From assembly GCA_951406725.2 (NCBI GenBank), contig OX597827.1:23374001-23438000 (forward strand): a stretch of 64,000 nt of DNA. Direction: 5' to 3'. This DNA is from Octopus vulgaris. Its lineage: Eukaryota. A program made the translations under genes and the position numbers. The stretch's first letter is position 1. The number at the start of each line of letters is the position of its first letter. Shown here in pieces: positions 1 through 64,000 of this stretch. The notes beneath the pieces were generated by a model that saw only the letters and a list, made by a program, of their open reading frames with translations, was not told the DNA's origin and searched no databases.

Positions 1-120
1 TTCCCCTTTCATCTTTTCAGGATCGATAAAATAGGTACCAGTTGAACACTGGGGTCGATGTAATCGGTTTACGCCCTCCCCAAAAGATGCTGGCCACGTG
101 CCGAAATTAGAAACCATTAT
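1..120 (+). mobile_element. 3' part of SINE family C (Meta-domain-like core)
   Basis: cctttcatcttttcaggatcgataaaataggtaccagttgaacactggggtcgatgtaatc matches the body of the copies at 31786 and 57580. Confidence 0.75.
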
Positions 121-323
121 CTTTTATTATATTTTGTCTTGTTTTAACTTTATTTTATTTTATTTCTTTTCTTCCATCTTCCTCCCTAGCGATCCCTCTA
201 ACGGCGTCACTCTGTTACCTCACTAAAAAGGTTGTGTAAAATACATGCAGTGTATTCTACTGGGACAACAGGAAAAATTGGGATGCCAAAATGTATGCCG
301 AGCAATATATTGTAGATAGGCAC

Positions 324-722
324 AGGCGTGGCTGTGTGGTAAGAAGCTTGCTTCCCAACCACATGGTTCTGGGTTTAGTCCCACTGCGTGGCACCTTGGG
401 CAAGTGTCTTCTACTATAGCCTCGGGCCAACCGAAGCCCTGTGAGTAATAAATATGAGTGTTTATGTGTTTGTGTGTGTGTGTGTGTGTGTTTGTTTGTT
501 TATGTGTTTGTGTGTCTGTATTTGTCCCCCCACTATCGCTTGACAACTGATGCTGGTGTGTTTACGTCCCCGTAATCTAGTGGTTCTGCTTAAGAGACCG
601 ATAGAATAAGTACTAAGCATACAAGGAATAAGTTCTGGGAAGGGGGATCGATTTGTTCGACTAAAGGCGTTGCTCCAGCATGGCCGCAGTCAAATGACAG
701 TAACAACTAAAAGTGTAAAAGA
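324..722 (+). mobile_element. tRNA-derived SINE family A (CORE-like motif, internal TG/TA tract)
   Basis: Head gcgtggctgtgtggtaag...ggtttagtccc; gcaccttgggcaagtg; 3' ccagcatggccgcagtcaaatgac...gtaaaag; about 9 copies in the window. Confidence 0.85.
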
Positions 723-880
723 ACATAGATGCACGTGAACCTAAAGAGTAACATTCGTGAGTGCACAATGGCTCAACAGGTTCTACATTAGATGGGTTAT
801 GTGGGTTATATATTCTCAAATAGCAATGTCATTAACTGTTATATATTGCGTGGCTAAACAGGTAACTGCCTTTAATCCAA

Positions 881-930
881 CAGTGGATGACGAAGTGAAT
901 AGTCACCGAAACATATAGATGTCCCGTGAC
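881..930 (+). ncRNA. Degenerate type I hammerhead-like motif
   Basis: gg-ATGACGA-agtga-atag-tcacc-GAAA-cat-atag-atg-TC-cc; C3 and the first stem II pair are mutated and stem I is weak. Confidence 0.4.
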
Positions 931-1007
931 ACAACCTTTACCTAATATTTTTGTATGTGCCATACTGGGCTTATTTTCCCGCTTAATTTATATGCGGTCA
1001 TAATGTG

Positions 1008-1222
1008 TCGAGCTGACAGTATTGTTAGGGCGCCAGACTAAACGCTTAGCCGTATTTCGTCCGTCTTTACATTCTTCTGAGTTCATTTTCCGCTGACGTC
1101 GACTTTACCTTTCAACTTTTCAGGGTCAATAAGTACCAGTCGCACACGGGGATTGATATAATCGACTAGACACTCACACTCCGCCAAAATTGCAGGCCTT
1201 GTGCTTATAGTAGAAAGGATTT
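1008..1222 (+). mobile_element. SINE family C, diverged monomer
   Basis: gagctgacag...gtatttcgtccgtc...gtcgactttacctttc...gtagaaagga. Confidence 0.75.
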
Positions 1223-1771
1223 ACATGCAGTTTGTGTTATGATGATGATGATGAACGTAGTCGTCGTCGCAGTGAGTGTGACGAAGAGGACGACGAAGAA
1301 GATGGTAGCGGTAGTGGTGGTAGTGGGTTGTGGTGGTCGAAGTAGTGGTTGGTAGTGGTGGTGGTGGTGTTGCTGGCATTGACGATGATAAAGATTATGA
1401 TAATGAAGGTGTTAGTTAAAACAATAATGATATTACAACTACAAATGGTATCACAGTTGCTAATAATGACGGCCAGAGTGATTAATCAGAGATAGAAGGA
1501 CTCTACGCAGTTAGCATCATGCGCCAGCAGTCGCCCTGTAGGTTTGCTTGCTGCAGTCAGATATAAATCGTTTGCGTCTTTTATATTATTAGGTGCATAT
1601 TAGTTTTTTTCATGCGTGGTTTTGCATGTTAATTCTTAGATTGTATTGCGATATGAATGAGGTTTCCATAAAACTAGTACTTCATTCTTTTGCGAGGAAT
1701 TTTCCAAAATATGCATTTCTTATCTAATTTTGTTTTGTAGTGTGATGGTGATAGTGTCCCCCCCCCCATAA

Positions 1772-1905
1772 CTTTGCAGTTCGGCAAAAGAGACCGATAG
1801 AATAAGTACTAGGCTTACAAAGAATACAAATCTTGGGGTCGTTTCGTTCGACTACAGGTGACGCTCCAGCATGGCCGCAGTCAAACGATTGACAAGTAAA
1901 AAGAA
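1772..1905 (+). mobile_element. SINE family A 3' fragment
   Basis: gttcggcaaaagagaccgatagaataagtactagg...ccagcatggccgcagtc. Confidence 0.8.
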
Positions 1906-1959
1906 TACATACATACATACATACATACATACATACATAATACATATATATATATATAG

Positions 1960-2343
1960 TCTTTTACTTGTTTCAGTCATTTGACTGCGGCCATGCTGGA
2001 GCACCGCCTTTAGGCGAGCAAATCGACCTCGGGACTTATTCTTTGTAAGCCCAGTACTTATTCTATCGGTCTCTTTTGCCGAACCGCTAAGTGACAGCGA
2101 CGTAAACACACCAGCATCGGTTGTCAAGCAATGCTAGGGGGACAAACGCAGACACACAAACATACACAAACATATATATAAATAATACATATATACGACG
2201 GCTTCTTTCAGTTTCCGTCTACTAAATCCACTCACAAGGCTTTGGTTGGCCCAAGGCTATAGTAGAAGACACTTGCCCAAGATGCCACGCAGTGGGACTG
2301 AACCCGGAACCATGTGGTTGGTAAGCAAGCTACTTACCACACA

Positions 2344-2346
<3 letters not shown>
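1960..2346 (-). mobile_element. SINE family A, near full length
   Basis: Reverse complement of the 324-722 and 24133-24530 copies. Confidence 0.85.
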
Positions 2347-2385
<39 letters not shown>

Positions 2386-2839
2386 GAAAAAATGAGGCAG
2401 TCAGAATTTTGGATAATTCTTAATCATATATTTTTTTTTATTATTAGCGCTTTCGTTCGTTATTTGTACACCACTTCAAACACTCTAACCCCCCCCCCAC
2501 ACACACACGCACGCATATTTACACACATATACGTGCATATAAATATATATATGAATATATACAAACATGTATATGCATGTGTGTGTGAGACCATGTGTGT
2601 GTTTGAGGTCATTCTTGAGCGCTACTAGTACCATGTAACCCAGTACAACTTGTTGGATGGTCGGGTCATCGGCGACTAAACTGGCGACCCCAACGAGGCT
2701 TGCTTGGTGAGGAGGGTGTTTGCTGGACACCCTGTGGGACAAAAAGTAAAACCCATCAAACGAAATTCCGAGTTCTCAACGGCCATCCAACAAATATGTG
2801 TGTACATATGTATATATTGCTTTTATATAGTTTATTTAT

Positions 2840-3265
2840 AGGATCTTTTCGGTTTGAACGGCAGTTTTTAACATAATTTTTAGGAAACTAAAACATTAAA
2901 AACTTCGTATACTGGTAGAATGTGTTTATAAAACATCTTTTTCTCTTGGCTTTATTGAGAAAATTCTATAGTTTGTAAGATATTTGTTACTGTTTTTCTT
3001 CAATTTCTGCAATTTCAACCAATGAAATACGCCTATAGAGTTAAAAAACATTCTGTGCCGTATGAATATGTCCCCTCGTTTAAGAAACAGATTGGGTTTA
3101 TTTACATTTGTGAAGAAAAAAAAGATACCTTCTCCCCACCCCTAACCCTAACCCTAACCCTAACCCTAAAACAGATTGAAATAGATCGATACTAGGGTCA
3201 TAATTATGGGTGACAATTTCATATGAGACCGCTAGAAAAACTGCCGTTCAAACCGAAAAGATCCT
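2840..3265. mobile_element. Non-autonomous DNA transposon (MITE) with 30-bp TIRs and internal (CCCTAA)5
   Basis: aggatcttttcggtttgaacggcagttttt (2840-2869) is the exact reverse complement of 3236-3265; telomere-type repeats at 3140-3169. Confidence 0.85.
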
Positions 3266-3296
3266 TTATTTCGTCGCTTTGAGACCGCGACCTGTT

Positions 3297-3343
3297 CACT
3301 GACAAAAGTTCGTGCTGCATCTCAGCACGAACTTTTGTCAGTG
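3297..3343. repeat. Perfect 21-bp hairpin with 5-nt loop
   Basis: cactgacaaaagttcgtgctg-catct-cagcacgaacttttgtcagtg. Confidence 0.9.
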
Positions 3344-3997
3344 TTAAGATTTATCTGCAATAAATTAGTTTATACTTCTAATGTACTCAAGATATTTTAA
3401 TAATTTATACAATCCCTAATATTTAATTACAAAAAATATAATTGACTTTTTTAAACATCGAATGGCTATGAGGGTCCACCCGAATAAAACGGGCACCAAA
3501 GGGGTCCAAAGGTCCAAAATGGTCCAGGTTGCAGGTTCGTTCTTTCCGTTCATTTGTTTCACGTAGACGTGGCCTTAGCCTTGATTAATTGCTGATTTTG
3601 ATGTAGAACACTCTCAGTGCAAAAAAAAACAAAAAAACAGAAACTTAGAAAAGGAGGACAAAGAAAATGTGGTGCCAAAAAGAAAAAAAAAAGAGGAGAG
3701 AAAATGAAGGAAAACAGAAAAAAAATGTGCAAATAGTACAGATAGCGGTGGAGGGGAAGAACTAGAGTAAAGGAATATTGGATAAGAAGGGGGTGTAAGG
3801 TGAGATTCGAACGAGTCAACAAGAAATGTCTTTAGATATTAAAAAAAAAGGGGTGGGGAAAGTGTGAGTAGAATAAAGAGAAAGAAATTCCGAAAGGAAA
3901 CAGTTTTTGCACAGATCAGGAGTAACTGGAGCTGACATGAACGGTTCTGTACACACTTTTACACTATCTGCCGTTTACGCCTATGTGTATACGTCGC

Positions 3998-4474
<477 letters not shown>

Positions 4475-5230
4475 CATATTTTAAAACTCTTGATTTGAGG
4501 GTCTTCCTTCGGCTCTGGTTTCTTCTGGTGCAAAAAAAAAAAACGCTTTCCTTTCGAACTCTTTTTTATATACTTTCCCTATACTTGCACCTAACCCGTT
4601 CACCATATGTATGTGGGTGTGTGTGTGTGCGTGTAGCTATATATATGTGTGTGTGTGTGTACGTATGTATATATGTACATGTGCATTATATATATATATG
4701 CTTTTTTTTCTGTTCCGATTGCCTAGTGCACCGCTTCAGATAACATTCTATCTCGTGTATTATTCCCTCCCTCCCTCCCTCTCTCTACATCTCCCGCTCC
4801 CTCCTTCCCTCCCTCACTTCCTCTCTCCATCTCTCCCTCTTATATTCTCTTTCTTTTATTTCTTCCATATTTTTTTCACCCTTTTCCCCATTTCTCTAAT
4901 TTCTTTCTTGCTTTTTTCTTCTCAATTTTTCTTCTTTCCTCTTTCCCTTTAATACTTTCTTCCTCCCTTCTTCTTTTCTCTTCTTTTACTCTCTCATCAA
5001 CTTCAATAACCTTTCTTCTTTTTTCTTCTTTCATTCTTCTTTTTTCTCTCTCTCCGTCATCTTTCCCATTGCTGTTCATATTCTTTTGATAACCCATTTC
5101 TTTCTCTCAATTCTTATTCTTTCTTGTTCTCTCTCTTCCTCCCCCCTCTCTCTCTCTTTCTTTCAAAAATTATTCACCTTTGAAGAAACGAAAGTAGAAA
5201 AAACATGGCCCAATTCTGAACAAAGGACAA

Positions 5231-5273
<43 letters not shown>

Positions 5274-5978
5274 GACACACACACACACACAGATGTGACT
5301 GACTGCCAATCTATTTACGTATCTATCCACCTGTCTATCTATCTTTCTCAGTATTCACACACACACACGCACACGCACGCACACACACACACACATACAC
5401 ACACATACATACACATACACACACTAAAGACACACACAGATGTGACTGACTGCGAATCTATTTACGTATCTATCTACCTGTCTATCTTTCTCAGTATTCA
5501 CACACACACACACACACACTCACGCACAAACACACTTAGACACACATATGTACACATAAAATACTCCACATACACCCACACATGCGCGCACGTGCATACA
5601 AGCATAGAAGCACACGCACTCACGCGCGCGCGCACACATATTGACGGTAGAAGACGTCTTCCTGTACACCTTGACTTTGTTTTCGGTATCTCGCCATTTT
5701 AGGTTATCAATCCTCATGTTTAACTTTTATATTCCTTGAACTTTCCTTCCTCTCTTATTAGTCCTGCAGCATGGAATACTTCTCCCTTATGGATATCTAA
5801 TACACACGCGCACACATGTGTGTGTATCTATCTCTCTGTCTGTCTGTCTCTCTATATATGTGTTTGTGTGTGTGCATCTATATATGTAATTAGATAGCTA
5901 ACGTGATGTATATATACATGCCTTCATACACACAGGTATATATAGATACACACATACGTGTGTGTGTTTGTGTATATA

Positions 5979-6057
<79 letters not shown>

Positions 6058-6059
6058 GT

Positions 6060-6352
6060 AGGCGCAACGGCCCAGTGGTTAGGACAGCGGACTGGCAGTC
6101 GTAGGATCGTGGTTTCGATTCCCAGACCGGGCGTTGTGTGTGTTTATTGAGCGAAAACACCTAAAAAAGCTCCACGAGGCTCCGGCAGGTGGTGGTGATC
6201 CCTGCTGTACACTTTCACCACTATTTCTCTCTTTCTTCTGTTGGCCTGCTCGCTTAGCCAGCAGGATGGCGTCGTTCGAAGGCTAAAACAATGCGAACGC
6301 ATTGTGACCAGCGATGTGTAGCAACATCTGATGGTCTGGTCGGTCACGTGAT

Positions 6353-6360
<8 letters not shown>
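6060..6360 (+). mobile_element. tRNA-derived SINE family B
   Basis: A-box cggcccagtggttagg and B-box ggtttcgattccc; related copies at 6636, 7760, 25817, 51906. Confidence 0.85.
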
Positions 6361-6397
<37 letters not shown>

Positions 6398-6513
6398 CAT
6401 ATGTACATATGTGTGTATCTCTATATGTAATTTGATAGATAGATTAATGTATATATATATATGACTTCATACACACACATATATACATACATAGATTCAT
6501 ACGTGTGTGTGTG

Positions 6514-6558
<45 letters not shown>

Positions 6559-6586
6559 TATGTATGCATATGTATATATGTGTGTG

Positions 6587-6635
<49 letters not shown>

Positions 6636-6637
<2 letters not shown>

Positions 6638-6748
6638 AGGCGCAATGGCCCAGTGGTTAGAGCAGTGGACTCATTTGAAGGCTAAAACAATGCGAAGCGC
6701 ATTGTGACCAGCGATGTGTAGCAACATCTGATAGCCTGGTCGGTCACG

Positions 6749-6753
<5 letters not shown>
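6636..6753 (+). mobile_element. SINE family B, internally deleted
   Basis: Head ggcgcaatggcccagtggttag joined directly to the 3' part tcatttgaaggctaaaacaatgcg. Confidence 0.8.
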
Positions 6754-6846
<93 letters not shown>

Positions 6847-6879
6847 CTTAAGCCGACACTGATCCAATTTTGTGCCGGA

Positions 6880-7272
6880 TGACCCTCAACGTTTAGAGAA
6901 GTTACAAAAACAAACAACCGTGACGGACTGAGAACCCGATGTTGATTGGTCCCCAACATTTGGCGTCCACATAGAAGCTGTCGTTATACATTGTGGAAAT
7001 CGAACTCCTTATTTGGGGACCAAAACTAGCTGCCGAGAGGAAAAGTGTCAATTATTGATAGTTAACCCTATCAAATGATTTTGGTTGACCTCAATTGATC
7101 CAAGCCCCATCCACATCACCTTTTTGACGGATTCTCTCTATGACTGATCGTATGAAGTAGTGATAGTCATGGGAAGATCTGTTCGAGAGCACACACATAT
7201 GTGCGTGATCAATCAGCCGATCGATGACAAGTACCAGCTTCTTCGCTGACATGTTGACTAAAATCTTGAAGT
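6880..7272 (-). pseudogene. L1/Tx1-clade reverse transcriptase fragment
   Basis: FKILVNMSAKKL...NRSSHDY...GAWIN*GQPKSFDRVNYQ*L...FGP follows the YKILAK-GRSIHDN-LDQEKAFDRV-FGP motif order; stops present. Confidence 0.65.
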
Positions 7273-7289
7273 TACATATGTACAGGTGC

Positions 7290-7670
7290 AGGCGTGGCTG
7301 TGTGGGAAAAAGCTTGCTTCTCAACCACATGGTTTCGGGTTGTCCTACTGCGTGACACCATGGGCAAATGTCTACTATTATAGCCTCGGGTCGACCAAAG
7401 CCTTGTGAATGAATTTGGTAGACTGAAACTGAAAGAAGCCTGTCGTATATATGTATATGTTTGTGTGTCTAAGTTTTTCCCCGCAACATCGCTTGACAAC
7501 CGATATTGGTGTGTTTACATCCCCATAACTTAACGGTTCGGCAAAAAGGGGCTGATGGAATAAGTACTAGGCTTACAAAGAATAAGTCCTGGGGTCGATT
7601 TCTTCGAGTAAAGGTACTGCCTCAGCATGGCCGCAGTCAAATGACTGAAACAAGTAAAAGAATAAAAGAA
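7290..7670 (+). mobile_element. SINE family A
   Basis: Colinear with 324-722. Confidence 0.85.
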
Positions 7671-7759
7671 CATACATTATGCAGAGACACAGCGTTATGG
7701 GTCCAAAATAATGTGACCCCTCTTATTCGAATCGTTTTTTAGCAGGGGATTTTCCCGTT

Positions 7760-8061
7760 ATCACCGTGACCGATCAGGCTATCAGATGTTGCTACACATC
7801 GCTTGTCACAATGCGCTTCGCATTGTTTTAGCCTTCAAATGACGCCACCCCGCTGGCTAAGCAAGCAGGCCAACAGAAGAAAGAGTGAGAGAAAGTTGTG
7901 GCGAAAGAGTACAGCAGGGATTGCCACCACCCCCTGCCAGAGTCTCGTGGAGCTTTAGGTGTTTTCACTCAATAAACACTCACAACGCCCAGTCTGGGAA
8001 TCGAAACCACGATCCTACAACCGCGAGTCCGCTGCCCTAACCACTGGGACATTGCGCCTCC
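7760..8061 (-). mobile_element. SINE family B
   Basis: Reverse complement of 6060-6360. Confidence 0.85.
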
Positions 8062-9531
8062 ACATGGAACAATGTAGCATATGAAAATACTGTTCGTTGA
8101 GTAAACGACCTCAATCAAGAGATTTACCATTCACCGCGTGATGACTCATAGCTTCCTGTGTTTCAGGGATTGTCATTGGCGTTTCACAACACTCCGCCTT
8201 TACTGCCGAGAGTTGTGACAAGCCGTCGGGTTAGGCATTGAAGTCTACCTTGCAATTCGGTTTCGCCACACGAAGATAACTGAATGCCTCGGAAAAATTT
8301 GTACACATTCGTTTCAGTTAAGGAAGCACGGAGCTCTTTGTGGTGTACCAAAGACTGAATTCTAGCTTTGTTGCAACGTTGCGCCTTTGCCATCGAACAG
8401 CTTCCTGCGTGTTTTAGAGCACGCGCCTTAACTTCGACAGCGCAAACTCCATGCTTCACGTTGAAAAATTGGTGGTGGCGGCGGTGATGGCGGTGGGATC
8501 GATGATGATTAGTATCGATAGTAAATGGTGCTACTGTTGTTGAGGATAGTGTGGGTGTGTTGCTACTTAAATGCACCAACCAAGTCCGTTCTTTCGAACT
8601 AGCCAGCTTTTTTTCTTCTCCTTTCTATTGAACACACATTTTGTTATTTCGTGTATTCGTGTATTTTGTTATTTCGTGTATTTCATCTTCGTCACATGAC
8701 ATCTGAAGTGAACAGAGGCTAGTCTTGGCTGGTTTTGCTCTAAAGCTGTAGTGGTGGTTCTTTTTGATGTTGACTGAGGACTTCCTTTGCTGTTGTCGGT
8801 GATGTGGAAGCCTGCTTTCAGTTGTCAATCTCTGTTGTTGTTGGCTTTGGGGTTTTCGGTGTTTCCACAATTGAGACGTCTAGTCCTACCGTGTCTTCCA
8901 CTGCCACCTGCAGCAACTACCCCCAAACACGTATTAGAACGGGGATCCTATTCAGCGTCTCAGATTTCACCTGAATCAGCATCTGCAGCCCCATCCCAAC
9001 CCAGTTTTCCAAGGAATCATTTTATTCCTAGTAGAGAGCTAAGGTCCTCCAACACAGCTCATTTTACTATGCACCAAAGATCTAGTTCAGCTGGTGTGTT
9101 TGAATAATGACTCTGCTCGCTCCTTGTCTTAAGTAAATTGGTGTCAGTATAGAGTACGCACTTCTACGTGAGACAGTTGAATGCTTTTGGTCCAGGATCT
9201 CCGAGTGAAAATCCACTTATATGCAACTATATTGGTTGACACGTGTAACAAAGTCCATGTCGCTCCAGTTCAGCTTGTTCTGGGGAGATTCACTCAAACC
9301 TATGTCTCTTCAATGCTATACATCTTTATACCATTGTTCTTTTATCTGTTCACTCGAAGATTTCCTGTGGCATCGCGCCTATACCTTTTCTCGATCGTCT
9401 GTCGATGTATCTTTCTTTTCCTTTAGAGTCTCAATGTTTTTGTTCACTGGGACGAAATCAAATGTTTTTGCAGCACCAGCAAATGAATGACTTTTAATTA
9501 AGTTTCCACTGCTGCACTGTTATCTTTATTG

Positions 9532-9839
9532 TTCAATTCAATTCAATTCAATTTTTATTGGCTCAAAAATCAAAAAGCAAGACAATGTAGGGGGACAGGG
9601 AGTTAAGTACAGGGAGGGTGGTTATACAAAGATTTCAGGCCATTTCTGGTCAAGAGAGATTTTGAACCGAGCGGTCGTCGGCATCTTCACTATCTCGTCC
9701 GGCAGCTTATTCCACGGATCCGCAACTCGGACGGAGAAAACCCCTCTCCTTCGATTGAGATGAAATCGTCGTAGATAGAGCTTTTCGGAGTGACCCCGCA
9801 GCCCACGCTCTGGAGCAGGAGTGAAGAACAGCTCTTTGA
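9532..9839 (-). mobile_element. CR1-like LINE 3' end with (AATTG)n tail
   Basis: LRGHSEKLYLRRFHLNRRRGVFSVRVADPWNKLPDEIV...FKISLDQKW, then a short UTR and tandem tail. Confidence 0.85.
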
Positions 9840-10612
9840 AGAGGTTGTCATTGTTGCTATCATTGATTATCCCTGGTGTAGCAGTAATAGCTTCATTGCT
9901 GCTACAAGGGTGGGAGCGGCGGCAACGGATCCTTCTTCCCCACTTATGATTTTATGGGCAAAGATGACAGCTTCAGTTTTCCTGTCGCTGCTTTGTTTGG
10001 CACATCACCGTTACTGTCGCTCTTGTTCCTATTGTTGTTGATGGTGCTGATATTGTTGTTGTTGTTGTTGTTGTTGATGTGGATACTGGAGCTACTGCTA
10101 CAGTTGCCGATCATTACTATTCTTGTGGTACTGTATGATGGGAGGTGTTGACTTCGAGCGACCATTTCACCTTCAAAATAATTTCCCCATCTTCCTGTCT
10201 TGCTGAATGGCCGACAAGACGGAAATGAAGAAGCTGTTTTAAAATTTTTGTTTGCATTTGAAAAACAAAAATTCTTTATAAAATTTTGCCCATAAGGTAA
10301 ATAAAAAGAGGGCTGATCCTTCTTTCACAGACCTCTTCGTCTTACCAAGATAAAACAATACAATTAACACATGCAACTCTCTAGGAAGAAAAGCAGGACA
10401 CGAAATTACGAAACTTTTAAAATTTAAGCAGCTACGATGATATTAATAATAACTGCTTCACATTTTGGCCCACGGTCAGCAGTTATGGAAAGAAGGCACC
10501 TGTATTTGTCTGGTACTTCATTTTATCGATATCAGCAAGGGTTATCTCGGTGGGGTTTGAACCCACAGCACAGTCGGAATAAATACTGCAAGGCGTTCGA
10601 TCCAGTTTTATC

Positions 10613-10703
<91 letters not shown>

Positions 10704-11140
10704 CCCAATCGATATAAACGTATCTGTCAAGACCTACCAGAAACTGAGCAAATATAAAGATCTGGAAATAGAAATCAGCAAAATGTGGAACCTGAAGACT
10801 AAAACAATACCTGTTGTCATAGGTGCCCTGGGAATGATAGCAAAAGGGGCTGATTGCTACCTAACTCAGATCCAGGAAACCCCAAAATGGCAGAAATTCA
10901 AAAGATACTGCTCATGGGAACTGCTCATATCCTACGCAAAGTACTTTCTTTGTAATCTCAAGTTTTAAAACAAACATAATTTTCGTATGTTTTTTTAGGC
11001 ATTCACTGGTACAACACTAAGTGCAAAACCAAATATATGGCACACTAGGCATAACACCAACATGAACGTCCAACTTGTTGTCTCTTGAGGTCTCTGGGTG
11101 AGACTTGGAGCCAGCTTGTGCAAATGTAAAGTCAAACATA
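10704..11140 (+). mobile_element. R4/Dong-like RLE non-LTR retrotransposon 3' end (family 1)
   Basis: KLSKYKDLEIEISKMWNLKTKTIPVVIGALG...GTAHILRKVL; (AAT)n on both sides. Confidence 0.8.
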
Positions 11141-11148
11141 TAATAATG

Positions 11149-11224
<76 letters not shown>

Positions 11225-11264
11225 TAATAACAATAATAATAATAATAATAACAATAATAATAAT

Positions 11265-12720
11265 CTCCAACGATATTAAGATGTAGTTTGGACTCACAAA
11301 ATATGCTACGATAGTGATGAGACGAGGAAAGCTTGCCAAGACAGAAGGCATATGGTTGCCAAGTGGTGAAATGATGAAGGCAATTCAACCCCATCTAGGT
11401 ATAAATACCTGGGAATACTTGAGGTAGATGGAATCAAATACTAAGACTAAAAGAGAGTACCTGCGGCGAATATAGAAAAATATTGGTCTCAAAGCTGAAT
11501 GCCAGAAACATAATTTCGGCAATAAACTTGGTCGCAATCGCAGTAGTTTGGTATGGCGCTGGAATCCTGAAGTAGGCAGAGAAGGAGTTAAAGGAGACGA
11601 ACAGGAAGTCAAAAACACTCCCAACGATGCATGGAGCCTATCATCTACGTGCAGACATTGATCGCCTATACACTAAAAGCGGAAATGGAAGAAGGGGACT
11701 GATAAGTGTGGAAGACTGCATGCGTATCGAAGTCGAGAGCTTAATGAGAAACCCAGCCCAAAGTAAGAGATACCTAGCCCCCAAAAAACTTGCTAATGAG
11801 AGTTAGGAACGAGGGAGTACTGAGATCAAAGAAAAAAAGGAAAGCGAATACAAAAAGAACATGAAGGAGAATTACACAAGAAGGGATTACACAATCAATT
11901 CCATGTAGCCACAACAGAAGTTGCTGGGAAAAATAGGTAGAATTGGCTGATGAAGGGAATCCTAGAAAAGAGACCGAGAGCACTATACTGGCAGCACAAG
12001 ACCAAGCTTTGGCAACGAACTGGAGGATCAACCTTAGGAATGAACAAGTGTATCCGCTGTATCGCATCTGCAATAGAGTGGATGAAACCATTGTCCATTT
12101 CAGGAACGAATGCCCTAGACTTGCTCAAAACCACTACAAGTTGTGGCGACTCAATCAAGTAGCGAAAGTGCTACAATGGAAACTGTGCGAAAAGTGGGGA
12201 CTAGAGAGAAGCAAGACGTGGTATGAGCACAAGCAGCAGGGAATGGCGGAGTCGGAGACTAGCAGAATCCAAACAGATCAGGTGCTAGAGCAAAACAGAC
12301 CGGACCTAGTGGTGGTGGACAAGGTGCACCACATGCTATATAGTTGACGTTGCATGCGAATAGTCAAGAAAGGTGAAAAGATAGATAGATACAACCCTCT
12401 TAAGTACGAAATAGCCCGGCTATGGAAAATGAAGAAGGTGAAGATAGTGCCAATTATTGTTGGGTCCATGGGATCAGTATCAGAAGGTATCAAGAGAAAT
12501 ATAAAGGAAAGTGAAACAGAGTGGCCAGTAGAACTGTTACAAAAGGTTTGCCTCCTTGAAACGGCCAGAATAATCAGGAAAGTATTAGATAGCTGAAAAG
12601 AACGGATAGCATGGTACCGTAGGCTGCAGGAAGCAAACCCACTACTCATGCAAGACTCCAGGAACTCCAACAAAACCTGTGATAAGAGAAAATAACAATA
12701 ACAATAATAATAACAATAAT
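11265..12720 (+). mobile_element. R4/Dong-like element 3' portion (family 2): degenerate RT end, zinc knuckle, RLE
   Basis: GRRGLISVED, ETESTILAAQDQAL, RICNRVDETIVH...ECPRLA, RPDLVVVDK, VPIIVGSMG, LQKVCLLETARIIRKVLD; (AAT)n tail. Confidence 0.85.
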
Positions 12721-12925
12721 GGTTTGGAATTTTGCCACAAGGGTGGCAATTTAAGGAGAAGGGGATGAGTCGATCCCAGTGCTTCGCTGGTACTTAATTT
12801 ATTGACCCCGAAAGGATGAAAGGTAAAGTTGACCTCGGTGGAATTTGTACCGAGAACGTAGCGACGAACGAAATACCGCTAAGTATTTCGTCTAGCGTAC
12901 TAACTATTCTGCCAGTTCGCCGGCT
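12720..12925 (-). mobile_element. SINE family C
   Basis: gaccccgaaaggatgaaaggtaaagttgacctcgg core. Confidence 0.8.
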
Positions 12926-12951
12926 TGATGATAATAATAATAATAATAATG

Positions 12952-13034
<83 letters not shown>

Positions 13035-13035
<1 letters not shown>

Positions 13036-13410
13036 CTTTCTAATCGATGTATCAATACCAACAGATGACAATGTTTCTCTAAAAGAAACGGAGAAACTTT
13101 CAAAATACAAAAGATGGAAATAGAGGTAACTCGAATGTTGAACCTAAAAACAGAAGCAGTTCCTATCATAATAGGCACATTAGGTAGGATAAACAAATAT
13201 TCAGACAAAAACATAACAAACACCCAGGACTAACAAGTATATACAACATACAGATAATAACGCTACTCGGCACCGCACACATCCTACGTAAAACACTTTC
13301 AATACAGTAAAAATAAGAGCATCACAACAAACCACAGCACATACCCAAGCCACACAGAGCTGCGCTCGGTAGTGCAGTGAAAGCAAGTGATAAAAATAAT
13401 GCAGACTAAT
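13035..13410 (+). mobile_element. R4/Dong-like 3' end (family 3)
   Basis: FLIDVSIPTDDNVSLKETEKLSKYK...VPIIIGTLG...GTAHILRKTL; lies in (AAT)n. Confidence 0.8.
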
Positions 13411-13519
13411 AATAATAATAATGATAACAACAATAATAATGATGATTTCATTTATTTGCCACAAGGGTGAAGGATAAGGGGGACAATACAGTAAGAGACA
13501 CAGTGTGTGGGGTATACAT

Positions 13520-13820
13520 ATAATAATGAAAAAATCAAAATGAGAAGTGTAGAAAATATAGTAAAGTACCAGGACCTAGCTATTGAATTACAGAGACTAT
13601 GGAAAGTGCGGGTAAAATGTATCCCAGTAGTTGTAGGTGCAATGGGAACTATCCGTAAAGATCTGAACAGATGCATAAAACCCAGTTTAGTACAGCTGCT
13701 GAAGACTGTCATTAGGGGCAGCAAGGATACTTAGGGGGTTCTTGGTATCTAAAGTTGTATGTTGTAGCCCGATGTTGGGATTCTTTTATTTTCCAACAGT
13801 CTAACATGTTGAGAGTAATA
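13520..13820 (+). mobile_element. R4/Dong-like 3' end (family 4)
   Basis: KYQDLAIELQRLWKVRVKCIPVVVGAMG; same family as 36397-37590. Confidence 0.8.
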
Positions 13821-13939
13821 GAGTTCTATATTTAAGAGATGAGAAATTATGTACATTATTTACATTATTTACATTTGACGTAGTGGTTAAGCGCGCGGGC
13901 TACTAACCCCAAGATTCCGAGTTCGATTCCAGGCAGTGA

Positions 13940-13990
<51 letters not shown>

Positions 13991-14101
13991 GTAATAATAA
14001 TAATGATAATAATAAGTTATATATTTAAGAGATGAGGAATTACGTACATTATTTACTTTATTTACATTTGACGGATATTTGTCCTCATGTTGTTTGTTGT
14101 T

Positions 14102-14147
14102 AACACAACGTTTCGCTTGATATGCCCTCCTGCTTTCATCAGGTGTA
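14102..14147 (-). ncRNA. Minimal type I hammerhead motif with decayed stem II
   Basis: Minus strand: acac-CTGATGA-a-agcag-gagggcatat-caagc-GAAA-cg-TT-gtgtt. Confidence 0.55.
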
Positions 14148-14163
14148 TTGGGGAAATTTTGAG

Positions 14164-14207
<44 letters not shown>

Positions 14208-14233
14208 GTTATTATTATTATTATTATTGTTAT

Positions 14234-14329
<96 letters not shown>

Positions 14330-14514
14330 TGTCACTGCCTGAAATCGAACTCGAAATTTTAGGATTAGTACCCCGGCTCTTAACCACTACGCCATACGGC
14401 GTACTGGTTAAGAGTCATATGCACTACAGGCATACGATGTAGTGGTTAAGAGCGAAGGCTACTAACCCCAAGATTCCGAGTTCGATTCCAGGCAGTGACC
14501 TGATTAATAATAAC

Positions 14515-14581
<67 letters not shown>

Positions 14582-14631
14582 GCATCGAAAAATACCTTGA
14601 GAATGAGAAGCCAGGTTCGAAATTTCCCAAA

Positions 14632-14677
14632 GACACCCGATAAAGGCTGGAGGGTATGTCAACCGAAACGTTGTGTT
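14632..14677 (+). ncRNA. Minimal type I hammerhead motif with mutated core
   Basis: gacac-CCGATAA-a-ggctg-gagggtatgt-caacc-GAAA-cg-TT-gtgtt; its lesions differ from those of the 14102 copy. Confidence 0.5.
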
Positions 14678-14739
14678 CACAACAAACAAGATAAGGACAA
14701 ATATCCACCAAATGTAAATAATGTAAATAATGTTGAGTG

Positions 14740-14798
<59 letters not shown>

Positions 14799-15569
14799 TA
14801 ATGTTTTTGTTGTTGTTATCTTTATCCTCCTCCACCTCCACCTCCGCTTTCTTCTTTTCCTCCTCCTCCTCCTCCTCTCCTCCTCATCATCATCATCACC
14901 ATCATCACGTTTACAGCTGTTAACAAACCTTTGAAATATTTATTTTCACTACCGAAACGCTTTTAAATTCCTCCTTATGTTTTTTTTAAAGAACATATCA
15001 ATAGTTTTTATTTCATTACATACAACATTGCGTATTTTAAAACATTATTCAGAATTAATATTTGTTTAGATTCATTGATAATTGTTAAAAAAAAATATTT
15101 CTCATTTAGGCTGAACTAAAAAGTATTAATGCCGTATAGATATTTTGAAGTCCCGTAATATAATTTTAAATATCATTCACGCTCGGAAGAATGTCTTCTG
15201 ATGCATACATGATCAATAGAGTGGAACAACGCGTGGCTTCACAGAAGCAATGGCCGTTAAATTAAGGTAGAGGCCTCACGGGTTGTCAGTTCGCATCTCC
15301 TCATACTTTTCTAAGCTATATCTAGGTTAGCTGATTTCTGGTTCGTATCCTGCAAAAAATAGTGTTTTTTTCCTACTTCTTTTTCTTTCTCTCTCCCTTC
15401 CCATCTCTCTGTTTCACTATATGTATATATATTCCACCTCACTATCTCCCTTTCTTCTAAATAGAAACACGTATACACACACACACTCACATACCAACAA
15501 GTATATGAGCTACATACATACATGCATACAAGCATACATACAAATATATGTGTGTGTATATACATACAT

Positions 15570-15675
<106 letters not shown>

Positions 15676-15676
15676 C

Positions 15677-15930
15677 ATTTACTCATTTACTTGTTTCAAA
15701 TATTTGACTGTGGCCATGCTGAAGCACCGCCTTTAGTCGAGGAAATCGACCCCAAGACTTATTCTTTGTAAGTTACGTCCCCGTAACTTAGCGGTTCGGC
15801 AAAAGAGCCCGATAGAATAAGTACTAGGCTTACAAAGAATAAGTCCTGGGGTCGATTTGCTCGACTAAAAGCGGTGCTCCAGCATGGCCACAGTCAAATG
15901 ACTGAAACAAGTAAAAGAATAAAAGAATAG
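15677..15930. mobile_element. SINE family A 3' ends in fold-back arrangement
   Basis: 15677-15772 is the reverse complement of ~15829-15926. Confidence 0.8.
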
Positions 15931-16351
15931 ACGAATACCTACACCCTTGGAATATATATATACATATGACATCACTACACAAGTAGTCCCCATACGTCCA
16001 CCACACTTAATAACTCGCACATTTCCCACAACTAGTTCAAGATAACTCTTACCAATTTACAGCGAATCTGACCAAGGGACATAACTCCTAACCTAATCCC
16101 ATGCTCATTTCCGTTTCACCATCCTTTTTCACAGCAACCGCAAACCGAATGTATCCATTCACCTCCGACAATAGAGAATAGTCGTCATATTCCTTTCCAT
16201 ATCGGCTAACTCTAATGAGCGTAAGGTTATATAATCGGATTGTTACCTAACAGTCCGTTGTATTCCTATCACGAAATCGATTGGCGAGATCAGCCATGAT
16301 GGATATATAATACTATACAGTTCGAATTTTATATATATATATATATATAAT

Positions 16352-16590
16352 GTTTCCTTCTCGATCCATGCCAGACTCGTGAGGGCCGGTTTTCAGGTTT
16401 CAGTGGTGCATAAATTCCCCAACCTGGACGGAACGCCGGTCTGTCACAGGGTCACGCAGTTTGGCCAGCTAAGTGGACTGGAGCAATGTGAAATGAAGTG
16501 TTTTCACAACGTGTCATCCGATCCAGGAATCGAAAGCACAATCTTACGATCATGAGTCCAACACCCTAACCACTAAGTCACGTGCCTCCA
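16352..16590 (-). mobile_element. tRNA-derived CORE-like SINE
   Basis: Minus-strand head tggaggcacgtgacttagtggttagg...ttcgattcc; core cacttcatttcacattgctccagtccact; related + copy at 44177. Confidence 0.7.
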
Positions 16591-16609
16591 CGGGGAATGA
16601 AGTACCTAT

Positions 16610-17060
16610 CCAAATTTGCTTCATATTTATGGTGCACCGTTCCTTTATATAGCTCCTAATAGGAACCGAGCTCATTGTAATTCAATGCTACTTTTATCCT
16701 ACTTTCACGGTTTGGATCGTTATCGTCATAAACTCGCAGACTTTCCTCTATAACTGCTGACTTTTGAACAATATTCTTCGCAACCAATCAATGCGGAGTT
16801 GTGGGAGATTTTTGTATTTTCATTTGAATTCTTAGCCTGCCCTTGTTCTAACTGCATCGGCTCCTCGTGAGTTCAACGTTCTTCATGGGACACGAACCAT
16901 TTCGTCACATCACATTCTCAGACGTCTTCAAAACCTCCGTCATTTACAACTCTCACAAAACCTTTTCGAAATTGACATAGACTTTCGGCTTTTGGAAACT
17001 TGTGAAGTCGCAGATGTAGTCTAATGGCACATTCTCCCAACAACTATTCAAAGTTGTGGT
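16610..17060 (-). pseudogene. Possible highly degenerate RTE-like RT remnant
   Basis: Only a YVNFEKV segment resembling FVDLEKAFD is recognisable; many stops. Confidence 0.25.
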
Positions 17061-17156
17061 ATATATGTTTGTATATGTCATTGTTCATCTTGAAATAAAA
17101 GTGAACAATGACACACACACACACACATATATATAAATACATACATGATTTATATA

Positions 17157-17555
17157 TCTCTCTATATATAAAGCTGAAGTTGTCTGTGTATGGCAGGTTT
17201 GGTAGCCTTCAACTAACACTATCTCTTCCGAGACCCTGTGACGCAAGTTGACCAAAATTGAGAGTATGATAGAAGATGGCTTGCTCTTCCTTCCGCAAAA
17301 GAAAAAAATTCAAATCGCACCATGTTAACACCAAAAAGTATTAACATCAAAAAAGTGCTTTTTTTCTATGAAAATACCTATTTTTTACGATTTTTTTACT
17401 GCTGTGTCGCCATTTTTCAGTGTATTTCAACCAGAAAAAGGTTCACTTAAAGAAAATAACAAGCTACATAATACAAAATTTTTACTTTTCAAAAATTCCA
17501 ATTTTTAAGGGTTGAAAAGAAAACAAGCCCGAGCAACGCTGGGCGATACTGCTAG
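17157..17555 (+). mobile_element. Non-autonomous Helitron
   Basis: A|TC start (tctctctatatataaa), subterminal hairpin gcccgagcaacgctgggc at 17527-17544, CTAG|T end, no TSD. Confidence 0.8.
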
Positions 17556-18039
17556 TATATTATATATATGAGCAGAATTTAGGTTAGTTGAAATATGTTT
17601 GTCACACATTTCAACTGCTAAAAGGCAAATACACTGCAGTTACCGTGGGGAATAAACCTCTCTTATGGTAAAAAGGTGTGAAAACTCCGGTTTATTCAGT
17701 GTCACCATCTATTAGGAATCTCAGACGTCGATGTTTCGAGTTATTTTGGCTAAATTCTGCTCGTACCTAAACACTGCTTCGCGCTAACGCTTCGTTGTTT
17801 ACCTCGATCGGGCGATCTACAAGCGCACATCAGTCAGTGTATTGTCTCATTAAATTTTACATAAAGCTATAGCTTTCTAAGTTCGTTCAGAGTTGTATTT
17901 TCCTTGCACCAGTTGAACAGTCACAAGCATATTTCAGCCAGCCTAAATTCTGCACATACTTTCGCGCCAATGCTTCGTTATGTATAGACATCAACATCAA
18001 CATTCTTTTCTCTGCCGTATGGCAAAATTCCTAACACGT

Positions 18040-18325
18040 CAGCTGAATTCAGTTCGTTTCCAGTCGAAAGGCGCATTTTGTGATGTCCTGTTATTATTAT
18101 TATTATTATTGTTTTTTCGTATTATTTTTGCATTTATATTCGTGTAACATCGTCCGTTTTTCCGTCCTTGTTTCGTATACATTCCAAGCTTTTTTCCAAG
18201 AAATCTAATCAAGATTAGTTGCGAGGATGATCCGGTTCTTGACTGAAGATTAAAGGCTTCGAATGACCCGTCCGTGTTTTTTGTATCGCCTTCTGGATGT
18301 TTTGCGTTCTTGTCCCATTTTGTAT
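18040..18325 (+). repeat. Unclassified interspersed repeat; second copy on - at ~50790-51010
   Basis: ggatgatccggttcttgactga...ttcgaatgacccgtcc...cttgtcccattttgtatt shared with the reverse complement at 50.8 kb. Confidence 0.7.
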
Positions 18326-18334
18326 TATATATAC

Positions 18335-18394
<60 letters not shown>

Positions 18395-18600
18395 ATGTAT
18401 GCATGCATGTATGTATGTGTGTGTATATGTATGGATATATATATATATACATATATAAATATAAGAGAGTGGTCACTATGTGGCTCACTCTAGCACCAGT
18501 TAATCCAAAAGGTTTCAACCACGAAAATACATGTTTCCCATGAAAGTCAGTACGATTGTTAGCTCACACGGACAGGGCAAATAAAAAATAACAAAAATAC

Positions 18601-18695
18601 AGATTATTTTGGGACAATTGTTTCGCTATTAATGAATTAAATGTAATTTTACTTACAAAAAAAATCCATTTGTAGCTCGTCAGCCAAAACTATCT
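18601..18695 (-). ncRNA. Type I hammerhead ribozyme, intact (copy 1)
   Basis: agatagttttgg-CTGACGA-gcta...tagc-GAAA-caattg-TC-ccaaaataatct: 12-bp stem I with 1 mismatch, G-C closed stem II, palindromic stem III, GUC site (cut 18613/18612). Confidence 0.88.
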
Positions 18696-19135
18696 GGATG
18701 AAATCCACTCAATCACACGCCAGATTTTACCATAACGATAAATACGCGTGTGGTTCAATTGATTACATCCGACGTTATAATTCAAATGCCCCAACTAACA
18801 GCGCGCCAAACTTTCACGGAAAACAAATACAGCATTTAGAAATAAATGCAGCATAATTATAATTAATTAATAAGGGTGAGAGAATTAGATACTAATTTAA
18901 TAGTATATCTATTCAACACCAAGTGGCCTAGTGCTCCGAGAAACCTGGATTATTATAATATTTTATAACATATTATAATATTTTTACAAAATAAATATAA
19001 GAGAGTGGTCACTATGTGGCTCACTCTAGCACCAGTTAATCCAAAAGGTTTCAACCACGAAAATACATGTTTCCCATGAAAGTCAGTACGATTGTTAGCT
19101 CACACGGACAGGGCAAATAAAAATAACAAAAATAC

Positions 19136-19231
19136 AGATTATTTTGGGACAATTGTTTCGCTATTAATGAATTAAATGTAATTTTACTTACAAAAAAAAA
19201 TCCATTTGTAGCTCGTCAGCCAAAACTATCT
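19136..19231 (-). ncRNA. Type I hammerhead ribozyme, intact (copy 2)
   Basis: Same motif as copy 1; cut 19148/19147. Confidence 0.88.
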
Positions 19232-19273
19232 GGATGAAATCCACTCAATCACAATTAGTATTTAAGTAATATG

Positions 19274-19357
<84 letters not shown>

Positions 19358-19398
19358 CATTATTATTTTTATCGTTATTATTATTGCTATTATTATTA

Positions 19399-19469
<71 letters not shown>

Positions 19470-19497
19470 GTTATTATTATTATTACTATTATTATTA

Positions 19498-19582
<85 letters not shown>

Positions 19583-19944
19583 TCATTATTACTATTATTG
19601 TTATTGTTGTTGTTACTGTTGTTGTTATTCGGTCCATTAACTCAGAAATCCGTTAAATCAGGATCTATAAAAGCGAGGGTTTATTATATATACATATACG
19701 TATCTGCGTATATTTGTGTGTCTTTGTGTGTGTATGTGTATGTGAGAGAGAGAGAGAGAAAGTGTGTGTGTGTGTGTGCGCGCGCGCGTGCGTATATATG
19801 TTTATATTTGTGTGCGTGATTGTACGCTTGTCTTTCTGCATGTGTATGTCTTTGAGTGTGTGTGCGTGTGTGTGTGTGCACATATGTCCGCTTATATTCG
19901 TGTGTATGTGTGCGCGTGTGTGTGTGTGTATGTGTGTGAGTTTT

Positions 19945-21240
19945 ACAAAATGCCCCAAGAAATGCTACCTGCTGCTTTTGGAGTGCAGCCAGAGAAATAA
20001 TTGACCACCTCTTCTATGGACTCTTTATGTTAGCTTCAAATGAATATACAGGGTGTCCATAAAGTCTCTTTACAATTTTAAAAAACTTATTACAAAAGCA
20101 GTTGATGAGATATTTTAACCAGATTTGTTTTATTTTAATAATTGTTTATTAAAGTCTTTTATCGATATTAAACTTTTGTGTTTCGGATACTCTGTTGATG
20201 GAAGGGAACTGATTCACCGAACCCCTATAAAATAGCTACTCGTCATGAAAAGGTACAATGTGTATCCTGGTATATTGAGACAAAATCGGATGTTCAGACT
20301 CAACGAAACTACAGAACTAAGTATGGAAGAGATCCACCATCGCATCCTTCAATTCGTGCATGTGTGGTGTGGAACCATGTGCAATCGAATAATTGATCCA
20401 TTTTTCTTTAACGAGGCAACAATTACTGCAGATGTTTACTTCGAACTTCTGACCGAATAAGTGGCACCACAACTGATTGATTTACAACCAACCATCATTT
20501 TCCAGCAAGATGGTGCACCACCACATTGGGGACGGCATTTTCGTCACTTCCTCAATCAAACATTTCCAGACCGATGGATTGGAAGGGATGGACCAATTCC
20601 ATGGCCACAGCGTTCGCCATATATCACTCCCTTTGACTTCTTTTTATGGGGTTATATAAAAGATATCGTGTATCAAACAAAGATACGGGACATTGCTGAC
20701 TTGAAGCAAAGGATTCGTAATGCCATTGCCACCGTTGATGAGGCTATCCTACAGCGAACATGGCAAGAAATCGAGTAGCGTCTTGATGTGCTTTGCGCAA
20801 CTAATGATGCCCATAGTGAAGTCTATTAAATAACAGTTAAAAAAAACTTTAATAAACAGTTATTACAATAAAACAAATCTGGTTAAGATATCTTGTCAAC
20901 CGCCTTTGTAATAAAATTTTTAAATTGTAAAGAGACTTTATGGACACCCTGTATATCAATCACCACGACAAACTTGGTCAGTATTTGTTTTGGATCATAT
21001 GCTGGAAGTCTGGACTCCCATTCGAGAAGAACTGGATGGAGCATAAACTTGCCAAAGAAGTAGAAAATAAAGAGACCACAGTTATTTGCGACGTTAGTTA
21101 TCAAACTGACCGAGCTATTCAGGCCAATTGACCAGTTATTTTAGTAAAACTCACGTTGTCAAAATATGCTTACAGAGGTTTTGCAGACTGCAAAACCTCT
21201 GTAAAAACGACTGAAAAGTTAGTTAAAAGCAAGGACTTTG
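19945..21240 (+). pseudogene. Degenerate R4/Dong-like zinc knuckle/RLE fragment split by the transposon
   Basis: [16 protein letters not shown]...LASNEY | INHHDKLGQYLFWIICWK...WMEHK...ENKE...QTDRAIQAN*P reads through once 20049-20953 is removed. Confidence 0.7.
20049..20951 (+). mobile_element. Tc1/mariner DNA transposon, DD41D (rosa-type), internally deleted
   Basis: ~105-bp imperfect TIRs starting cagggtgtccataaagtc; TA TSD; FQQDGAPPH...WIGRDG...WPQRSP...PFDFFLWG with 41 aa between D2 and D3; stops present. Confidence 0.9.
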
Positions 21241-21283
21241 ACGATGACGATGATGATGATGATGATGTCGTTGTTGTTGTTGC

Positions 21284-21329
<46 letters not shown>

Positions 21330-21720
21330 GGTTAAGATAATGATTGTGACGACGACGATAACAATGATGAAAGCAGTGAAGATAATTAGAAGTATACCAA
21401 CAGAGATTGTAATGTCGAGAAGTTGTGCTGGTACGTGTGTGGTGGCAGTGGTGGTGGTGGTTGTGGTGGTGGTGGTTGTGGTGGTGGTGGTGGTGGTGGT
21501 GGTGGTTGTGGTGGTGGTGGTGTGGTGGTGGTGGTGGGATATATCGTCAGTGAAAGGAATTCAGTGAAAAACTAAATTGTAATTAAAGACACAAGGTTTA
21601 TTCAATATAGAGAACGAACGTCTGCCATTTTGGAAAACGGACAGACATTAATGGCGGGATAATATTGTGGAGCGTTGGTGGAGTTTGTTTGAAAAGTTAG
21701 GAAAATGTAGACACTCACAT

Positions 21721-21757
<37 letters not shown>

Positions 21758-22085
21758 CATACATACATATAGCAAGTGTTCATAAAAATGTATATCTACG
21801 TATATATTTATACATATAGGTGTATGTATGAATGTGTACATGTGTGTAAGTGAGTGAATATGTGCGTGTGTGTGTGTGTGTATGTGTGTGTGTGTGTACG
21901 TATTTGTGTGTTTGTATGCGTGTTTATAGAAGTTCAAGAAAGACACAAAAGGTTACAAATTAGATTTGATTGTGGCGGACTTAAAAACAAAACCAAAAAT
22001 GGTGAAATATTTTATAGACAAATTGCTCTCCCTCACTTTCGCCCTCTCTCTCCTCCTTCTCTCCTCTCGTCTCGCTCCCTCCCTC

Positions 22086-22120
<35 letters not shown>

Positions 22121-22204
22121 CGTATACAGACACATATACTAATAAACATACTTTCGTAAATACACACATACGAACTTTAACCCACTTTGCATCCTCGTAG
22201 TTTA

Positions 22205-22235
<31 letters not shown>

Positions 22236-23145
22236 TGTATGTATGTATGTATGTATGTATGTGTATATATATATATATATATATATACACATTTATATTT
22301 GTATATATATATATATATATATAAATACATATATATATTCATATGTATATATGTGTATAGATATGTATGTATATACGTACATACATACATAGATACATAC
22401 GTACACACACACACATATATATATATATATACATATGTAAATACATACATAAATACATCTATACATACATACATGCATACATATATGCAAGATAATATAG
22501 CAACGAATATAGAAAAGAAAAAGAATTGAATGAACGAATTTACGAACGAAAGAAAATGAAACAAATATTGAAGAAAATACGGAAAGAGAAAGAAAGCGAG
22601 CAATAGAGTTTTAGAATTATGGAAAACAAGAATTGGATTTGTTTGGTGGTAAAGTTGATTACCAGATATTCATTATATCATGGAGATTAGAAGAAACAGT
22701 TGATCACTCTAAATTGATATCGCTCCCAGTGAATACGGCGAACATTTCATATCAATACATAAATCTTATGCGAATGTTTCGTTCTTGTTTCTTTTTAAAG
22801 TTTTCATGCAGAGAGATATAGAGGTAGAGGACAAAGGAAGTTGAAATTTATATATATATATATATATATATGAAGAAAGAAAGAGAGAGAGAGATATATA
22901 TGTATATACATATGTATATATATATGTATGTTTATATATGTATATGGTATAGTATATAGATACGTGAATATGTGCATACATACACACAAACATATTAAAT
23001 GCATTTTATATATATGCACGCGCACACATATAATTAAAGTTATTATTTCAAAGCAATTTTAAGAAAAACAGCAGAATAATTACTAATCGGACGTCTGGAT
23101 ACTAGAAGTAAAAGGAAATTATTATTATTATTATCATTATTATTA

Positions 23146-23221
<76 letters not shown>

Positions 23222-23588
23222 CATCATCATCATAATTATCATCATCATCATCATCATCATTATTATTATTATTATTATTATTAATATCGTATTGAGTGGG
23301 ACATCGAGTTTCTCCTGGCTGTTTATACGACTAATGGAATAAGCCGTCAGGTGAAACTTAAATACCCAGGTAACACGAAATTCTATCCATCATACTTACC
23401 CATATGCATGTTCACACACACACACACACTTTTACATGCGTATATATATGTGTCAGTGTATGTATGTATGCATGTATGTATGTATGTATGTATGTATGTA
23501 TGTATGTATGTATGTATGTATGTATGTATGTATGTATGTATGCATGCATGCATGTATGTATGTATGTATGTATGTATGTATGTATGTA

Positions 23589-23644
<56 letters not shown>

Positions 23645-24132
23645 TGTGTACACATATATGTCAATGAATAAACACACAAGCACGAAGGAATGAACCATCA
23701 GCATTGACGACAAATATGTTTGTCATGGCTAAGTAAATGTATCGAATATGCTAAGGAAATATGGATAGAATATGGATAGAATATGCTTGATTGTGAATAT
23801 AGATATTCAAATAACGCAAAGAACTGCATTCTAAGCATTTTAAGACGTCTTTTTATTGATAAAGGTATTAGTTTTCGTCATTGGAACATAAGCAGACATA
23901 TGCACACACACACACTTACACACCCAAAGATATACACCCACAAAGACACGCATACACTCACGCACACAAGTATAACCACATATACGGGCGCACGCACGCA
24001 CGCACACACGCACTCTCTCTCTCTCTCTTTCACTCACACACACACAAAGACACACACATATACGCAGATACGTATATGTATATATAATAAACCCTCGCTT
24101 TTACAGATCCCGATTTAAAGGATTTCTGAGTT

Positions 24133-24530
24133 AGGAGTGGCTGTGTGGTAAGTAGCTTGCTAACCAACCACATGGTTCCGGGTTCAATCCCACTGCGTGG
24201 CATCTTGGGCAAGTGTCTGCTGCTATAGCCCTGGGCCGACCAAAGCCTTGTGAGTGGATTTGGTAGACGGAAACTGAAAGAAGCCTGTCGTATATATGTA
24301 TATATATATATGTATGTGTGTGTGTCTGTGTTTGTCCCCCTAGCATTGCTTGACAACCGATGCTGGTGTGTTTATGTCCCTGTTACATAGCGGTTCGGCA
24401 AAAGAGACCGATAGAATAAGTACTGGACTTACAAAAGAATAAGTCCCGGGGTCGAGTTGCTCGACTAAAGGCGGTGCTCCAACATGGCCGCAGTCAAATG
24501 ACTGAAACAAGTAAAAAGAGTAAAAAAGAG
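24133..24530 (+). mobile_element. SINE family A, full length
   Basis: B-box ggttcaatccc with complete body and tail. Confidence 0.88.
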
Positions 24531-24602
24531 TAATGGACAATAACAATAACAATAATAGTAATAATGATAATAATAATAACAACAACAATAATAATAACAA
24601 TG

Positions 24603-24690
<88 letters not shown>

Positions 24691-24692
<2 letters not shown>

Positions 24693-25250
24693 TGCCCTGA
24701 TGCAGTACCAGACAGTGGCTCTCATGGCTTCTGATCTTAACTGATTGGAAGTGTTATCATGTACATTGTTTTGTCTTGGTATAAAAGATGGGCTACAGCA
24801 AATATTCTGCTCAATACCACAGATTTGCTTGTCAGTTGTTTGACCTTAACCAGTTGAGCATGTCCCTTAGTGGCTGACGATATGTGCATCTCTGATCACG
24901 AGCAGAAGTAGTGGGGGAGCATCATAGCCATGTGTTGAGAGGGATTCTTTGGGGTTTGAATAATTCACCTCTGGAAACATGGGTGGTTCTTTCAACATCC
25001 TTAAACAACCCTTATTCAGGGACCGTTTGAGCGGGATGGGCTACTCAACCTGAAGAAAATTCTAACTGGGCCCCACCTGCAAGGTCATGTGCTGTTTATC
25101 TTGATATGAGATCACCATGTCGCGCACATATGGTTGTGATGCATGTGCCTGGTGTACCTTTATCAGACGGGTAGTCATGATGGGTATATTGGGCTTCGTA
25201 TATTTTACCCCAGTGTCACTTTGATGGCATGAACTGCTCTCTCACTCAAT
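24691..25250. mobile_element. Non-coding ~560-bp interspersed repeat inserted in (AAT)n; second copy 59131-59641
   Basis: The two copies are colinear from ccctgat...gatcttaactgattggaagtgttatcat to tgctctctcactcaa. Confidence 0.75.
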
Positions 25251-25816
25251 AATAATAAAAGTAATAATAATAATAATAATATTCCTAAGATTAGTGGAGA
25301 GACCTTTGGCACATCACATTGATACAGATGTTTGTTTAATAGATGGAATTTAAGGGTCTCTTTCCGTTGGGCGTCCAGCATTAGAAAATATTAGTAGGCA
25401 GCCCCCATCCTAGAGCAGAGGCAGGATGCTCATGCAGGGTTAACAACGAATGCCCAGCGGTGGATGTGTTTTGGGGTTGATGCAACTCTGAAGGTGTAGT
25501 GTATGAGGTTTAGTTGTTGACCGACACTAGCAACGGCACCAACAACACACCCACCGACAACCACAGCGACAGCAATTGCAACGGCGGATGCGAAACTTGC
25601 AACCGCAGCTGTGACAGCAATACCGACAACAAGAGCAACACCAGTAATACGTACGGCGGTAGCAGCGACATCAGCCTTGTTAGCGGCAAGCACAGCACCA
25701 GGATCGCATCCAGCTATAGTAACAATAATGGCAGCGATACCAGCAATATGTTGGCAGTATTAGCAACGGGCCCACCAGTGACAGCAAATTCGGCAGCGAC
25801 AACAGCAACAACAGCA

Positions 25817-26192
25817 GGAGGCGCAATGGCCCAGTGGTTAGGGCAGCGGACTCGCGGTCGGAGGATCGCGGTTTCGATTCCCAGACCGGGCGTTGTGTGT
25901 GTTTATTGAGTGAAAACACCTAAAGCTCCACGAGTCTCCGACAGATGGTGATGGCGACCCCTGTTGTACTCTTTCGCTCCAACTTTCTCTCACTCTTTCT
26001 TCCCGTTTCTTGTCCCCCACTTCCTACGTAACCACTGAGCCTGGATGCGCATTCATCCATCCGTCGATGCTCTCGGTATCGAGGGTTGACCTGCTTTCCC
26101 TTCTGCGGGTCTTACGAATAGCAAAGGACCACGATTCGGACTTCTCCTGCTGCGAGCTCTGGGACGAAGACCGCTTCGCTCAACAACAACAA
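25817..26192 (+). mobile_element. SINE family B variant with an alternative 3' tail ending in (CAA)n
   Basis: Matches family B up to ctcactctttctt (~26001), then unrelated sequence. Confidence 0.75.
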
Positions 26193-26727
26193 CAGCGACA
26201 TCAGCCTTGTTAGCGGCAAGCGCAGCTCCAGGATCGCGTCCAGCTATGTTAGCAATAACGGCAGCGATACCAGCAATAGTACCGTTGGCAGCATTAGCAA
26301 CGGGCCCAGCAGTGACAGCAAATTCGGCAGTGACAACAGCAACTGTAGCACAACCAGCACAAGAGCACAGACACAGAAATAATTCGGATCTACTGGTGAC
26401 CTGTTCAAGCATCGTCTGAGCAACCACAGGTCGTCCTTTAGGATACCATAGAGGCGTAACGTCACGTTTCTATCCAGGTAAAAATAGCGTTTCAAAGAGG
26501 TGGGTACGCCATGCTTAATTAAATGAAGGCTTCTAGAACAACGGAGGGATAACTCTGGTGTTTCGTTCCGGAATTTTTTTTACAAAATTATCTGACCATG
26601 ACGTTTTCCTCCCTCCAATTATAAAGAGGTTATGTAACTCTGGTCATTCAAGTCTGATGAGTAGTCTATACAGCTAAGCAGTTTATAGGAGTGAAACCAA
26701 CGGTCACCATAGCAAACAGCCTTCAAA

Positions 26728-26770
<43 letters not shown>

Positions 26771-26940
26771 TGCATACGCAAACTCGCACATATCCATACA
26801 GCTAATAACACATCTACATCCACGAATTCATATATCTCGCATACATATATGTATACACACATACATACACTCACACACACACACACACACTCACACATTC
26901 ACTTATTAGCTGTATGGATGTGCGCGAGTGTGCGTATGCA

Positions 26941-26974
<34 letters not shown>

Positions 26975-27715
26975 CGTTAGTGCCTGTTACATACGCGTGC
27001 ACGCGCGGATGAATTTAGGGCGTGAGTATGGGTGTATGTACGTGTGTAAATTCTTGCACTTGTGTGTGAACATGTGAGTGCGAATGTGCGTGTGTGTGCG
27101 TGCGTGTGTGCTTGGAAGAACATATACGGTGCGTGTGTGTGTGTATGTATGTATGCATGTGTGTGAATATGTGTATGCGTATATATGCTTTCGTTGTTTA
27201 TGTATGTGTGTATGAGAGATGTATGCTAGTCTGACAGATGTGGTATTGACGCATGCGGGTGTGACGTGTGCCAGTGTAGTCGCGTGGACGTATGCGCGTG
27301 GGAGTGTGTGTTCGGGGGTGTGTAGGAGAATGTGTATGCGTGCGTCTGTGTGCCGGCGCACAGATGCTTTCGTGTGTGTGTGTGTGTGTGTGTTTATGTG
27401 TGTGTGTATGTGTGTGTGTGTATTTATGTATCTATACCACGTATATATATGGACTAAGTGGAGCAAGAGCACACACAAGGACGGAAAGTGTCGCTGAAGA
27501 GGTCATCGATGTGTGAGGAAAGATTTCCGGACAATGGCCATACGTTAGAATAAGAACAAGGATAAACGAGTGAAAAACGAATATATAGTGCGTGTGTTTA
27601 TTTGGCAAAAAAAAATGACCGTCCCGAAATACAACAGTATCTGTTTGAATACACGGTTTCACATCAGAATCTTGCAACAAAAATTCATAAACGTATGTAT
27701 ATAGATATATATACG

Positions 27716-27783
<68 letters not shown>

Positions 27784-27904
27784 GTTATATTTCTATATAT
27801 AACGTATATATATTTATATATACGTTTATGAATTTGTGTTGCAAGATTCCTGATGTGAAACCGTGTATTGAAACAGATATATATATATATATTATATATA
27901 GATT

Positions 27905-29267
27905 CTTATGAGACGACGGACAAGGATTGCGAACCGCCTGAGCAAGCACACCAAAAGTGGTGAGAAGTCTCGGCTCGAGAGAATGCTAATGGAAATTGAG
28001 AAAAGTCTGCATCAGTCTCATGAAAAGGAGAGACCTGATAAAGAAGCTTGGGTAATACAAAATACAAAGTCAAACCCTAAAGCTTTCTTTGCCACTTTAA
28101 CTGCGGTCAAAGAGGCAAAAATTGAGTACATCAGCATTGAAGATGATGATATCACGCTCGCCATAGATGAGATTGACACAAACTCTGCTGCTGGACCTGA
28201 TAGATTTCCAGCGATCCTTCTCAAATCGTGCAAACGATCCCTTGCAAAACCGCTACAGCTTCTTTTTCAGAGCTTTCTTGCAAATGGTAAGCTCCCAGTC
28301 AAATTGAAAGAGGGGGTAATATGCCCTATCCATAAGGGAGGAAGCAGAGCAGATGCTAAAAATTATAGGCCTATCTCTCTGACCTCATACATCAGCAAAG
28401 TCATGGAACGAATAGTCCGCAAGAAACTAATCATGTTCCTTGAAGAAAATTACTTGCTGACTGACACCCAGCATGGATTTCGACCAGATAGAAGCTGCCT
28501 AACACAGCTCCTGCAACACTGTGGCTGGGTGTTAAAACAGCTACTAAATGGTTCAAATGTGGATGTATATATCTCGACTTTGCAAAGACCTTTGATAAAG
28601 TCGACCTCCAAGGAGGCACAAATAACAAGCGGTGTTCCACAGGGCACTGTCTTGGGGCCACTGCTGTTCATAGTGGCCCATTCAGACATGCCCTCAGTTG
28701 CTAAGATGGCCACCCTTGCTAGCTATGCAGATGACACAAAGGTCTCCCACACGGTACAGGACCCTGGAGGTATTGCACATCTGCAACAGCAGTTGGATAC
28801 AATATACAGATGGGCTGAGGACAACAACATGCAGTTTAACGCAGGTAAGTTCCAGGCCCTGCGCTACCGGCACACAAAGGTCAACGACATGCAGACTGGA
28901 TACACTGGCCCGGGAAGAATTGCAATCCCTGAGTCAAAATCAGTGCGTAACCTGGGCATTGACATGAGCAATGATGCATCTTTCCAAGTGCATATTACTA
29001 ATCTGGTGATAAAATTCAGACGGCTAGCTGGATGGATTCTCCGAACTTTCAGAACAAGAGAGAAGGAGACACTGATGGTCCTGTGGAAAACTTTCGTCCT
29101 CAGCCGCTTGGACTACTGCTCCCAACTATGGTCACCACACAATATAAAACTAACAGCAGGACTCAAAGCAATTCAAAGAAGCTACACAAAGAAGATCGTC
29201 TCAATACAACATATCAGCTACTGGGAAAGACTGAGAGTATTAGAACTCTTCTCCCTAGAGCGAAGGC
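27905..29267 (+). mobile_element. CR1-like LINE fragment (RT), internally deleted
   Basis: AAGPD, KNYRPISLTS, QHGFR, SGVPQGTVLGPLLF, YADDTK, LDYCSQLWSP, SLERRR; the segment after DFAK-FDKV is deleted. Confidence 0.9.
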
Positions 29268-29324
29268 GGTGGTGCCCCAGCATGGCCGTGGCCTTCGGGC
29301 TAAAACATTTTTAAGGATTTAAGG

Positions 29325-29376
<52 letters not shown>

Positions 29377-29596
29377 ACACTTTGAATCTCTTAACTCTGA
29401 TGAGAAAAGTGTGGATAATTGCTATGGTTGGAGTTAGCTCGCCCATACCAATCTACACCGCACCTCGATACGGCTGTCAGACTTTGCACTTATTCAGGAT
29501 TCCTCCTAAATCATTTTATGCTAACTTTCTCATCTACCTTCCATATTGATTCTAATACGGACATTCAACCTCGCAAGTACATCTATGTATTTATAT

Positions 29597-29990
29597 ACTC
29601 TTTTACTTGTTTCAGTCATCTGACTGCGGTCATGCTGGAGCAACGCTTTTAGTCGAAGAAATCCACCCCTGAACTTATTCTTTGTAAGCCTAGTACTTAT
29701 TCTATCGGTCTCTTTTGCCGAACCACTAAGTTACGGGGACGTAAACACACCAGCATTGGTTGTCAGGCGATGTTGGGGGACAAACAGAGACACACAAACA
29801 TATACACACATACAAGCATATATATATATATATATACATATATATACGACGGGATTCTTTCAGTTTCCGTCTATCAAATCCACTCGCGAGGCTATAGTAA
29901 AAGACACTTGTCCAAGGTGCCACGCAGTGGTACTGAACCCGGAACCATGTGGTTGGTAAGCAAGCTACTTACCTCACAGCCACTCCTGCG
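29597..29990 (-). mobile_element. SINE family A
   Basis: Reverse complement of the family A copies. Confidence 0.85.
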
Positions 29991-30212
29991 CGTATATATG
30001 TGTATAGATTTTAATATATACTTATACATTTTTATGTATTTATAAAGAATTTTTATATATTTATAAATTCTTATGAATTTTTGTCATGTCTCATATCTGA
30101 ACGCATGTATGTATATACCAAGGAGAATTTCGACAACTTGAAATGAATTGAATGAACACAAACACCGACCTTTGAAATTTGTTTCTCTCCTTCTTAATCT
30201 GATATATATATA

Positions 30213-31170
30213 TCTGATGGTCTCTCCCGTATGAGGCTCCGACAACGAATTCTTTCTTTGTCAGTCATAATGCTTATGTCAAATGTGACATTTTAAGTCC
30301 CGCCAACGATTTGCAAAGAAGGGCCACAAATGTTGCAAGTATGAGGATTACAGGCCAGTGCAGGTGCTATATTTGCAGTCGCTTTTCTCCTTTGTCTTGC
30401 ACCCCGAAGACTGTTGATGCTGCTTGCAACAAAATTGTTAGTACCATTTTGAGACAACGATCTCCATATTGTTCGTTTCGACGCTGTTCGCTCCGAGGTG
30501 TTGTGAGCTATTTTCATTTCTAAGAGGTTACTCTTCAACTTGTCCTTATATTTGAGCCATGATCGACCATCATTCCTGAGCCCACTCTCAAGCTGGCTGT
30601 ACATAAGGACTGAGTATTCTTTCGTCACTCATTCTGATGACATGGTCTACCCAGTGCAATTGCGATTGTATAAGGAACCTCTTGATTCTACCAATCTTAC
30701 ACTTGCTAAACAAGTCAGCATTAGAAACTTTGTCTTTTAGTGAATAACCGCAGTTTGTCCTCAGACAGTCTTTCTGGAAGATGTCTACTTGGTTAATGTG
30801 TCGTCTATGGGGATATTCTCGATTCTGAGCCATACAAGAGAGTAATAAGAATGGCTGCTTTATAGACCTGTACTTTTATGTCAAATTCGATGCCCCTTTC
30901 ATTCCATAGGCGATGACGAAGTTTGTCAAATGCATTGGCTGCTTTTACAAGACGGTTGACGATTTCATCATCAAGGGAAGCGCTCAAATTCACTTTTCTA
31001 CCAAGATATGTAAATGACTTCACATAATTTAGGCTTTTCCCATCAACCTGCATAGGAGTGTCAGGAAAATTGTGAACCGATGGCCTCTGCTTGACGCCTC
31101 GAATTTGCTTAGGAGTAGGGCAAGGTTGGTGGATTATTTCCGTCTTCTTTATGCTGATGGTCAAACCGGT
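30213..31170 (-). mobile_element. RTE-clade LINE 3' fragment, frameshifted
   Basis: [48 protein letters not shown]-terminal CNICG. Confidence 0.85.
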
Positions 31171-31178
31171 ATATATAT

Positions 31179-31229
<51 letters not shown>

Positions 31230-31286
31230 CACATGTATGTATGTATGTATGTATGTATGTATGTATGTATGTATGTATGAATGTAC

Positions 31287-31322
<36 letters not shown>

Positions 31323-31785
31323 TCTTAGTATATTTATACCTATTATTAGGGAGTACCTGTTATTTGTACCTTTGTCTTCCATTAAGGTAATTGTGCCTAT
31401 CGTTGCAATATTTATACATATTATTATTACTGCATTTATTTCTAGCATTCGTGTATTTTTACTTCTTAAATTATTTATGCCCATTACCTTATTTCTGATA
31501 TTCTATTCAATTTTTAATTTACCTATATCATCTGTGGCACTCCTTTGTAATTCCCCTCGCACACACACACCTCATTGCTGTGTCGTTTTTTTTTTATCAA
31601 TTTCTTATATGCTTTATAGAAATGGCTGATGTTGTCCAATTCTGAATAAATGTCTAATGCTAAATAATTAATGTTTTTGATATCAGATCTCAATTCAAAT
31701 GAAAGTTTCTTTAGCCTCTCCGTCTGACTGTTGTTTCTTGTACTCAAATCTCTTTTACTTATTGACAAGTGATGTTTTATTCCTG

Positions 31786-32398
31786 AGGCGGTGAGCTGGC
31801 AGAAACGTTAGCACGCCGGGCGAAATGCGCAGCCGTATTTCGTCTGCCGTTACGTTCTGAGTTCAAATTCCGCCGAGGTCGACTTTGCCTTTCATCCTTT
31901 CGGTGTCAATAAATTAAGTACCAGTTACACCCTGAGGTTGATGTAATCGACTTAATCCGTTTGTCTGTCCTTGTTTGTCCCCTCTGTGTTTAGCCACTCG
32001 TGAGTAGTAAAGAAATAGGTATTTCGTCTGCCGTTACGTTCTGAGTTCAAATCCCGCCGAGGTCGACTTTGCCTTTCATTCTTTCGGGGTCGATTAAATA
32101 AGTACCAGTTACGCACTGGGGTCAATGTAATTGACTTAATCCCTTTGTCTGTTCTTGTTTGTTCCCTCTATGTTTAGCCCCTTGTTGGCAATATAGAAAT
32201 AAGAAACGCTAGCACTCCGGGCAGAATGCTTAGCGATATTTCGTCTGCTGCTACGTTCTGAGTTCAAATTCTGCCGAGGTCGACTTTGCCTTTCATCCTT
32301 TAGGGGACGATAAATTATGTACCAGTTGCGTACTGAGGTAGGTCAAATTGACTGGCCCCTCCCCCAAAATTTCGGGCCTTGTGCCTAGAGTAGAAAAG
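31786..32398 (+). mobile_element. SINE family C, tandem trimer
   Basis: Three units of tatttcgtctgc...gttcaaattccgccgaggtcgactttgcctttcatcctttcggggtcga. Confidence 0.85.
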
Positions 32399-32409
32399 AC
32401 TGATTTATT

Positions 32410-33195
32410 CATAGACCGGTCGCAATAACCCTCTTCCCATTCGAAGGAGGCAGATCTCCAGCCTGGGACGCGGCGTGCTATGACATGTCCTTCGGTTCCA
32501 ACCCTGCAGCATCGGTTGCATGCCCTGATGTTGTCACCCTTAACACAAAGGAGAGAAAGGTAAAAAAAATGCGGGGGCTTGACCGGCCGCTATCGGTTTA
32601 TGTCGGTCGCCGTCGCGAGCTGGCAGAATCGTTAGTACGCCTGGCGAAATGCTTAGCCGTATTTCGCCGTTGCTACTTTCTGAGTTCAAATTCCGCCGAG
32701 GTCGACTTTGCCTTTCATCCTTTCGGGGTCGATTAAATAAGTACCAGTTACGCACTGGGGTCGATATAATCGACTTAATCCGTTTGTCTGTTCTTGTTTG
32801 TCCCTTCTGTGTTTAGCCCCTTGTGGGTAGTAAAGAAATAGGTATTTCGTCTGCCGCTACGTTCTGAGTTCAAATTCCGCTGAGATCGACTTTGCCTTTC
32901 ATTATTTCGGGGTCGATTAAATAAGTACCAGTTACGCACTGGGGTCGACGTAATCGACTTAATCCGTTGTCTGTCCTTGTTTGTCCCTTCTGTGTTTAGC
33001 CCCTTGTGGGTAGTAAAAAAATAGACATTAGGTGTTCTAGGACCCCATACTACCGATTTCCTCCACAAAATTGGGACAACGGCGGCTTGTCGAAGAAATG
33101 AGCCCTGCAAGTAAGAGTAGCTGCTACATCAAATGTCGCCGGCCATTCCCCACAACAACGCCGTTAAAGTCATTACTGCGGGTTGCAGCCTTAAC
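32410..33195 (+). pseudogene. CRE-like non-LTR retrotransposon RLE fragment interrupted by a SINE
   Basis: RPVAITLFPFEGGRSPAWDAACYD...ERKVKK...YRFMSVAV | GVLGPHTTDFLHKIG...EP...HQMSPAIPHNNA, matching RPDGxTLxPWxxGRxLxWD...QRLSxAxQRGNA. Confidence 0.65.
32616..33024 (+). mobile_element. SINE family C, tandem dimer
   Basis: Two ~173-bp units. Confidence 0.85.
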
Positions 33196-33373
33196 ACATT
33201 ATTTTTTTTTCTGGAGTATGTGGACCTTGGTCTCCTCCCCCTCTATTTTCCTCTGCTTTACCCCCTCCATTTTTTCTTTCTTTCTTTTCTTTATTTTCCT
33301 TTCTTATCTGTCTTTTTTCCTGTTTCTTTGTATTTAAATGTTCCAACAGAATTCAGTAAAGTTATATTTCATA

Positions 33374-33559
33374 TGGAGTAAAGATTTATGCCAACATAAC
33401 ACGGCAGTCCTGGTTTAGGACGAATGTTGCTGTAATTTAGCCCCAGGAGACATCGTCTCCAGCTGGCTAAATTACAGCATCGTCTCCTGGGGCTAAATTA
33501 CAGCAACATTCGTCCTAAACTAGGACTGCCATGTTATGTTGGCAAAAATCTTTACTCCA
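33374..33559. repeat. Fold-back element with ~77-bp inverted arms
   Basis: tggagtaaagatttatgccaacataac...atttagccccaggagac versus gtctcctggggctaaat...gttatgttggcaaaaatctttactcca. Confidence 0.85.
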
Positions 33560-34064
33560 AAGTACTGTTGCAGAATATGTCACGTTGTGAGTTTTAAAAA
33601 TAGTAATTTTCTAATTATATTTCATAAATAAAAATTTTTTTTTTAAATAAAGAAATCCATAAACTGAGTAACAATTAAGGATTTCAGTCAACGGATTTAT
33701 TAACGGTGTCACAACAACACAGAAAAACCAACAGAAATAAGAAATTAGCCAGAAAAAATTTTATGGAGATTGCATTGCTGTTGGTTATCTTCTCTTCATA
33801 AAGTCGTGCTTTTCAAGTGTTATGTATGATTGTTGTGGATCGCTTACAAACGTGGCTCCAATATCAAATAATTAGCTGCTGGGGAAGCCTTTTTTTCTTC
33901 TGCAACCAATGTTATGTTTAGATAAATGTTACACTGATGTTTACCAACAGATGTTCTTTACAAACATTCACATTTTCCGGTTTCGCTTGTGTTTCTCTGA
34001 AAATAAATATTGTTTTCCAGATTAACAAAGAGGGAAAAACCTGACACACATTCAGTTATGATGG

Positions 34065-34367
34065 CAATTATTTCAGTTGATCCGGTCCATGGAACAACCT
34101 GCTAGTGAAATTAACGTGCAAAAGGGCTAAACACCCACAGACCCGCGTACCCTTAACGTAGTTCTCAGGGAGATTCAGTGTGACACAGGATGTAACAAGG
34201 CTGGACCCTTTTGAATTACAGGTACAACTCATTTTTACCAGCTGAGTGGACTGGAGCAATGTGAAATAAAGTGTCTTGCTTAAGGACACAACGCGCTGCC
34301 GGGAAATCGAACTCACGATTTTATGATCGTGAACCGAATGCCCTATCTGCTAAGCCATGCATCTTCA
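34065..34367 (-). mobile_element. tRNA-derived CORE-like SINE; same family as 51020-51331
   Basis: gtgaaattaacgtgcaa...gctgagtggactggagcaatgtgaaat...tcgaactc. Confidence 0.75.
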
Positions 34368-34924
34368 AGATGCTCCAGATGCACTGCCAACCTGTTGAAG
34401 AAGAAAGTAAATATCAGAACTATGCATAGGGTTGGTTGGCCCCATGTTATTTTAGTCTGTAGATTTTGTGGATTCTTTTTCGAAGGAAGGGCATTGATAT
34501 ATCTTTCCCTTCCAACAACCAATCGAAACTTTATAGTTCCATGGGTGCCGGTTAAATATTTAAATCTAAAATTCGAGGATTTTATTAATTTCTGGATCCT
34601 TCCAGATACCCTAGCTATGTTGTATGTTCCTTCTCTGTTAACTAGATTAAGCCCCAGCTCTTATTCTATATTCCCTCTCTTTCTAATAATCGCTCCTGTC
34701 GTATATTTAGCCGTATATGCTTCACTCTACTAATTTATCTGAGAATCTGTGTGATGCCACCACCCCACTGCCTTACCCTCTTCGTCATACTTCTCCTTAT
34801 TCGGGACTTTTCCTTCATCACATCGTGTTGACTGTTTCTCCTTATTCCATCTGCTCCATTTAAATCCCTCCACTATGTAATATTCCATCCTTGCACATTC
34901 CCCAACGTCTTATTATCATTGTGA

Positions 34925-34982
<58 letters not shown>

Positions 34983-35259
34983 CCTATGTTTTGCAAGAGC
35001 ATAAATATCCCCAATTATGGCAGGAAATAAAAACAGGCAAAAGGAAAGCGGATAGCGACAGCAACAGCAGCAGCAACAACAACAACAACAACTGCAGTAA
35101 TAGCAACTATATTGAGCCTAACTTCAACAACCACAAGATCATCAACATCAATGGAAAATTATTTATAAAAAGAAAAAACAAACAATAGTAAACAAAACAA
35201 TAAAAAATACTGAAAAATATTGCTTTTGTAATATATGAATATATGTGCACATACAGAGA

Positions 35260-35610
35260 CACACATACAGTCACACACACATACAGTCACACATACATAC
35301 AGTCATACAGTCACACACACACACAGTCACACATACATACAGTCACACACACATACAGTCACACACACATACAAATACAGTCACACACACATACAGTCAC
35401 ACACACACATACAGTCACACATACAAACAGTCATACACACATACAGTCACACACACATACAGTCATACACACATACAGTCACACACAGACACATACAGTC
35501 ACAGATACATACAGTCACACACACACATACAGTCATACACACACACATACAGTCACACACAGACATACATACAGTCTCACACACATACAGTCACACACAC
35601 ACACACACAT
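35260..35610. repeat. Minisatellite, ~14-bp unit CACACACATACAGT
   Basis: Read directly. Confidence 0.9.
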
Positions 35611-36334
35611 GACTTTGTATGTGTGATTGATAAGTTTACGTATCAATTTGGATGTCTATATCTCGACATACGTGGACATGAAAGTATGCTGTGGATGTGT
35701 GGATGTATGTGTGTCCGTGTATATGTGTATATACGTACATATATACGAGTATGTGAATGCATGTGTATGTGGGTGGGAGGGTGGGCGTTGTGTGTCTGGT
35801 TTCATTTTCAAAAGTCTTTAAATGGAATTTTTAATAAGTTTATCTAAAATGTAACGATATCGTCTTAAAAGAAAAAAAAAACGAAGAATATTAGTTCGAA
35901 TTCAACTGAAGCAATTTAGGTTCTGAATGGATAAAACATTTAATTGATTGACCGAGCTACACTAATGAATATTTTTAAACAACAACAACAGCTGCAGCAG
36001 CGGCGGCAGCAGCAGCAGCAGCAGCAGCAGCAATAACACTTGACAACAACCACAACAAACAACGATAACCTTAAGGCGTCTTTTGTTAACTGTAAACAAA
36101 TCGTCCGCGACAGCAACAGCAACAGCAACAACAACAACAACAACAACTGCTGCTGCTACTACTGCTACATTAACATTATCATCCTTGACGACAAACAATG
36201 ACAGTGATGTCATCAGCTTACAAAAGATGGACATATTTTAATTAGAGAAACTGATAATTTAATAAACAGCAGCAGAAACGGCAGCAACTAGAAAAATAAC
36301 ACCAACAAGCACAACAACAACAACATTGATGATG

Positions 36335-36384
<50 letters not shown>

Positions 36385-36396
36385 CCTTTCTACTAA

Positions 36397-37590
36397 AGGA
36401 GTACATCAGAAGATTGAGGAAGTTAATGAAGTCGAAGCTAAATAGCCCGAATCTAGTGGAAGCTGTAAATACTTAGACAGTATCGCTACTTAGATATCCA
36501 CCAGCACTTGTAGACTGGACAAAATCTGAATTAGCAGATCTAGCTAGAAGAACTAAGAAGGATTTCAATATGAATGGAGGACTTCATCAAAGAGCAGGAG
36601 TAGCAAGAGTATACTTACCTAGAAAGGAAAGTAGTAGATGATTAATATCAGTAGAAGACTGCGTGGAGTTAGCTAGAATAGATATAGCCTCCTATGTAGG
36701 TAATAGTGAAGAAAGTTTATTATGAGCTGCAAGAGTAGCAGTAGGAGATAGGGAAACCAAAAAGCCAAATGAGGTTAGAAACCGGAAAAAAGAAGCAAGA
36801 TTATCTGATTGGCAAGAGAAGGATTTGCATGGTAGATTTTCAAAGATAGTGGCAGAAAATAGTAATAGTGAAACATAGTTGTGGTTCCAGAAAGGAACGT
36901 TGAAAAAGGAGATAGAAAGTTTGATAGAAGCAGCACACGATCAGGCATTGAGGACTAATTGTATAAAACCCAAGTCTGGTATATTCCCAATGCAGGTAAT
37001 ATATATCAAAAGAGGAAAGTGTTGCTCATATAGTTTAGTTAGTGAAAGTATTATGCAGGCACAGAAAGAATACAAGACGAGGCAACCTTGGGAGAATAAT
37101 CCACTGAGAGTTATGTAGAAAGCTAGGATTTGACTATACTTATAAGTAATATGATTAGGAACCTGGTAAAATGCTAGAAAGTCAGAAATATAAGATGTTG
37201 TGGGACTTTAACATTCAGACTGACAGAATAATAGAAGCTAGAAGGCCTGATTTGGTAGTAGTAGATAAAGAGAATAGAAAGTGCCTTTCTATTGACTTTG
37301 CAGTCAAACGATGAGAAAGTCAACATGAGAGGTATAGAGAAACTAGCAAAGGACCAGGACCTAGCCATTGAGTTACGGAGGCAATGAAAAATGCGGGTAA
37401 AATGTATCCTTGTAGTTTTTGGTGCATTGGGAACTATCTCTAAAGATCTGAACAGATATGAAGTCTAGTTTAGTGCAGCTCCAGAACTAGGATACTTAGG
37501 AAGGTTCTAGGGTTATTTGTTGTAGCCCGATGTTAGAGATTTTTTTTCTTTTCTAACAGTCTAATCTGTTGTGCGTATATGAAATAATAA
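36397..37590 (+). mobile_element. R4/Dong-like element 3' portion (family 4), degenerate
   Basis: WQEKDLHG, WFQKGTLKKEIESLIEAAHDQALRTN, LWDFNIQTDRIIEARRPDLVVVDK; AAT flanks. Confidence 0.85.
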
Positions 37591-37649
37591 TAATTGAATT
37601 AATAAGCAAAAAAAAAATAATAATAAGGATAATAATAATAATATTAGTA

Positions 37650-37857
37650 GATTTCAAATTTTGGCACAAGGCTAGAAGTTTTGGGGGCAGGGGTTAAGTC
37701 AATAACATCGACCCCAGTGTTCAACTGGTACTTATTTCATCGACCCTGAAAAGATGAAAGGCAAAGTCAACCACGGCGGAAATTGAACTCAATACGTAAA
37801 GACAGACGAAATGCCGCTTAGCATTTAATCCGTCGTGTTAACGATTCTGTCAGTTCA
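37650..37857 (-). mobile_element. SINE family C
   Basis: tcgaccctgaaaagatgaaaggcaaagtcaacc core. Confidence 0.75.
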
Positions 37858-37984
37858 GTGATAATAGCAGTCAAAGAACAGAGGAAGATAGGAAAATACC
37901 AAATAATTACCTGACTCTCATTGTCTATACTCTACTTGTTTCATTTCTACATTTTTTTATCTCATCTATTATTATTATTTCATT

Positions 37985-38099
37985 TTGTGACAGGTTTTGC
38001 TGGAAGTCCTGGAGTCTTGCATGCATAGCATAGTGGTTTTGGGCAAGTCTAGGGTATTCGTTTGTGATATGGGTAATGGTTTCATCCACTCTATTGTAG

Positions 38100-38100
<1 letters not shown>
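37985..38100 (-). mobile_element. R4/Dong-like family 2 fragment with internal deletion
   Basis: Reverse complement joins sequence matching 12067-12137 to 12647-12682. Confidence 0.75.
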
Positions 38101-38153
<53 letters not shown>

Positions 38154-38172
38154 GTTGTTGTTGTTGTTGTTG

Positions 38173-38224
<52 letters not shown>

Positions 38225-38630
38225 TTGTTTGGCTTTTGCTTTGTATTTTCACACGTTGACTCCAAGTCTCGCCCAGAGACCTCAAAAGACAACAAGTTAG
38301 AAGTTCAAGTTGGTATTATGACTAGGGTGCCTTATATTTGGTCTTGCACAAAGTTTTGTTTTAGAAAATAATTAAGAAAACATGAAAAACTTGTAAGTTT
38401 GTTCTAAAATTTGGGATTACATCGACAGTATTTCACGTAGGATATGGGCAGTTCCCATGAGGACAATTTTTGGAATTTCTGCCATCTTTGAATTTCCTGC
38501 AATTTGAGCTAGGTAGCAATCAGCCCCTTTTGCTATCATTCCTAGGGCACCAATGACAACAGGCATTGTTTTAGTCTTGAGGTTCCACTTTTTGCCGATT
38601 TCTGTTTCGAGATCTTTAGACTTACTCGAA
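38225..38630 (-). mobile_element. R4/Dong-like family 1 3' end
   Basis: Reverse-complement homologue of 10745-11140; lies in (ATT)n. Confidence 0.8.
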
Positions 38631-38737
38631 AAATAAAGGGTGTTACCTTAGTTTACTGGTAGTGAACGGTTGACACCGTAGTACATCTCCAGCGTTAGAT
38701 GTTGCACAAAGACAATAAAATGATAATAATAATCATC

Positions 38738-38821
<84 letters not shown>

Positions 38822-38903
38822 CCAATGTATACAGTAATTTTCTTTGCTCTAGTTGTTGCGAAGACACTCGACAAGAAATGAAAATAAAATTGAGAGGAAA
38901 AAA

Positions 38904-38937
<34 letters not shown>

Positions 38938-39660
38938 GGTGGTGATGATGATACAAATATACTAGTAACAGCAATATATGTGTGTCAGTAAGAGAGAGTA
39001 TATTCACTTGTTTGTAATGTTCGACCTACAGGTGCCGCCATGTTTACATGTTTATAATGTCTCATCTACAAATATCATGTTTATCTCTCATTGTAGAATC
39101 GACTTGCATGTCATGTCTACATTGCTTGTGACATATTTGATCATAGTTACTAGATATGTCGATCTTTGGTGTTCATCTCTCTGCAATGTCCCACCTAAAG
39201 TGTCAACTATGTCGGAATATTGGGTAAACATGGCTGAACTGGAGCATTGTTTGTTTTGCTTTCGTCTTGTTTGTTTGAAATCTTGGCCTGCTTCAATAAA
39301 TCGTTCACACAACATCATCTAAAAATATCACAAATAGTAATGTCATATGGACAAGTCACGTAGAAATATAAGATAGGAATGTCAATAGAAAAAGTAATTC
39401 ACAGATGCATTAAAGAAATGTCATCACGGTGAAATAGACAGATATGCTAATGAGAATACCCAACGCCTGATGTTCAAAGCATGTTTTTGCAAATAGCTGC
39501 GAGTTGTCCCTTTTCTCTGTACGACGGACAAGATAATATTGTTGGGATGAAACGGCAGTAATCAATGAAAGCGAGTTGAGCTGTTTTCATTTCCGTCCTG
39601 TAGGGAAAGCTATTTGGTTTGAGCACACAAAACTATGTATACACCTCTGCTGGGTTCGGC

Positions 39661-39753
<93 letters not shown>

Positions 39754-40412
39754 CTTGCCATCTGTCGGTGTATCTGACTGCCTACCTGTCTGTCGGTGTA
39801 TCTGCCTGTCTACCTGTCTGTCGGTGCATCTGCCTGCCTACCTGTCTGATTATCTATCGATGACCTTCAATCGGCATTTCGACAAATCTTTTGAGAAATA
39901 CCAAAGCACAAATTCACGGATTAATTTCCCTACTCAAGATAGCTATTGGATTAGACATGGTCCCATATAACAGACCAACTTCTTTACGGTAATCTTCCAA
40001 AACATACCTCTACTATAAAGAAAAAGAGAGTGAGATTCTGCAGGAATCGCTTTCATAGCTGGTCACGGTTGGTATAATTTGCTCAGAGGAGATCTGACCA
40101 GGGGCTAAAAACAGTAACATCTCATCACCATTACTAATATAAATATTAGCGCACCACCACCACCACCACCAATAACAACAACAACAACAACAACGCCATC
40201 AACACCACTGATGTTTAAATCAAAGTAATAATGTCATAAGTTTTAATTTGCTTCAATTTAAACAAATCACTTACTTTGCTACAATCTTTGTTGAATTTCG
40301 ATCTTCTATCTCCATTTATTACGGCAGACTGAAGCTTTTATTTTAATTGCTAGATGCAATTGCCAAATCTCGTTGTGTTGTGTTCCGTTAAAAGAAGAAT
40401 GTATCGCTATAA

Positions 40413-40724
40413 AATCTGTATATAAATTTTCCTTCTGTTGTGCCTATGTAAGATCTTTATATAAATTTTCCTTCTGTTGTGCCTATGTAAGATCTTTATA
40501 TAAATTTTCCTTCTGTTGTGCCTATGTAAGATCTTTATATAAATTTTCCTTCTGTTGTGCCTATGTAAGATATTTATATAAATTTTCCTTCTGTTGTGCC
40601 TATGTAAGATCTTTATATAAATTTTCCTTCTGTTGTGCCTATGTAAGATCTTTATATAAATTTTCCTTCTGTTGTGCCTATGTAAGATCTTTATATAAAT
40701 TTTCCTTCTGTTGTGCCTATGTAA
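40413..40724. repeat. 39-bp minisatellite, ~8 near-identical copies
   Basis: Unit tatataaattttccttctgttgtgcctatgtaagatctt. Confidence 0.95.
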
Positions 40725-41193
40725 TACGTGCCACCTATATGTTCCACGTAGGTTGACTTTCGCAGAGTTGACTTATCAATAACCCATACTTAATATTTAA
40801 GAATCATTCACCTAAAGTGAAGCTGAAGCGATTAGACATATATTTCATCAATATACTTCTATATCATATCCCAAAATAGGTAGATATGCTGCCCGGACGA
40901 GTGTATCAGCGCGAAACTTTTCGCAGCTTACACTGTTGTGTATGTGCTGTATGTATGTACACATCTATCGGTGTCATTCTTAATGCTATGGTGCCATTGT
41001 TGACATCATTGCCGTCGATGCTCCTGCCCAGATGGCGGTGTAGGACATAAAACTAGAATCTGACAATTCACTATTTAACAAACGTCGTATAACAGCTTGT
41101 TAAATGTTCACACCGTAACCTACCTTCGACATCTCTTTGTCTATCGATATCTCTATCACCCTCCTTCGCTTTGCATCTCTTCCCCTTCCCCAT

Positions 41194-41236
<43 letters not shown>

Positions 41237-41784
41237 TATCTCTCTCTCCCTTTCTCAGCAATGCTTTGCTCTTCTTCTTTCATAGATTTTTTCATGTAAC
41301 AATAACTTCTCTGCATACATACATATATACATACATACATACATACATAAAAACGTACGTACGTACAAGCATGCGTATATGTATGTATGTACGTATCTAT
41401 TCTTCTGTATGTATGTATGTATGTATGTATGTATGTATGTGTGTATGTATGCATGTATGTATGCATGTATGTATGTATGTATGTATGTATGTATGTATGT
41501 ATGTATGTATGTATATATGTATGTATGTATGTATGTAGGCATGTATGCTTGAATGGGGGCATGCATGTATGTGTGTGTGTATGTATGTGTGTATGTATGT
41601 ATGCATGCATGTATTTATGTATGTATGTAATGCATGTATGTATGTATGTATGTCTGTATGTATATATGTATGCATGTATGCATGAATGTGAGCATGTATG
41701 TATGTATGTTTGTATGTATGTGTGTATGTATGCATGTATGTATATATATATACATTTATGTATTTATGTACGTATGTATGTATT

Positions 41785-41919
<135 letters not shown>

Positions 41920-42498
41920 GGATGGATACAAAATACTATACCATACATACACAGGCGTCTGCAACGTCATTAAAAAGCAAATTTTTATTGGAAAAAATAT
42001 ATTAGCTCTTTTCAAAAATAGGTAACTGAATAAATATTATATATATATATATAATGTGAATTTGTCTGAGTTAATATATGTCTGAATATTTTGAATATAT
42101 ATTAAAACATTGAGTGGAGCAGCAGAGTGAATGAAAAGACGAAGAACCCTGGAAGTATTTATATTTTCCTGCGTCTATTTTCAGAGCCCAAATCTCATTT
42201 ATGTGGAACTATTCTTCCATTAACCTTGTTACGATAACATTAATACCAGTAATATACTGAGTGCATTCAATGTGCTTTTCTATTGCAGGTCTCCGAAGTA
42301 TTACTGCATTTAAATCGATCGTTTCCTTGTGGCATACACATTGCTGTATGATTTATGAATTTCCTTGCCACGATCTTGATTTACGTTCGATCTCAAGGCG
42401 TGACGCCTAAAGCGGATTGGTTCTGCCATTATCGTTGGTTCACCAGTACGTTGTGAGGGGAATTCAGAAGACTGAAACAGAGAAGGAATAACGTTGTG

Positions 42499-42585
<87 letters not shown>

Positions 42586-42679
42586 GTATATGTATATGTA
42601 TATATATATGCATGTATGTATGTATGTATGTATGTATGTATGTATATAACTCGACTCGAGTCCGTTGGTCATGAATAAC

Positions 42680-43020
42680 CTTAGGTGCGCCTAAGAGATT
42701 CCCCTCCGAGGTACAAGCCTGGGCGCAAAGTCGCCTCACTGGCAAACGCACAACCTAGGGTTGTTTTTATGGAAGACTAGCAGACGCCCATGCAAACCAG
42801 CATCCTCTCTCCACGCCACCGATATTATCCAAGGGAAAGGCAGATGCTGATACAGCTTGGCACCAGTGACATCGCAACTCATTTCTACATCTGAGTGAAA
42901 TGGACCAACGTGAAATGAAGTGTCTTGCTCAAGAACGCAACACGCAGTCCGGTCCGGGAATCGAACTCACTACCTGATGATTGTGAACTCGACGCTCTAA
43001 CCACTGAACCATGCGCCTCA
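42680..43020 (-). mobile_element. tRNA-derived CORE-like SINE
   Basis: Minus-strand head gaggcgcatggttcagtggttagag...gagttcgattccc; gttcttgagcaagacacttcatttc. Confidence 0.75.
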
Positions 43021-43029
43021 CCCACACAC

Positions 43030-43079
<50 letters not shown>

Positions 43080-43084
43080 TGTGT

Positions 43085-43283
43085 GTGTGATTTTGTGTTA
43101 GTCCCCCAACACCGCTTGACAACCAGTATTGGTGTGTTTATGTCCCCGTAACCTAGCGGGTCGACATAAGAGACCGATAGAATAAGTACAAGGCTTTAAA
43201 AATAAGACCTAGGATCGATTTGTTCGACTAAAACCATTCAAAGCGGTGCACCAGCATGGCCGCAGTCAAATGACTGAAACAAG
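43085..43283 (+). mobile_element. SINE family A 3' half
   Basis: cgcttgacaacc...gagaccgatagaataagtac...ccagcatggccgcagtcaaatgactgaaacaag. Confidence 0.8.
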
Positions 43284-43284
43284 A

Positions 43285-43376
<92 letters not shown>

Positions 43377-43648
43377 GGTAAGTAGAGTTAGTGGTTATAG
43401 TGACTGACTAAGGGATAAAATATCCGTATTTCCTATCGCTATCAGTTACCTGTGCTATCCTTGGGGCATGGGTGTGCAGGCACACTATGCTCGTAGGGTA
43501 CAGGTAACAACAGAATAAGCAAAAGTTCATCAGGAATGAAATTAAAATAATCAGAAAATGGAGAAAACTTTAGATCAACAACCAAACAAATTGGACCACT
43601 TCTGTAGGTGACGTTTTAACACAAAACATGACATAACATTTCTGTGAC

Positions 43649-43679
<31 letters not shown>

Positions 43680-44059
43680 TGTATGTATGTATGTATGTAT
43701 GTATGTATGTATATACGCCACTCTTCAAGCAAACTGGATTAAGAAGTAGCAGAATGGCGCAGAAACTGTGGAGTAACAGGCCAACACTTAGTCGCCTTAC
43801 ATAAATTGCAGCATTCTACGTTCGAATCCAGTACTCCTTCCCCCGATCGTTACCCAACAATGTAATTTATAAACATACATACATACATACATACATACAT
43901 ACATACATAGTATCTAGTAAAAGAAAAATCCAGTAATTCCTAGTGAATCCTTTAAAAAATCGGTGACACGCGATAAATGTTAAAGCTCAAATTTTTCTCA
44001 ATTGGATGAATAAGAAAATTCAACCATTCATTTTTCAGTTTGTTATTATAGATATGCAC

Positions 44060-44117
<58 letters not shown>

Positions 44118-44176
44118 AGACATACATGCATATTTTACAAAGATACATATTTGCGCCTACGTAATTCCTCTTCGAG

Positions 44177-44400
44177 TGGATGTCCATGGCTTAATGATTA
44201 GGGAATTGGAGCTATGATGGTAGGATTGAGGTTTCGACTCCTGGACTGGGCGATGCGTTGTGTTCTTGAGCTAAAAATTTCACATTGCACCAGTTCACTC
44301 AGCCTGGAAAAATGTGTATCCGTCGTCGGAACGGCGTCCCGTCTAGGGTGGAATATATACTCCACAGAAACCGAGAAACTAGCCCTGTGCTTCTTACAGA
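44177..44400 (+). mobile_element. Diverged CORE-like SINE
   Basis: tggcttaatgattagg...ggtttcgactcc...tttcacattgcaccagttcactcagc. Confidence 0.6.
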
Positions 44401-44873
44401 GTGATGTGAACTAATAATTTCTGCTTTAAATAAGTAAACTTAATTAGAAATACTTCAGTTATCACGTGATATACAACAAACTTTTGTAAGGATCTTTCTA
44501 GATTGAAGGACAATTTTTGCCATGTAAATTATAATCTCATCTTGATTAGTGTTTTCGCATCAGCATATCGGTCCCTGGGTCATACTGTTTCTCAGCTATA
44601 ATCACATAATATCTTTGATGTTGTGAGAGATACCCCGGGTACATGAAGAAAACAATCCCCTGCGTGGCACTGTCTCCTTTCTTGGATAACACAAGTAAAA
44701 TACTTGGTGTTCACCTTTGGAGGATCACATATTCTTTGCTTCTAAACAGCATAATCTATCCAGCGTTAGTTGTTGATCCATATGAGTCGTACCAGCTGCC
44801 AAACTTCAACGAATACCTCATAACACGGGACTATGCAACTGCTACACCTACAAATGTTTTAGACAATAAGTCC

Positions 44874-45430
<557 letters not shown>

Positions 45431-45549
45431 AAAGGAAAAGGAAATTGTCATGTGACTGACATTTGTCCAGTTGACAAAAACTCCCTTATCCCACAGTCCA
45501 GCCTCACACAATCTCCTCATTCTGTCTTTTATATCCTTTTCCACACCAG

Positions 45550-45918
45550 GCTCAAGGCCCAACATATCTGGGGAAGGGGGTCAGTCGATTAGACCGACCC
45601 CAGTATGCAACTGGTATTCAAGTTATCGACCTCAAAAGGATGAAAGGCAAAGTCGACCTCGGCGGAATTTGAACTTAGAACGTAAAGACAGACGAAATAA
45701 CTATTTCTTTACTACACACAAGAGGACAAACAAGGACAGACAAACGGATTAAATCGATTATATCAACCCCAGGCGTGACTGGTACTTAATTTATCGACCC
45801 CGAAAGGATGAAAGGCAAAGTCGACCTCGGCGGAATTTGAACTCAGAACGTAGCGGCAGACGAAATACCGCTAAGCATTTTGCCCGGCGTGCTAACGTTT
45901 CTGCCAGCTCGTCGCCTT
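45550..45918 (-). mobile_element. SINE family C dimer
   Basis: Two copies of the aaggatgaaaggcaaagtcgacctcggcggaatttgaact core. Confidence 0.85.
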
Positions 45919-46756
45919 AATTCTGTCTTTTATATCAACACAACTATGATTCTGCAATATTTACGCTTTATATCACCTCCTTAAAAGCTCATCTGCCACG
46001 AAAACCCTCCTCTTTCTTTCTCTTTCTCTTTCATTCTGTGTCTCCTCCCACACAAACACTAAAACCAATCATGCTTCCCCAGAATGTGAAACCCCCTGGA
46101 ATTTCTTCTTACCGGTATCAGCTTACACATGTTACAGCTGAATATCAACACTAATGACATCATAGTCTTAGAGGATCTGTGTGACTCATGAACACCACTA
46201 CTTCCCCTGACTACTTCCCCATTATAAAAAAAACAACTACAAGCAATATAAAACGTAAAATATATTGGCGTCCATTCATCTTATTGGCTATATTCCGTTT
46301 ATTATGTTTTCTAAATTTATCTGTCATAATTTCAATTCCAAGTGACGTTGTTCCACAGGGTACAACAACCGACCACCATGAAATTAGATGCCACCATTTT
46401 TATTCAGTTTGTTTGCTAGGTTCATTACTTGTAACACAAAACTCTTCTAACTCACAAACCGCAGAAACAAAAGTTCCTAAGAATTTATCTTTGTTTTTGC
46501 AAACTCAAATAAACAAAATGGAAATATGCTTATTTTTTAAAATGTCCATGTTTTAATAATATATTTGGATATTAAATATGGCTTTGTTATGTACAATGTA
46601 TCTTACTGCTGGGCAAGCCACAACTTACACGGAAAACAAAATGCAATAAAAAGGCGTTTATACACGTGGATAGACATTTGGAGTTTCATAACTTCTTTCG
46701 GATATTGGAGGATATAACAGCTAAAAGTTCAAACTGCAGTGAAATACTGATCACAT

Positions 46757-47212
46757 GGGTTGGTAGGTGGGGTGAAATGGATATCAGAGATGCTTTGCCC
46801 CACTTAGAAACTGCACGAGCTACTCAGAGGTCTTGAAAGCTGTGCCAAATCCATTTCACTGTTGGAGACTCTTCCTTGTCGTCAGCAGATGTCTCAGGAT
46901 CATAAGTGTTATCTTCCATAGTTTGTACACTTCACTTGAGTGGGCCAGCCAGGACGAAGCTCGTCTTCACCTTTGGAAGGGTTCCACTTGCGGACTCTTA
47001 TCAACCATGGCCATCTTGAGCTAGTTTCAGCTGCTGTGCCTATTCCCTTGGTGGCTTTCTTCAGTTGTCCAGGTTCCAGACCTATCTACTGCTTGAAATA
47101 ACGCACTAATCGAGATGGAAAGCCACAGCAGCCGACTTCACTGAGGAATGAGGCCACATTCCAACCCTTGTCGACTAAGTCCTGATATTTCGATTTCTTT
47201 ACCTGGTGGGGA
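46757..47212 (-). mobile_element. HERO/NeSL-like RLE retrotransposon 3' end between ~67-bp direct repeats
   Basis: KKSKYQDLVDKGW...EVGCCGF...AAETSSRWPW; flanks 46688-46756 and 47215-47280 are duplicated. Confidence 0.7.
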
Positions 47213-47922
47213 ATATAACTTCTTTCGGATATTGGTGGATACAACTAAGAGTTCAAACTACAGTGAAACACTGATCACATAAAACGATGATTAGTACAAA
47301 ATTTAGAGAGATACTAACTACAAATGTAGATATAATAGTAGTACAAAATAGTCAGATATTAACTATATAAGACTTAGTAGTATAATTTGCAGCGTAATAC
47401 TTATCAGATACGCAGGTATAACAGTAGTACAAAACAGTCAAGTATTAAGTACATAATAATTGTTAGCGGTAGAATATAGTTTAATACTAATTACATATTT
47501 AGCGAAAAATTATCCTTATTTGCATTCATAACATTTTTGTTAATATGTTGAAGCGCAGGAAATGTAACCTCGTTTGTGTTTTATTTAGTTATAAAGATAC
47601 ATTCTTCTCTCTGTCTGTAGAACCTGCAGTTAAACAGCAATGTGTACCGGCAGTTTCACATCTCAAATTCAAGTTTCCGCCATTCAAATATCGTCTGCTA
47701 ATCTCAAATCACATTCAATGTTGTTCCATTTTATTTCTGATTTCAATCCGCTTCTCGTCTCTTTATTCTCTCATGTTGTCTTTCCTTCTCTTGCTCTGCT
47801 TTTATTCTATCACTCTTATTCTAATTCTCACTTCCTCTCTTTCTTCTTCATTTTCTATTTCTTTCTCCCGCCTCTCCTTTCTCTTTCGAGTGTACATTAC
47901 ATGTGTGAATATATATTTATAT

Positions 47923-48023
<101 letters not shown>

Positions 48024-48029
48024 TGTATG

Positions 48030-48080
<51 letters not shown>

Positions 48081-48914
48081 ACGTTTCTGCATGTGTCCAA
48101 ATGTATACATGTATATATGTGCGTACGTATATATATCTACCAATTGTTTTGTCAATCTATAATGGTAATCGATCAATTTATCTCTCACCTTCTCTCTCTC
48201 TTTCTCCCTATTATCTATCTATTTAACTCTTTAATTACCAATATTTTTTTTCATTTATTCATCTATTTGTCAATCTATCCATCTATTATTCTGTCTGCTT
48301 CATTTATATATTTAACTCTCGGTTTTCTAATCGCCTTTTCTTTCCATCTTTTACTCTGACTATTTATATGTCTATCCATTAAATTTTATATTCAACTCTT
48401 TGTTTATCTGTGTGCCTGTCTGTATACCTATCAATCTGTGTGTGTCTCTCGTTTTTCCTTTATACTCTTTCTTTTTTCATATATTTTTTCTACATTCAGC
48501 GTTGCTAGCACAATCTGATCTTAACTCACGCACATGATTCATCAGTCATTCTGGTTCTTTTAAATTTTACTGACGAATGTAAACAAACACAAAAGAAAAA
48601 ACAACAACAAACCAAAATGAGTAAGAAAACACTAAATATAATCTAGGAAAATAAACAATATAGAGAAGAAATTTATTTAAAATTTGGTGGAAACGCAATT
48701 ATGCTCTTTTGTTCTAAACTTACAAAAATGGCGGAATTGTTGCATCAGCAATGCATGATGGGAAATTTACAGGTGACGTATGGGTGGTATATATGTCGAT
48801 AAAGTTTATGTGTTTATGCTTTCGTCTGAGTGTGAGGGTTACAGGGTTACTAAGTTTGATTGTGTGGGTGCAGTTGTATGCAGGGAAGGTAATTTAATAC
48901 ATACATACATACTT

Positions 48915-48960
<46 letters not shown>

Positions 48961-48961
<1 letters not shown>

Positions 48962-49745
48962 AGAGAATAATTTACTTAGCACAGGACTAAGTAAATTGGT
49001 TTGGCATCTTAAAGACAATAATAAAAATTTTAAGTTAGATTGGTTTAACCTGTCCATATCTTTTCCTTACGATAAGAGCAAGGGATTTTGTAACATTTGC
49101 AACTCTGAACTCTTCCATATTCTCTTCTCTAAGAATCACCTTGTTAACACACTTATAGCGCAATCTTGCAAATGTAAGCACTGACAGAAACATACCTTTA
49201 GCTCATATAAATGATTTTACCAGTCTTTACAGTTTCAACAGTTAGTTTAACTTGCACTTTACTTCAATAGAGAAATCTACTTCTAAGCCTTTGAACATTT
49301 TCTCGACCAACGTATCCCTCTTTATTTGTTCTCTACTTATTATTTCTTTAACCTTTCTCTTTCTAGTGTCTGCTTTTGACGTCGAATCTACTAACGGTTT
49401 TTTTAAATACTTAATAACGTTCTGTTTATCATTTAGGCAGTCACCGTCTTGTTGTTGAAATAGGCTCTCTTTCTTTCCTGATGAGAAGATTGCATTTTAC
49501 ACCGTTTATTTCTTTGGAATAAGACCAATGTTGTCTTCGAAACATATGTCGAAAGTAAAAGAATTTTAATAACATCTTCGTTCAACTCCATTTATTTACT
49601 TATACCACACAAATTACTGCACGTTCACCTGGAGTTTCTACCTTTGAATAGCTCGCTTCATCCTTGTTACTTGCGTGAATTTTGCTACCCTGGTAACTGT
49701 TTATTGAATTTTCCATGTTAACGGTGATCAAAGGATATTTCATTC
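48961..49745 (+). mobile_element. Penelope-like element 3' end: GIY-YIG C-terminal fragment plus pLTR-like UTR
   Basis: STGLSKLVWHLKD...FKLDW...Y...FCNICNSE...ILF...LVN...CKH matches the PLE endonuclease C-terminal pattern TxLSxxxWxLK...W...Y...CxLCxxE...LN...CxH; HHR downstream; (TA)n flanks. Confidence 0.75.
49468..49563 (+). ncRNA. Type I hammerhead ribozyme, intact
   Basis: ctttc-CTGATGA-gaagattgcatt...aatgttgtcttc-GAAA-catatg-TC-gaaag; palindromic stem III; cut after 49550. Confidence 0.88.
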
Positions 49746-49759
49746 ATCCATTTATACAT

Positions 49760-49807
<48 letters not shown>

Positions 49808-50468
49808 TTATACTTATAATTTTCAAAGTGATATCTGTGGACCAGTTTCTGGGTTAAACATGCATGCATACATACATGCATACATATTATACATACATAC
49901 ATGCATGCATGCATGCATACATACATACATATATACATACATACATACATGTATACATACATACATACATACATACATGCATACATACATACATACATAC
50001 ATGCATACTATATATATATATGCATATATATATATATATATATGCATATATATGTATATATATATAGTGTGTGTGTGAGTACATAGATGTATACAAGTGC
50101 GAGAAAAAGAGAACAATGAGTGCAAACCGTTACACATCTGCGTGCTGTATAGTCGGTTCTATACATACATATATACATACGTACACGCACACGTACATGC
50201 ATACACATACATACATACGTACACGCATACAAACATACATAGAGAATCAATGAAACAAAATCCTGTTTGAAGAGCAGGAATGGTAACTGGAGAACTTTCC
50301 AAGAGACGTAACGACCTGCAACAGACGATATCATATATTGTGTTACGTCAGTCTTGCAGTAATGACTCAATAACGCTTACACACTCACACTCACACACAC
50401 AATGACACATACACACACACAATTATATAAACATGATTATAGAACAATGCCTAATTAAGTAAATATAC

Positions 50469-50526
<58 letters not shown>

Positions 50527-50644
50527 ATTTGTTAGGGAATAAAAATTCCGGTATAACAAGGAAATATATATTTTCATTTAGAGACAGTTGGCCCCTTCAT
50601 CCCACCATAAAAAAGAATTTTTATTTAAATACTTACAACTTATA

Positions 50645-50713
50645 TCTTGGCTACACGTGTTTCTTGAGGTTCATTTCCCGGTTCCTTAACTACGCCGTGT
50701 TTTGTTGGAACCT

Positions 50714-50714
<1 letters not shown>
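50645..50714 (-). ncRNA. 5'-truncated hammerhead-like motif (CUGANGA missing)
   Basis: Minus strand: aggttc...gaacctcaa-GAAA-cacgtg-TA-gcc; begins at a (TA)n edge. Confidence 0.4.
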
Positions 50715-50777
<63 letters not shown>

Positions 50778-51019
50778 CATATATAAAATACAAAATGGGA
50801 CAAGAATGCAAAACCTCCGGACATCTAGGTGATACAAACAAGGACGGGTCATTCGAAGCTTTCTATCGTCAGTCAAGAACCGGATCATCCTGGCAATTTC
50901 GGCTGATTAATCTTGAGATTACTCCAATCTGACCAGCTCCAAGGAAAAACTAAGCTAGGAGCATTGGATTCCTTGGAAGAAAGCATCGAATGTATACGAA
51001 AACAAGGATGGGAGCACTC

Positions 51020-51331
51020 CGTTGGTTACGACGAGGGTTCCAGTTGGTCTGATCAACGGAACATCCTGCTCGTGAAATTAACGTGCAAGTGGCTGAGCAA
51101 TCCACAGACACGTGTACCCCTAACGTAGTTCTCGGGGAGATTCAGCGTGACACAGAATATGAAAAGGGTGGCCCTTTGAAATACAGGTGCACCCCATTTT
51201 TGCCAGCTGAGTGGACTGGGGCAATGTGAAATGAAGTGTCTTGCTCAAGGACACAATGCGTCGCCAGGAATTGAGATCACGACTTTACAATCGTGGGCCA
51301 AATGCCCTAATCACTAAGCCACGCGCCTTCC
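51020..51331 (-). mobile_element. tRNA-derived CORE-like SINE
   Basis: Homologous to 34065-34367. Confidence 0.75.
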
Positions 51332-51349
51332 CACACACACTCACACACA

Positions 51350-51412
<63 letters not shown>

Positions 51413-51905
51413 ATATATATCTGTACTTTATTTAAAAGCAGCAGAAATATAACAAAACCTGTTACTCAGCTGTTAAAATTTTTAGATCTTAATCATTTAA
51501 TTTATGAATAATTCGATATAGGGTGTTGTATTTTGCATGTGTTTTATCCGAATTTTATTATTATGCACTTTTAAAATAATGCTGTTTGTCAGGTCATTGA
51601 CACGTGTTTATATGGATGTTTGTTTGATTGGCTTGCATATGTATTCGTATGTATGCGCCTATGTATATGTATAAGTAAGCGTGTATGTTTATACTTATGC
51701 ACATACATACATGGATGTATATGTATGCATGTATTCACTTGGATTTGTGTGAATGTGTATTTACGTACTTATTCCCATATATTTATATATGTGTTCTTAT
51801 GTGTATTTATTGCTAATATACACTTTTATATACACATGTATACGTAATTTTATTTTGTGTACGTTCGTTACACATATTCAGCCTCCTATCTTTGTTTCTT
51901 TCTAC

Positions 51906-52187
51906 CAGATGTTGCTACACATCGCTGGTCACAATGTGCTTCGCATTGTTTTAGCCTTCAAATGACGCCACCCTGCTGGCTAAGCGAGCAGGCCAACAGA
52001 AGAAAGAGCGAGAGAAAGCTGTGGCGAAATAGTACAGCAGGGATGGCTACCCCCACCCCCTTGCCGGAGCCTCGTGGTTCTTTTGGTGTTTTGGCCCAAT
52101 AAAACTCACAACACCCAGTCTGGGAATAGAAACCGCGATCCTACGACCGCGAGTCCGCTGCCCTAACCACTGGGCCATTGCGCGTCC
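51906..52187 (-). mobile_element. SINE family B
   Basis: Reverse complement of 6060-6330. Confidence 0.85.
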
Positions 52188-52195
52188 ACACACGC

Positions 52196-52415
<220 letters not shown>

Positions 52416-52455
52416 TATATATATATAATCAATAATCAATAATCAATAATCAATA

Positions 52456-54400
52456 ACCAAAGATCAGCTGAGGAGAAGTGGGCCATTGAAAAAATCAAAC
52501 TCAACCCCAAAGTGTTCTTTTCATTTGCGAGGAAACGCAGGGTCACTGTCTCCACTGTAGGCCCTCTAATTGACGAAACTGGCACTCTCCAAGATAATGC
52601 CAAATCCATGGCCGAGATACTGCAGAAACAATACTGCTCTGTTTTCAGCAATCCTGATATGGCCGATCTGGGCTGTATCAGTGATGTCAACCCCCAACAC
52701 ACTATATCGGACATAACGTTTAGTGCCCCTGATGTCTTAGCGGCGATAAACGAAATAAAACACAATTCAGCAGTAGGCCCCGATAGGTTCCCTGCTTGTG
52801 TCCTGAAGGTGTGTCGACACCAACTTGCATCTCCCCTTGCTAATCTGTGGAGAAACTCACTGGATGCTGGCTATATTCCAAAAACCTTCTGTCCCAGTCT
52901 GTTGTCCCAGTTTTCAAAAAGGGAAACAAGTCCCTTGCAGTGAATTACCGTCCGATCTCACTCACCTCTCATATCATCAAGGTATTTGAGAGGGTGGTGA
53001 GATCTCAAATAACCCAATTTCTGGAAAGCAACAGACGGCTGATCTCCAACCAACATGGGTTCCGTAATGGAAGGGACTGCCTAACGCAGCTCCTGCATCA
53101 CTTTGAGGACATTTTGAGAGCTTTGGGAGAGGGCTCCAACACCGATGTCATCTACCTTGATTTCAGTAAGGCCTTCGACAGGGTCGATCACAAGATCCTA
53201 TTGAAAAAACTATCCAACATTGGTGTCTCTGGAAAGTTACTGAAATGGATTAAGTGTTTCCTGACAGACAGATCTCAACATGTTGTAGTTGAAGGGGTAA
53301 AATCAAGCCCAGCCAAAGTCAGTAGTGGCGTTCCGCAAGGCACTGTGCTGGGCCCACTTCTTTTCATCATTTACATTAATGACATTAATGACATCATCAA
53401 GCACAGCAACATAAAAATCTTTGCAGATGACTCCAAGCTACAGAAGGTCATAAATGAGGCGAGTGACCGGACATGCCTTCAGTCAGATCTACTGGCTGTT
53501 ATCCAATGGGCAGAAAAAAACAATATGCTGCTGAACGAGGATAAATTTGAGCTAATCCACTTTGGAAAAGAGGATGCCCTGAAACTCCCATACTCCCTTC
53601 CTTCAGGTGAAACTCTCACGGCGTCCAACAACATCAGAGACTTGGGAGTAATTGTGGACAACAACGTAAGCTGGGCCACTCATATAAACACCAAAGTTGA
53701 CATGGCCCGCAGAATGTGTTCCTGGATTCTCAGAACTTTCCAGTCGAGAGATATCCACACCATTATCCTTCTCTTCTCCACTTTTGCCCGACCCCACCTT
53801 GAATACTGTTGTCCACTGTGGTCTCCCCACACAATACAAGGTATCATAAAAGTCGAAGCACCTCAAAGGGCAATCACAAAAAAGATAGATGGCATGACAG
53901 GCCTCGACTATTGGGGTCGACTAGAAAAGCTAAAACTCTATTCTCTCCAACGTCGTCGTGAGCGCTACATCATCTGCATGATGTGGAAAATATTCCATCA
54001 GCATTGCCCAAATGATGTTGGCATCACCTTTAAGGTACATCCAAGGCTTGGGCCCCGTGCCATCCGCCCAAAACAAAAATCGCACTCTCATCTCATAACA
54101 ACAATACGGCACAATTATTTCACCTCAATTGGCCCCGCTCTCTTTAACATTACACCAAAACACATTAAAACAGAAACTGACCCTATAGGGTTCAAGAAGT
54201 CTTTGGACAGATTCCTTCAAGAAATCCCGGATAAACCCCCTACACCCGGATATGTCTCTGTAAACAATAACTCTCTACTTGAGTGGGCCATAGTGCCCAA
54301 ATTCTGACTTGAAAGACTTCACCAGGTGGTGCTATTAAGTTAGACATGGCCTGGGCCAATAATGGCCGAAACCTATCAAAGTATCAAAGTATCAAAGTAT
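52456..54400 (+). mobile_element. Young 5'-truncated CR1-like LINE: near-intact RT (one frameshift near 52885, stop at 54307) and (AAAGTATC)n tail
   Basis: GPD, NYRPISLTS, QHGFR, YLDFSKAFDRVDH, SGVPQGTVLGPLLF, FADDSK, LEYCCPLWSP, SLQRRRER; inserted in (TA)n. Confidence 0.95.
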
Positions 54401-54408
54401 ATATATAT

Positions 54409-54457
<49 letters not shown>

Positions 54458-54464
54458 CATCTCT

Positions 54465-54504
<40 letters not shown>

Positions 54505-54680
54505 CATCTCTAGAGATTTTTGTCATAAAACTAAGACGTGCAAAGCCATTTTCGATTTTGCATCTGTTCAATCCACGTTTAAGGTTTATCAAGCGTTGTT
54601 AGCGATTCAGAATGGCGATTTATGTTCAACTTTAAAAATGTAGTTACACAAAAAGTAATTACGTAAAACACACAAACACA

Positions 54681-54739
<59 letters not shown>

Positions 54740-55018
54740 ACATATATATGTGATAAAGGAACCATTTATTTTAGTGTTGCTCCTTCACTATTATTTACAT
54801 CCAACCAACCTGGAATCATGAACGTTTCAAAAATAAGTGTGTTCGCTGCACTTAAAACGCATAGCGAATATTCTCGTAGCTCTCGACTGCTAACTTCATT
54901 ACCCGATCGTCTGCAAACCTAACAGACGGATCAATTGAGAGACAGGCAGGTAGATAGGCGACTCTCTCTCTCTCTCTTTAATTATGTATGTGTATATATA
55001 TATGTGTGTGTGTGTGTC

Positions 55019-55059
<41 letters not shown>

Positions 55060-55206
55060 ATACAGAGAGAGAGAGAGTGAGAGAGAGTGTGTGTGTGTGT
55101 CTGTGTGTGAGTGAGAGAGAAAGGTGAGTCAGATAAACAGGCAGACAGACAGACGGATAGATAGAGAGATAGACAGATAGATAGATAGAGATAGATAGAT
55201 AGATAA

Positions 55207-55269
<63 letters not shown>

Positions 55270-55301
55270 GAAAGAGAGAGATAGAGAGATAAGCAGATAG
55301 A

Positions 55302-55336
55302 TTCTGTAGAAGAGCGTAGACTCGAAACGTCAAAGA
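55302..55336 (+). ncRNA. Hammerhead-like relic with core change A6->U
   Basis: tt-CTGTAGA-a-gag-cgtaga-ctc-GAAA-cg-TC-aaaga. Confidence 0.4.
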
Positions 55337-55417
55337 CTTTTCCATTTTCCCGAGCGTAAAACCAATACATCTCTCTGTCTTTTGACTTTTGTTTTATCTG
55401 TACCATGCTGAAATATA

Positions 55418-55634
55418 CGAGGAGGTGCTGAAAAATTCCTGGCTTTGGGTAAAAGAAAATAGAGGAAGATTAGTTAATTATGATTTTATTCAACATATTC
55501 CCCTCTCAGATTCACACACTTATTGCCGTGGTCTTTCAGTTTTTCTAAGTCTTGTAAAAGAACTAGGAAGCTTAGGCCTGCAAGCAGGCCTTTCGCGGTA
55601 CTCTTAAAGGCAGGAACTTTTCAGAAATCCCTTG
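55418..55634. mobile_element. Mariner-derived MITE
   Basis: TA|cgaggaggtgctgaaaaattcctggcttt ... aaaggcaggaacttttcagaaatcccttg|TA, imperfect TIRs. Confidence 0.7.
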
Positions 55635-55683
55635 TATGTGTGTGTGTGTGTATATGCATATATGTATATACATACTTACATAG

Positions 55684-55727
<44 letters not shown>

Positions 55728-56163
55728 CACACACACACACACACACACATATGGTAGGCAGAAGAAGACAGAGATAGTAATAAGTACGGAGATAGAACGG
55801 TAAATGTAGGAGCTACCTGGAATTTCAACTTTTCGGTAAGAACTTTCCTACTAATGTATATCTTCATGTGATATTTTCATGAGATATTTTTATGCGATAT
55901 TTTGACTTTAATTCGGTCGAGTATTTCAAGATGGAAGACATGGGAATATTAAAATATTCCACAGTAAGAAACATTAATAGCAATAGAGGCTCCACCCTCT
56001 TAACGTTAATGTTGCAAAGATGGCGCCCAACTTTATTTCGCATTTATTTCCAGGCTTTATCATGTCGACATTTTAATATGTATGATGTATAATGCTCTTA
56101 AAGGCCATTAATCATATGATTCTGTGTATATATTTATATGAACTGGCATATTTACGTACGCAG

Positions 56164-56199
<36 letters not shown>

Positions 56200-56219
56200 G
56201 CATATATATATATATATAT

Positions 56220-56286
<67 letters not shown>

Positions 56287-57579
56287 TCTGTGTGTATGAA
56301 TGTATAAGTATATGTATACGTGTGTGTATGCGTATACATAAATGTATGTACATATATATATGTATATATAAAATACACACAATGACGTGCATACCTATCT
56401 ACCCGGATATATTTGATTGTGTTTGTACGCCTCTACGTGTCTGTGTGCCTGTGTTTGTATGCGCGCGCATATTCATGTTTTGAAATTTACGACCAAATCA
56501 AGGAAAAAAAATTAACCCTATCACATTTCTCTCCTCACGGATAATTGACGTGAAGCTTAAGGAAACAGGTGTGTAGTTAAAGTTATCTCATGCTATAACC
56601 AATAATTGTGTTTCTTTGAATCGTTCTGTATAGCTTCCAGAAGCATCCACAACCGTATTACATCGTGTTGACGAAACCGCCATATTAAATTATCTATTCT
56701 CCTTACTGGAGATAAATACACTTTAATTTCACGACACATGGCTTTCCTATTGCATCGCTTGTCTATGGTGTTCATGCTCTCTTTGCAAACATATCGTGTT
56801 TCCTTGCATTGAGTAATTAAATTTGTTTTAGCATATTTCAAGCTGAAGTGTTTTTCAGTCCTTCTGCTGGAATTCAGACAACAGCCTCACCTCTCCATAT
56901 CAATACCAAATTTTACATTTTCGACTTTTTGTAATCTTGGACCCGGCGAATGTCTGTTTAAAGAAGTAATTCTTAACCCCTTTTTTTTTTTTTGGCTATG
57001 GCTCCTTTGATTCTTTTTCTTACTCTACTGGACCCTCATTATACCATCCGATGTTTAAAAACTACCATTATATTTTTATAATTAAATATTATCAGGAATT
57101 GTATTTAAAAAATTGTTAAAATATTGTGTAACTTGTAAAAGAGCAAGCAATATATTGTGCCTAACCTTTGACACCAAAATCTTATCTGGATTCATGTTGA
57201 TGGTGCGGCATGGATGTCCGGTGTCATGTCATTTGTACCCAATATCTCTAAATTGATATCAATTTTTATTTCTTTTCTATGTTTAATTGTTGCTTGTTTT
57301 ACTTTATTTGGTTTGATTTAAATTATTCTGTTGAATTTGGCATTGCCACTACCTTCTTTACCATGAAGTTATCAATCAGGTATTTACTCGCGAAGGCATT
57401 CGAATCAGTTTCTTGAAATGATTGTCACCTGGTGTCTGCAATGCGACATCCGCCAATTTATTATGTTGAGTAAACACTTTCGCTGCATATTAATGTTCTG
57501 TTTCCATGCGCTGCCGAAGGATCATGTCTTAGAACCGTTTGTATAGGGAGTGGCAATGTGTCGTATTGCTTTCTGTTTA

Positions 57580-57780
57580 AGGCGGCGGGCTGACAGAATC
57601 GTTAGCACGCCGGGCAAAATGCATAACAGCATTTCGTCCGTCTTTACGTTCTGAGTTCAAATTCAGCCGAGGTTGACTTTGCCATTCATCTTTTCGGGGT
57701 CGATAACATAAGTTGAACACTGGCGTCGACTTAACCCCAACCCTCGAAACTGCTGGTCTTGTGTCAAAGTTTGAAACCAA
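57580..57780 (+). mobile_element. SINE family C monomer
   Basis: aggcggcgggctgacagaatcgttagcacgcc...gaggttgactttgccattcatc. Confidence 0.8.
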
Positions 57781-58439
57781 TGTATATATTCTATTTATAT
57801 TTTCTCCCTTAGGTCACAAAAATACTATGGCAGAAATGTTCCATTCCTTCTTGATACACTGAAGAACGATTGTACGTAAAGTGTATATCTTGTTTGGGAC
57901 GATGCGTTTGCTGTTGCGATGTGATTGCTATTGATTTTCTTACTGTTCCCGTGTAGGTGTCTCCATTCTTAGGTCATTTTCATTTCAAGGCGTATACTAA
58001 AAGCACAGTAGAAAGTCACTATGATATTAATTGAAACAAAGGCAAATAAAAAATCTGATTCAAAGATTTACATTTTTTTCTTACATTACGATGTTTCCGC
58101 TTCAAAACGCTCTTCTCAAGAGGAAAATAGATTCGTTCTTATCCGCGCAGATCTGTAGGATGAGAAACTGATAGTCTCGAGTGGACAATGTTAAAATAGA
58201 TAATTAGCATCGTACTCTTCTTGTCTGTTCTTGGTAATGGGATTTAGCTCATTAATACCTTCTAAATCCTCATATATTAAATAGTCCGTCCCGTGGCTTT
58301 GTAGTGTGCGCGATGTCCTGGTTTTGATATTCCCAGAAATATTTTGAAACCGAAGAACTATTTCTATGAATGCTTTAGTTAATGTGGGGAGTAGACGTGC
58401 TGCAGGTCATTATGTCTCCTGTAAATTTCCTTAATGAGG

Positions 58440-58705
58440 AAAGTAGGGGTGCGATACCAATGGTAATTGGCACATTTGGAAATATCAGTACTCAACTACC
58501 AACACGGCTCAAAGAGATTGAAACACCTACAAAAATCAGCATTGCTTGCAACTACAAGAATTCTTCGCAGGATTCTTGAGGTATGACCAGTAAAACAAGT
58601 GTCACATTAGTCTGCTGGCTGTGGACAGCTGACACTTTCCATCATTCACAGCAAAATAAGCTGCGAGTTTTCGTGAAAGCAGGTGAAAAGAAATGAGACT
58701 ACTGA
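58440..58705 (+). mobile_element. R4/Dong-like 3' end (further family)
   Basis: IPMVIGTFG...LPTRLKEI; followed by (AAT)n. Confidence 0.6.
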
Positions 58706-58714
58706 ATAATAATG

Positions 58715-58830
<116 letters not shown>

Positions 58831-58837
58831 AAGAAGA

Positions 58838-59053
58838 ATCCTTTCTACTAAAGGCAAAAGGCCTGAAATTTTGGGACGAGAGGATTAGTCGATTACATCG
58901 ATCCCAGTGTTTCACTGGAACTCAATTTATCGACCCCGAAAGGATGAAAGGCAAAGTCGAAATGGGCGGTATTTGAACTCAGAAACTAAAAACTGACGAA
59001 ATACCGCTAAGCATTTTTTCCGGCGTGCTAACAATTCTGCCAGCTCGCCGCCT
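58838..59053 (-). mobile_element. SINE family C
   Basis: tcgaccccgaaaggatgaaaggcaaagtcga core. Confidence 0.8.
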
Positions 59054-59076
59054 TCTTAATAATAATAATAATAATG

Positions 59077-59130
<54 letters not shown>

Positions 59131-59134
<4 letters not shown>

Positions 59135-59641
59135 CCTGATATTAGTGGTTCTCATGACTTTTGATCTTAACTGATTGGAAGTGTTATCATACACATGTTT
59201 TATCTTGATATAAAAGATAGGCCACAGCAAATATTCTGTTTGTCAGCTGATCATGTCTTTTAGAGGCTGGCGATATGTGCATCTCTGATCACGAGCAGAA
59301 CTAGTGGGGGAGCATCGTAGCCGTATGTTGAGAAGGATTCTTTGCAGTTTGAATAATTCACCTTTCGCAACATGGGTGTTTCGTTCATCATCCTTAAACA
59401 AACTTAATTCAGGGACCTTTTAAGCGGGATAGTTGCTCGACCTGAAGAAAATCCTAACTGGGCCCCCACCTGCAAGGTCATGCACTCTCTGTCTTGATAT
59501 GAAATAACCATGTGGCACTCATATGGTCGTGATGCATGTGCTTGGCGTACCTTTATCAAACAGGTAGTTATGATGGGTATACCGGGCTTTGTATATTTGT
59601 ACACCAGTGTCACATTGATGGCATGCGGTGCTCTCTCACTC
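59131..59641. mobile_element. Second copy of the 24691-25250 repeat
   Basis: Colinear with small deletions; AAT and CAA flanks. Confidence 0.75.
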
Positions 59642-59823
59642 AACAACAACAGCAGCAGCAACAGCAGCAGCAGCAGCAGCAACAACAACAACAGCAACAA
59701 AAACAGCAACAACAAGTAACTGTACTTATAGGTTCCCAATCACTAGTTCACAATATGTGATGTTGGGGGAATGCATATGTGGGTGTGTATGGATGTATGT
59801 ATACGCCATGTGTATGCGCACGC

Positions 59824-59862
<39 letters not shown>

Positions 59863-60430
59863 TCTGTATGCGTATGTGTATGCTATGTGTTTGTCTTCCC
59901 CGCATGTACTTCTATGTGTACGTGTATATGTATGTATATATGAAAGCGTCTATATATGCATACAATGACAGAGAAGAACCTGGCTTTAGTTGTTAACTTC
60001 ATAACAGTTGTATTTTTTTCCTAAACTCTTGTAATTCCATATTTGGCAGTGGTTGCCTAATAGACGGGGGACATGGCGAAACCAAGGTCGAGATGGAGAA
60101 AGATAAAGACAGAGAGAAAGAGAGAGACCGAGAGGGACAGAAAGAGATAGGTGGGAGACGGATATGTACAGACGGATAGACAGACAGACAAACAGACAAA
60201 TACTAATAAAACCAATCGCAGTCCAAAAACAGTGTATGATGAGCGAAACTATAAATTATCACTTGTCGCCATTCCAATATGGATGACATCTTTTCCTCTT
60301 TTTAACAATTTCATCGCTGATCAAAGAAAAACAGAAATACGTCTGTATTGTGTCTTTGTTGTCTACTGTTTGTGTGTGTGTGTATGTGTGTATGTATTTA
60401 TGTATTTATGTATGTATGTATGTATGTATG

Positions 60431-60464
<34 letters not shown>

Positions 60465-61049
60465 TGTGTGTATGTGTGTAGGTAGGTAGGTAGGTTGGTA
60501 GGTAGGTAGGTTTACGTGTATGTTGTTGTGTATGTGTATATATTACAATTTCTTTATGTGTGTGAATATATGTACATATATATATATATGTGTGTGTGTG
60601 TATTGGGTGTATAGTGTATGTGTGTATATTGTGAGAATCTGTGAATATATTTACATACATATGCACCCTCGCATGCGCACACACGTATACACACAATATA
60701 TATATACACTCACATATATACATGTGGTACATATGTATAGGTACATGCATACATACGTATTATGTATGTGTGTATGTACTATGATGTGTGCGTGTATGAT
60801 TAGTTCTTTAGTTCTCTTCACCATATAAATCAAACTAGTTAAGGTCAAGCTGGAGCAATGCCCAATCATGGACATTTTCTGGAACACTTTCACTTTACGT
60901 TTTCAAGCAACGTTGTTGTTGTTGCTGTATATGTTTTGATGTTCTCATTATTGTTGTAGATGCTGTCCTATTTTTCACCATAGCTCTGTTACATCGTAAT
61001 CTTACCGATCCTTTACACAGTAACGGTGCCAGTGTAACGTGGTGTTAAC

Positions 61050-61520
61050 ACTGCGTTACGCTGAGGTAATGCGCAATGTAGCAACACTGCGTCATACTGT
61101 ACGTATTGAGGCGGGCTAAAGCGTGCCAATAGTGTGAGTCACGTGAGGAGGGAAACTCACAGAGAGGAAGAAAAACCCCGGTCCCAAATCTTTGCTGCTT
61201 TGCGGTCATACCCAGCCATGGGAAGGCTTCAGGAATAAACCTGAAGGAAAATCTGGAGTCGGAGCCCTTGAGGCAGTTCAACCCTCCTGTGCAACCTCGT
61301 TCTGACAACAGCTACGACGACACTGCAACGACTGTGCTGTGCCTTTGGATTGATCGGTGATGTGGAGAGTGAGAAGGACCTGTCCTCCATACCATATTGC
61401 CCAGGCGCAGGTCCCTATCGGACATCCTATATTGGAGAGATAGAATCGGGATCGGACTGGTCAGTCACAGACAACACAGTTTGTATGGGGCAGACAACTA
61501 GGACCATCATCCATTGTCGT
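61050..61520 (+). mobile_element. Possible RTE-type LINE 5' UTR fragment
   Basis: GC-richer block; gaggaagaaaaaccc...ttgcggtcataccc...atgggaaggcttcaggaataaacctgaaggaaaatctggag resembles RTE 5' leaders (from recall only). Confidence 0.35.
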
Positions 61521-61710
61521 TAATAAGAGACAGAGGTGTCAGAGAACATTAAATACTCAGTCACTGACACTAGGAGACAATGATGAGTCGTTGTTTAAAC
61601 AAGAAACAACAGCAGAAAGTAATCTCAGATTGAAGGAGTTAGGGGAACGGATTAGACAGATTTTTAAGTGGGAAGAGAAAGAAAAGAGAGAGGGCCTAGT
61701 AGAGGGATAG

Positions 61711-61762
<52 letters not shown>

Positions 61763-62370
61763 ATGGGGAGATGGAAGTGGACATCTGTAGGGGTGCTGTG
61801 CCTAATAATTGCTATATTACATCAAAGTCGGATGGATTGTAAAACTTGAATCTTCATCGTCGGAGCCGATGAAGTATCCATGTTCGTATATTATTTATAT
61901 TTGTGTATACACGTATCTAGAATTAACATTGTGTAACACAGCGTGCTTCAGGGAGTTGTCACAGTGAATCAACCCAGTACACTACACAGCTGAGGCTTAC
62001 ATCCATTCCCTCTACAAAGACTCCTACAAGCAACTGGGCTACTAGTTGTCACTCAAATTGCTGAAGTAGCAACCAAATCGCCCTCGAATCTCACCCTACC
62101 AGCTTTTAAGAAAATTCAGAACATTGGACAATTGTATCATGAATACACTATTTAAACGACAATGGATGGTCACGACTGGAATATTTCATCATAAGTCTGT
62201 TCGATCAGCACAACCCTAACCCTACAGAAAGAAGAATGGAAAGATCCATTTTAATCTGAATCTTCAAGACGAAAACTTTCAATAATCTCTTTAGTTTTGC
62301 TTCGGTAGATTTTCTCTCTTATTTATTATTTCAATTTATTCTGTCCGTTCCATTATCTTTTTACTCTCCG

Positions 62371-62422
<52 letters not shown>

Positions 62423-62770
62423 TCATTCATACACTCCCATACACACAAGCATATATAAATATATACCTATATACACACACGTACACACACACACACACAC
62501 ACACACTCACACACATACATATACATGCACACGTACACGCACACACACGTACACACACACACATAGAGATGTATATTTTCTGTTATTTTCACTGTTTTCA
62601 ACGAAATTTGAAACGATGATTTGGATATTTACTCTTAATACCTTCTTAGCAGATTGAAAAACGAAAAAGACGCTAGTCGCTGTTGTGTACGTCGCTGAAG
62701 AATAGTTTCTCTCTTTTATGATGACAGTGTGTTCATAACACACTCGGCTTATTAGTACAAATGATTATTA

Positions 62771-62812
62771 GACACCAGTGTTTCGACATGTTCTGTCTCT
62801 TCAGTCAGAAGT
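62771..62812 (-). ncRNA. Hammerhead core with stems II and III intact but no stem I partner
   Basis: Minus strand: acttctga-CTGAAGA-gaca-gaaca-tgtc-GAAA-cactggtg-TC-taataat. Confidence 0.5.
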
Positions 62813-63473
62813 ACTTGGAACTTTAAGCCAAAGCTTTTTCATTCTCCTCTTTCCACTTTCCTTCCTCTGTTTTCCAGTTCTCTTCAAACCACCAGTGACG
62901 TATACTCAACCTTTTGACACCATCACTACACCTCCCCGTCTGGTGTGTACTTGGTTCCAAAAGAGCATAGTATTGCCTACACTCATCGTTACACATACGA
63001 AGGTCTTTGTTCGTATGACCGACTTTATGTCGTTTTTAGACGTTACATGCGCACACAGATTTGTACGCGAACCTACATATGCACCTCTAAAACGAATACA
63101 GGCGTATCTGTGCCTCTCCACTCTACAAATGCTTATATGTAAATATATGTATATTCAGTGGGGGTATATTTACTATTATCTACAATGGTACTATATATAT
63201 TTTACTGTGTAGATTCGTCTTCACCCACACATGTGTATGCTTATGTATATATATACATATATTCATATTTGTTTACATTTATCTTTAAATATCCATAAAC
63301 CCTACTAACAGTAATGCACAGACTATTACGATTTTCCACACAACCAATCGGATCGATGGAATAGCTTTGATTGATGTTTGTGAAAACCAAAATGATTTTT
63401 CACAACTTTTATGATCATAACATAATATTAACAGAAATAAATTTTAAGTTACTGCTATAAATTTCACTTACAA

Positions 63474-63599
<126 letters not shown>

Positions 63600-64000
63600 G
63601 CGCGTGTGTCTCTGAGAAAGTGTGACAAGATTTTTAAAATCACGTTTATAATAGAGTGAAATCAATTTTAGTTATACGATTTGGTAGCGTCGTTAAATCG
63701 TCAGATAGTTTGTTTGTTGGTATTTATTCTGACTTTGTGCTTTCTGTTCAAATCTCGCCGTGTTCAGCTTTGCTTTCGATCCTTTCGGGGCCAATACAAA
63801 GTACCGACACAGAATACTTGCTTCGGTTTTTTTTGTTCTCAGCTAAAATCGTTCCGTGTTCTACATTTTTGATAGAATTCATTTGTCATTCACTTTAATT
63901 TCTTCACCTGACATCGTGGGAATCTTTAGTAGAGTCCACAGCACTGTTGCGATTTGACGATGATTTTTTTCCCCACTCAGTCTCACTTATCTCAGAGACC

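What the first reader, a model, noticed from the sequence alone, without database searches (positions are those of the whole stretch)
18455..19253. Candidate retrozyme: tandem hammerhead repeats that would release a 535-nt non-coding RNA
Seen: two ~263-bp direct repeats identical except for two A-run indels, each carrying on the minus strand a complete type I HHR (CUGACGA, GAAA, GUC, 12-bp stem I, long AU-rich stem II, palindromic stem III ACAAUUGU). The cut sites are 535 nt apart, there is no credible ORF, and the flanks are microsatellite. Established: PLE pLTRs and non-autonomous retrozymes carry type I HHRs with palindromic stem III that can act as dimers, and retrozyme transcripts can circularise. 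Inference: a young mobile ribozyme element producing a monomeric or circular RNA and copied in trans by a PLE RT, possibly an undescribed family in this lineage.
Basis: partly seen in the sequence, partly recalled or inferred. Interest (0 to 1): 0.92.

Follow-up and report, generated by a model that had tools for sequence, protein, structure and literature searches.

The report
Self-cutting RNA parasite of Penelope elements
This is one short copy of a young, non-coding jumping element that carries a self-cutting RNA motif, and the way its hundreds of copies are built suggests that they were each copied in one go from a small RNA circle by the enzyme of another jumping gene, an idea proposed years ago that can now be tested directly.

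Summary
The two 263-bp repeats are not terminal repeats: the locus is 1.49 units of a 536-bp non-coding tandem unit with one type I hammerhead per unit. The genome holds 2,121 exact copies of the cut site in at least 831 insertions. Of 109 complete insertions read, nearly all end in (TA)n at one of two fixed points 133 nt apart (A, B), neither at the ribozyme cut; 5' ends are scattered. Head-to-head insertions pair A with B in 62 cases, never A+A or B+B: the Penelope-like (PLE) 'tail' signature, four times longer than reported. Units within an insertion share one haplotype, including private changes in up to 17 of 17 copies and both arms, while insertions differ by about 2%. A 75%-identical sister family keeps the core and covaries in stem I. 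Best reading: a non-LTR retrozyme copied by twin-primed, rolling-circle reverse transcription of a monomer circle (0.68). An intact Hydra-type PLE with the same anatomy is the candidate driver, but shares no alignable sequence. Cleavage, circle and expression are not shown.

The parts
18455..19253 (-). Whole insertion: single-arm, 5'-truncated array of 1.49 units (799 bp), RNA sense on the minus strand
   Evidence: locus L069
18455..18990 (-). One complete 536-bp unit as numbered here (unit position p = 18991 - p)
   Evidence: tandem period 536 in arrays of up to about 15 units per arm
18613..19147 (-). Predicted cut-to-cut monomer RNA, 535 nt; the predicted circle
   Evidence: circle fold -150.2 kcal/mol, z -8.0; cleavage not shown
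19135..19232 (-). Type I hammerhead, upstream copy: stem I 19232-19220 with 19147-19135, core 19219-19213, stem II arm 19212-19160, GAA 19159-19157, palindromic stem III 19156-19149, C17 19148
   Evidence: covariation
18600..18696 (-). Type I hammerhead, downstream copy: core 18683-18677, C17 18613
18455..18475 (-). Fixed 3' end A (unit 536), the end used by this insertion; inferred reverse transcription start
18858..18880 (-). Fixed 3' end B (unit 133), internal and unused here; the other inferred start
18858..18990 (-). 133-nt 'tail' between start A and start B
   Evidence: compared with 30-40 bp in PMC8557442
19250..19253 (-). 5' truncation point (unit 274); no fixed 5' end in the family
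18436..18454 (.). (TA)n microsatellite at the 3' junction, the inferred target
   Evidence: (TA)4 or more within 25 nt of 87 of 89 A ends and 76 of 81 B ends

Best explanation
A non-autonomous, non-LTR retrozyme copied in trans by a Penelope-like element (PLE). Shown from DNA: a 536-bp non-coding unit with a conserved type I hammerhead is inserted at hundreds of (TA)n sites as 5'-truncated tandem arrays with two fixed 3' ends; two-armed insertions always use one end of each kind; all units of an insertion are as a rule one haplotype. Inferred steps: (1) an array is transcribed on the hammerhead strand; (2) the ribozyme, probably slowly or as a dimer through its 8-nt palindrome, cuts out a 535-nt monomer; (3) a host ligase closes it to a circle (known for other animal retrozymes); (4) a PLE protein dimer nicks both strands of a (TA)n target, and the two DNA ends prime reverse transcription inside the RNA, one at A and one at B; (5) each reverse transcriptase runs round the same circle for 0.05 to 15 turns and stops at random; (6) the two cDNAs are joined head to head, mostly by microhomology, or one is lost, which leaves a single arm as in this window. 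The likeliest driver is the young, intact Hydra-type family here called PLE-C (about 0.5; not shown). That the element moves by PLE-type insertion I put at about 0.93; the full model with a monomer circle at 0.68.
For: Copy number and youth: 148 matches in 39 scored of 1,206 candidates, mostly 99% identical; 2,121 exact cut-site 27-mers, 831 B ends and 575 A ends running into TA, reversed-pattern controls 0. Anatomy of 109 complete insertions: head-to-head A+B 62, A+A 0, B+B 0, single A 25, single B 16, other 6; 10 of the 62 were fetched because an A and a B end lay close, which leaves 52 against 0. Two internal start sites and nicking and extension of both strands are what purified Poseidon protein does (PMC11167929); an inverted 5' copy and a tail at one end are PLE marks (PMC8557442). 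The cut linear monomer cannot be the template: 122 of 168 arms are longer than it allows and only 2 of 157 5' breaks lie within 5 nt of the cut. Monomer bottleneck: 280 full units in 75 loci differ by a median of 0 within a locus and 1.9% between loci; 39 fixed haplotypes in 61 loci; 14 changes fixed in one locus and seen in no other locus read, 12 of them in both arms, up to 17 of 17 and 16 of 16 copies. Arrays look made at once: 68 of 82 within-array variants are single against 48.9 expected from successive duplication, 13 of 14 shared ones are not contiguous; array length does not track inner diversity (rho 0.21, P 0.2). The cut-site junction is exact in 348 of 350. Selection on the RNA: a sister family at 74-77% identity differs at 0 of 18 core and stem III positions against 124 of 491 elsewhere (P 0.01); stem I has 4 pairs changed on both sides, the whole fold 18 (shuffles 8.9; slid controls 2-9). 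PLE-C has the same long-stem-II hammerhead with an 8-nt palindrome, (TA)n targets, two ends about 155 nt apart, A+B in both two-armed copies read, and an open 899-codon frame.
Against: No cleavage, circle, RNA end or strand was observed. For this copy the predicted best fold pairs the core with stem III and is 5.6 kcal/mol more stable than the hammerhead fold, so cleavage may be slow; stem I carries a C.A mismatch in 23 of 61 distinct hammerhead sequences. In the one PLE tested in vitro, uncut RNA was the main substrate and the ribozyme was dispensable; 8 of 9 Xenopus retrozyme dimers did not cleave. 'Private' means private among 112 insertions read of at least 831, so a homogeneous unread source array could carry each of them. 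Within the family alone, core conservation is not significant (1 of 18 positions against 80 of 536), and the covariation rests mainly on one deep split; 25 of 163 comparable pairs of the predicted circle fold break in the sister family, whose own circle folds at only z -2.5 with a cruder shuffle. No coding parent was found: no alignable likeness to the 50 GIY-YIG loci read or to PLE-B and PLE-C (score at the shuffle mean). Assembly errors inflate single variants and polishing could smooth arrays; raw reads were not seen. 18 within-array variants at intermediate frequency are not explained by one clean template.
Confidence: 0.68

Rival explanations
1. Same PLE-driven, twin-primed insertion, but the template is a long uncut transcript of an already homogeneous array; the ribozyme acts rarely or in another step.
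For: Uncut RNA was the main substrate of Poseidon in vitro; this copy's core is predicted to be trapped; exact junctions at the cut site and long arms fit it equally.
Against: It does not say how a change that arises in one unit becomes fixed in 16 or 17 units and in both arms, 39 times over in 61 loci; source arrays carry single-unit changes (101 seen) yet only 18 intermediate variants occur, mostly scattered. It needs some other bottleneck.
Confidence: 0.18
2. Short PLE-type insertions were later expanded and homogenised at the DNA level by unequal crossing-over and gene conversion (the satellite route proposed in bioRxiv 10.64898/2026.07.22.740005).
For: A 1.49-unit insertion has a direct repeat that can seed expansion; mosaic arrays such as L068, L212, L220, L213; the model is argued for vertebrate retrozymes.
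Against: Long arrays with no substitution among 16 and 12 full units exist (L214, L221); single variants exceed the successive-duplication expectation and 13 of 14 shared ones are not contiguous; both inverted arms share private changes.
Confidence: 0.07
3. The cut linear monomer is the template and the reverse transcriptase jumps repeatedly from its 5' end back to a 3' end.
For: Gives the same one-haplotype arrays without needing ligation; template jumping by non-LTR reverse transcriptases is recalled, not tested.
Against: Jumps should leave scars and a pile-up of 5' breaks at the cut: 348 of 350 junctions are exact and 2 of 157 breaks are near it.
Confidence: 0.04
4. The copies are terminal-repeat debris of a coding PLE that I did not find, not an element of their own.
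For: Only part of the genome's PLE diversity was read (150 of 6,136 and 130 of 11,446 candidates scored).
Against: 109 complete insertions hold only unit sequence, with unit joined directly to unit in arrays; the sister family is colinear and non-coding over its whole unit.
Confidence: 0.03

Closest known systems
Animal non-LTR retrozymes (coral, mussel, axolotl; PMC7229834) and the vertebrate survey bioRxiv 10.64898/2026.07.22.740005
   Same: Non-coding tandem units with one type I hammerhead each, low GC, strongly self-paired predicted monomer, PLEs in the same genome, dispersed monomers to multimers.
   Different: 536 bp (150-450 bp in PMC7229834; within 51-972 bp of the preprint); 52-nt stem II arm missed by Rfam; no likeness to a pLTR found, whereas 24 of 57 Xenopus families matched known elements; the parts of those papers that I read do not describe fixed ends, A+B pairing or per-array haplotypes, and propose the circle template without genomic evidence of this kind.
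Endonuclease-bearing Penelope-like elements: Poseidon of Anolis (PMC11167929), Hydra clade (PMC8557442)
   Same: 5' truncation, partial tandems, inverted 5' arm, tail at one end only, two internal start sites, (TA)n targets, hammerhead upstream of the 3' ends.
   Different: No RT or GIY-YIG frame; tail 133 nt against 30-40 bp reported (the coding Hydra-type families here also have about 155 nt).
MRC1 and other non-autonomous Chlamys elements of Chlamydomonas (PMC8557442, section 10)
   Same: Non-autonomous, multi-copy head-to-tail insertions attributed to PLEs.
   Different: Those resemble their autonomous partner at the 3' end and most Chlamys lack hammerheads; here there is a hammerhead and no partner likeness found.
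Plant LTR retrozymes (PMC4918200, search listing and abstract start only; described in PMC7761336 passages)
   Same: Two hammerheads flanking a non-coding monomer that could circularise.
   Different: Type III ribozyme, true LTRs, Gypsy-type ends; here type I, tandem units and PLE-type ends.

Membership tests
Non-LTR retrozyme | Type I hammerhead in each repeat unit | tested here: met
   (325 of 331 cores keep G8 and A9); no Rfam hit
Non-LTR retrozyme | Head-to-tail tandem units at many loci, no true LTRs | tested here: met
Non-LTR retrozyme | No protein-coding frame | tested here: met
   longest ATG frames 54 and 52 codons; no RT frame joined to 60 end-anchored loci
Non-LTR retrozyme | Strongly self-paired predicted monomer, GC under 50% | tested here: met
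   z -7.3 and -8.0; GC 0.33 over 18001-19000
Non-LTR retrozyme | Unit of typical size (descriptive, not defining) | tested here: inconclusive
   536 bp is above 150-450 bp and inside 51-972 bp
Non-LTR retrozyme | Self-cleavage as monomer or dimer | not testable with these tools
   only predicted; trap fold 5.6 kcal/mol below the hammerhead fold, palindrome duplex -6.4
Non-LTR retrozyme | Circular RNA accumulates in vivo | not testable with these tools
   only assembled contigs were served
Non-LTR retrozyme | Target-site duplication longer than 4 bp when present | tested here: inconclusive
   targets are (TA)n, so duplications cannot be read
PLE-type insertion (works like) | 5' truncation with fixed 3' ends and partial tandems | tested here: met
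PLE-type insertion (works like) | Inverted 5' copy and a tail at only one end | tested here: met
   62 A+B, 0 A+A, 0 B+B; tail is 133 nt, not 30-40
PLE-type insertion (works like) | Microsatellite (TA)n target | tested here: met
   87 of 89 A ends, 76 of 81 B ends
Autonomous PLE | RT plus GIY-YIG reading frame | tested here: not met
Derivative of a named PLE family | Sequence likeness to the pLTR of an autonomous element | tested here: not met
   none to PLE-A and other GIY-YIG loci, PLE-B or PLE-C; most PLE candidates unread
Plant LTR retrozyme | Type III hammerhead inside true LTRs | tested here: not met
   type I, tandem units; PBS and PPT not tested
Hydra-clade PLE (for the candidate driver PLE-C) | DKT for DKG, RWK-like motif, CxxC and CxH in the C-terminal nuclease, hammerhead, (TA)n | tested here: inconclusive
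   DKT, RWL, CxxC, CxH, hammerhead and (TA)n read by eye; Pfam gives no RT or GIY-YIG hit; no tree built

The most novel reading that the evidence does not exclude
These arrays are a fossil record of rolling-circle, twin-primed reverse transcription: two PLE reverse transcriptases start at two set points 133 nt apart on one ribozyme-made RNA circle and each runs round it many times. The same holds for the coding Hydra-type PLE-C (two adjacent 3.6-kb units with 0 substitutions between them and 18 shared differences from four other copies), so the pseudo-LTRs and tandems of hammerhead-bearing PLEs would come from circular RNA templates. The scattered repeats of one substitution within an array would be misreadings of a single modified or damaged base met on every turn.
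Probability: 0.4. Interest if true: 0.85.

Novelty: new variant of a known kind. Interest (0 to 1): 0.64.

Why it matters
How animal retrozymes move, and why PLEs come as tandems with a tail on one side, are open questions: a circular template was proposed in 2014 (PMC4209133) and 2020 (PMC7229834), a DNA-level satellite route in 2026, and the one in vitro study found the ribozyme dispensable. This family gives countable evidence that bears on the choice (strict A+B pairing, one haplotype per insertion, exact junctions, no break at the cut) and supplies the reagents for a direct test: a 535-nt RNA, two mapped start sites, a (TA)n target and an intact candidate enzyme in the same genome. A reverse transcriptase that writes multi-kilobase arrays from a small circle into a defined microsatellite would also be of technical interest.

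Tried and rejected
Rfam: no hammerhead hit at either threshold. tRNA scan of the window: none. The bacterial promoter scan is not applicable and was at chance level. Expression: no RNA holder listed; four runs guessed to be RNA were laid, all as contigs, which cover the unit and in three runs bridge the cut site, but cannot show ends, strand or level and may hold DNA; not used as evidence. Terminal-repeat reading of the two 263-bp copies: rejected. Cut linear monomer as template: rejected. Parent search: PLE-A, a young 781-codon RT plus GIY-YIG family with (TA)n targets and a tail of about 36 nt, has no likeness to the unit and no hammerhead found by my scan; PLE-B and PLE-C align to each other but not to the unit; a hammerhead pattern search returned the sister family, family variants and one further family, no coding parent among the 7 loci read of 23 hits. 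An apparent closeness of the two 5' breaks (17 of 62 within 25 nt) faded for long arms (5 of 30 against 2.9) and the breaks do not face each other in the predicted fold (5 of 66 against 4.0): rejected. Dropped before counts: short hits to the unit's inner palindrome, 3 incomplete insertions of 112, 37 overlapping loci of 149, segments over 9% divergent and columns within 3 of a gap. The scan's earlier notes had nothing on this sequence or genome. Repbase and Dfam could not be searched, so the family may be listed there as an unclassified repeat.

Full report
Observation. The repeats, both hammerheads, the 535-nt spacing and the lack of a reading frame are as described. A scan of my own found three type I hammerheads with 10 or more stem I pairs in the window and none in 10 shuffles. 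Rfam has no matching family at gathering score or at E up to 10. The genome is a 2.8-Gb animal assembly in 227 contigs; that it is an octopus is my recall from its repeats and was not tested.

What the locus is. A DNA search of the genome gave 148 matches in 39 scored of 1,206 candidates, mostly 99% identical and often spaced 536 bp apart. The window copy is 1.49 units of a 536-bp tandem unit, so the two 'repeats' are the overlap left by 5' truncation. Exact patterns count 2,121 cut sites, 831 B ends and 575 A ends (one subset of A spellings), with reversed controls at 0; as an insertion has at most one B end, there are at least 831 insertions. Twenty of 24 listed public runs, under three organism codes and nine studies (one possibly the source), hold 78-100% of the unit's words.

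Anatomy of insertions. I read 149 loci, 112 distinct insertions, 109 complete: 39 best DNA matches (biased to long, window-like copies), the first pattern hits on contigs 1 and 2, and 20 that I chose, 10 for close A and B ends and 10 for arrays. 3' ends in the hammerhead sense fall at unit 536 (A, window 18455) or unit 133 (B, 18858); (TA)n follows 87 of 89 A ends and 76 of 81 B ends. 5' ends are scattered. Classes: head-to-head A+B 62, A+A 0, B+B 0, single A 25, single B 16, three head-to-head with one off-register end, two complex, one single with an odd end. Without the 10 chosen pairs it is 52 to 0. Of 70 inversion junctions, 43 overlap by at least one base, 14 are blunt and 13 have extra bases. 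In 21 of 62 both arms exceed one turn; arms reach 15 units. This is the PLE pattern: inverted 5' copy and a tail at one end (PMC8557442, passages and sections 10, 11), explained in vitro by two internal start sites and extension of both nicked strands by a predicted dimer (PMC11167929, main text). The tail here is 133 nt against 30-40 bp there.

Which RNA is copied. From a cut linear monomer, cDNAs could be at most 158 nt (A) or 291 nt (B); 122 of 168 arms are longer, and 2 of 157 5' breaks lie within 5 nt of the cut, about 3 being expected. The template is therefore a circle or an uncut multimer. Units within an insertion are one haplotype: median difference 0 (mean 0.19%) within against 1.9% between loci for 280 full units; 39 fixed haplotypes in 61 loci; of variants at sites with three or more copies, 360 are fixed, 101 single and 18 intermediate; 14 fixed changes are private to a locus among those read, 12 spanning both arms, up to 17 of 17 copies. 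A change arising in one unit can be fixed through an array only by a one-unit bottleneck or by later homogenisation. Against gradual DNA expansion: 68 of 82 variants are single (48.9 expected, P 5e-6, though assembly errors push the same way), 13 of 14 shared ones are not contiguous, and arrays with 16 and 12 full units have no substitution at all. Against template jumping: 348 of 350 cut-site junctions are exact. A monomer circle fits all of this; a long transcript of an unread homogeneous source array is not excluded.

Is the ribozyme under selection. Within the family, 325 of 331 cores keep G8 and A9 and most change is at the free position N7, but the test lacks power. A pattern search found a sister family (13 of 23 hits) that is 74-77% identical over its whole unit, non-coding, with the same two ends and targets in the six loci read. 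Between the families 0 of 18 core and stem III positions differ against 124 of 491 others (P 0.01). In 12 aligned units stem I shows 4 pairs changed on both sides and the predicted whole fold 18, above shuffles and slid controls; these rest mostly on one split and the structure came from one of the sequences, and 25 pairs break. For this copy a competing helix is predicted 5.6 kcal/mol below the hammerhead fold, while two palindromes can pair at -6.4: slow or dimer-dependent cleavage, which would protect a monomer circle but would also let multimers survive.

Who copies it. Three coding families were examined. PLE-A: young, 781-codon RT plus GIY-YIG frame, (TA)n, tail about 36 nt, no hammerhead found. 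PLE-B: older, a fragment lies in this window at 48960-49770, with a long-stem-II hammerhead, an 8-nt palindrome and two ends about 150 nt apart used head to head. PLE-C: related to B, young, 899-codon open frame in many copies, the same ribozyme type, ends 63-66 and 218-221 nt after the cut, A+B in both two-armed copies of five read; it shows Hydra-clade motifs by eye but has no Pfam hit. Two adjacent PLE-C units differ by 0 substitutions and share 18 differences from four other copies. None aligns with the retrozyme above shuffle level, so PLE-C is a candidate by anatomy only.

Comparison and novelty. The class is known: non-LTR retrozymes (PMC7229834, part 2 of 6, sections 14 and 17 and passages), argued to derive from PLEs (bioRxiv 10.64898/2026.07.22.740005, parts 1-3 of 5). 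A circular template for more-than-unit cDNA was proposed in PMC4209133 and PMC7761336 (passages). In eight searches I found no paper on a cephalopod retrozyme, on tails of 130-155 nt, or on per-array haplotypes as evidence for the circle; a 2026 octopus repeat annotation has no 'ribozyme' or 'retrozyme' in its main text (passages; supplement not read). Subscription papers, supplements, Repbase and Dfam were not seen, and PMC5785218 was not held. Verdict: a new family and variant of a known class, of interest mainly because its insertions speak to an open mechanism. Interest 0.64.

Noticed in passing
window 48960-49770 (+): 5'-truncated coding PLE (PLE-B): end of the nuclease frame, a long-stem-II type I hammerhead (C3 49478, C17 49550) and a 3' end in (TA)n; 3,256 candidates in the genome, copies 85-94% identical, two ends about 150 nt apart.
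   Followed up: yes
L238-L242: PLE-C, a young family with an open 899-codon frame, Hydra-type motifs, a tail of about 155 nt and identical 3.6-kb tandem units; missed by Pfam.
   Followed up: partly
L130-L146: PLE-A, a young family with a 781-codon RT plus GIY-YIG frame overlapped by an upstream frame, a tail of about 36 nt, repeated CCAAT- and CRE-like boxes in its terminal repeat, and no hammerhead found by my scan.
   Followed up: partly
L243-L248: Sister retrozyme family of about 516 nt, 74-77% identical, same ends and targets, mostly short copies.
   Followed up: yes
L249 and L138: A further long-stem-II hammerhead family with a similar palindromic stem III, seen head to head and ending in (TA)n; not resolved as coding or not.
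   Followed up: no
L068, L212, L213, L220, L224: The same substitution recurs in non-adjacent units of one array (for example every fourth unit in L212); could be repeated misreading of one template base, gene conversion or assembly noise.
   Followed up: partly
window 14142 (-): A short PLE-type hammerhead-like motif with a 4-bp stem I and a minimal palindrome in another repeat.
   Followed up: no
window 18219-18330 (+) and 50872 (-): Another repeat beside the finding with a CUGANGA word, ending in (TA)n; its contigs are several times deeper than the retrozyme's in the four runs laid.
   Followed up: no
window 27902-29314 and 52844-54307 (+): Reverse transcriptase frames of 470 and 487 codons (Pfam RVT_1), probably LINEs.
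   Followed up: no
window 31835-32179, 32672-33024, 40410-40724: Tandem repeats with periods 184, 184 and 39 bp.
   Followed up: no
window 18798-18812 (-): An E2F-like word (recalled consensus) lies in the body of the unit; the promoter of the element is unknown.
   Followed up: no
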